Origin: Asterias rubens
Taxonomy: Eukaryota
Assembly: GCF_902459465.1 (NCBI RefSeq)
Contig: NC_047064.1
Span: 10,565,160 to 10,629,159, forward strand
Length of the DNA stretch: 64,000 nt
Reading direction: 5' to 3'
Shown: positions 1 through 64,000 of the stretch, in pieces
How positions within the stretch are numbered: the first letter of the stretch is position 1
Layout of the letters: each line of letters begins with the position of its first letter
Notes under the pieces: model-generated
What the model was told of the DNA's origin: nothing
Database searches by the model: none
Seen by the model: only the letters and a program-made list of their open reading frames with translations
Made by a program: the position numbers and the translations under genes

Positions 1-111
1 TACCCTTGACAGACAAACACAGACTGGCAAATGACAAACGAAAAAAGGACAATGACAGACATATAGGAGCATAATTGAGCTATTGCTAAATGACAATTTT
101 TCCATTACAGA

Positions 112-900
112 TTAAGAATATGATTGGAGCAGTTGTGTTTTTAGTTGTTTGGTGAATGTAGATAAACTTAATGATGTTTTAAGAGGGGTGGGTAGACTAT
201 TCCAAAAATGTGTACCTCGTTGAACGAGGCCATTTTTAAACATTGACGTTCTGTTAAAACTAACATAAATGTTCTTGTTCGAGCTGCTTCTAGTGTTATA
301 AGAATGCACATCTGAAGTGAGAGTAAAACATGAACTAAAACAGGAAGGTAACAAATTATTTATATACCTGTACATGAATTTTCCAAGGTTGAGGTTATAG
401 AGATCATTAAAGTGTAGTAGTTTCAGTTCGGCAAACAAAGGAGAGGTATGGTCCCGATAATGAGCGTTGAAAATTATTCGAACAGCTCGTTTTTGTAAAA
501 TAAGAAGTTTGTCACAGGATGAAGAGCCACCCCAAGTGAGAATTGAGTAATTTAAATATGGGAGGACTAATGAGTTGTAAAGAGTTATTAAGATATTCTT
601 TGGTAAGAAAAACCTCAAACGATTCATTATACCGATGGTTTTTGATATTTTGCTTGACACTACATCAACGTGACTCTTCCAGTTAAGATTTTCGTCAATA
701 TAAATGCCTAGAAATTTTGTACTTTTTACTTTTTGCAAGTTAACACCATTTAATATTAAAGGAACCGTTTGAGTATATTTCTGCTGTCTCGGACAAAATA
801 TTATATAATTTGATTTCAGTACATTAATACATAGTTTATTTGCCAACAGCCAAGTGCTTATTTTTAAAAGTTCAACATGCCAGCAACTCGACAATTCAAT
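112..900 (-). mobile_element. CR1/L2-like non-LTR retrotransposon 3' fragment (RT C-terminal region plus tail)
   Basis: The 260-aa minus-strand ORF has RT C-terminal motifs (FLGIYIDENLNWKSHV..., LQKRAVRII, LFAELKLLHFNDLY) and the terminal tail motif FWNSLP...LSTFTKQLKTQL. It is truncated at the 5' end and lies in the intron of the second lectin gene. Confidence 0.8.
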
Positions 901-908
901 AAAGTTAC

Positions 909-1129
909 CTTATCAGATAGACCAAGCCAGTACTCGTTTCCATGACTGTATTGCAAGTTGTCTAAAAACGCCTGGTCGTCAGCAGTTTTGGCGTAAGCTA
1001 GATGTCCACCTGGTGTCAGCTTGCAATCGTTTTCAGCCGACTGCCATGTTGTTTTGTAGGAAAAGTATCTGTAGCACATACCGTTGTAGTTATTCCACCC
1101 ATTTGCCGAGTCACATTTTGGAACTGCAT
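909..1129 (-). CDS. Second (tandem) C-type lectin gene: CTLD N-terminal exon; the rest of the gene lies beyond the window start
   Basis: Minus-strand translation ..DAVPKCDSANGWNNYNGMCYRYFSYKTTWQSAENDCKLTPGGHLAYAKTADDQAFLDNLQYSHGNEYWLGLSDK. Acceptor is ttcatatacag and donor is GTAACT. It lies downstream (on the minus strand) of the stop of the previous lectin gene, so it belongs to a tandem paralogue. Confidence 0.7.
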
Positions 1130-1180
1130 CTGTATATGAACAGATAATTAAAGCTTATCAGAACAATTTAGTCGTACCCT

Positions 1181-1512
1181 TTTTGAAGGCAGTGGACACT
1201 ATTGGTATTTGTCAAAGACTAGACTTCACAGTTGGTGTATCTCAACATATGCATAAAATAACATCTGTCATCGAACTTGCGAGATAATAATGAAAGAAAA
1301 AACACCCTTGTCGCAAGAATTTGTGTGCGTTTAGATGGTTAATTTCGAGACCTCAAGGTGTATATCTGAGGTCTCGAAATCAAATTCGTGGAAAATTACT
1401 TCTTTCTCGAAAACTATGGCACTTCAGAGGGAGCCGTTTCTCAAAATGTTTTATACCATCAACCTCTCCCCATTACTCGTCACCAAGAAAGGTTTTATGC
1501 TAATAATTTAGT
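1181..1512 (+). mobile_element. MITE family 1 (TTAA-flanked; TIR AGGCAGTGGACACTATTGGTAAT)
   Basis: About 25-30-bp terminal inverted repeats, ggcagtggacactattggta at the left and tagtgtccactgcc at the right, with an internal palindrome cgagacctcaNNNtgaggtctcg. TTAA follows the right end. Confidence 0.8.
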
Positions 1513-2599
1513 GTCCACTGCCTTTAAAGTTCCTAATCTCGGATTCGGATCACACTGATGACGGCCAGTCCAATATATACCATCATGATCCATTATCGGA
1601 TCACATGGCACCATGATAATGTCATTGTTGCCAGTGTGAATGGTACAAAGGAGCGGTTCTGGGATGCTATGAATTTATTTAGTATTTTTCATTACAGATA
1701 TAGAGTGACTTTTGACACCGTTCGTATACCTTGGACACGTCGTACCTTCTAACAAGACACTTCGTACCTTCTTACAAGACACTTCGTACATTTTGCCTTT
1801 AAAGGCACTGGACACCTTTGATATCAGTCTTCTTAACATCTACATAACAAAATAAACCTGTGGAAATTTGAAACTCGATTGGATGTAGAAGTTGCGAGGG
1901 AACACCCATGTCCCACAAGTTCAATGAGGTCTCGACTTCAATTCGAATTATTTTAGTGAGAAATTATACTTCTTTCTCAAACACTATTATAGTTATTTCA
2001 TATGGCCATATGAAATAACTATAAAAGTGTTTGTGGGGAGCCGTTTCTCACAATGTTTTATACTACCAGCAGCTGCCAACTACATTGCTCATTACCATGT
2101 ATTTTGAGCAATTACCAATTATATAGTTTTTTTCCGGTAAAATTCGGCAAATGAGCAGCCAATTTCATTTTCATGCGTTCGAATTAAAGCTGTTTTGCCT
2201 CTCTAGTTGTTACTGCGTTTCAAATTCAGAATTCGGCCATTCAATTTCGTTTTGAGTCGAGTCAAATTCCTTTAGCACTATGTTCAATTTTGTGTATCGT
2301 CATTCTTTTTCGAGACACACACGGCTCAAGAAGCGACTGCGAATGTGAAGTGAATGCTGCTTTGATGAATTGTTAAATTGAATGATCATTTTGTTAAATC
2401 GAATGACGCAACATTACATTTGACTAATCATAAAACGAAATCGAATGACCCTTTTCAGTAGCATTCGATTTCGCGCGAAATAGAATAGCTTGGTGGTTGA
2501 ATTGGCTGCTCATTTGCCGAAATTGGCCAAGAAAACCTATAGTATCCATTTAAAAAAATTGGGCCAAGGTCATGCACCGAATGCTCGTTACATTTGGTT

Positions 2600-2741
2600 T
2601 CACTTACTGATGTTACGTTCACAGATGTACGCAAGTTTGGTGGAGCAGGCATCGTCATTCCAAACTAAGTTTGGATCTGACGTAAAAATCATGACACAGT
2701 CCTCTTCACCAGCATTGTTAGGTTCACCAGGTGCCCAGTTC
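2600..2741 (-). CDS. C-type lectin gene: CTLD C-terminal exon with stop codon
   Basis: Minus-strand translation (T)[46 protein letters not shown] carries EPN and WND motifs, indicating a Ca2+-dependent mannose-type carbohydrate site. Acceptor is ttgaacag. The phase matches the middle exon. Confidence 0.85.
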
Positions 2742-3238
2742 CTGTTCAATGAACAAACATAGGGGATGTGACTTTGTATAATACATAATATTTGTACCCA
2801 GTCATTTTCCTTACTTTTCATTACTTCTTAAATTAGTGGTGGCTTAGTTAGTATGACACTGCTCTCGAATGGCAAAAAGGTTGGTGGTTCGAGTCCCATC
2901 CGACTGATGTGCCTTTGATCGGTCGGTGTATTTATTATGGGTAAACCATTAATTAAATAATAATAAGATTATAATATGGAAATATTTGCGGTAACACCAT
3001 AATGACTATCTCTAAATAAGCTAGGGTGGTTATGAAAAGAACCGTTTGGTTTCAACGCGACGTTTCGATCAGTGTGCTCCGATCGTCTTCTGGAGAAAGC
3101 CGGACTGTGATGCAGCAGAGACTGATTAGCTTGGTGATGCACGAAGGCGTGAAATACTGGCGGGAAACGGATGGAGTCTGATGATGCACGGTAAAACTGG
3201 ATCCTGCTCTGGAGCCATTTGAATTTTCACCCACTTAC

Positions 3239-3360
3239 GTGAAACCTTTAGCGGCAGGTGTTTGGTCATCCACCCACTTGAACTTGTTCTCCTTCGCAAT
3301 GTCGTGTAAACCGATCCATGTGTTGTCTGAAACTCCAGTGAGCACCTTCTTGAGAAACGT
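3239..3360 (-). CDS. C-type lectin gene: CTLD middle exon
   Basis: Minus-strand translation TFLKKVLTGVSDNTWIGLHDIAKENKFKWVDDQTPAAKGF contains the WIGL.D motif. Acceptor is tttcacag and donor is GTAAGT. Confidence 0.8.
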
Positions 3361-4440
3361 CTGTGAAAAGATCAGTCATTGTAAATATTTATCCACATTA
3401 CTATAATCGTTGGTATAATTAACACCGTGTCGGTGTTGTCACACATAGGTACCAAGAGAATCAATTTAACACTCCACTTTTTGAAGTGTAAATAATTTCA
3501 AACACATGATTATTCATATCAAAGTTGTGCTGTGTTGTAGCATACCACCTGCAAACTTGTTACAAATGACAGGACAATAAGATGGCATTATATCCCCACT
3601 TGATCTGCTTTGATATTTCCATTCGTTGAAAGCTGGAATGTTCCATTCAACTTGGCTCTGCCTCATTAAAAAGAACATTCCATCTTTCAACTCATGAACA
3701 TATTCGCACCATTGCACTCATAATCATTCATTATGCACAGAAGAATGTAAAAGTCAGGTCTTCATACCAGCTCTATTGAAGAAGTTCAAAGAATTGGCAC
3801 TATTTTTTTTGTTCAATGGAAATTCTGCCTTACGAGGAATGTTTAAAAGAACTAATAGACCTCCTTTTTAGCATGGAATTGTCGCAAACTCAAGGACAAT
3901 GTTCTCTTTTTCAAGGACCTTCATAACATGACGTCAATTTCGTGGATTTCACAAAGAGTTAAGACTAGTCTTATCTCGAGACTCGTCCTAGCTATAGGAC
4001 TAGCCTTCAGTTTTTAATATCTCCTCCTAAGTTAGGACTAGTCCTAACTCTTTGAGTGTAATCGACCCAAGGGGTCAGTTTCCGTACAACACTAATCTCA
4101 ACAGTTTGTGGACTATATTGTCCTCTTTTGTTATATATAGGTCCCCGGTTTGAATGTGTATACTTACTTACATACGAAGATCCATAAGTTTTGACAACGG
4201 GCCTACCTTTTATAGTGACTGACCAGCTAGAAGCTTGGTCCAATTTCGTAAAGCTGTTCGCAGAAACTAATGCTTGACAAAATATTTTCACAGCAAAAAT
4301 TGAGTCGGGCACCCGCCACAGCAATGTAAACTTAGTGTGATTTGGACACTGTAATATGTTTCTGCTTAACACTACTATTCTGTGCTAGCATTTTTTGTTG
4401 TGCTTCAGTTCTTACTGAAACACACAGCATCAATCAGACA

Positions 4441-4675
4441 GGGTCCAATTTCATAGAGATGCTAAGCACAAACATTTGCTAAGCCTGACATTTTTGCCTT
4501 GATAAAAACAGAATTAGGCCTACCAACCAAATTTCCCTGTTATTTTCAGGATAAACAAACAACAGCTGAGTAACAAGCAAAATGCACCAAGTGGACGTTT
4601 GGTTGGTAATCCTGTTTTAATCATGGAAAAAACAAACATGCTTAGCAAATTTGTTTGCTCTATGAAGATGGGCCA
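4441..4675. mobile_element. MITE family 4 copy in the lectin gene region
   Basis: Begins gggtccaatttcatagagatgctaagcac and shares its internal sequence with the copy at 37434-37641. It lies about 40 nt from the lectin exon at 4714. Confidence 0.7.
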
Positions 4676-4713
4676 AGGTGTGACACGATCAGAAGACTGT
4701 GTATTATACTTAC

Positions 4714-4883
4714 GTTGGTACCCGTATCTGGTATTAAGACAAGATCTCCTCCATCGGCACCCCTCTTCTGACAATCCTTCCTCGCATCGCCCCAAGTTTT
4801 CTTGGATCCGACTGCTATATAACATTTGCCGTTATACTGCTGCCATTTCCCGCCACATTTTAAGCTCCCACTCTGCGCTACAG
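4714..4883 (-). CDS. C-type lectin gene: CTLD N-terminal exon
   Basis: Minus-strand translation AVAQSGSLKCGGKWQQYNGKCYIAVGSKKTWGDARKDCQKRGADGGDLVLIPDTGTN shows the CTLD signature C..W....CY.....tW..A...C. The minus-strand acceptor is ttcacaacag and the donor is GTAAGT. Confidence 0.8.
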
Positions 4884-7574
4884 CTGTTGTGAAAATCATA
4901 CACAAATATTTTGTTTCAGAGGTATTTTCTCCATTTAAACATTCATTTACATGAGTGAGGGATTAAGCTATATTAATGTGCAGAATATTCTATCAAAAGC
5001 TTCTGTTTCATAAACTCATAGACCTTATGGCAAATACTCGGTACCTAACCGCGCTACGGGCGTGGTATAGTGCATGCTGGTCTAGCTATCGATCAGTTTG
5101 ATTACTGGCTATTAGCATGCACCTCATTCAACAGTTTAATAGCGCTTGCGCAATGGGTATTTTGCGAAAAGGTCTACCTCAAAAACGAGTCTATCTTTTG
5201 AAATGGAATCTTCACAAAGCACTTTTATTGCAAACAATCTACATTTATATGGGATTAGAACAATCGAACGATTCCAATAATCAATTGTACACTTTCAATT
5301 TGAGTGGAAGACTATGATTTAGGCTATAGTCAGCTGAAGTTACAAGAACATTGCAGTAGGGCCTATACAACCGTCAAAACCTTACAGATGCACATTAAAT
5401 TAATTGTATGTTCATTATTTTAATTTGTGACATTATCCTGAGATTTCTTGTCTCAAAATGCCATTGCACGAGCAGGTAAAAATTCCCATTTGCGGAACCA
5501 GCTCTCGATTTCACAAAACTCTTTATCACAGCTAGGACGCATTGAACCCATAATAAGTTAGGACGAGTTAACTCGTCCTCACTCGAGATAGGATTAATTA
5601 GGACGAGTTACTCGTCCTAACTTGAGATAGGACTAATCCTAGCGTTTCTTGAAATCGGCTGCTCCATGCACTTCACGAATAGTTGATGGAAAACGTCGCC
5701 GCCCTGTGTGGACCCACTTGAGCGGGGTCCGAAAAATTGTACCACAGATCAAAGATCTTGATAGCCGAGTGATTTCTCCATTGCCGAGAATGCAATTCAC
5801 GTTCGAGGTTACAGAACGGGAGCACATTTATTTGATTATTTAAGATAAATCTCTTCGATAGCACTATAAATAATCTGCAATAATTTGTGTAAGTCCTACC
5901 ACGTGGTTTTTGTTACAGTTTGTGTTTTTTTTTCAGTTTGTAAACGCCCTGTAAGAGAGGATACCCTGTCGGTAAAAGTTTGGCTACAAATTATGGCGAA
6001 TAAAAAGTCATGATTAGCTCGGTACCGCAGTACATTTTAGGCTTAAAATACGTGCACATTTTGAAGCTGTTATGTTTCACTTTAACGGAAACTAGACCAA
6101 CGGATGACGGAAATAAAACCCATGTTGGGAAACTAAGTTAGAGATTCAACTCATTTAATCGAAAGGTTTCTTACCTCAGTAAATCAATGAGCATATGTAA
6201 TAAATGCATATGTGGTGCGACCAACGTCCTGGTCATCTGCGCCAGTTCAATGGGTACATGGTGTTTTATATAAGGGTTGTAGCGGGTTTCCCAAGCTACA
6301 GAAAAGGGCTCCTCAACATACCTCTCCCTTTTAGGAATTAGCCTCTGACATTCCAACATTACAAAATTATTTAACACAATGGAAAGTTACTTTTTAGTTT
6401 GAATATATTCAAATCAAATTTAAGTTAAGTTAAGTTTTATCCATCCAGTTTGGTGTAGTAGCTAGGACTTGTCCCCTGAAATTTCTATGCAAAAAGTTCA
6501 CACTTGGAGCGTAATTCACTCTTCAGGAGTTGTGAGGAGTAAAAGATTACTATAATCCAATGTACTACACAACCCAGTGGTTTATTGCTCTGCAGTCACC
6601 TAGAACCCGCTCACATACCTAGGTGGGTCCGGCTGAAAAGCACGGGCTCGAGTGTTAAGTGAAAATATGTGTTTACAAGTCAATCATCCTCATGGATAAC
6701 TTCCTACCCTGCTACAACACGGTCACGCCATATGCATGCCCCTTTAGCAGCCATTTTTTGTTGTAAGTAAAGTTTTAGTGTTTTCTATTTTTAATCCTTT
6801 TGTTTACAACTGACCTGTTTTTGTTGTACCTTTGTAAATCAAGCCTTGTTTTAAGTGCATCGAGGGATCTGTGATCCAGAATGCGCTAGATAAATGCTGT
6901 ATTTTTCCTTTTACAACATAGACCGTCAGAGCACGCCAAAGATCAAACGTGTTTGTCCTTTCTAAGGAGCTAGGAGGCTGAAAAACTGAGAGAAACAGGT
7001 GTACCTCATGAGAGAACCATAACAAATAACTATACCCACTTATGGCCTTTGTCAGGAATCGAACCACAGCGCAAGGTGAGCTCTAAAACCGACAGATCTT
7101 TATAATCTTCTCTTTCAGTTTGGCTTTAATTTTAGTGCCTTGAGAATATTTTATTCAGATCAAGATCCTAATTTAGCCACCTATGTCACCCCAAATTTAT
7201 TTGATTTTCTCTTTTTTTTTGAGAGCGGTGCAAGAGAGAGGCGAGGATGCCTTGAAATTATTTTGAAATAATTTCCACCAACAACGCCCCCAAATATCTT
7301 CCGTTTCAAGGTGAGACAGTACTCGTGACCATTGACCCTTTGTAGACCTATTTGTAAACATTAGCAATTCACACAGCCTGGTACAACTCTTATCACAACT
7401 ATCCTAAAGTGTTTTAATCGAAATCTTATCTAAAAAAGATAAGTAAAGGTTCTACCTGGCGCGAACTGTGCGTGCAGTTATCCAATTAGCAATATACTGC
7501 ACAATATGACTGAGTAAATATACAGTTATTTATATCATCCAAGTTTCATAAGAAATTTTATAAAACTATGGCAG

Positions 7575-7960
7575 AAGGTTTTTTCCATTGGTAATTACTC
7601 AAAATAATTATCGGCATAAAACCTTTCTTGGTGCGAGTAATGGGAGAGGTTGATGGTATAAAACATTGTGAGAAACGGCTCCCTCTGAAGTCCCATCGTT
7701 TTCGAGAAAGATGTAATTTTCCACGAAATCGATTTCGAGACCTCAGATTTAGAACTTGAGGTCTCGAAATCAACCATCTAAACGCACACAACTTCGTGTG
7801 ACAAGGGTCTTTTGTCTTTCATTATTATCTCGCAACTTCGATGACCGATTGAGCTCAAATTTTCACAGGTTTGTTATTTTATGCATATGTTGAGATACAC
7901 CAACTGTGAAGGCTAGTCTTTGACAATTACCAATAGTGTCCACTGCAGTGCATTGCCTTT
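7575..7960 (-). mobile_element. MITE family 1 copy
   Basis: Same internal sequence and TIRs in opposite orientation. The 5' TIR is partly deleted. Confidence 0.75.
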
Positions 7961-8554
7961 AAGTTTAGAAACGTCCGAATTGGCAATAGCTGCTATTTGA
8001 AATACTTTTTATTAAAAGTTTTATTCGAGACTGTGGACACCAAGTACCAATGAAGGAACTACCGCCGAACAATGCGACAACATCATGATACCGTCTCTAA
8101 TTTATCTCAGGACTTTATTCATTTTAGATTCAGGCAGTTTCCAAGTGTGTCCTCTATTTTTGTGTTTGTCTGTTGTTTGTTGTGAGTGCATAATGTATGA
8201 AAAAAGTGTAACTAAAGAAAGACTTATTGGTTCAACAATGCGCAGTTGCCAGATGTGTAACAAATAAATTTAGGCTGATGTTTTGTTGGTGGCCGAATTG
8301 GGGCAAACGTCAGCTAATTGCCAACAGCGGATCGAGGCGGAAGGAGGTATTACGCAATCCCGTTTTGGGTACCCTCCATTTTTAAAAGAGGTGACTACCG
8401 TTTAAAACAAAAGCAAAACACCATTGCGCCCTCTAACATCTCTAAAAACACAACAGTATTTTACGAGCAATTTAAAACGTTAAGGGTGGTTTTAGTTTTA
8501 TAAAAAGTGTTGAAAAATATTACTGGGTAATTTTGCAGCGATTAGCGAATGGGT

Positions 8555-8700
8555 CGATTTTACAAAGAGTTGGGACTAGTCCTAACTTAGGACTAGTCCT
8601 AGGAGATATTAAAAACTTAAGGCTAGTCCTAAGTTAGAACGTCTAACCTGTCCTAACTCGAGATAAGACTAGTCTTTTACAGAGCGTTTCCCAAAAAATG
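8555..8700. mobile_element. MITE family 3 (TIR GGGTCGATTTCACAAAGAGTTAGGACT; internal TTAGGACTAGTCCTAA palindromes)
   Basis: Begins gggtcgattttacaaagagttgggactagtcctaacttagg and ends with matching terminal repeats. Related copies are at 3935-4075, 5530-5650 (partial), 13655-13825 and 34520-34650. Confidence 0.7.
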
Positions 8701-9546
8701 GTTAAAAAAACAATAACATTTCATCTTCCATACAACGTTTTGTTGTTCACTGAACAATTATCATTATATAAGGGTAAATATTTTGTTCCTGAAATCTTTG
8801 ACTCCACAAAATGGCGGATCGTGTTTACGAAGGACACAAATTTCAGGGTTGTGTAAATCATAACATGCTACTTTTCATCTTTCCAACCATATTTATTTCA
8901 AAATAAATGTTTCTTGTACCCCAACGTGTCCCTTTAAAGCATCAACGAGGAAACCCCCAAATAAGACTGAACTTCTTGTGTATTTGTAAACAAAAAGGTT
9001 ATATTTTACAGTAAACAAATTGTAATGTTTTTTAGCTCCAGCAATGAAATAAAGGATGTCTCGTAAAGTGAATTTAATCAATACAGTTCGCAAGCCTGAG
9101 GAAAATTGTATATGCTATGTGAACCAGAAACACTGGGGTTGACACCTACTCGTCCAAGATATTTGTTCTTGTTCTTTCACGCACACTACCAAACTTAACA
9201 TACGGAAGCTACCTACGACTTAACGTCACATCGGAAGGACGACTCACTTTTAGTAGAGTATCTTGGTCAAAGACGTATAAGTCAAGTACCCCAACCGGGA
9301 CTCGAACCTACTGATCATCAAAAAAATCAAAGCTTGCGTCAGGCGCTTATAACCGCTTGACCACGACCCGCCTCCCGTATATATATCTTATATTAAGTTA
9401 TCAATGAATATCAAAATATCATTTTGGTTTTACCATTTCATCTGGCCTATGATTTACCCCTAAAGAACCTCGTATATGCCTTTGTATTTGTGGATTTTGA
9501 GGCATTGCACAAACATAAGGAACATTCTACCTATCAATTAATAGTA

Positions 9547-9915
9547 AAGGAACACTTTGCCTTGGATCGGTCGAGTTGGTCTTTGAAAAGCGTTTGTAAC
9601 CGTTTGTTATAAAATGCGTTTGAGTAGAAAGATGTTGTAAAAGTAGAATACAATGATCCACACAAACATGCCTCGAAATTGCACGGTTTTCCTTTTACAT
9701 CGTCGACTAACACGGTCGGCCATTTATGGGAGTCAAATTTTTGACCGACCGTGTTAGTTCCCAAAGTAAAAGGTAAACCACGCAATTTCGAGGCAAACTT
9801 GTGTGGATCATTGTATTCTACTTTTAAAATATCTTTCCAACCATAACGCATTTTATAAAAAAGGGTTACTAATGCTTTTTATAGACCAACTCGTCCGATC
9901 CAAGGCAACGCGTTC
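9547..9915. mobile_element. Hairpin MITE (family 7) with 34-bp TIRs and roughly 100-bp internal stem
   Basis: TIRs ggaacactttgccttggatcggtcgagttggtct and agaccaactcgtccgatccaaggcaacgcgttcc. The internal stem pairs gtagaatacaatgatccacacaaacatgcctcgaaattgc with its reverse complement. Confidence 0.7.
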
Positions 9916-11329
9916 CTTTATTTTGAATCGGGGATAAAGAAAACAATAATGTGTTTGTACGAATGATCTTATAATAATGATATCTATTAGATAGTTGATT
10001 TACCTGCTGCTAAAACATAGGATTCGAACCATCTCTAATCACCGGGCTAGCCCATTGCTCTGGCATTGCAAATATCGTGGGTTCCAATCCCCAAAATGGG
10101 TGATTTGCCTGTGGTTTTGTTTCTCAGAAATTGAGAAAGAATGCAGTGCTTTAAAAACCATTATAAATTTAAATATTTACATTCTATCGTTCCTGCTTTT
10201 TAAGTAAAAAAACAATACTTCTGAACTTGTTTTGCATTTTTTAGATATCGTTAACTTGTGGTGGGCGTTTCCGTTTATATAATAGTGAGTAATTTGAGAT
10301 TAGTTTTTTCTGTGTTTCTATAGTTTCTGTTTTCATATAATAAAGAAATTTAATCTTACCTGATGCAAGGAGTGAACACAGTGCAAGAATCTGTAGACTT
10401 CGCATGTTGGGTTGATATTAGTCGCTTGACCAGCTTATTCAGTGATAGGAAAAACAGAAATACAGATTTCGGAAAAAAAAACGCGTTTAACCGGTGACGA
10501 GGGGCGTGTATGCTGCACTCGTCTTGCAGCCAGTGCCCGGAATGGCTTCCAAACCCAATACACCTCAAAATTACCATCCAAAATTGTTAATCATTACTTA
10601 GGCACTAATCATACAGATTGTGTTATTAATATCAAATAATTTTTCCCAATAAAAAGTTACTAATGTATTTATCTTTACCCCAGACCTTGTTTGAATAGAA
10701 CGAGAGGGGAGGTATCATGGCTTTTGATTGGTCATCTGGCATTTAGTGAAGTCCTTATCATTGCAAACATTGACTTGTACCCGAGGAGGGTTCAAGCAAA
10801 TTCAGTCTCGTTGATACTATTGTATAAGTTTGCGTTTTGGGGTACAAAGTGTCCATGATAATACAAAAAACTGGTCAAATTTGAGGAACAAAGTTAACCT
10901 CGTGTAAACACTGCTGTAATGCAATGAAAAGGACAAGACTTGTTGTTTAAAGGTCACACAACCTTATTGAAGCTGTGTGTGTTTCACACAGAACTTGGGT
11001 TATATAAATTTGTATACCATTTTGTTTAGTAATTTCATTTCAATGACATAGCCATGATATTTTTCATTGGAGGCCAAAAGAGGGGCATTGCTGGGGGGGG
11101 GGGGGGTAGTGTTTCCACCCTTTTAAGGGCACTACGTGTATCCTTTTTTTCCTCTCGGGGTACTGGACACTTGGGTGCCAAGCCCCAAAGGGTTATTCTT
11201 TTTTCAGCTGGGGCAACTGGACAATTCCGGACGCCCCGGCCCGGTCCCTACTCTCCGTAGCTTATGGTGCACAACACTAAAAAACGCTCGACTAGCAACC
11301 AATGCTAAAATATAAAAATAAATACTCAC

Positions 11330-11560
11330 CAAATAATTATGTGAAGTCTCTCAGCCTCTTGAAAACCAATCAAATATATTTTCGGCCAACTAAACTTCAG
11401 ATTTCTTATAAACTTTTTTGGGCAGGCCTTCAGATTGGGATAACTGCTAATTACCCCCAGAAAGAAACACCCGAAAATGTTTTTTTCTTTCCCCAAACCG
11501 ATTAGCTGCCCGAGTGAGGACTTATCCACTTTCCAAGCCAAGTGGGGCCCGACTTGAAAA
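11330..11560. repeat. Interspersed repeat family 6 (CAGCCTCTTGAAAA...AACTTCAGATT...CGGCAGGTCAG...CCGAAAATAT)
   Basis: Copies lie at 11330-11560, 15705-15960, 17200-17375 and, as a partial copy, 16350-16400. Confidence 0.6.
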
Positions 11561-11947
11561 CCTTTATCAAGTCTCCTCGAAATTTGAACCAAAGAACCCA
11601 TACGGTATATGGTAACTTGTCATGTAACTTATCATACAGCCACGACCCTGTCGGTTTTAAACAGCCGTTTAAGAACTCGTCACTACCCTTTTATTCCCTT
11701 AGTATTAGTTGCGTGACACAAAAACTTCATTATTAAAGCCATTGGATAATTTCTGAACAGAAAACAAATTAAAAGTTCACAGATTTCTTACAGGGTTTAC
11801 AGAAGGTAATGGTGAAAGCCTTCCCTTAAAATATTATTCCATGAAATGCTTTATAATTTTTGAGAAAACAAGAAAACAATCAATTCATAGAGCGCCAAAA
11901 TCAAAAGTTTGTTCTAAGGCGCAGCGGCTGCGGCACCGAACGGTTAG

Positions 11948-12235
11948 TTAAGCCTGCTGGAACAGGTGAGCTTTAAGGAGTGTCCTGAATGGGGTAAGTG
12001 AGCTTGCTTTTCTGATCTGTGTAGGAAGCTTGTTCCACATTTTTGGCCATATACAGAGAATGATCTCTCTGCAAAAGTTTTGGCACAACAAAAAGGGAGG
12101 AAGAGGTATAGACGAACGAAGATGTCTTTGTTGAGATTTAAATTTTGAGCATGTCCTTGATATATACAGGAGCTTGGTTATTGTACGCTTCAGGGGCGTC
12201 AGTCCGTCTTGAAAGATGGGTGGGGGACATAACAT
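11948..12235 (-). mobile_element. LINE (CR1/L2-like) 3' tail fragment
   Basis: The minus-strand ORF ends ..WNKLPTQIRKASSLTPFRTLLKAHLFQQA, the same conserved tail motif as the LINE fragment at 112-900. Confidence 0.6.
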
Positions 12236-12870
12236 TTACGGCGTGTGGTCCGGGGCCCGCTGTAAGGCCCCTGGAAATGTTTTAGGCCGCAGATGCTCTC
12301 TGGTGCAATCTAGGGAGTCTGGTGGGTAATGTGTCCCCCTCTCAGATGTTGGAATTTAATGCCTATTTCAAGCTACACGTATGATGCACCTATTCATGGT
12401 TATTGTACCTAAAAAAACAACTCAGTTATAGCTTCGTAATATCCTTATTGTTTCTGCATTAATGCCCATACGACGTTTCATCCCTATCATCACCAGCATC
12501 CTCAAGGGTGGATCAAGACAAGAAATTTTACGGCCTGTGGTCCGGGGACCGTCTAAGGGCCCGGGAAAAATTTGCATTCTAGATGCTCTGTGGTGCAATC
12601 TTAGGCCAATAAGAGGCATACAGACTGGAAAAGAACATAAAACCTTTAAATTGTGAGCAGCATGAGTAGAACCTTTTGGGTTAACAGCATCTTCATGTGT
12701 ACACGTCCCTTTCACTCTTTTTAAGTGGGATGTGCAAATCTGTCAACGATGGAGCATGCGTGTGAGAAGTCTTTACGGTGTGGGGTGCGGGCCCGATTAA
12801 GGACCCGGGACAATTTGCATTTTAGATGCTCTGTGATGCAATCTAGGGCCAATTGAGGGGGGGGGGGGGG
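12236..12870. repeat. Three dispersed or tandem copies of a roughly 100-bp motif with a roughly 270-bp period
   Basis: The copies at 12236-12335, 12525-12610 and 12775-12868 share gtggtccggg.ccg..taagg.cc.gg.aa...tt...gc...agatgctct.tggtgcaatct.ggg. The last copy ends in a G13 run. Confidence 0.7.
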
Positions 12871-13090
12871 CATTGATATAGTGTGCCCCACCATTACAAA
12901 AATTGTGTTACCCTTTCCCACAGGATTAATGCCCATGGTGGGACACAGGGTTTGGTCTTACGCAGTGCAAAACTTGGGCTTCATGATAAAGGTGGTCAAA
13001 AAGACGGGGGTTGTGTCCCCCACCCTCCAAAAGATGGAGGGGGAATGTCCCCCTGCCCCCCCCCCCCCCCCCCCAATTGACGCCCATGGT
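12845..13090. repeat. Inverted repeat pair CAATTGA followed by (G)n, and (C)n followed by CAATTGAC, bracketing about 170 bp
   Basis: Left arm gggccaattgagggggggggggggcattga and right arm cccccccccccccccccccaattgacgcccatgg are reverse complements. Confidence 0.6.
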
Positions 13091-13654
13091 ACGTTTTATA
13101 CATCAGGATCATAACTTTGAAGATGATTCTTTGAGTGATGGGAAGCCAATGTAGATTGACTAGATGGGGACTGATGGAATCGTATTTGCACATATTTAGA
13201 ATCAATCTTGCAGCAGTCTTTTGAACATTATGAAGCCCTCTCTCAAAGTTTTTTGTTGACGCCAGTCAAGAGACTGTTGCAGTAGTCCAGTCGTGATGTA
13301 ACTAGTGTGTGCACAGCCCACTTTTTGATCTCGACAGTCAGCAGCTTTTGCGTTCACCTATTAACCAGATGTATGGTCCTCATGGAGACAACCCGAACAC
13401 GCACTGTGTTTTGGTGCCCGTGGGGGTTCAGTGGTTCAGTGTGTCTTTAAACGTGGTTGCTTATTTCAATTTCAACGATCGAAATAAGCAAATTTGTTAT
13501 ATTGGGGCCTACAACAAAATAAAACACTATGTTCTGTATATTTCAGTAGTAGGCGCTATTTTAGACCAAACTATTTTACGGAGGTTGGGTCCTGAGCTTC
13601 ACTTCACAATACATTAAGATTCATCTAAAAGACGAGTTGGTCAAAATCTCCAGC

Positions 13655-13825
13655 CGTCGATTTCACAAAGAGTTAGGACTCATCTTATCTCGAGTTAGGA
13701 CGAGTAACTCTTCCTAACTGAGGATTAATCTTAAGGTCTGCATGCTACAGTGTAGGGTTGGGACTCGTCCTAAGTCCTAAGATTAGGTCTTAAGTTAGGA
13801 CGAGTTTTGTGAAATCGACGGCAGA
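13655..13825. mobile_element. MITE family 3 copy
   Basis: Ends cgatttcacaaagagttaggactcatcttatctcgag and ttaggacgagttttgtgaaatcgacgg. Confidence 0.7.
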
Positions 13826-14567
13826 GTAATTTGTTTTCGGGCACCACATTTTGCCTTCAAATTGTGAAATAGACTAAGATTAACTCTTTTATCAAAATCT
13901 GTGTTTCTGATTGTCTGCATGCAGGCAGTTTTTTTTTAATTTGGCTTCAGAGCTGCATACAAACATTTCAGAAAAAGAAGCCCTCAAAATCAGCAATGAG
14001 TCTTTCTCTGATAACTGCTTCATTCAAACTTACAGTCTGTAATCAAATAACTGCTAAGGTTTCGTGAAATTAATTGTAAAGATTAATAATTATACTAAAA
14101 AAGGTATTCTCTTTACATCACAATATAATCATCACAATTATTTATAAAATAAAACAATCAACCTGTAATATATAAGAAATATTCAAATGGCATGTAGACT
14201 ACAGACTTTGTTTCAAGTATGTGATGATTGTTTGTTACCTGCTGACATTAGATAGATACACCCTGCTTGGGTGATAAACCCAGATTAATATCAATATTTC
14301 CTGCTTGGGCAACTTGCCCGAAATGATGGAATAATCATACTACTTGCATTTGACATACTAAAATATGACTTATGAGAAATCATATGGCTTAGGCCTTATA
14401 TGCTATTTTATTTAGCTATCTTTTCTGCTCACAGTTTCCCTTAAACGCCTCCGCACAAGACAGGTGACCTTTCGAAAAGTGTAGGCTTTTACTTCCTTGT
14501 TCGGGAAGTAATTGAGCGATGGCATTTAAAACAGTTAATTGTACTTCCCCTGCTTTGTAAAGTTTTG

Positions 14568-14946
14568 TGGTTAAAGGCACCGGACACTATTGATGATATT
14601 ACGCAAAATAATTGTAAACTTACTCGGTAACGAGCAATGGTGGAGAGCTGTTGATAGTAGAAAGCATTGTGAGAAACAACTCCCTCTAAAGTAACGTAGT
14701 TTTTTTTTAAAGAGGTAATTTCTTACTCAAGTAATAAAAGATTCTCAGTTGAAACCTTTTATTGTGCATCTTAAAACACACAAAATAATGAAACAAGGTA
14801 AGTTTTTTCTTGAATTATTCTCTTGCAAATTCGATGACCAAAATTGGCCATCATTTTCACAGGTTTGTTATCTGATGCATATGTTGAGATACACCAAGTG
14901 AGAAGACTTGTCTTTGACAATATTACCAAACGTGCCCATGCCTTTA
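14568..14946 (-). mobile_element. MITE family 1 copy (diverged)
   Basis: The ends ggttaaaggcaccggacactattg and ttgacaatattaccaaacgtgcccatgcctttaaag are family-1 terminal repeats; the internal segment aattttcacaggtttgttatctgatgcatatgttgagatacaccaagtgagaagac matches the family-1 internal sequence. Confidence 0.6.
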
Positions 14947-15366
14947 AAGCAGAATTTCACCAGTTGCGCACTCAACCTGTTCACCGTCACTGTATGACAA
15001 TGTATGAGCCACTGTGACAATAACCTTCACTTATCAGTTGCTGTCTTTCCTGTGTACAATGAGCATCGAAAATGAGTAAGGCTGAAAACAAGTAAGTATA
15101 CTGTATGTAGGCCTATGTTTAAAGCATATTTTTTATTGCATGGACGAAGGAAACAATACATCAAGCCAAGCTGAACTGCACAAACTATAGTCCTAACTCA
15201 TGGGTATTTGTAGCCCGACGTCTTTTAAGGGCTAGGGTATTAAAACCTTTATAACTAGAACTAAACGTTATCAATTGTTAAAACCAAAAATATGTTTGTT
15301 TGTTTGTTTCTTTCTTTTCCGTTAGGCAACCATATAGTGTGATTTTTGTGTGTATTTTGTTTTTCA

Positions 15367-15448
15367 GTGTGTGGAAATGGGGTGACCCTGCCGCGCCTCG
15401 CTTTCCAGAGCACCTTTATGACATAGCGAAAAGTGCTGCATTTCAGGT
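15367..15448 (+). other. Possible short exon with unclear function (candidate 5' UTR or upstream exon)
   Basis: A GC-rich 82-nt segment, bounded by gtttttcag on the left and GTATAG on the right, sits in AT-rich surroundings. Its open frame VWKWGDPAAPRFPEHLYDIAKSAAFQ has no recognised homology. Confidence 0.15.
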
Positions 15449-15946
15449 ATAGTCTTAGAATAACAGCTTGATTGAGTTGAATTGTTCTTGTCACTGTACA
15501 CTGCAGTATTTTGGCTGCTCATATTATACTTAAAATCACCAGTGCCATCGATGTGTTGTCAATAATGTATAGAAAGCATTTGTGTTTATACTGGTACCGA
15601 ACGTATGGGTCATGGCAGCCTGATAGTATTTACTTTGATATAATTGACCTCTGAACAAATATTACACTCTGTTTTCGCTTGATTGGTTTTAGTTGAGTTA
15701 TGCCACCAGTCTAAAATTTCTCAGCCTCTTGAGAATCTATCAAATATTATTTTCAGAACACTTCAACTTCAGATTCATTTCAACTTTCGGCAGGTCAGTC
15801 AATGTAGTTTTTTGCCAATGATGCATAGAGGCCTGCCCCAGTAAAAAACGACCCCGAAAATATTTATATCTTTTTTTTAAAACTAAATTGCTGCCTGTTT
15901 TTATGAGGCACTCTCGTAATTCCAAAGCAAATTATGACCAACTTTA

Positions 15947-16296
15947 AAGGCAGTGGACACTATTGGTAATTACTCAAAACAATTATTAGCATAAAACCTT
16001 ACTTGGTGACGAGTAATGGGGAGAGGTTGATGGTATAAAACGTTGTGGGAAACGGCTCCGTCTGAAGTGACGTAGTTTTTGAGAAAGAAGTAATTTTCCA
16101 AAAATTTTATTTCGAAACCTCAGGTATAGAATTTGAGGTCTCGAAATCAAGCATATTCTGAAAGCACACCACTTCGTGTGACAATAATTTGTTCTTTCAT
16201 TATTATCTCGCAACTTCGGCGGCCAATTGAGCCCAAATTTTCACAGGTTTGTGAGAAGACTGGTCTTTGAACATTACCAATAGTGTCCAGTGTCTT
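15947..16296 (-). mobile_element. MITE family 1 copy
   Basis: Left end ctttaaaggcagtggacactattggtaattactcaaaac and right end aacattaccaatagtgtccagtgtctttaa. Confidence 0.75.
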
Positions 16297-16489
16297 TAAC
16301 TCCCATAGCAACCAATGTTTTTATGCCAAATGTTCAAAAAGTATCCAAATGAATATTAAAGTCTCCCAGCCTCTTGAAAATCTATTCCGTACTCTGAATT
16401 CCGTGGTAAAACGCCAATTCATAATAATATAAGGGATTTCCCTTTATTTAATTCCATCCAGTGATATCCACTCATAAAGAAGTATACCA

Positions 16490-16720
16490 GTTCCAATTAT
16501 AAATACACTTTGCAGCCAGTCCGCAAAGGTTCCCAATTACACTCTGCGAACGGTAAATTTCCAATCCGCAAAGGTTCCCACTTCTCGGCGATTTTCCAAA
16601 GAAGGTACCAGACCATTTACAATTATTATAATTATAAATGCACTCATTGACTGGAGAAAACTCCGGGTCAATGAGGTTCCCACTTCCAGCGAGTTGCCAA
16701 GAAGGTACCAAATTAATTTA
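16490..16720. repeat. About 100-bp tandem repeat, roughly 2.3 copies
   Basis: The unit ...cgcaaaggttcccacttc...gaaggtaccagaccatttacaattattataattataaatgcactc... is repeated. Confidence 0.6.
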
Positions 16721-18131
16721 CTTCTTTATATACAATCACATCATTTTATTACCACCATATTTATCCATATCAATTCACATAAATTAATTTACCACTTCCT
16801 CACAGGCTACCATGCCTATTAGCTTCTTGATAGGAACAACCTAAACTTACCGCTTTAAGTGTAAGTTGTAAGATTATTAGTCAATTCAATCTGTATCCCG
16901 TATGCCGTAATACCCTGACCCTTCCATTAACCCCAGGGAGGGAGGGAGGGAATTTTGCGCAACTATACAATCTATCTTAACTCCTCGGTGGCAGAATATT
17001 CAATGACGGTTCCCAGAAAGACAAGCACCCTTTCCCCGAATTGCATTGCTTTGGTTGGTTGAAAAGAACAATGGAACCCCGTCTGAATGCGCCCTGACAA
17101 TCCCAGTCGCTTAGCCCCGACTGTGCAACGTGACTATAATTATGCATATTTCCCGGTGTTAAATCGGTTTACTGCGTTACGCATTAAACCCTATTATCAG
17201 AACACTTAAACTTCAGATTCGTTTCAATTTTCGGCAGGTCAGCCAATGTAGTTAGGGGCCTATACCCCAGATAAAAACGATTCCGAAAATATGCTTTTTC
17301 CTTAACTGACTTGCTGTTTATTTTTATGAGGCACTCTCCTAACTTCAAAGCAAAATATGGCAAACTTTAAAGCCTTAATTTATCAAGTTGCCTCAAAAGT
17401 TCAAACATTGAACCATGAGGCTTTGAAAGAACTTTACAATTCCACAGTTATAGTTGCGTGACCCTAAAACGTTATAATAAAAAAAAATGCGGGTTTACAC
17501 AAGAATTATAATAAGCTTGGCGCATGTTTCAAAACTTTGTCGAAGATTATTCCATGAGCCCGTACAACGCAGATGGGTGCTGATTTATAACACAAAACCA
17601 ACTTGTTCAACGTGTGAATGGTCTCCATGCAAACGACATCACAATATTACAAAACGACCATTCAACATTTCTTTGAGTATGTGTGTTTTTTTCAGTGGAG
17701 AAATTGATGCATGAATAGTACAAGGTCACTTCTCAGACTTGATTTTTTTTTTTGTCATATAGACTTCTAATTTCAATTCAACTCAAGTTAAATTTTATCA
17801 TAATTATTTCCCATATTGGTGAAAAAAAAGAATATAATAAACTAAGTACAATATTGTTAAAGTCAAAGACAGTCAAGAACATGTCAAGAAAGTAAGTAGT
17901 GAATTTTGTCTAATGAATACGGAGTAAACCAATTATGGGGGCATTTTAACATCAGCCAGAAAGGCTTGTATTGAAATGCCTGACAAATACAAAATGGAAA
18001 AAAATAACACCGGCAAAAACAAAAGCAGCAAGCAAACAACAAATAAACAAAATTGGGTGGTGAGGGGCCTGTTGCACGATATCAAAATTGTTTGCAATAA
18101 CTATAAAAGTATCGTTTGATCGGGCATTAAG

Positions 18132-18380
18132 AAAATGCGTGAATTTGAATGCGTTTTAAAATCGAATTTATTGTTGCTGGAATTGACCGAAAAAACTTAT
18201 AACGTTTTCATTTTCAAGGATCCAGCACAACCTCAGCAGGACGAAGACGTTCAGTTTAGGTTACTGGAGCTCCATGTCGTCCAGCCCGAGAAGAACTTGG
18301 GAGACGACGGAGGAAAAGATGCGTGGTCAAAATATCCGTGCAGGGTCTTCACCCATACAGGGATGCTATCGGAATTGCAG
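18132..18380 (+). CDS. PARP4: PARP4 exon (pre-regulatory region). The 5' boundary is uncertain; 18219-18380 is the core.
   Basis: The frame is open from 18120. The peptide ..LLLELTEKTYNVFIFKDPAQPQQDEDVQFRLLELHVVQP...CRVFTHTGMLSELQ resembles the vertebrate PARP4 region TVELTEFGMQNVEIP...CPFLISSHF. Donor is GTACTG at 18381. Candidate acceptors are the AG at 18130-31 or the AG at 18217-18. Confidence 0.55.
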
Positions 18381-18901
18381 GTACTGGGTTGACGCTTTAA
18401 AACTTCACAAGTGCGTTTCTTGTTCAGAGTTTAAACGAAATGTTGCATATTATGATTCATCACAAAAATACTAATCAATGCTTTTGAAAACAATAGTTCT
18501 ACGCAACGGTGTCCAAGGGAAATTTGTACTTATAACTTCCAACGGTTGGTTTGAATCTCCTTCCTAGACCCAGTAACTGGGGTGCTGTACTCCTTTGAAA
18601 CATTGGTGACATTTGAGGTTTGTACTATTACGAAATGCAGATGTCAAGTTGGTTTTTAAATGCGTACAGTGCCCAGGTTATTGGTTCTAGGTTTGACCTG
18701 AATATCCATAAGCAAACAAGGTATTGTTGTTGATTTTCATCTACAAAGGAGTATACAGTACACTGGCATCTTGAATCCATCCAACTATCAAATGTTACAA
18801 AGTCAGTTCCTTTGTATGAAATACTGATATTTCCCTTTGATATTTTCCTTCTTATTCTATTTATTAGGTACATTAATAACCATCTTTGTTTTCATTGCCA
18901 G

Positions 18902-19051
18902 GATGAGAATTGCGGCACCAAAAAGTGCCACTATGCGGAGTCCATCGATGAAGCTCTCGCAATTTACGCCAAGATTTACTCTACCTTCTCAAAGTTTCAC
19001 AAAACAAAGAAATTCCTGTCTCGATGGGTTGGATCACAAGTCTATCGCAAT
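18902..19051 (+). CDS. PARP4: PARP4 exon
   Basis: Acceptor is ttcattgccag. Translation DENCGTKKCHYAESIDEALAIYAKIYSTFSKFHKTKKFLSRWVGSQVYRN. Donor is GTAAAA. The exon is phase 0 at both ends and is collinear with human ..RRQFAIKKTSEDASEYFENYIEEL.. Confidence 0.65.
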
Positions 19052-19410
19052 GTAAAAACCTTCTTGTCTTTTTATTGAACTTTTTGAAATTGTCTTTCCC
19101 CACACTGCAAAATGATCAAACTCTTGTTATGTGACAACACTGACATGGTGTTAGTTAACTTTTTGTTTGTGAAATTAACACTGCGTGGTTGTTGTCACTT
19201 GGATTCCAAGAGAAGCAATTTAACGCTGGGGTTTTTGCAGTTCATTGTCAAAATGTAAAGACATAATGTTAACAAGATTCTCTTTAACTATAACTATGCT
19301 TTTCGATGATTTGCAACACAAAATTCCAGCTAAAAATTGCAAAAGAATCTGCCAAAAAGAACAAAAGAGTATTATAAGTTAATTTCATAGTTAGGGTTTA
19401 AACAAAGAAA

Positions 19411-19490
19411 AATTGCCCGGAGCAGGACTTGAACCAACAATCTCCTTATTGACGTAATTGCACTCTGCCAACTGAGCTGTCCAGCCCTGT
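19411..19490 (-). other. tRNA-like sequence, possibly a tRNA pseudogene or SINE head
   Basis: The reverse complement reads GGCTGGACAGCTCAGTTGGCAGAGTG...GTTGGTTCAAGTCCTGCTCCGGGCA. It has a D-arm GCTC AGTTGG.AGAG and T-loop GGTTCAAGTCC, but the acceptor and anticodon stems are imperfect. Confidence 0.35.
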
Positions 19491-19565
19491 GTTGTCTCCT
19501 TTAGTCAAAATCTCTGTTTGTGTGTGCCAGTCAGAAGCTGTATTACCATTTTGTCTCAAAAAAGG

Positions 19566-19648
19566 AGACCGCCAACACTGGGCTGGATAGCGTAGTTGGT
19601 AGAGCGCCGGTTCGTTGATCCGGAGGTTTTTGGTTCAAGTCCCGCTCC
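19566..19648 (+). other. tRNA-like sequence, an inverted partner of 19411-19490
   Basis: The sequence is GGCTGGATAGCGTAGTTGGTAGAGCGCCGGTTCGTTGATCCGGAGGTTTTTGGTTCAAGTCCCGCTCCAGTCA. The 7-bp acceptor stem pairs and the anticodon stem pairs CCGG with CCGG, but the T stem is weak. It lies head-to-head with the other copy, 75 bp away. Confidence 0.35.
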
Positions 19649-20117
19649 AGTCATTTTTCTTTTATTCGAACCCAAACTAGTAAAAACTTATATTTAATTT
19701 TGTTCTTTGTAAACTTTGTGTTACATTCAACGAAGAGTACAAACAGCATTCAGCGCATGTTATGTTTGTAGTGTGAAAAGTCGTGGTTTGGTAGTGTGAA
19801 ATAGTTGAGTCAACTCTTGAAACCAAGCCGGAATGGAAAACTCTTGTACACAAGTAGCTATGGTTGTTCATTTTCTATTAATACGCCAAAATACAAAAAT
19901 ATTTGATCCAAAGCAACGTGTTCCTTTCAGAACCCATTTGGTTTCTTTATATTATTTTTAACTCTTTATGTTAAGCCGGGGCATAGTATTTTGTCAGCAA
20001 AGGCAGGGTTTAAAACATCTTAGTCGGTTAAGTTTGCCCACAGAAATAGACCTTGGGAAAACACTTCATAATTGCTCATGTGTAATCACTTGTTCAAACA
20101 ATTTATAATTATTTAAG

Positions 20118-20258
20118 CAAGCTTTAGAGTCCGGTCTTCGAGATGGCCCTGCAATCTCAGATGAAGTTGCTCGCCTCATGGAGTACGTCTGGCGGGAGAC
20201 CATTGGTGAGCTGCAGGAGTTGCTTAAGGTTTCGTACAGGAAAATTGGACTCGGAAAA
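20118..20258 (+). CDS. PARP4: PARP4 exon
   Basis: Translation QALESGLRDGPAISDEVARLMEYVWRETIGELQELLKVSYRKIGLGK matches human QALLLEEVMNSSTLSQEVSDLVEMIWAEALGHLEHMLLKPVNRISLND. Donor is GTGAGT. Confidence 0.8.
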
Positions 20259-20704
20259 GTGAGTTTTGGCTTTACCAAAAATGTTTCTAACACCCGGTTA
20301 AGATAGGCCCTCCAGAGTCACGCGAACTATAAAGAGATGAGGAGTGATTCTAGGTCGACCCAAAACAAAAAGTTATCAGGGAGGCAAACTTAAAATGACA
20401 TTTCATAGACTTTGGCTCCTTAGAAGATATACGTCTGAAACCCAGATGCTCCAAAGACATTCCAAATGTCTTCCCTTATAGTCGATCCCTTGGTCGTTTT
20501 TTTTGAGACATCGCCAAAAAAAACCACAAGTGAATATGTTCGTGCAGGAAGAATGATCCCTGTAACAAAATAGGAATACACAATCTAAGAAGGTCTCATT
20601 CGTAACCGCATTGCTTCGAAGTGAAATGTTTCTCAAGATGCTTTGTAACATCAAACACTGTTGTTGGCGTCTATCTAATAAGCAAAGGCCTAATTCATTT
20701 TAAA

Positions 20705-21088
20705 GACACTGGACACTATTGGTAATTGTCCAAGACTAGCCTTCACAGTTGGTGTGTCTCAACATATGCATAAAATAACAAACATGTGCAAATTTGAGCT
20801 TGATTGGTGTCGGAGTTGCGAGATAACTATGAAAGAAGAAAAACAGCCTTGTTACACGAAGTTGTGTGCTTTCAGATGCTTGATTTCGAGACCTAAAATT
20901 CTAAACTTGAGCTCTCGAAATCAAATTCGTGAAAAATTACTTCTTTCTCGAATACTACGTCACTTTAGAGAGAGCCGTTTCTCACAATGTTTTATACTAT
21001 CAACCTCTCTCCATAACTCGTTACCAAGTGAGGTTTTGTGCTGATAATTATTTTGAGTAATTACCAATAGTGTCCACTGCCTTTAAAG
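20705..21088 (+). mobile_element. MITE family 1 copy (full length, TTAA on both flanks)
   Basis: Ends ttTTAAagacactggacactattggtaattgtc and gtaattaccaatagtgtccactgcctTTAAag. Confidence 0.85.
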
Positions 21089-21094
21089 CCATTA

Positions 21095-21445
21095 TACACT
21101 TTCGGTACAGAAAAAAAAGAAAAAGTTCACAGATCTACAAATAATTTACAGGGTTTACAGAAGGTAATGGTGAAAGACTTATCTTGAAATATTATTCCAT
21201 GAAATGCTTTACTTTTTGAGAAAACATGAAAACAATATCAATTCTCGATAGCGAGAATTACGGATTTATTAATGACACGGCGAAACGTGGGGAGACAAGG
21301 GTGGGTTTTCCTGTTATTTTCTCCCGACTCCGATGACCGATTGAGCCTAAATTTTCACAGGTTTGTTATTTTATATATAAGTTGTGGTACACGAAGTGTG
21401 AGCCTTGGACAATATTGTTTACTGAAAGTGTCCAATGGCTTTAAG
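21095..21445 (-). mobile_element. MITE family 1b (related subfamily; TIR AAAGCCATTGGACAC)
   Basis: Shares the internal segment caatcggtcatcggagtcgggagaaaataac...aaattttcacaggtttgttatttta with family 1 but has a distinct internal region. Other copies are at 23350-23725, 57762-58075 and a partial one at 11735-11890. Confidence 0.7.
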
Positions 21446-21497
21446 AATGATTACCAAACATACACAAAAAAACTTCCATTTAACTCAATTAATGTAG

Positions 21498-21689
21498 GTT
21501 GAAAAAGCAGAAGGTGTACTATTGCAGATCAGGAAGAATCTCGAAAAGAATTCGGAGGAGGATGATGATAATGGAGAAGAACTATTCAATCTCAACAGGG
21601 AGTTCTATGAATTAATACCTTATAGACCACGATATCAAGATTTTATAAGTCACAAACGAATAATCGCCACCAAACAAGAGCTGTGCCAG
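21498..21689 (+). CDS. PARP4: PARP4 exon (PARP regulatory helical domain)
   Basis: Translation VEKAEGVLLQIRKNLEKNSEEDDDNGEELFNLNREFYELIPYRPRYQDFISHKRIIATKQELCQ matches human VSKAEGILLLVKAALKNGETAEQLQKMMTEFYRLIPHKG...KKADLCQ. Acceptor is tag/GTT and donor is GTAAGT. Confidence 0.9.
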
Positions 21690-22077
21690 GTAAGTGTTGA
21701 AATCGTGTTTATGGTGAAATGTTCAAAACTCCCTCCGGATTGGATCTGCATAAATCTGGCTGGGAATCGTGCGGTATGTTGGCTTTGCAAAAGGGGCTGT
21801 TAGGTCAAATTCATTTTTTTAAATCCACTCTTTCGCCAGTTTGAACGGATCATGTACTTCATTTTCGAATTTGAATGAAAATCAATCAAAATGGCATGGA
21901 CCGCACCTTAGGCTTTTGAAAAGTGCAAGTTTTCATTTTTTTTGTACAAAGCAATAAATGTTGATGTCCGATGACGTCACGTTTCGCTCTCAATAAGAGT
22001 ATCAAATAAAGTAACAGTTTATAATAACAAATAAGCTTCCAGCATTGTTATGCTTTAAATATTTCCTTGTATTACAG

Positions 22078-22238
22078 TTAATCAAAGATATAGTGAATGT
22101 AAGTGAGTCAACCGACTGGTCCCAACGCAGTAGTAGTCAAGCAAGGTATCACGCCATACAGTGTTTCATTAGCTACCTACCTCCAAATCATCCAGAGTTC
22201 ATACAGATACAAGCTTTCTTAATGGAAACGAAATCAAG
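22078..22238 (+). CDS. PARP4: PARP4 exon (PARP regulatory domain)
   Basis: Translation LIKDIVNVSESTDWSQRSSSQARYHAIQCFISYLPPNHPEFIQIQAFLMETKS matches human LIRDMVNVCETNLSKPNPPSLAKYRALRCKIEHVEQNTEEFLRVRKEVLQNHHSK. Acceptor is attacag and donor is GTAGGC. Confidence 0.9.
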
Positions 22239-22394
22239 GTAGGCATGCTCCCTTGTGTTTTGGGATAAGAATGATGGGAAATTTGTATTGAAATCGCCCA
22301 TGAGGTGATCATGAATCAGGCCTCTTCGATGCTTGTTAAGGGACTCCAAAAATGTTCATTAATAGGAGAAGGCATTCACAAACGTTAAAAAGAT

Positions 22395-22692
22395 TGTTAT
22401 GTTTTCTGTGTTTGTAATTACTAAAAATAATTACGAGCATAAAAACCGAAAGTAATCTGAAGTAATGTAGTTTCGAGACCTCAGTATTAGATTTTGAGGT
22501 CTCGAAATCAAGCATCTGAAAGCACACAACTTCGTGTGACAAGGGTGTTTTTTTCTTTCATTATTATCTCCCAACTTCGACGACCAATTGAGTTCGAATT
22601 TTCACAGGTCTGTTATTTTATGCATATGTTGAGATACACCAAGTGAGAAGACTGGTCTTTGACAATTACCAATAATGTCCAGTGTCTTTAAG
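22395..22692 (-). mobile_element. MITE family 1 copy (5'-truncated)
   Basis: Ends ...gacaattaccaataatgtccagtgtctttaagg. The terminus lies 25 nt upstream of the PARP4 exon acceptor at 22716-17. Confidence 0.75.
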
Positions 22693-22717
22693 GCTGTGGT
22701 CCGTATTTGGTTTGCAG

Positions 22718-22855
22718 TGAGGAACCTCTTGATATTAAGAGAATATTTGCCGCCACTCGAGGGATTGAAGAGGCATCATTTGACGGGACCATCGAAAACA
22801 ACCAACTCCTCCTCCACGGATCAAGACCAGCCACTTTCCTCGGAATTCTCTCAAG
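22718..22855 (+). CDS. PARP4: PARP4 exon (PARP catalytic domain, His motif)
   Basis: Translation EEPLDIKRIFAATRGIEEASFDGTIENNQLLLHGSRPATFLGILS carries the canonical LLHGSR...GIL motif with the catalytic His. Acceptor is tttgcag and donor is GTAAAT. Confidence 0.9.
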
Positions 22856-23349
22856 GTAAATGTCAAGTAATAGCTATCGACAAAATTGTCAGACTTGTAG
22901 TAGGGTAGTGTGATAGGGTGGAGCGTATTTGGGAATGGATTATGCACTGACTCCCTAATCAAAGGGCAAGTGTATTCCATCATTGCTTTCACATAAAAGA
23001 GAAACAAACTCACGCAATGTTCGAATACGCGCGAAGTTTGACTGGTCGAAAATTGTCCAGTCTCCACGTGCAGCACAGAATCAGGCATTTTGTATAAAAA
23101 GTACCCTCAAATAAGAAGAAAAATCATGGCATTGTTCTCTCCGCTGGAAAACAACATGCCCCCGTTTGATGACACCTTTGGTGAACAAATCCTGGCTACA
23201 ACGAGGCCTGTAGTAATGGTTCTTGACGTTGCTAAATGTCACAATTTCAACAAAAATTGTGATTGAAATATTTCTTTAGAGATGGGATTTTCATCGTTTA
23301 GCTAATTTATTTCAAGGCATCGTGCAATGCATGCTTATGTTATACGATT

Positions 23350-23725
23350 GTGTTAAAGCCATTGGACACTTTTGGTAAACAGTGTTGTCCAAAGGCCCAC
23401 ACTTCGTGTATCACAACTTGTATATAAAATAACAAACCTGTGAAAATTTAGGCTCAATCGGTCATCGGAGTCGGGAGAAAATAACGGGGAAAACCCACCC
23501 TTGTTTCCGCACGTTTCGCCGTGTCATGACATGTGTTTAAAATAAATCCGCAATTCTCGACAACGGGAATTGAGAATTGTTTAATGTTTTCTCAAAAAGT
23601 AAAGCATTTCATGGAATTATGTTTCAAGAGAAGTCTTTCACCACGACTTTCTGTAAACCCTGTAAGTTATTTGTAAATCTGTGAACTTTTTTTTCTGTTC
23701 CGAAAGTGTATAATGGCTTTAGAGA
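23350..23725 (+). mobile_element. MITE family 1b copy
   Basis: Ends gttaaagccattggacacttttggtaaacag and ccgaaagtgtataatggctttagag. Confidence 0.7.
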
Positions 23726-23869
23726 TGACTAGTGATTCCAGTAATGATTGATTGATCAATTGATGCCATGTAACAATAGTTTTGTCTACCTATTGGTAGT
23801 TCATTAATAAGGTTTTGTTATGTCATGGGACACAGTGACACCATTTCCATGCTTGTCTTATACTTCCAG

Positions 23870-23968
23870 GGGTTTGTTGTTACCGAAGATTGTTGTTGAA
23901 GAGTACGGTGGTTCTCGTCGAGATGCCGGTCTCCTTGGTCAAGGCATTTATTTTGCCGACAGAGTAAG
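23870..23968 (+). CDS. PARP4: PARP4 exon (catalytic domain, GIYFAD Tyr)
   Basis: Translation (R)GLLLPKIVVEEYGGSRRDAGLLGQGIYFADRV matches human GLLLPKVVEDRGVQRTDVGNLGSGIYFSDSL. Acceptor is cttccag and donor is GTAGGA. The phases match both neighbouring exons. Confidence 0.9.
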
Positions 23969-24791
23969 GTAGGACTTGTATGTGAGCCTTCTTTATTTGC
24001 ATATTTTGGTTTTTGCTAACTTATTACCCATAAAGAGCTGGCTTTGTTAAGGTAGGTTTGTTTTCATATTATGTTTACCGTAGGTGAACTTGTAAAAACG
24101 CAGGGTCTTACCACAAAATAAATAGAAAAGGAATGTTTATTCGAAGTAAGTGTAAAGGCCTATATTGTTGGATTCTATGATCTTTGTAACACTTAACCTT
24201 GTACTGATATTTCAATTCAACCTTTAGAATTCAATATTTCAACATCATTTATTTCAAAGCATTTTATAGCTGCAGAGGATCAACAGCTTTTGATGAACAA
24301 GCTATAGTAAGTCCAAATTCTATGAAAAGAAACATTACAAAGGAAAACAAGTCAAAAATTCCTACTAACAAAAATCTAATTAAAAATTACCACCGGGATC
24401 CCGGCTGTGAATTTTCCCGCCAGGAATCCAGGTTCTTCCTGATGACCTAAACTAGGATCTTAGTTTGAAACCGCAATCCCTCTATCCCGGGAGGAATCCC
24501 ATATTAATTGTCTATTTTCTTTATACAGTAAGCTTAGCAATATGAAACTGGTCCAGGTGGAAAACGGAGCGGCTCTTTTGATTTGAATTTTTTCATCACA
24601 AAACACTACATCTTTTCCGATCAAGATAAGCCGTGGTAGGACCTTAATAGTCTCAGGGTCTTAGTTTAGTTAGTGTTATTGCCTCCGTGAAAAAGGGTGC
24701 AAGGAAGTTAGTTTAAACCTGTGTCATTTGTGTCACATATTGTACATTGATTTGGACATGTAAAACTCCCTTATCATCTTCCATATTGCAG

Positions 24792-24981
24792 TACGGTTCA
24801 CCAATACTCACCACCTAGTCAGCAAGCCGGTACCAGACTAATGGTGATCAACAAGGTTGCCTTGGGAAACGTCAAGGAGCTGTACAAGTTTGATATGACT
24901 CTAAATCAGGCACCAGAGGGGCACCATAGTACCCATGGGGTCAGCAGTCGTTCTGCACACCCAATAGAGTCCGAGTTTGAG
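24792..24981 (+). CDS. PARP4: PARP4 exon (catalytic domain)
   Basis: Translation (S)TVHQYSPPSQQAGTRLMVINKVALGNVKELYKFDMTLNQAPEGHHSTHGVSSRSAHPIESEFE matches human STSIKYSHPGETDGTRLLLICDVALGK...APPGYDSVHGVSQTASVTTDFE. Donor is GTACAT. Confidence 0.9.
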
Positions 24982-36454: not shown

Positions 36455-36780
36455 CCGACGGGATCCCACCGGAAATCCCGACGGGATCCCACCGGGAATT
36501 CCGACGGGATCCCACCGGGAATTCCGACGGGATCCCACCGGGAATTCCGACGGGATCCCACCGGGAATCCCGACGGGATCCCACCGGGAATTCCGACGGG
36601 ATCCTACCGGGAATCCCGATGGGATCCCACCGGGAATTCCGACGGGATCCCACCGGGAATCCCGATGGGATCCCACCGGGAATCCCGATGGGATCCTACC
36701 GGGAATCCCGATGGGATCCCACCGGGAATCCCGACGGGATCCTAACGGTTTTCGAAAGGGATCCCAGCAGAATCCCGGTT
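36455..36780. repeat. 23-bp minisatellite (CGACGGGATCCCACCGGGAATTC)n, about 14 copies, in a PARP4 intron
   Basis: The tandem units each contain the palindromes GGGATCCC and GGAATTCC, with variant cgatgggatcctacc units. The overlapping ORFs (GIPGGIPSEFPVGSRR...) are artefacts. Confidence 0.95.
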
Positions 36781-37112
36781 TGGGACCGGATCTGTGGCTT
36801 TATCATTTGGCCCCAAAACATTGAAAGAATGCATCCTTCCGGTGAAACATATCAATTGCACATTATGAAATAATTGCAGGCAAAATTAAAGGAACATCGC
36901 ACCCTTTTTAAGGGGCTCAGTGGCGTGATTCATACAATTTTGTTCCTCTGCCTAAAGTGCTCAACTATATTATTTGCCCACTATAGTGTATTATTTTATG
37001 CATGCGTGAATACAATAAGCATGTTCAAAGGGAAGAGTCAATTAAAATGGTTTATTTAATTTAGATTAAACTTTGAAAACAAATAATCAAAACAAAATCC
37101 TGCCTGGAACAG

Positions 37113-37295
37113 ATAATCCACAAGTTGGCAGCACATGCTGTGATCAGAGACTGGGAAGAGGGCGTCCTTCACGCTGACCGCCCGGAACACGAGGCTCAAA
37201 AGCATAAGCTTACATCACGAATTGTAGAGCTGAGCATTCGCCATTCGATCGTGACGCCTATGACAAGCTTCATAGCAGTTGAAGAAAGAGAAGAA
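37113..37295 (+). CDS. PARP4: PARP4 exon
   Basis: Translation IIHKLAAHAVIRDWEEGVLHADRPEHEAQKHKLTSRIVELSIRHSIVTPMTSFIAVEEREE matches human MIHKLAARALIRDYEDGILHENETSHEMKKQTLKSLIIKLSKENSLITQFTSFVAVEKRDE. Donor is GTAAGG. Confidence 0.95.
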
Positions 37296-37433
37296 GTAAG
37301 GAGATATGATGGTGTTGTAACATGAAATACAAAGTACAGGGTAGATATATTTCTATGGGGGGGGGACAATCTAAAAGCTCACTGTACAGATAATAATACC
37401 AGTACCAAAATCTCCAAATGCCGTCTGACCAGG

Positions 37434-37641
37434 GCCCGATTTCATAAAGCCTGTAAGCACAAATATTTGCTAAGCATGAAATTTGTCCCTTCATAAAAAC
37501 AGGATTACCAAACCAAATTTCCACGTGATTTTCAGGATAAGGAACACATTAAAATTTGGTTGGTAATCTTGTTTTTATCAAGGAAGAAATTTCATGCTCA
37601 GCAATTTTTTGTGCTTACAGGCTTTATGAAATTGGGCCCTG
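37434..37641. mobile_element. MITE family 4 copy
   Basis: Ends gggcccgatttcataaagcctgtaagcac and gtgcttacaggctttatgaaattgggccc. Confidence 0.8.
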
Positions 37642-37924
37642 AAGACACAAAAGAAGACGCCAGAAATCGAGTTTCTTATTTTGATTGCTGCAATCGAAAT
37701 ATAGTGTGGTTAATTTGAACACTCAGCATTGGATTTTGTTCCCCTTAATTTGACCATCGCAGTTTACCATGCCTGGTTACGTGGGTCCCCCCCCCCAAAC
37801 CTATTTCTTATAGTTTCTAGAATTACCCCCCCCCCCCCAGTTCTCCAAGTTTTTAGCACACTATATTTACCCCTTTGCGGTTGATTTGTATGTCTTTTTT
37901 TTCGCGTTCCTTGGGATTCATGTT

Positions 37925-38175
37925 TTTCAAAATGTTCCACGAATTTGATTTCGAGACCTCAGAATTAGATTTCGAGGGCACGAATTCAAGCATCTGAAAG
38001 CGCACAACTTCGTGTTAAAAGGGTTGTTTTTTCTTCCATTGTTATCTCGCAACTTCGACGACCAATTGAGTTCAAATTTCACAGTTTTTTTGTATACATA
38101 ATAAATGTTCAGATACACCAAGTGGGAAGACTGGGTCTTTGACAATTACCAATAGTGGCCAGTGTCTTTAACCAT
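37925..38175 (-). mobile_element. MITE family 1 copy (partial)
   Basis: Ends gacaattaccaatagtggccagtgtctttaacc. The terminus is 25 nt upstream of the PARP4 exon acceptor at 38199-200. Confidence 0.7.
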
Positions 38176-38200
38176 CCATCCTGATTGCATTTATATCAAG

Positions 38201-38335
38201 GAAGAGCAGAGGCAGCTTGCAGAAGGCCAAAAGCTAGAATTGCTTCAAACCGTGGAAGATCTTCTCTCATCAGAAGAGGTTGATCAGCTGCCAACCCTAA
38301 ACTGGAAGGAGCCCAGTGTAGCCAAACACCCGGAG
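38201..38335 (+). CDS. PARP4: PARP4 exon
   Basis: Translation EEQRQLAEGQKLELLQTVEDLLSSEEVDQLPTLNWKEPSVAKHPE is loosely collinear with human ..KVSELIAKEDVDFLPYMSWQGEPQEAVRNQ. Donor is GTGAGT. The phase is consistent. Confidence 0.75.
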
Positions 38336-38465
38336 GTGAGTTTGTAGGCGGCAATGGCAACTATTCACCGGGCGGTTCATACGTCAACGCCCTGTTTTCG
38401 CTGCGAATGTTTCAACTGATGCGATTTATTCGTCGTGAATTTGTGATGTCAAAGTTCAGATCGCA

Positions 38466-38676
38466 TTCGCAGTAAATCCCGGTTCATACTTCCTGCGAAT
38501 GCGAATGCGAAAGCGAATTTGACGTAAATTTGATGTCATAACCCTCCTTTCGCAGCGATATTCGCAAGTGAGTTGAGCAAAGTTGAACTGCTGCGAATTG
38601 TTCGTTGCGAATTTGTGATGTCAACATATTGGCTTCGCATTCGCATTCGCACAGGAAGTATGAACCGGGATTTATA
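38466..38676. mobile_element. Tourist-like MITE family 2 (TIR GGCCCGGTTCATACTTCCTGCGAATGCGAATGCGAA, TAA/TTA flanks)
   Basis: Roughly 35-bp TIRs, cccggttcatacttcctgcgaatgcgaatgcgaa at the left and ttcgcattcgcattcgcacaggaagtatgaaccggg at the right, flanked by TAA and TTA. A partial second copy lies adjacent at 38350-38460, and the element starts about 15-35 nt after the PARP4 exon donor at 38336. Confidence 0.8.
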
Positions 38677-39596
38677 TGCCCAAATATTAAGGTAGTCTTT
38701 AAGGAAGGGGTCATAATTTGTGGTAAAAACCTTGAACAAATAAGTGTTTTATTTTCATCTGAAAGCTTACTTTTTATAAAGATTGTAGTGATAGTATAGT
38801 AAGCATCCTGCAACATTATTTGGTCTGGAGTCCCCTTCGTTGATAAGAAATAAATAAAATTACTTTCAACAAGTTTTAATCTCAAAAGAATCCTTGACGC
38901 TAGTTTTGGAAATTCAAATTTATCTGGTGTCTGGTTAAATACTGCGTCTATAAAGATGTGGTTGGTACCCACTTTTACTTTCTAATAATCAAATGGATTC
39001 GATACTCCACTCATATTTTGGCAAAATAGGAAGACTCTAACAAAGAACTTGATCTATATACAACTCAGTTGGTACAGAGCACTGGCACTTTAAACCGGAG
39101 GTCGCTTGTTCAAATCCCGCTCTATTTCGTGTTCAAGCTCAAATCATTTAAAATGTTACCCAGTCTCTTTCCCTTGTGGTTTATACCCGTTTCATCAAAG
39201 GACAATAATCTGCAATGGCCCTTTAGCCAAATATCGTTCTCATGACATACTCTGACTAAAGGCCCGGTCACACAGGCCTCGATAACGAGAACGAAAATGA
39301 GGGCGATTCAACTAATCGAGGGCGTGCATGTTTATCGTTCTCATTTTTTTTGGTATCGAATTCCTAGCTGATATCATTATAAAGACACAATCCCATCACA
39401 AAAATGTCATACTACAAAATGAGTGATTCCTAGAACATACAGAGCTCTACAAGTGTAATTTACCTCGCCAAAACAATCAATCTAACATAAAAATGACTTG
39501 GATGATGATTTATCTAGTCAATATTTATAGATAGCATCTTGCAAGACTTCTTTAATGTATCTTGAACCATTTCCCGGATCCTCTCTATACCAGTAA

Positions 39597-39785
39597 AGCC
39601 CGGTTCATACGTCATGAATGCCAATGCGAAGCGAATTTGACTTGAACTATCCCCCCCCCCCCCCCCTTGCAGCGAGATTCGCAAGTGAGTTGAGCAGAGG
39701 GCAACCCACTTGCGAAGATCGCTGCGAATTTTTGACGTCGACGTTCGCTGCGCATTCGCATTCGCAGGAAGTATGAACCGGGCTT
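39597..39785. mobile_element. MITE family 2 copy (contains a C17 tract)
   Basis: The same TIRs, flanked by TAA on both sides. Located about 50 nt upstream of the PARP4 exon at 39837. Confidence 0.8.
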
Positions 39786-39836
39786 AATGTAATAAAATAA
39801 GGTAAACTGCAATTATTTGACCTCGTTTGATTGCAG

Positions 39837-39986
39837 ATTTCGCCTTCTAATCTTGTGAACAAACTCCTCCAGACGGCTATTGCAGCAGCAGACTCATATT
39901 CCTTCAAAACTGCAGAGAAGTACTTTTCAAAGGCCTACAAAGTAGCCAAGGAAAAACTATCGTACACTCAACCCCTTACCTTAAAG
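39837..39986 (+). CDS. PARP4: PARP4 exon (linker region, predicted from splice signals only)
   Basis: Open frame ISPSNLVNKLLQTAIAAADSYSFKTAEKYFSKAYKVAKEKLSYTQPLTLK. Acceptor is ttgattgcag and donor is GTAAAT. The exon is phase 0 to 0 and consistent with its neighbours. There is no sequence conservation to support it. Confidence 0.55.
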
Positions 39987-40184
39987 GTAAATATCTGTCT
40001 AATTTCATCGTATTTTCCTATAGTTTCAATGAGACAACTTGAGCTCTTCTTGTGTCTGATCAGCAGACCGTGGGTTCGAGTCCCGGTTGTTACATTAACG
40101 TGTCATTGAGCAAGCCACTAAAACTATTAATAATTGCTTTGTTATTCGGACGCGACGGTGTTATAAAAAAATATCAACGCTTAA

Positions 40185-40560
40185 AGGCACTATGGAGACT
40201 ATTGGTAATTACTCAAAATAATTGTTAGCATAAAAACTTACTTGGTAACGAGCAATGGAGAGCTGTTGATGGTTCAAATCATTGAGAAACGGCTCCCTCT
40301 GAAGTAACGTAGTTTTCGAGAAAGAAGTAATTTCCCACTAAAACATTGTAATTTGATTTTGCGACCTCATAATTAGATTTGAGGTCCCAAAATCAAGCAT
40401 CTGAAAGCACACAACTTGTGACAGGGGTGTTTTTTCTTCCTCTATTATCTCGCAACTTCAAATTTTCGCAGGTTTGTTGTTTTGTGCATATGTTGAGATA
40501 CACAAAGTGAGAAGACTGGTTTGGCGATTGCTAGTGTCCAGTGTCTTTTAGGACACTCTT
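40185..40560 (-). mobile_element. MITE family 1 copy
   Basis: Begins ttaaaggcactatggagactattggtaattactc and has the family-1 internal palindrome. Confidence 0.7.
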
Positions 40561-40982
40561 TAGCGCTATGTGCTCGCCCTTGTGTATAATAATGGCAATG
40601 CGTTTATCTTCAAACAAGAGGGAGAAGAAGAAGAAGGAGAAGAAGAAGAATTTGTATGGGTTTTGACGACCCTGAGTGACTGCAGTTTGCTGGCTTTATT
40701 ATGGACCTGTTGTGCTGTGATAACGTAAATGTTTCAACCAAACCGTAACACAGTTGTAGGGCGAGGCTTTATAAGACTAGGTGTCAAGATGGCGAAGTTT
40801 TAGAAAAGAAAGAAATCTTCCAAAGGAATTTGTGTCGAATATACCTAATAAGTATATAAAGAATGAAATAAACACTGCAACTAATGGGAGAACAAAGACA
40901 ATGTCTCGATTGACTGGGTTGACAAACGTGTGTAAAGATGAGATGATCTGGAAATAGTTTTACGCGTGTTTTTTTTTTTTAG

Positions 40983-41118
40983 GTTGCTCATCGTTTTTCA
41001 AAGTTCTGTGCTCGTGTTAAACCCGACATGAGGGAGGCATTTGATCTTGTCAATGATGCCTCTGAGGAGGTGAAGAAACATTTATCGGCAGAGGTTTTGG
41101 AGACGACGGTATCGGAAG
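40983..41118 (+). CDS. PARP4: PARP4 exon (linker region, predicted)
   Basis: Translation VAHRFSKFCARVKPDMREAFDLVNDASEEVKKHLSAEVLETTVSE. Acceptor follows a T12 tract ending in ag, and donor is G|GTAAAA. The phase links to the next exon. Confidence 0.55.
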
Positions 41119-42074
41119 GTAAAATCCGAACAGTCTTTCAATCTACTTTAAATCTACCCTCTATATAACAACTCTCGAGTCATTGAGGCCTGACCCGTAT
41201 CTGAGTCAGGCTAGCAGGAAAACTGGTTAAAACACGGGATTTTAGCTTATGAGGGTCTGTACCAGAATGACCCATTTGTGTGTCATTTTGGGTCACACTG
41301 GCCCGTAACGGCTCAGATGTGCCGATCCATGGAACCGGTTCAGCCGGGTGACATGTGCGGCCACTAAATGTAGCCCGAGCCCTAAATGTCGCCTGACCTA
41401 AATGTAGCCCTAAACCTGTTTGGGGCTATCATAGGTCCTGGCGACATTTAGGTGCAGGTTTGGGGCTACATTTAGGTCAGGCGACATTAAGGGCTCGGGA
41501 TACATTTATGGGCCGCATAGCCGGGAGTTGTTGGAGGGAAAGGTAACTTTGACAAACACAGCTTCTACCTAATCGTCTGTACTTCAATAATTCCCCGCGT
41601 ATATACAGCATTAAGGCCTAGGAAGAAATCGCACAGGCCTACCCAACCCTGCCCCACTCATCTTGACCCGTGGCCTCAATTTATATTTGGAGGGAATACT
41701 TAAAGAGGACTTACATCTGACAGTGTTTCTCAGACATGTATACGTTGGACAGAAAGGTTTATTGGGGGACACAATGATCCGCAACAAACACTCATAACAA
41801 CACGATAAATAGCCTGAACTTCTGACGTCACACTTTCTTCGAGGCTCATGAATTCAATTCAATTCAATTCAATAAAAAAAATGGTTTATTAAATCATGTC
41901 TCGCAGTTAAAAACTAAACTGCACATGTCAACATCATATGTTAAGAAAAATACATCAAATTTTGAGGAATTGCACTTTGTTGGTACCGAACTGTTCTATA
42001 GATCTGGGTGGGTCATATTTGTTGAATATAACGCTATTATGAATTAGATGAACCGTGTTTTGTTTTTTTAACAG

Positions 42075-42132
42075 ACTTCTCCAATGTGGATGAACTCGAC
42101 TCTTTACAACAAGCTGTTGAATGGGCGGAAAC
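42075..42132 (+). CDS. PARP4: PARP4 exon (linker region, predicted)
   Basis: Translation (D)FSNVDELDSLQQAVEWAE. Acceptor is ttttttttaacag and donor is GTGAGT. Phase is 1 in and 2 out, consistent with both sides. Confidence 0.5.
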
Positions 42133-43714
42133 GTGAGTATTCGTTCCATAAATAAAATGGTGTATAGAACATTCGATCGCCTTCTACATCCTATACCTTC
42201 GGCAGCAGGCAATATACTGCACTGTGCATTTGAAACAACTCGTATCATACTGAGCACTCTTGAATTAATGATTTATTCATAGTATAAAAGTTACAGCTGG
42301 ACAAGTTTTTGAGGTGTATTAGCCCCTTTTTCATATCAAAAGGTGAGAAAAACAGATGATACTTTATCACAAAAAAATGAAAGACTATTATGGTAATTTA
42401 CATAAAGTGTCTCCAGTAAACATGAATTCGGGGCTCTGCGGCTCTTTTGTAAGCAGGTCTACACATAGGGTGCGTTCGATTAGCTTCCCCGGGTCGACCC
42501 CGCGGATGAGCTCATTCGGGGGAGCTAATCGAACGACCACTCGCCCTCTCGTGGTGACGTCATGCACCTAGTGCAAGCCCCAAGTGACCCGTTCCACAAG
42601 CAGGGCACTTGGGGCTGGCCCGGGTGAGCCCCCTGGAATGACGTCAAAGCTATTTGAACGCACCGGGGCAGATCGGGTCGACCAGGGGAAGCTAATCAAA
42701 CGCACATGTATGTACGGTGGTAATCAGCCATTATTGGCCCTAAACAACGTCATTGGCTGGAGTAAGCTCGTGTGGATGGGCAAGGTTAACTTAAACCCGT
42801 TCGACATCCGCATCTGGGCCTTAATTTTTTTACAGTTTTTTTCAGCACAGTAAGAATTGCCATTCTCAAACATTTTCCAGATGTTTTTTGTAAGGATTCC
42901 CTTTTTTTAATCGATTTAGACAAAGTTACCCATTGATAAGCACTAAGACAGTGGACATTTTGATGTAAAGAAAAATAGTTGTGACAGGGTCCAAGCTCAT
43001 AAACTGCTGCACATATTTACAGTTAATAATATCAGGGGACAAGTCCATCGCAGTTTAATTAGTATAATCTTTACGCCAATTACGCTTGGTGGCAGCAGAC
43101 TTAGGCCGTGTCCGAAACGGCGACTTCGGCTACAGCTACGGCTAGATCGCGCGCGTATGCCTTAATCTTCAACACTGGTAGACGCGCTGATCTAGACGTA
43201 GCTGTAGCCTAAGTCGTCGTTTCGGACACGGCCTTACCAGGTAAAATCCATTGATCTCGGTAATGTGCGCATGCTCAGAGCTATACGTAATCACTGGAAA
43301 TTTACCTGGTAGTTCTGCTGCCACCTATAGTGTTCCAAAGTCTCCCGTTGGTATTCCTTGTTCGGAAAAGTTGGTGCACGTCAAGTTTACTCGGATATGG
43401 TCTAACCTCTCTTTACCAAAGAACTTGACATCTCGACAATTTAAATTATGAAGCAGGATTGGAAGCTTTGTATGCTAGGGATAATTATTTGTATTCCATT
43501 CTCGGTTAATGACATGCTTCAGTCGAAATGTTGAGAATAAAACAACCGGTATACTTCTTAAGGCCAACATATCATCAAAATGAGATTATCATAAAATGGC
43601 AGCGCCTGTTTATTCTAAGTTTTGCTTTATTAACGAGACGTGCGTTGTTTGCTTTGTTTGTATAAAAGTATTAAATAGTAGTATTGCAAAGCCATTCCTC
43701 AGCTAAACTCCATG

Positions 43715-44100
43715 CTTAAAGACACTGGACACTACTGGTAATTGTCAATGACCAGGTGGTGCATCTCAACATATGGTGCATATTTGATGCACTTGGTGCA
43801 TCTCAACATATACATAAAATAACAAACCTGTGAAAATTTGATCTCAATATTGGTCGTCGAAGTTGCGAGTTAATAATGGAAGAAAACAATACCCTTGTCA
43901 CACGAAGTTGTGTGCTTTCAGATGCTTGATTTCGAGACTTTAAAATCTTATTGAGGTATTGAAATCAAATTCATGGAAAATTACTCTTTATCACAATCAA
44001 GTTTCATACTACCAACAGCTCTCCATTGCTTGTTACCAAGTAAGTTTTTATGCTCTAGCATTTATTTTGAGTTATTCCAAAATAGTGTCCACTGCATTTA
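43715..44100 (+). mobile_element. MITE family 1 copy
   Basis: Ends cttaaagacactggacactactggtaattgtcaatgacc and tattccaaaatagtgtccactgcatttaaac. Confidence 0.75.
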
Positions 44101-44217
44101 AACACACCCAAACAAACAATATATTTTCCCCTCCCCCAAGTAAAATGTCCTTAATAATAATTGCGCAATATTTAAAGCCTCACAATATTGTTGGTTTTGG
44201 TTGCAATGAAGGTGTAG

Positions 44218-44318
44218 GATTGAAATGGAAAGACAGCAGGACCAACCAATGAACAAAGCAAGACGACTCGTTCCATCCATACCATTTGCTCCCCAAATAC
44301 CACAAGAAGATGATGACG
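44218..44318 (+). CDS. PARP4: PARP4 exon (linker region, predicted)
   Basis: Translation (T)IEMERQQDQPMNKARRLVPSIPFAPQIPQEDDD. Acceptor is gtgtag and donor is G|GTAAAT. The outgoing phase of 1 matches the next, conserved, exon. Confidence 0.45.
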
Positions 44319-44684
44319 GTAAATACAAATTTTGTTCTCAATTCTTTTCATTTGAGGGTCAAGCGTTTTATTAAAAAAAGGGGCTCACGTTGCCAGATTG
44401 TACACAAATGTAGCTTGAACGATGGTTCAACAATACTGATGTTTTCCCATGCCCCTTAAATATGCTTATTTCGATTGCTTGCAGGTGTGATATAGAAATA
44501 AGCAACGTATGATGGGTTGGAGGGGAGTTGTCTCAACAGTGCTATTTTCTCAGACCCGAATATTTTCCTTGAAGAAAGGTTAAATTTTCAATCAGTGCGT
44601 TTCCAAATTGCAACTTTATCAAATTGTTTTCGATAATTCCAATGGGCCTGCAGTACTTTGTATTTAATATGTTGCTGCTGTTTC

Positions 44685-44995
<311 letters not shown>

Positions 44996-45102
44996 GTTTT
45001 AGGGGGGAGAGACACTCCGATATTTCTGTATGAATAGTAGAATAATGGGGTTGGCATTTAACTGAATTCACAACTGTTACAGTTAATTGTTTTCTTTTTT
45101 AG

Positions 45103-46097
45103 TGTGTACAGAGTCGATGGTAACCATTGAAGTTCTCACACAAGCTATAGAAATAGAAATCCCAGCTTCACCCGAATTAGTCATGATGGAAGACTTCCCT
45201 GTAGTACTACAAGAAGAATGGAGGCCGGAACCAAAAGAATTGGACCTTTTGCCATCCGTGGTGGTGCGAAAGAAAGAAGTGCATTACGAACCAGCTGTTG
45301 AAACCCCAAAACGTAAGCCTAAGAATGTGTTTACGAAATTAGCACTCCGGCTTAAGAAAAGTATTCGTCGCAAATCACTTGAGCTTCGTGAAGAAGAGTT
45401 GGAGGACAACTTGCTGAAACCTGCCTTGACGGCGCGAAAGAAAGCAGCGTCTTACAAGCCACCTCATGCAGAACTAAAAGTTATGTCCTTGGAAGATACT
45501 TTGGACGAGACGGAACTAGAGATGACAAGGCCAACTTCTAAGAGCTCTCGGGAAAAGAAAATGAAACAAAAGTCTAGCCATGAAATGCATCGCGATACAT
45601 GTACACTAGATAACGAGCCCCTGGCCCGTCTCACCGAAGGTATCACACGTCCTCCCCTCCCAAGAACAGAACATCATTACCCACGCGCTCTGTCTGAACC
45701 CTCTCCACTCCCACATCCACACCCGCTTCCAGGAGAACCTTACCTACCCGCTCAGTCTGTACCCGCTCCACCCCCACACCCACCCCTCCAAGGGGCACCC
45801 GCACAGTATGTACCCGCTTCACCCCCACCTCGATCTCTTGGATCCCTACCTCGATCCCTACCGGCAGTCCCCCTGCCAGGGGCAAGTTGGGATAGATTAC
45901 AATCAGAGGAGGAGCGATCCAGTGTGCCACGGGAGAGTCTCAAAATGGCGGCAGAAATTGGGATGGCTGACATGGGGATGGCTGACATGGGGATGGATGG
46001 TATGGGGATGGATGATATGACGATGTGTGCTCTATCTATAGATCAACCAAGAGGGATGTCGACCAACACAGAATGCCTCCTTAGCATGCAAGGACAG
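45103..46097 (+). CDS. PARP4: PARP4 large exon (proline-rich and acidic region preceding the MVP-interaction domain)
   Basis: A 995-nt open frame begins after the acceptor ttttcttttttag. It contains a KK/EE-rich segment, a PxP-rich segment (PLPHPHPLPGEPYLPAQSVPAPPPHPPLQGAP) and an (MADMG)n-like repeat. It ends LLSMQGQ|GTGGGT, which aligns with human LLSLQTE|DGFWKL at the junction to the next exon. Confidence 0.85.
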
Positions 46098-46362
46098 GTG
46101 GGTTACTGTGGAATTCTGCCTGTACACTCCTTATTATTATTCGTTTTAATGCAGCAATTTCATTGAGTAGTTAATAGTGTTCATTGTAAAGAATCTAGCC
46201 CATTTTTTTCTTCAGCAGAGCACAACAAGTGCTATGGGCCGTTGGTGAGCGGGGGGGGGGGGGGGGTATGCATGTAGTAAAGATCAAAACTCAATAATGT
46301 TATAAAATAAAACAAGTAGTTAAGTTTGATCGAGTGTTTTTTTTACTCTTTGATTGTCCCAG

Positions 46363-46456
46363 GACGGTTCTTGGATATTCTTTCCTGGTTTTGACGAGAT
46401 TCTCGTCGTTCAACACATTGACTCACGCAGACTCATCAAAGAAAAACTAGAATCAG
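46363..46456 (+). CDS. PARP4: PARP4 exon (C-terminal MVP-interaction region)
   Basis: Translation DGSWIFFPGFDEILVVQHIDSRRLIKEKLES matches human DGFWKLTPELGLILNLNTNGLHSFLKQKGIQS. Acceptor is tgtcccag and donor is G|GTGAGA. Confidence 0.85.
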
Positions 46457-46990
46457 GTGAGAATGTTTAAACATGGTGTTTAATCAATGTGTTCCATAAA
46501 ACAATTAAGGCTCCCCTTTTATCTATACAAAATTATGACATACAAATAGGTAGTCCTAATGCCATAAATTGGGCACCTTCAGAGATTTGCTTCAAAGAGA
46601 GCAATGGAAAGGAATCAAGCAGGTCTTCGGATACGCAATGATGTACGACTGTGTGCACTATTGTGTAGAACAATCATACCATCAAATTATAAAACGTGTA
46701 AACTTTGTAAACGTTTTTTTTTTTAAATAAAAACAAACACCCAAGCATCCATTTTGCTAACACAACAAAAATTAGGCAGACTAGAAATACCATATCACAA
46801 CATGCTAATTTTGAAAGGGAAGTTGCTACGGAATGACTTGCTGCCAAATCGATTCTTATGAAATTAGTCCATGAATATAAACATGAATGCATGTATTTCT
46901 CCAGCTAGATTTCGGCAAACCTGCATAAAAATAGGATATTTATGAAGATGATCCTCTCACCAAATCATTCTGTGTATTTTAATGTTTTAG

Positions 46991-47268
46991 AGTTGCTATC
47001 GCATGGAGTTGCTCTGGACGTCGAGGGCGTCATTGACAAGATTTTCCAGCTCTTGGCGACAATCATGGCGAAAAGTCATATAGTTACTCGTTTGCTTGTC
47101 CACCCAACAAATCCATGGGATACTGATCAGAAAAAGCTCTCCGACTCAGTGATGAAGGCACAAGAGTTCATCAAAGTGTCCCAAATGGAGATACAGGCGA
47201 TACTAGGATTTGAGTTGGATTGGGAGTTAATGGGGGCGAAGTTAGTACTGTTTGGTAAAATGGAATGA
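46991..47268 (+). CDS. PARP4: PARP4 terminal coding exon, with TGA stop at 47266-47268
   Basis: Translation (E)LLSHGVALDVEGVIDKIFQLLATIMAKSHIVTRLLVHPTNPWDTDQKKLSDSVMKAQEFIKVSQMEIQAILGFELDWELMGAKLVLFGKME* matches human GVKGRECLLDLIATMLVLQFIRTRL...NIPWAFEAIKQASEWVRRTEGQYPSICPRLELGNDWDSATKQLL. Acceptor is aatgttttag. Confidence 0.9.
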
Positions 47269-47939
47269 ACAGAACAGATTTATTGGGGCAGGGATCGACA
47301 ATATAATGTCTTGCTTTTGACATAAATTGCCACACCACGCCATCATCCTTCATTCATTCATTCTCGAACGGGTGCAGGGGGAAATATCCTCCATTTTGCA
47401 CCGGGTAGCCCATAATAGAACCAAATTCCCAGAATGCTCGATATTGGCAACAAACTAGGCACAAACAGTGATTCAATAGAAGGTGTGGCCAACTTGATTT
47501 TGCTACATTCCAACTCATTGTAACCAAACTGATGCTGGACGTGATAATAGTCTGGTACCAGGTTTGCGCAATGGATGTTAGTATTCATTACTGTTATGGA
47601 AACAGGGAACCTGACCAAGATGGTGACAGCGTGATAATACTTTTATTGTTTTTTTTTAATACCACTTATCAAAGACAATGGTTAGTGGTAAACAATGTTG
47701 GTTTTAAGACACGATCATTTGAAAAACTAGTGCACTTTTTAGACTTTGTGTTGGGAGATTTTATCCGCCATATTTGTTGACAGTGAACCATAATATTCCC
47801 AGAATGCTCGACATTGACAACAAACCAGGCCCGAACAGTGGTTCAGTAGGCATGGTTAACACTTTTTTTTATTTTTTTTATCGACCACTTGCATTGGTCG
47901 CCATCGTTAATGAAAATGTGCACGCGGGAAAGGCTTTCA

Positions 47940-48180
47940 GTAGGGAGGTTTAGCTGCACGTCGCGCGCAACGTGAACGTTAACGTCAGTTAGTGTGTTGT
48001 TAAAATCTCACGTTTTTAGCATACGTTACACCCTATTCACGTCAGGTACGTACGTCCACACTTCAAACGTAAGCACAAATACAAATATACCCTAAGTGGT
48101 GACATTTTTAAAACAACACATTTTTCGACGTTCACGTTCACGTTTTTGCTTGCGTAACGTGCAGCTAAACCTCCCTATAT
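47940..48180. repeat. Inverted repeat (hairpin) with arms of about 45 bp, agggaggtttagctgcacgt...cgttcacgtt
   Basis: The arm at 47941-47990 and its reverse complement at 48130-48178 flank about 140 bp. Confidence 0.7.
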
Positions 48181-48439
48181 TATTAGCTGAGAGTCGTGTG
48201 CAGCTCATGCACAAGTGCATCTGTCCATCGTTTGTTGTAAAGATGGCGGTCAACGTCATGTGCAATCCATCTATTGTGACATCTACTGTAAACGCATATA
48301 GGCCCTAAAAATGAAGTAGGAATTTCCTCAATATTAGTATTAGGCACTATAAGTGTCCACAAGTTATATCTTACAACTCAACACTGGAAATTGTTCTATG
48401 CCAGTGACCTTCTGGTGACCTATTTCGCGTAAAAACATT

Positions 48440-48760
48440 CCCCATCCGATATCCCCACATTGTGAATAAATACATTCAGGTTGTGTCCTGACATTCCCTC
48501 CAATAGTGGCACTTCCTGGGTTTCCGGCTTTATAGCCCTAGATTACCACTTCCAGCCTATCCGTGTGTTCATCAAAGGAGCTGGAAAACACCAGGATATC
48601 GTCGAAAGATAGAAAGAGACGTCCATTGTTATGTTGAGATCGCCAAAAAAGACCTCCATCAGCCTATGGGAAATTGCTGGGCTGTTGCTTAGCCCAAATG
48701 GCATGCGGACGTAATCGTAATCTTACAGACGGTCGGTCATCTTTGTCTGTTTTTTTTTTA
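48440..48760 (-). pseudogene. Ty3/gypsy-type LTR-retrotransposon reverse-transcriptase fragment (frameshifted)
   Basis: Minus-strand translation MPFGLSNSPAISHRLMEVFFGDLN..., then, after a +1 frameshift, FDDILVFSSSFDEHTDRLEV. This is the classic PFGL.NAPA.FQRLM ... YLDDILVFS RT motif pair, with a frameshift between them. Confidence 0.8.
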
Positions 48761-49714
48761 TAGCCCGATGGTCTACGCAGAGGCGTGCTATCAATATTGT
48801 GTGTATAAGGGTCTGAGGAGCCTTGGTGTCTACGACGCTAAAGTAATTCTCCCTTTGGGAGACACTTCCGTATTTACCTTCCCAAAAGTTCCATCAGTTT
48901 CAGCTGTTCCTCCCGGATTTTTCCCCTCTTTGAGAGCAACTTTCTCTGATGGCTTTGATTTCACTTCCCTAACATCTTCCACATCAAGATTGATACAGCT
49001 GCTTGACTCAAGGACGGCATGCAGGACTCGATTCAAGTATTCGCTCATGGGGTACATTTGCCAATTAGGCTCTTTAGTCTTGAGCCACACGTCTGCTCTG
49101 CCCAAGTTTACCACCTTTGTCATAATTGATCCGTTGGGGAGTATGGGGATGATGTGCCCTGCTCAGATGTTGGGAATGTTTTTGATTGAAGGCCTTATCC
49201 AAGCCATTTGGTGCATTTTTTGTTGCCATGGTACTGGCTCATCTGAAGAAAAAAAACCTCAATTACACCTTTGTATCAATTTGATTGATGTATGGGATTT
49301 GAGGTTGCGTGTTTTGGTTTTGCGCTTACATATGGCACCCTTATTCCGGAAGGGGTAGCCCTCGGGAGTGGCGAACAACAAACAACAAACAACCAAACTC
49401 CGACCTTCCTGAGTAACTTTTTTTCGTGGTTTCAGGGAAAACTACTGAATTTAATTGCCTCATCTCGGCTTTCGGCCACAACAAAAAATCTTCCAAGCGC
49501 TGAGTCGATGGCATGTGCAGATCAGATAAAGTGCGCTTAAAAAAATGCTATATTATGTTTTAGGTTCGTAAAATCTGTTGTATTATTTTGTTTGCGGTGC
49601 CTCTCTTTGGGGTGGGGTTCGAGACCGGCTTCGGCTTTGTTGACAACATTGGTTATATTCAAAGATTTATTCACATTTTATGACCGATATAATTAAAATA
49701 GCAAGTCTGGGTAA

Positions 49715-49910
49715 ACTAAAGCCCAGTTCATACTTCATGCGAATGCGAATGCGAAGCGAAAATGACGTGAATTCGACGTCACACCCCTCCTTTCGCAGCG
49801 ATATTCGCAATTGAGTTGAGCAGAGTTGAACTTCTGCAAATTTTTCGTTGCGAAGTTGTGACGTCAACATTCGTATCGCATTCGCATTCGCAGGAAGTAT
49901 GAACCGGGCT
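49715..49910. mobile_element. MITE family 2 copy
   Basis: TIRs agcccagttcatacttcatgcgaatgcgaatgcgaa and ttcgcattcgcattcgcaggaagtatgaaccgggct, flanked by TAA on both sides. Confidence 0.8.
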
Positions 49911-50399
49911 TAAGGCTCAAGCGGTAATTGAAGGCACGAGAAAGGTGCGGAAAAAAACCGTATTTTTCCCTCTTGAGGACATCAGGTTTTTGGTCTCGTG
50001 AGATGTAAACTATTGTTTTTAGTTATTATATACAAAGTACGGCATGCAGGCACAAACCTGTCAAAGGGAAGTTTTCACCATGTCCAGCTTTGTATGTTAT
50101 AAAGGCAAATCTGGAGAAACATGCTTTTTCTTTCTCAATCTTATCTGAAACAATATCATTAGTGAAGATTGATTGCAACTTCATACTAATTAGAAGAAAA
50201 ACATAGCTAATTATATTCATCGAAATGTGTATATCATAATTATTCTTAAAAGTATGTTTAGACCGTTATAAGATATTGTTGTTTACTTCAGAATAGTTTT
50301 ATTCTGTTTAGTCAGAGAAAAAAAATAGCAAACATAAATCATTAAAGTAAACAAACACCCTTGAGTATGACAGTTACCTGTAATTTGTGATATAAATTT

Positions 50400-51370
50400 A
50401 GGCAAAATGGGCATACTGTATAGCAATGCAGACAAGTTGCCCAAGTTGGACTGATATGAATGTAGACAAGTTGTTAAAGTTTGGCAAATGTATAAATAGA
50501 CAAGCTGCCCAAGCTGGGCATATAATGTAGTAGACAAGTTGTCAAAGTGGGTCATATTGTAAATTTATATCAATGTCAAAATTTTCCAAGTGGGGGCATA
50601 TTATTATATCAGTGTAGTATTTTTTTCCATAGCTAGACAAGTTGCCCGAGTTAGTTAATATTATAAATGTAGACAAGTTGCCTAAGTTCGGCATATGATA
50701 TCAATGTGAGTATGACAGTTACCTGTAACTATTGATTATATCAATGTGGACAAAATAACTGCCGAAGTGGAGCAAATGATACCAATGTAGACACGTTGCC
50801 CTAGTGGGGCATACTAATAATTGTCAATGTAGCTAGACAAGTTGCCCAAATTTGGACGGATTATTAATGTAAACAAGTTGCCCAAGTTCGGCAAATTATT
50901 AATTTAGACAAGTTGCCCAAGTTCGGCATATGTATATCAATGTAGACAAAATAACTGCCAAGTCGGGCATTATAATTATCAGTGTGGACAAGTTTCCCAA
51001 TCGGGACGGTGTATCAATGTCGACAAATTGTCCAATTTAGTCAAAAGGCGTATGTCAATGTATAGACAAGTTGTCAAACTGGTGTATATGATATCAATGT
51101 GAGCAAGCTGCCCTAATTGGGCGTACTAAGTTGCCCAAGTTTGTCATTCCATGTAGACACGTTGCCCAAGCGGGGCAAATGTATATCAATGTCGACAAAT
51201 TGCCCGATTGGGGCACGCGATATCAATTTATACAAGTTTTCAAAGTTGGGCATTGTGTATCATAATGTAGACAATTTTGCCCAAGTTGGGCATGATGTAG
51301 ACAAGTTGGCCGATCTAGGTTGCTCAGTTGGTATATCTTTTCGGGCAAGTTGCACAAAGACTATACAGAT
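50400..51370. repeat. Satellite array with a 38-42-bp unit (GTAGACAAGTTGCCCAAGTTGGGCATATGATATCAAT), about 25 copies
   Basis: Imperfect tandem units of the consensus above lie in the PARP4-AGPS intergenic region. The array abuts the C9G14 homopolymer junction at 51424-51448. Confidence 0.9.
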
Positions 51371-52599
51371 CTGGGCAAATTGCCCAAGCGGGGTATATAT
51401 AATACTATCTTACTTGCGGGTAGACCCCCCCCCCGGGGGGGGGGGGGGCACAACCACATTGTTTACTCTACAGGCTATTTGATCAAACCTCTTATTTTTA
51501 ACATGCTGACTGTTTTATGTTTTAACTAAGTGTGAAGATTATTGTGTGTAGGGAAATAGCCTCTACATTCTTTAAGTTGACTCATTTATAATATTCTTGA
51601 CTAAAAGTTCCTGAACACTCAAACAGATTAATAAAGGATTTCACAAAACATAAGCAGTTATTTGATTTGCTCGAATGAGCGTCTACCAGAGACTGAGGTT
51701 AGTTGCTGGTTTTGAGGGAAATATCTGCCTGCATGACATTCAGAAATTCAGATCATCTTGATAACCATTTCACATTTCGTAAAGTCAGAGCGCCCTCGTG
51801 CGCACATTGAACGTGTAGCTATACAAAAGCAACCATGAGCAGTTGACTTTACATTAATTCATTTACCGGGATCATTCTTTTCTTGAAACATTGATGATTA
51901 TGTGCCCCCCCCCCCACCCCCCATTTCACTGCGAACTGTCGCAAGCTGAGAAGCCAGAGTTTTCATTTTGCGACCGGTTCAGTCGCACTGAGAAAAAAAT
52001 AATTAATTTTTCATCCTTGTTGTTCCGGACGGTTTATGGCCCGCTGGTAATTATGCCAGCGTCATTGTCGTTGTTGTTGATTTTATTCACATATTCTTAC
52101 ATCAATATTTTAGAGCCCCCCCCCCTTCAACCCCCGCCCCAACCTCACCACCTGTCTAGGGGGCGCCCCTGGTCATGTCACTACTTCTTTGACAAAAAGA
52201 ATCGTGTATGGCGTGATGCGAAATTTACCTAGAGCTACACTAGTCCTTTTAATAAAGCATTACATAAAATATTTTGTGTATAATTTTTAACTGATGTATT
52301 TTTGATATTAGATAGCTTTTATCAATTTTTTTTAAATCATAAAAAGAGTACGTTTTAATTTTTCTAAATTTATGCAATGAAGAAAATATAATGAATTAGA
52401 TTGGTAAGTGTGGAAGTTTGCCCTTGTGCGACTTATGCAAGTTTATTAAAACAAGGCCATTCACATAACACACGTTGTCGTTGTTGACGTTGTGTGAATG
52501 TAGTTTGCACATCGGAGAGAGCGAGAGTCCAGGGCTGCCTGTAGTTTTATTAATATTACCGACTTTCCTGATCAAGATCATCGTCTGACTTGGGAAAAT

Positions 52600-52758
52600 A
52601 TGGCTGCTAGGGAGCGTACCAATGTGATCCTGGGGCACCTCAAGCCTCAGTTTGACTCAAGCAAAGACAAAACTACAGCGCTAAGTAGTGACTTCGCGTG
52701 CCGGTCTGGGAGTGGCGCAAGCAGCAATTGTGATACGGGGAAACGAGGCGATGAGACG
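52600..52758 (+). CDS. AGPS: AGPS (alkylglycerone-phosphate synthase) exon 1 with start codon
   Basis: The start ATG is in Kozak context aaaatATGG. Translation MAARERTNVILGHLKPQFDSSKDKTTALSSDFACRSGSGASSNCDTGKRGDET. The segment RTNVILGHL matches human AGPS RRLRVLSGHLLGRP. Donor is GTAGGT. Confidence 0.7.
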
Positions 52759-52845
52759 GTAGGTACTGGCATGGACAATGACCATGATGATGGTGACAAA
52801 ACATGCCTAACATTTAACTAAAACATAACAAACACACTGTTCATC

Positions 52846-52975
52846 ATCTGGAAAAGTTTCCGTATGGCGCCACCACTTTTTCATTCGATATAAAATAATA
52901 TAGGAACTTATTTACCTGATTGATATATCCCTTTTTGTAAACATGAGTGAAAAAGTGGTGGCGCCATACGGAAAG
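52846..52975. repeat. Small hairpin element in AGPS intron 1 (28-bp arms)
   Basis: Left arm tttccgtatggcgccaccactttttcat and right arm atgagtgaaaaagtggtggcgccatacggaaa. Confidence 0.7.
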
Positions 52976-53865
52976 TTATCCCATTATCTTCTGCATGCCA
53001 CTGCTAGCTGGGGAAAACTTTTCGCCTGCCACAACTTGTTCGTTCATTTTTTAACAAGGAATATGTGGATGTCTCTTTTGTTTGACTTGTCACTTTGTGA
53101 GTAAATAAATTAGAATAGCATGAATAGTGGAACTACTACGTACTGTTAATTTTTTTCATAACCAAAAAACTGTTGTGGCAGGGGATACATAAACCTTTCC
53201 TACGCTGGACTCCCCTGGCCTCTGCTTCTTGGCCCTTTATAGGCTATGGCTACACTACTTCACTTGCACTTTGAACTGATTTTGATCCGCTGTCGTCTGG
53301 GTTGTTCTAAAAAACCCTCGTCCACCACGACCCCTTGCCGTCCGCGCTGTATTTGAAGTGTGTCCCAATTGCGAATTCATTAACACAGGATGGGAGCGAT
53401 CAGCCGGATATCTGCCTGTTTGAGTTCATGGAGTTGGCCATGTAATCATACTCGGGCGGTAAACCCAGGTTCCCTGTTGGGATATAATCTTTATACAGGC
53501 TCGGGTCGACCAAGAGATACGCGTGGTAATGCCGCAATTTTTTTTCTTCTGTCAATTGTACGTCAAAATTGCCACAGGACCCGATCTCAGCCAATCACGC
53601 GCAGTTTGCTTCGTGGTATACCACGTGTGTATGGTGTGTCTCGTACGCTTAGCTGTGATGGCGAGGCATGGTAGAAGTATAGTCGACGTCGACATATAAT
53701 ATTGTGTGCGTGATTGGCTGATTTTTATAAACATGTATGTTTTTTGTTGGAGGGGTCTGGGAGGGCACATCGCTTTGATGACAGTTTTTAAAACTTTTGC
53801 CTTGCCCTGGACGGCCCCTGCCAACAAAGAATGATGTCCGTAGATTTAAAATAAATAAAATAATG

Positions 53866-53950
53866 TGAACTGTGGCAATTTGGGTGTACAGAAAAGAAAA
53901 TAGCACAAAAGTCGAGGTTCGTGGGTCGAGGGGGTTTTAGAACAACCCCT
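53866..53950 (+). repeat. Left member of an inverted repeat pair flanking AGPS exons 2-3
   Basis: The sequence gtggcaatttgggtgtacagaaaagaaaatagcacaaaagtcgaggttcgtgggtcgagggggttttagaacaacc is the reverse complement of 55425-55512. A related fragment lies at 53270-53320. Confidence 0.8.
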
Positions 53951-54794
53951 GTCGTCTCCAGGTAACTACCCTAGAACTATGATTATGACGTTCGTTCGCA
54001 AACGGCTCTGTTGCGATAGCGGAACAAGCCTCATAGTTCTAGGGGTAGTCTCCCGGAACCTCGTTGATGTAGATAAGGCGCCTTATAGTTTCTAGTGTAG
54101 GTCACCATGTACAAACTACTGTTGCCAGTCACAATTAAAAGTTCAATTTTTTAAGAAACCGAATCTCACCAATATTATATAGATGGGCTCTACATATGTC
54201 AATCTGTGTTCTTTGTACTTTCATTAAGCTCACGATGGGTCCGGAAAACAATTTGCTAGAAGTGATTAAACATTCAGAATCTTCAACATCCAGCTTAACA
54301 ATATGGCCGTCGCCGAATAATGGTGGGAATTTATCATTTATTGCAACTTTTCTTTTTTTAGTGGATTTTATGGACCAATGCTGAGCTAACTGTGGAGTCG
54401 TGTGTCAGCTGGTTGTAGAGTTTGTTGGCTCTAATCTTGCTTCCTGATCAATTTGTCTTTGTATTCAATTCCAAAAGAAAGGATTCAGAATTATTTTATA
54501 TAAATATTCTTTTAACGCCTCAAAAAAATGGTGAGGTTACTAAACTTGCTGCCGTACCTTGCCAGAATCAATTGGAAGAGCACCTTCTTTTTATACCAAA
54601 CAATCTGGGATCCTTGATGAGGGTTACACAACACCACCTTACAATAGTGCTTTATGTTCGATAACAAGGACAGAGCAGTTATGGTTTTATAATGGTGTTT
54701 CTCAAGGACTCATTCCACCCTTGGTTTTATACCACTAGACAACTCAGCAAGACACCTAATGATGTGATATTTTGTTGAATCTAATTTCTTGTAG

Positions 54795-54877
54795 GTTACA
54801 ACTCAAGGTCCCATACAGCTAAATGAATGCAGTGCCAGCTCGGTACAAGAGAAGAGAGTTCGCATTCCCAAACGAAG
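54795..54877 (+). CDS. AGPS: AGPS exon 2
   Basis: Translation VTTQGPIQLNECSASSVQEKRVRIPKR. The segment IPKRRQEV matches human IPKKRQEV across the exon junction. Acceptor is tcttgtag and donor is GTAACA. Confidence 0.75.
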
Positions 54878-55277
54878 GTAACAATTATGAAGTTTATAAA
54901 TTTGCTAACAAATAACCTATGTCTGGTTCGTCATAGAGGGTTAACACTATCCAGGCAGATTGAGTACAAACCTGTCTTGGTCAAATAAAAAGAGTTGGCA
55001 TTTTAAACTGCTCTGGGTTCGATTTCACAAAGCAATAAAATCCGTCGTAAGACAAATTGTCAGTTTTACCATAGTGATTTGTATTGTGTGACATCACGCC
55101 ATAACCAGAGTTCCAAAGTTTGGGTGTTGAGTTACCAATCAGTGGATTTTGTGAAGAGTGAGGAAGGATCCCAGTAAATAACCCGTGGGGGTAAGGGGTT
55201 AACCATGTCTTTTACTTGGCTACGTGTAATTAACAATAACATGATTTAAGATTTGCTGAAATACTTGTTGTATACAG

Positions 55278-55367
55278 GCAGGAGGTATTAAAGTGGAATG
55301 GATGGGGTTATAGAGATTCAAAGTTTGAGATTGACGACGCCAGTAACTTCTCTTTCACTGGAAGCAG
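55278..55367 (+). CDS. AGPS: AGPS exon 3
   Basis: Translation (R)QEVLKWNGWGYRDSKFEIDDASNFSFTGS is almost identical to human QEVMKWNGWGYNDSKF. Acceptor is tatacag and donor is GTAAGT. Confidence 0.95.
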
Positions 55368-55424
55368 GTAAGTATTATATTTGTTCATATATGTGTTCAT
55401 GAATTAAAAACCTGGCAAAACAAC

Positions 55425-55512
55425 TGAGACACAGTTGTTCTAAAACCCCCTCGACCCACGAACCTCGACTTTTGTGCAATTTTCTTTTCTGTACACCCAA
55501 ATTGCCACAATT
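55425..55512 (-). repeat. Right member of the inverted repeat pair flanking AGPS exons 2-3
   Basis: The sequence ggttgttctaaaaccccctcgacccacgaacctcgacttttgtgcaattttcttttctgtacacccaaattgccac begins about 58 nt after the AGPS exon 3 donor. Confidence 0.8.
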
Positions 55513-56252
55513 TGTTTTTAATGTTACAGCAGTTTGAAAAAATCCATTCAACTTCAACCGCGTTTCTCTCTGAATGTAGTTTCTTGTCTGTTGAGCACCA
55601 TATGTCATTGTGTGAAAATGGTGACTGTCTGTGACTAGTTTCACTATTTATTTTAAAATGAAGTTGTGTTTGCATTAGATCTACAGACATAAACCAGATA
55701 TGGGAACAATTCCTGTTTGTAATGCTGTCTATTCCCATTTTCCTACATGAGCTCTGAAACTGTTGTTTTGGCAGAAGTAAAAGAGAATGTAGTGACTGCT
55801 CCTTTAAAGCAGTCAACCAATCAACACAGACCAGAGAAAAGTGACTGGTAGCTACAGGGAGTGTATGTGTATATAGTTTTTGCTGGTTTTGTAAACATGT
55901 GTGTTATGACGGCAGCCATAGTTTTTTTCTGTCGCAGTCTGACATGTGAAAAACCCAAACCAAAAGTTTAGCTTCATTGTTGCGTTTTACTAGCAGTTAT
56001 CTTCAACAGTTACAAGTTCATAATTTCGTCGTTTATTGTCATTGTTACGTCAACTCTGTGTACGTCTATTTTGTTTGTCTGAACACACGGAGAAACCGAA
56101 ACTTTCCCGAAATATAAACGTGCTTCAGTCCTGTTCCAGCGCCAAGAGGAAAAGTTCGTTCTTCAGATAGTGACAGTGCGGGTGAGTCATAAAGTAGTCA
56201 ATCTCTAACAACCATAATTACAACAAGTACATGCACTCTTTATTCGTTTTAG

Positions 56253-56340
56253 GTACAAAATTGCTGGTGAATTGCCGCACTTTAAAGCATGGATAGAATC
56301 AATAGAGGGAATAAATATCGACATGAAAGTAGATCCACAG
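56253..56340 (+). CDS. AGPS: AGPS exon 4
   Basis: Translation (R)YKIAGELPHFKAWIESIEGINIDMKVDPQ matches human [29 protein letters not shown]. Acceptor is cgttttag and donor is GTGAGG. Confidence 0.9.
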
Positions 56341-56354
56341 GTGAGGCTTAAAGC

Positions 56355-56515
56355 AAATATAAAGCCAGGTTCATACTTCGCTGCAGGTTTTCGCTGCTAC
56401 ATTCGCAAGAGAGTTGAGCACAGCTCAAATCCTGCGAATTATTCATTGCAAATTTATGACCTCAACATTCTTTATCGCCTTCGCAGGAAGTATGAACCGG
56501 GCTTTATGCTTCCCA
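56355..56515. mobile_element. MITE family 2 copy (shorter) in AGPS intron 4
   Basis: TIRs agccaggttcatacttcgctgcag and cgcaggaagtatgaaccgggct, flanked by TAA and TTA. It starts 15 nt after the AGPS exon 4 donor. Confidence 0.75.
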
Positions 56516-58854
56516 CTTTAGTTTGATTTTAGATTTGTTTGCACTTGCAGGGTTTGCCCTTAAATTTGTTAATGACAAGTCAGCAGGACCAGTGTTGTTG
56601 ACTCGAGTCGCTTACTTGGACTCGAGTTGCCAATTTCATTGTCTTGCAACTTGACTTGACTTGGGAAAAAATAACTTGTAACTTGCATTGACGTTGGTCG
56701 GGAAAGAAATGACATGTGTCTTGACTTGACTTGAGGGAATTTGACTTGAGGCTTGACTTGACTTGCACAAAAGTTAATTGAGAGTTTAAGAATTGACTCG
56801 AATAAGTTTGACTTTACGACAATGCAATTATTGTTTAAAATGGATGTGGTAAAATTTAGTCTTTGGCGATTATGTCGCCCTGACATTCCAATTTTTTCAA
56901 GGGCTTTTGTCATAAGGCTGATCATTTAATCTTCACAGATATTGAGACCAAGGGTGCATGATTTATGGGTTGAATTTATTATTAGTAAATTGTCTTTTTA
57001 CAGGGTTTGTAGATTGTAAAACTGAAAAAGGTTACGTCTGATTTTAACCCCCTCCCCCCTAGTGCACAGTTGGTAACAATTGTGGGAATGTTTAATTTTT
57101 GAACCACGCTAAATTGTTCAATAGACTGTATTGAATATGACATCACCGTTCAAATATCTGCCCTACAAAATGGCGTCTGTGAGCGTGTGCATGTGTGTGT
57201 GCGTTTGTGTGTGCGTGCTTGTGCCATTGAAACCAAACCAGGAATGCTGTGTGCTGCGTGTTTCTTTGATGTACACGTTTAGACGCGCATATGGTTTGCC
57301 CTACAAGATGGCGTCTTAAAGATACATGGTCTATTGAAGATACATTTACCAGCCTGGAATAGTACACAAAATGTATTTTTTAAAGATGTCTGACAGTTTC
57401 ACACTTTGGAAGTCGGACTGTCAGATCAAAGTGCAATAATCGTCACTTTGTGTGCTCTGAGGTCAAAGTATTATCTGTTTGTCAAAAGGATTGATAAATT
57501 TGTTGTCATCTGTAAACATGTAGATTGCATTGATCAGACAATGGCTGTTTTGCATGTACGTAACTGTAACAAAGCGGCACTTGGGAAATCTCATTGATTA
57601 CGGAGCAAACCAGATAGCATCTCTCATTCAGTGGGGTGATTTACTGCGGTCAAAGTCCTACAGGAACATGTCTAGAGAATTATGAGGCTGTCAAGTTCTG
57701 TAACTGTGAAGGAAGTCTTAATTTCTGTCAAAAAGTGGAATTCCTTTAGCGTCACCTGTCCTAAAGCCATTAGACACTGTCGGTAAACAGATTGTCCAAA
57801 GGCCCACACTCTATGTATCACATGACAACTTATATAAAATAACAAACCTGTGAAAATTAAGGCTCAATCGGTCATCAGAGTCGGGAGAAAATAACGGGAA
57901 AACCCACCCTTGTTTCCGCACGTTTCGCCGCGTCATGACATGTGTTTAAAATAAATCCGTAATTCTCGATATCGAGGATTGATAATTGTTTTAATGTTTT
58001 CACAAAAAGTAAAGCATTTCATGCATCTGTGAACCCTTTTTTGTCTGTTCCGAAAGTGTCCAATCGCTTTAAAATGTACAATGGCTGATGATGGGTTAGG
58101 GTGTATATCATGATCATATATATATGTAGGTAAAGACTGAATGGTTACGTTTGTAGAGTAATTTTTTAGCTGTTCTAGGCCCAATTTCATGGAGCTGCTT
58201 AACAGTAAGCTGCACACTAACAACGTATTGCAATGATGTTGCACTTTGCGCTGTGCTTAAACACTGTGCTTAGAAGAAAATTGGGGTTTGAAGAACCCTC
58301 TTCGCTTGCTTATAACCGCTTAAAGCAAAAAAACCTGGGTGAAACAAGGCCATGAATGAAAATTGTGATTGGGTAACATTGTCGGTCAGAGTCCAAGTGT
58401 GACTCACACAGTAAATGCTGATAGGGCTCCACTTGCATTATTATCCCACAACTTCGACGACCACTTGAGTTCAAATTTTCACAGGTTTGTTATATTTTGT
58501 GCATGTTGAGACGCACCAAGTGAGGAGACTGGTCTTTGACAATTACCAAAGGTGTCCAGTGTCTTGAAGAGACTTTTTTGTCGTTGTTTGGTGATACGAT
58601 TGAGACCTTGATGCGCATAAAAACATTAACAGATAATATATCAAACGCACATTTTAGAGCTTGAATATGAGGTGATTAGAAATAATTTACCAAAACTGAA
58701 ACTCCTAAAAAATTGTGATTTAAAATCTTAATAGATGTTAAATTTGCATCGGGGATAAAACCAAAATTAATATTCTTTATCCCCGATGCAAATTTAACAT
58801 CTATTATATCGTTGCGGTACCCGCTGCCAAAACATAGGATTCGAACTGCCTCTA

Positions 58855-58945
58855 GCTGCCGGGCAACCTCGGTAGTCTAGTTGGTAAGACACTGCTCTAG
58901 AATTGCAACGGTCGTGGGTTCGAATCCCACCCGAGTAACATGCCT
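58855..58945 (+). other. tRNA-derived SINE-like segment
   Basis: The segment has a perfect T arm GTGGGTTCGAATCCCAC and a D arm GTCTAGTTGGTAAGAC, but no canonical anticodon stem. A similar segment lies at 9995-10100, and a weaker one at 2830-2905. Confidence 0.4.
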
Positions 58946-59424
58946 GTGATATTTTTTCACAGGACTCGGGAAGTACTGAGTATACAGTGCTAACACACAT
59001 CGATTTAGTTTTTTTAGATGTATCTTAAGAATTTATTTATCAGCGAGTTGATAATACTGTAAAAAAAAATTGATCAGATTAAACAGAATCAACATTATTT
59101 AACTCAATTAAATCCATTGTTTACTTCCATATTACCAGAAAAGTGCTTACACAATACAAAGTGTTAGTGTTTGGTAATTTATACATTGCGTAAAAAGATA
59201 AGTGATTAGTTTGTTTATAGGATTAACTTCAGGTTATAACATCATTCAGGATGACAACATTTCATAACTTCAATCAATTAATGGGTATCAAAAGTTGGTG
59301 TTGCAAAATAGTTCAAAGAAAAAAGGGGAACACTTTGCATTTGTCATGTTAGCAGCTTTTTCAATGGCTCTAAGTTTTGTTGAGTGGGTCTACATACATT
59401 GTACCTGAAACCACCAAAAATGTG

Positions 59425-60170
59425 TTCAAATGAAGGACACAAAACATAATGTTCACAGATTTACATTAAACTTACACAGTTTGAATATAATAAATGGTAG
59501 AGGTGCTGAGGTGCTGTAGTTCTTGAGAAATGAGTAAAACAAGCCACGCAAATAAATTGTTGTCTTGGTGAAACGCAAATTATTTTAGCATGTAAAAATG
59601 TATTTACCTGTTGCAAAACGTTTTACATGCTAAAACTGAGATGAAAATTGTTTTTCGTGACATTGTTTTACTCATTTCTCAAAAACTACAACAGCTCGGC
59701 AAGTAATATTTTCAGGGAAGCTTTCTGCTATCATTATCTTTAAACTGGGTAAGTTTAATGTAAATCTGTGTAAAGTTTTTGTTGTGCTAAAAGTACCCAA
59801 ATCCTTTAAAGGATTTTGGTACTTTTTGTAACACAAAACACATTGTCCACAGATTTACATCAAACTTACACCGTTTGAAGATAATGATAGCAGTTGCTGA
59901 GGTGCTGTAGTTTTTGAGAAGTGAGTAAAACAATGTCATGAAAATACGTTTTTACATGCTAAAATAATTTTCGTCTCATGATCACTGAGACGAAAAATAT
60001 TTTCATGACATTGTTTTACTCATTTCTCAAAAACTACAGCACTTCAGCAAGTAATATTTTCAGGGAAGCTTTCTAACATCATTATCTTTAAACTGTGTAT
60101 TAAGTTTAATGTAAGTCTGTGGACAATGTGTTTATTGTTCAACAAAAGTATGTATATCCTTTAAAGACAC
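59425..60170. mobile_element. Two tandem long-TIR hairpin MITEs (family 5) sharing one TTAA
   Basis: Each copy is about 350 bp with roughly 90-bp TIRs (aaaggattttggtactttttgtaacacaaaacacattgtccacagatttacat... and its complement). The junction at 59800-59812 is the perfect palindrome aaaagtacccaaatccTTTAAaggattttggtactttt. A half copy lies at 27440-27670. Confidence 0.7.
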
Positions 60171-60240
60171 TGGACACAATTTGTATTTGTCAAAGACCAG
60201 TCTTCTCACTTTAAAATAACAAACCTGTGAAAATTTGAGA
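60163..60240 (+). mobile_element. MITE family 1 fragment abutting the family-5 pair
   Basis: The 5' TIR ctttaaagacactggacacaatttgtatttgtcaaagaccagtcttctcac is fused to the internal piece aaataacaaacctgtgaaaatttgag. Confidence 0.6.
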
Positions 60241-61142
60241 AATTCCCTTGGGGTTCATTATTTGAAACAACCCCTGGTCTTTTTTTTTGTCAATCTTTCA
60301 ATCCTTTTGCAAGAACTAGATGCTAATCAAAGATTACTGAGTGCCAAAGGCACAAGATGGGGTACATGGAGCTCTACACATCTATCGTTAGAAAATCACC
60401 AGTGCCATTTCAGCAAGCAAACCTTTTGCCTCTCATCCACAGCAATGGTAGATCTATTGTTGCATGAAAAGAGATGCTTGCTAAAATGACGCACATTCCA
60501 CAATTTACCTGAGTTCCCCCATCTTGTGCCTTCGATTATATGATCTTGATAAAAAGTAGCTGCTGAGTTAGTGGAGATTTGGAGAACAAATTATAATTCG
60601 AGGTTATAAACATTTTATTGTTTTGTTGTTATGTGTTGGTTAAGAGTTGTGAAGTGTGCACCCAGGACGTTTATGAAGGCGGAGTCCTCTAGAACGAGGG
60701 ATACCCCAGTGCACACACTCGGGTCTCTTTATAGACCCAAGTTCCATATGACGCCACACTCTCAAAAATCGAGACAGATCATTGGATCATTCTCTGTGTG
60801 TAAATATGTGCCTGTGACATTAGCATACCCTACTTGGTACCATTTCACGTTATAATGTAAGGGATCTATTGATTTATATAGACCACTTACTCATGAACAA
60901 TGTGTGTCTACCATTTCCATCATTTTGGTAGTCAAATCTTCTATGAATGTTTGTGCGCGATTTTGAGTCTCAAAATGGCATACAGGCTGGGAATGTATAG
61001 GTGCGCTGCGCATTGTGCAACGGGTCTATACCATTTCACCAATCAATTCAGCTGTCAAATGAGTCCTATTATTTGTCTTTTATTGAAATGAATCTTATAA
61101 TGTTAATTCTTTTAAACATTTTGATTTGTTTTTCAATACCAG

Positions 61143-61263
61143 GAAGAAATACGTCCAGAGAACATACCTAATGTGATACGCAATGAAGACTTTGTTGCTG
61201 CTATTCAGCGTGCTGGAGTGTCATTTTCATTCGATCCACAGGACAGACTATTCCGTGCCCATG
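61143..61263 (+). CDS. AGPS: AGPS exon 5
   Basis: Translation EEIRPENIPNVIRNEDFVAAIQRAGVSFSFDPQDRLFRAH matches human [33 protein letters not shown]. Acceptor is caataccag and donor is G|GTAATC. Confidence 0.9.
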
Positions 61264-62187
61264 GTAATCTTGATTTCTGTTCAACTCAAACACTGCAAAG
61301 TAAACCGTTTTTTTGGACGACGACAAATGAGTAATAATACTCTATAGCTCTTATCCCCGGTGGAATGCAGCCCCAAGGGAGGCCCCAGGACCCTTTTTTA
61401 ACCCACAGTTACCCTGGCTCACTTTCACACTGTGTCCCTATTCCATGGTGTTCCGTTGCCAAATCTATACTTGTAACCATGGAGGAAGGAAGAGGAGGAG
61501 CTCGAATGACCCGCAAAACCGTAGAGTAACAAAAAAATACCCTGACAATGCCCCTGTCTGACCAGTGGAAAAAGATAGGAGACCTCCAGCTGGACCGCTG
61601 ATTAACGAGCGGGATTAGATCTCTTTGTACAGAACCTGTGATACCGCCGCTCTGCACCGTTGCCTTCGTGTAAAGTTGAATCATTGGAGACAAGAACCGT
61701 GAATACACGCGTTTTCATTGACCGTTTGTGGTGTTTACATGGAAATATCATAGCATATTTTTACATTTTTTGCAACTTTCCAGTTTTTAAGCAGGGACAG
61801 TTGTGCCATATCACGCGATACGCGCGATGCCCACAGCATTCCCTTATAAGGAGTTGTTTACCCAAGGGTGATGGAGGGCCTTACCATTTCAGAGCTGGAG
61901 GGGTGTTGTGTGGAAAGAAATCATTGAACAATTAAAAATTTTGCATTTATTTAACTTTTTGACCGAAAGTGTTGATGTTTTTTGACCGAAAAAGGTATTT
62001 ATGAATGGGAATCAAAGTGTGTTGAATCTGTTTTCAACTAGTGGTTTAAACCCACCGAGGCCTGGTTCTTGATAATTTACCTCGACTTCGTCTCGGTTAA
62101 ATTATCAAGAACCAGGCCTCGTTGGGATTAAACCACTAGTTGAAAACCTCTTCACCACACATTGATTCCCTTAGTTTATCATTGTAA

Positions 62188-62735
<548 letters not shown>

Positions 62736-63054
62736 TAAAAAGAACCTGTTTCTTTTAAATATAAAAATACATTTGGGATTATCACAACAGGTTGTATCAA
62801 CACAAGACAAGACAACTGACCCAAAAAATAGACCCTTTTTTACAAGTTGTACTTTGACTTGGAAGAAATCTTTTATCAAAAGAACTGATTTTATTAAAGA
62901 TCAACTTAAATTAATTTATTGTTCTTTTGATACAGAAAGGTAGTTGAGATTGTAATGATTACATGTAAATGAGTAAAACTCAATTAAACATTTTTCCTAA
63001 AACTCAACATTTTCAATCGTTTCATAATAGGCAAAAAATTCATGAAAAGCCCCT

Positions 63055-63700
63055 AATGGGCTAAGAATCAAAACAGTAGGCCCGGGCGAATTATTTGAAT
63101 ATCCGGTTAATGGCGAATAGGTTTTCCTATCCGTAACAGCGAATGCCTTTTTTTTCTTAACTGGATATCCGCATAGGGCGCGAATAGCTATTTATAAACC
63201 GGATAGTTCTGTAATTACAACCAAGTAACCGGATATTCTTTAATATCCGAATATCCGCTGACGTCGGGCGACAACTGATAGGAATATTTTGTCTGAATCC
63301 TTATGAAACTTCTATTAAGACAGCATAAAACAGCATAAATTAAGTATTTAACTATGCTCACCTCCATGAAGAGTTAAAACAATGACATTTGTGACGTATT
63401 TGTTCAAAGATTACGAAAGTTTTCCTTCATGTAGAGTCAATCACGATCAAAAGAAACAGCAAATCGCCATCTTTAAATTAGATCCGGTTATTTTTATGAA
63501 TGAACCGAGTGACACTGTCTAAAACTAATATAAATCCGCCCATAAGATCTCATTCACAAACGAACAGCGCCCTCTAGCGGCCAATTCATTTTTTTAATAG
63601 CGCTCTCTTGTGGGGAAAAAACTATTCAAATATCCGGTTAATTTCGGATAGTTGGCCAGCGGTATCCGAATACCAAAATTTCACTATTCGCCCAGCACTA
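63055..63700. mobile_element. Candidate non-autonomous DNA transposon with short TIRs and subterminal ATCCG-containing repeats
   Basis: Termini cccgggcgaattatttgaatatccggttaat and tattcgcccagcac. There are multiple subterminal copies of tatccgaata, ccggatat and atatccggttaat. No long ORF is present. Confidence 0.4.
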
Positions 63701-64000
63701 CAAAACAGCATTGTGACCTCACACTATGGATTTGGTCCAATCAAGACAATGGAAAATGCATAGCAACAAACTTACACAACTTTCATCCAGTCCGAGTTAT
63801 GACATAGTTTACAGCACAGCTTGGACCGTTCTTCTGAGGCACCGGTACTTCAGTGTTTATTTCACTGTTCATTTGTATGCGTCTTTGCTGGGAACCCATG
63901 CAGGGCACAGCCAACAGGTGGAACAAAAACAATACTTAAAAAATCCAAAAAGGGGAACTAGTTTCCCGATAAAGTATCGACAAAATAAGCTACACCCTTA

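Follow-up and report, generated by a model that had tools for sequence, protein, structure and literature searches.

The window, by which we mean the whole 64-kb stretch of DNA that was analyzed, contains a PARP4 gene and an AGPS gene. The predicted PARP4 protein aligned with human PARP4 (PDB 11jf_P) over residues 262-1217 (E=8e-209), and AGPS was identified by its match to 4bby_A (residues 89-212, E=5e-38). The exon map is a dynamic-programming prediction adjusted to the human PARP4 alignment, in which the exons between 38336 and 45112 are predicted only, and the introns are short, with a median of 885 nt. At the three junctions on which we focus, those of the exons starting at 22718, 28360, and 38201, the alignment with human PARP4 showed no missing or extra residues (...METKS/SEEPLD at exon 22718, with the slash at the junction). 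We regard these acceptors as supported because they are colinear with human PARP4, and in the case of 38201 also with uninterrupted sequence from a sister species (GCA_014845345.1).

The introns harbor copies of a repeat, family-1, which is a MITE with a 387-bp consensus and terminal inverted repeats (TIRs) of ~30-37 nt. We counted ~18 copies or fragments in the 64-kb window, at 5-10% from the consensus (full copies, 347-390 bp; within PARP4, 9 family-1 copies and 2 related elements). The consensus TIRs read TTTAAAGGCAGTGGACACTATTGGTAATTAC... and ...GTAATTGTCAAAG..., with the terminus CACTGYCTTTAA, and in at least nine copies the 5' TTTAAAGGCAGTGGACACTATTGGTAATTAC pairs with a 3' ...AATTACCAATAGTGTCCACTGYCTTTAA. 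The element is small, occurs in many uniform dispersed copies, and, judged from its size alone, lacks coding capacity; no autonomous partner was seen. TTAA is retained at both termini in at least 8 of 11 copies, where, being palindromic, it could belong to the TIR, and its context is A/T-rich, with a T before and an A after it in most copies. This TTAA may represent the target-site duplication of family-1; paralogous and orthologous comparisons yielded no empty site resolving such a duplication. A SINE identity, suggested by a first alignment with constant 3' and seemingly truncated 5' ends, was rejected, as extended copies revealed the full 387-bp element with TIRs; the full copies have symmetric ends that do not fit a SINE, truncated copies do exist, and no Rfam tRNA match was present within any copy. 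piggyBac-type MITEs target TTAA and have canonical CCC...GGG termini. Family-1 is similar to them in its TTAA at both ends, A/T-rich context, short TIRs, and size of ~390 bp, but differs in its termini, which after the TTAA read AGGCAGTGG...CCACTGCCT. Despite its TTAA flanks, it does not fit a piggyBac superfamily derivative, the termini being AGGCAG...CTGCCT and not CCC...GGG. Repeats were found by self-similarity within the 64 kb, which is an incomplete procedure: one nested LINE escaped it and was spotted by eye. The family-1 copies and the three acceptors are as follows:

20699-21087, minus strand: full-length family-1 copy, mid-intron, not near a splice site
22400-22691, plus strand: family-1 copy 1, with a degenerate 5' TIR, an internal deletion, and an intact 3' end (...CCAGTGTCTTTAA)
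22716-22717 and 22718-22855, plus strand: acceptor AG and PARP catalytic-domain exon, 26 nt between MITE end and exon
27892-28326, plus strand: copy 2, a foldback derivative of family-1 that combines two 3'-type ends
28358-28359 and 28360-28578, plus strand: acceptor AG and VIT-domain exon, 33 nt between MITE end and exon
37296-38200, plus strand: phase-0 intron GTAAGG...TCAAG, in which copy 3 and a palindromic MITE of 212 nt (37430-37641) reside
37931-38171, plus strand: copy 3, a 5'-truncated family-1 copy (consensus 150-387) with the terminus ...CCAGTGTCTTTAA
38199-38200 and 38201-38335, plus strand: AG of an AAG acceptor and exon, 29 nt between MITE end and exon
25650-26039, 34085-34444, 40181-40548, and 43716-44102: further family-1 copies, not near splice sites

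Three family-1 ends thus lie 26, 33, and 29 nt upstream of PARP4 exon starts. The first-pass annotation had noticed this pattern, which is real, although it had given the distances as 25, 34, and 25 nt. It had also described three copies of one MITE family: the assignment to a MITE stands, but copy 2 is a derivative, in which a reverse-complemented 3' end (27892-27945) adjoins a forward 3' part (27946-27997 and 28280-28326) that is itself interrupted by the nested LINE 3' fragment (27998-28279). The gap of copy 2 shrinks to about 30 nt if its junction is the TTAA at 28326-28329. Copy 1 aligned to consensus positions 146-387 with 7.1% substitutions, and copy 3 was also found in a same-species contig (L004), the source of such contigs being the Banyuls (SOLA) seawater metagenome. 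With 5-12% divergence for acceptor-proximal copies versus 5-10% for the other family-1 copies, the former are no different from the rest, and we rejected an older age or better conservation of the acceptor-proximal copies.

Other repeats also begin or end close to splice sites:

21090-21445, plus strand: family-1-related MITE sharing the 3' half, ending 52 nt before the exon 21498 acceptor
33486-33856, plus strand: family-1 copy, 18% diverged from the consensus, beginning 37 nt downstream of donor 33449
38368-38680, plus strand: Tourist-like elements, partial and complete, with the TIR AAATCCCGGTTCATACTTCCTGCGAATGCG, starting ~32 nt after donor 38336
39591-39789, unstranded: Tourist-like family copy, with its end 47 nt before predicted exon 39837, which is without homology support
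56361-56510, plus strand: Tourist-like family copy, starting ~20 nt after AGPS donor 56341

The elements near donors 33449 and 38336 lie where they had been placed before (about 40 nt and 15-35 nt downstream, respectively), and the latter, at 38368-38680, are absent from the sister species. For the AGPS donor, a claimed start at 15 nt of a family-2 copy was close to the measured value, but the donor belongs to exon 3 in our numbering and not to exon 4. In addition, a family-1 copy ends ~52 nt from the acceptor of a C-type lectin gene on the other strand. Element starts after donors were found at 20, 32, 37, and 49 nt, and the closest element ends are 26 nt from any acceptor and ~20 nt from any donor. 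Proximity to splice sites is a trait neither of family-1 alone nor of acceptors alone.

Whether the three family-1 ends exceed chance depends on the null model. Uniform placement gave 0.33 expected versus 3 observed ends in a window of 20-40 nt upstream of acceptors (P=0.003) and P=0.02 for distances up to 40 nt; its expectations of 0.33-0.64 bear out an earlier estimate of roughly 0.5 termini by chance. When insertions were restricted to the TTAA sites of each emptied intron, 0.99 ends were expected (P=0.056), and a null on the non-repeat backbone gave 0.75 (P=0.034), rising to 1.6 (P=0.20) if undetected insertions make up half of that backbone. All P values are nominal, with window, side, and family picked post hoc. 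The claim that there are more termini than expected by chance hence survives under uniform placement, but weakens to P=0.03-0.2 under the TTAA-site and backbone nulls, and the excess of family-1 ends near acceptors is fragile. Considering both splice sites within 40-60 nt, the backbone null gave P values of 0.006-0.03, unless a good part of the backbone consists of undetected insertions. Once element boundaries were corrected, an end fell within 40 nt of a splice site in 6 of 23 repeat blocks; the corresponding count was 5, versus about 1.9 expected, when the backbone null used boundaries from self-similarity.

TTAA itself is unevenly distributed. We measured a density of ~0.016 per nt over the final 50 nt of introns versus 0.0074 overall, and, at positions -12 to -42 of 28 non-focal introns, a 2.5-fold enrichment of TTAA and a 3.3-fold enrichment of TTAAY relative to deep intron. 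This provides a concrete target for a true insertion bias beside exon-intron boundaries that would act genome-wide and regardless of function, for example through nucleosome-free linkers on either side of nucleosomes positioned on exons or through targeting of TTAAY branch sites. The number of repeat blocks at splice sites and the involvement of several unrelated families speak in the same direction. We nevertheless consider such a bias unlikely: the sample is one 64-kb window with two genes, the excess vanishes if young insertions make up half of the residual backbone, the repeat search was incomplete, and the Tourist-like elements on the donor side come from a different family than family-1.

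We found the acceptor at 28360 to be present in the sister species without the MITE. A sister contig (L002) covers this acceptor, with 73% identity in the last 26 intron nucleotides and an alignment that continues through the exon, and a TTTATAT motif at about -34 to -40 is common to both species. No family-1 sequence was present upstream of it in the available 265 nt. This orthologous intron, which lacks the insertion and keeps its acceptor, shows that the TIR is not required there; the proposal that the TIR supplies branch-point or polypyrimidine context is not supported as a requirement. More generally, the introns of the two species align only beside exons, which, together with the 5-10% distance of the copies from their consensus, suggests that the insertions post-date acceptors that were already working.

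Motif scoring placed the best yUnAy-like pentamers of the three acceptors (-27 to -37) on the TTAA or TTTA at the junction between MITE and flank: TTAAG at -27 for copy 1, TTTAT/TTAAG at -37/-31 for copy 2, and TTAAC at -30 for copy 3. From these scores, we infer which adenosines may act as branch points. In copy 1, the 26-nt flank carries a single A, at about -13; because it is nearly devoid of adenosines, the branch point in use probably sits in the element end or its terminal TTAA. One might thus propose that the family-1 TIR end was exapted, that is, that it supplies a branch point and/or polypyrimidine context and was retained for that reason. Plausible branch adenosines of copy 1 occur only in the terminal TTTAA (-27/-28), the TTAAC of copy 3 is a perfect yUnAy match, and all three copies retain an intact acceptor-proximal end, whereas two have lost the distal TIR. 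Against this stand the sister acceptor at 28360, whose proximal sequence is conserved without a MITE, and the apparently younger age of the insertions. The junction TTAA would also predate the insertion if it is the target site, copy 3 has a CTGAT at -17 within its own flank, and other families and donor sites show equal proximity. Finally, the TIR end, which had been called pyrimidine-rich, is only 57% pyrimidine. Altogether, we judge such an exaptation improbable. The other option raised by the first-pass annotation, that insertions were tolerated only where they recreated these signals, fits better, given the candidate branch motifs on the junction TTAA/TTTA and the enrichment of TTAA(Y).

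The intron that holds copy 3 (37296-38200) differs between the species in its very presence. In a second sister contig (L003), exons 37113-37295 and 38201-38335 are exactly fused, and the introns on either side are retained. Two codons upstream of this position, a mammalian PARP4 contig (L007) is interrupted by a phase-0 intron (VAVEKR/DENES versus IAVEEREE/EEQ, with slashes at the introns), an offset that lies in an E-rich region beside an indel. Because of this same-phase intron two codons away, the absence in the sister species is most simply read as the precise loss of an ancient intron and not as a gain. A protein database search for other outgroup fragments covering exons 22718, 37113, and 38201 returned only the same and the sister species, and two further loci (L005 and L006) stop short of them. 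Introner elements, reportedly described by Huff et al. in 2016, are DNA transposons or MITEs from which introns arise. Such elements are also the subject of a preprint (Gozashti et al. 2022, bioRxiv 10.1101/2022.06.06.494994). The present case shares with introners the presence of short non-autonomous DNA transposons in introns of a marine eukaryote, as well as one intron that varies between sister species. Creation of intron 37296-38200 by a MITE or MITE-carrying DNA could moreover appeal to the exact fusion of the exons in the sister species, the unusual AAG acceptor, and the mosaic of repeats inside. In contrast to introners, however, the element ends are off the splice sites by 26-1004 nt, introns of 479-1506 nt host elements of 241-435 nt, the host introns appear to pre-date the element, the variable intron was probably lost in the sister species, and the 28360 intron exists there without the element. 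As the intron has a same-phase mammalian counterpart and no TIRs or convincing target-site duplication were found at its ends, we rejected an introner origin, which we rate as exceedingly improbable.

The window shows nothing beyond ordinary MITE insertions in introns, at the edge of a tolerated zone. The likely explanation, in our view, is that lineage-specific, TTAA-flanked MITEs inserted into pre-existing PARP4 introns and that three effects placed their ends 26-33 nt from acceptors. The first is target availability: as the branch-site-like motif TTAA(Y) clusters 12-42 nt before acceptors, a TTAA-bounded element would tend to land at branch sites and leave a TTAA at its downstream junction. 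The second is purifying selection. An insertion between branch site and AG would move the two ~390 nt apart and not persist, while one at or upstream of the branch-site TTAA would leave a TTAA next to an unchanged flank, with branch site, pyrimidine tract, and AG intact; if only insertions that spare this unit survive, the closest survivors would be found at about -25 to -35. Selection may in this way have placed the copies that we see. Third, numbers are small, and later insertions would inflate introns away from splice sites, so that nulls using today's intron lengths underestimate how often such positions arise by chance. The P value of ~0.03 that the backbone null still returns for acceptors sits uneasily with this explanation, and a real preference for splice-site-proximal positions may exist.

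Elements can donate splice signals: antisense Alu poly-U tracts act as context for 3' splice sites, and the Ds/dSpm ends of maize are spliced as introns. Common to these cases and the proposal for family-1 is the notion that a branch site, a pyrimidine tract, or splice sites can come from the termini of an element. There, the sites serve new exons or introns, whereas here conserved constitutive acceptors appear to be older than the insertion, with the element upstream of the entire 3' splice-site unit. In mammalian introns, transposable elements face hazardous zones close to exons, with DNA transposons and SINEs depleted out to 50-100 bp (Zhang, Romanish and Mager 2011, PMC3088655). As in those zones, purifying selection would shape where intronic elements persist near splice sites. 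Unlike in mammals (PMC3088655), several ends in these short introns lie at 20-52 nt from splice sites. The mild local excess runs opposite to the mammalian depletion near exons, which also counts against the explanation that we favor.

The analysis additionally validated an exon map of PARP4 and AGPS, defined the MITE consensus, and revealed one clear case of precise intron loss in the sister species. A far-reaching reading, which we regard as a long shot, would be that TTAAY is the branch motif and that the MITE family favors branch sites genome-wide, so that many constitutive acceptors would use the junction TTAA as their branch point. A transposon end at -25 to -35 might then be a feature of thousands of 3' splice sites, and loss of the distal TIR could have been selected against hairpins that sequester the branch site. 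If a genome-wide excess proves real, a transposon target, TTAA, would coincide with the branch-site motif TTAAY. Branch sites would in that case act as hot spots of insertion and survive since TTAA stays at the junction, and insertion preference and splicing constraint would together shape intron architecture.

We found that three copies of family-1, a small TTAA-bounded intronic repeat, end close upstream of PARP4 3' splice sites, as the first-pass annotation had claimed with positions accurate to within 1-4 nt:

Copy 1, 22400-22691: stops 26 nt short of the exon start at 22718.
Copy 2, 27892-28326: foldback derivative with two 3'-type ends; stops 33 nt short of the exon starting at 28360.
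Copy 3, 37931-38171: 5'-truncated; stops 29 nt short of the exon starting at 38201.

These exon starts are fixed, because the alignment with human PARP4 has zero missing or extra residues at the junctions, and the start at 38201 is further backed by a sister species in which the two exons are fused in frame. Copy 2 contains a nested LINE 3' fragment (27998-28279) with an ORF2 C-terminus (...WNSLPYHIRTANTTSSFKTVLKTHLF), a 3' UTR and an (ATT)n tail; ~AAGAC lies on its flanks, and the window has similar ORF2 tails on the minus strand at 115-909 and 11951-12235.

Protein alignments confirmed the identity of both host genes in this eukaryotic DNA of 35-45% G+C. The plus-strand PARP4 exon chain, predicted ab initio and then corrected by homology, encodes a protein colinear with residues 262-1217 of human PARP4 (PDB 11jf_P, E=8e-209), the exons of its weakly conserved C-terminal third being predictions only, while in AGPS, a second plus-strand gene from ~52.6 kb, a single stretch matches AGPS residues 89-212 (E=5e-38). 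The gene finder called a PARP4 exon at 36452-36777, inside intron 35743-37112, but the segment is a tandem repeat, (RRDPTGNPDGIPPGIPTGSHREF)n, whose reading frame is open and which colinearity with human PARP4 shows to be dispensable. A long simple-sequence tract (~44590-45030), showing up in six-frame translations as runs of poly-L, poly-Q, poly-A/V and poly-S/N, is intronic and immediately upstream of the 986-nt exon 45112-46097. Strand asymmetry is strong at 32001-34000 (AT skew -0.30, GC skew +0.14), in the 1924-nt intron 31425-33348, where self-comparison of the window detected no repeat. Below 5 kb, the minus strand carries several C-type lectin exons. Two tRNA matches scored above the Rfam gathering score (19581-19653 and 58866-58938, plus strand) and may represent a tRNA-derived SINE instead of tRNA genes; at least the latter sits in a 164-nt two-copy repeat (58799-58962).

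Self-comparison of the window yielded ~18 family-1 copies or fragments, and family-1 is a MITE. An early alignment, with a constant 3' end and 5' truncation, had resembled a SINE, but extending the copies outward revealed a full element of 387 bp with terminal inverted repeats (TIRs) of ~30-37 nt. Most copies carry TTAA at both ends, usually as TTTAAA; this may be a target-site duplication as in piggyBac, or else part of the TIR, and we found no empty site for a family-1 insertion that settles the matter. The TTAA target would be similar to that of piggyBac, whereas the termini differ from piggyBac CCC...GGG. The 3' half is common to a related family. The distal (5') TIR is gone in two of the three acceptor-proximal copies (22400-22444; 37925-37935) compared to one of nine others, perhaps through selection against hairpins in which the branch region would be trapped, or by chance; this speaks for a function of the element end in splicing, but with n=3, we treat it as a lead only.

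Whether three such copies exceed chance depended on the null model, which we applied to 31 curated introns (median length 885 nt).

Element ends near acceptors under different placement models (P values uncorrected for post hoc choice of window, side and family)
Uniform placement in the intron at its present length, the 11 family-1 copies within introns, 20-40 nt from the acceptor: observed 3, expected 0.33, P=0.003.
Uniform placement, same 11 copies, <=40 nt: observed 3, expected 0.64, P=0.02.
Uniform placement, same 11 copies, <=100 nt: observed 3, expected 1.58, P=0.18.
Choice among TTAA sites with each intron emptied, family-1 copies, 20-40 nt (biased towards itself, as the occupied site is included among the candidates): observed 3, expected 0.99, P=0.056.
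Insertion points on the non-repeat backbone, all 23 repeat blocks, 20-40 nt: observed 3, expected 0.75, P=0.034.
Backbone model assuming that half of the backbone is inserted DNA that escaped detection, 23 repeat blocks, 20-40 nt: observed 3, expected 1.6, P=0.20.

If introns grow by accretion, the backbone model is the fairer one, and undetected inserted DNA is likely: the nested LINE escaped self-similarity in 64 kb and was spotted only by eye. The three cases are real, but their excess hinges on the model (P from 0.003 to 0.20) and is therefore suggestive, not established.

We found that the TIR is not needed at one of the three acceptors. Sequences for comparison came from Banyuls (SOLA) seawater metagenome contigs (L001 and L004), which belong to the same species given their 97-99% identity to the window, and from GCA_014845345.1 (L002 and L003), a sister species with ~90% exon identity. 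Comparison with the sister intron at the 28360 acceptor showed the acceptor to be kept, with alignment from -26 through the exon (19/26 of the last intron nucleotides identical, read by eye) and a TTTATAT motif common to both species immediately upstream, and no family-1 sequence in the 265 nt upstream. The MITE is therefore unnecessary for this acceptor, which at this site contradicts the earlier proposal of splice signals supplied by the TIR; at the other two sites the proposal is unnecessary. Full family-1 copies lie 5-10% from their consensus (two divergent copies, 18-19%), whereas between the two species the introns align only at the splice-proximal bases, which suggests that the insertions are younger than the species split. 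The sister's downstream intron (L003 800-900) carries sequence distantly related to the family-1 core (...ctttcacaggt...), and hence the wider family is older than the split, though individual insertions are not. Within the species, the window and L004 differ by C/T at 38166, in a family-1 TIR end, and by a ~100-nt indel inside the Tourist-like MITE (a second family) past donor 38336 (window ~38460-38560, L004 640-660).

At the third site, the sister (L003 300-340) lacks the whole 905-nt phase-0 intron 37296-38200 exactly, with both neighbouring introns kept. A metagenome contig scan identified a mammalian PARP4 genomic fragment (L007, ERZ781269 NODE-1336), presumably from a host or a contaminant, whose three exons match the human protein at 89-100% identity. 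It has a phase-0 intron between VAVEKR and DENES, two codons upstream of the window's position between IAVEEREE and EEQ, in an E-rich stretch beside an indel. This same-phase intron counters a gain at 37296-38200, and an examination of the intron for TIRs and a target-site duplication revealed no TIRs and no convincing duplication. The alignments are most simply explained by a single ancient intron, lost precisely in the sister.

The position of the copies may relate to TTAA itself. The branch-site consensus is yUnAy, which TTAAC and TTAAT fit, and one or the other is present at -15 to -36 of many acceptors. Among the 28 non-focal introns, the stretch from -12 to -42 was enriched 2.5-fold in TTAA and 3.3-fold in TTAAY over the deep intron, and TTAA density was ~0.016 per nt across the final 50 intron nucleotides versus 0.0074 overall. 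Upon motif scoring at canonical distance, the best yUnAy-like pentamers of all three focal acceptors fell exactly on the MITE-flank junction:

Acceptor of exon 22718: TTAAG at -27.
Acceptor of exon 28360: TTTAT/TTAAG at -37/-31.
Acceptor of exon 38201: TTAAC at -30.

The 26-nt flank of copy 1 holds a single A, at about -13, and the branch point of exon 22718 probably lies in the terminal TTTAA of the copy, which also speaks for the functional proposal. The TIR end is 57% pyrimidine, an unremarkable content that does not bear out its supposed pyrimidine richness. Should TTAA be the target, an element landing in the TTAA of a branch site would recreate it beside an unaltered downstream flank and keep the 3' splice-site unit whole, while an insertion nearer the AG would part the branch site from it and be removed, so that the nearest survivors are predicted at about -25 to -35. 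We infer both the selection steps and the branch-point identity in this account.

Proximity was shared by other families and splice sites. The acceptor of exon 21498 is preceded at 52 nt by the end of a family-1-related copy, and predicted exon 39837 at 47 nt by that of a Tourist-like copy; a minus-strand family-1 copy (1182-1528) ends ~52 nt upstream of a C-type lectin acceptor (exon start 1129, minus strand). Four donors have Tourist-like or family-1 copies starting 20-49 nt downstream, and the donor-side elements annotated previously were recovered 37 nt past donor 33449, ~32 nt past 38336 and ~20 nt past the AGPS donor at 56341. This spread argues for a general cause and against a property of one TIR. 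In mammals, selection depletes transposable elements within 50-100 bp of exons (PMC3088655), whereas here the closest ends lie 26 nt from any acceptor and ~20 nt from any donor, with several just beyond. Family-1 does not belong with introners (bioRxiv 10.1101/2022.06.06.494994): its ends are not at splice sites and, unlike for introners, the host introns are older than the element.

Overall, the original observation holds as a sequence pattern, with small coordinate corrections, but not as a TIR source of splice signals; its alternative, tolerance of insertions where the signals are recreated, is the better account of the copies. These are ordinary intronic MITE insertions, and the coincidence between TTAA and the branch-site motif is the sole idea that merits a genome-wide test.
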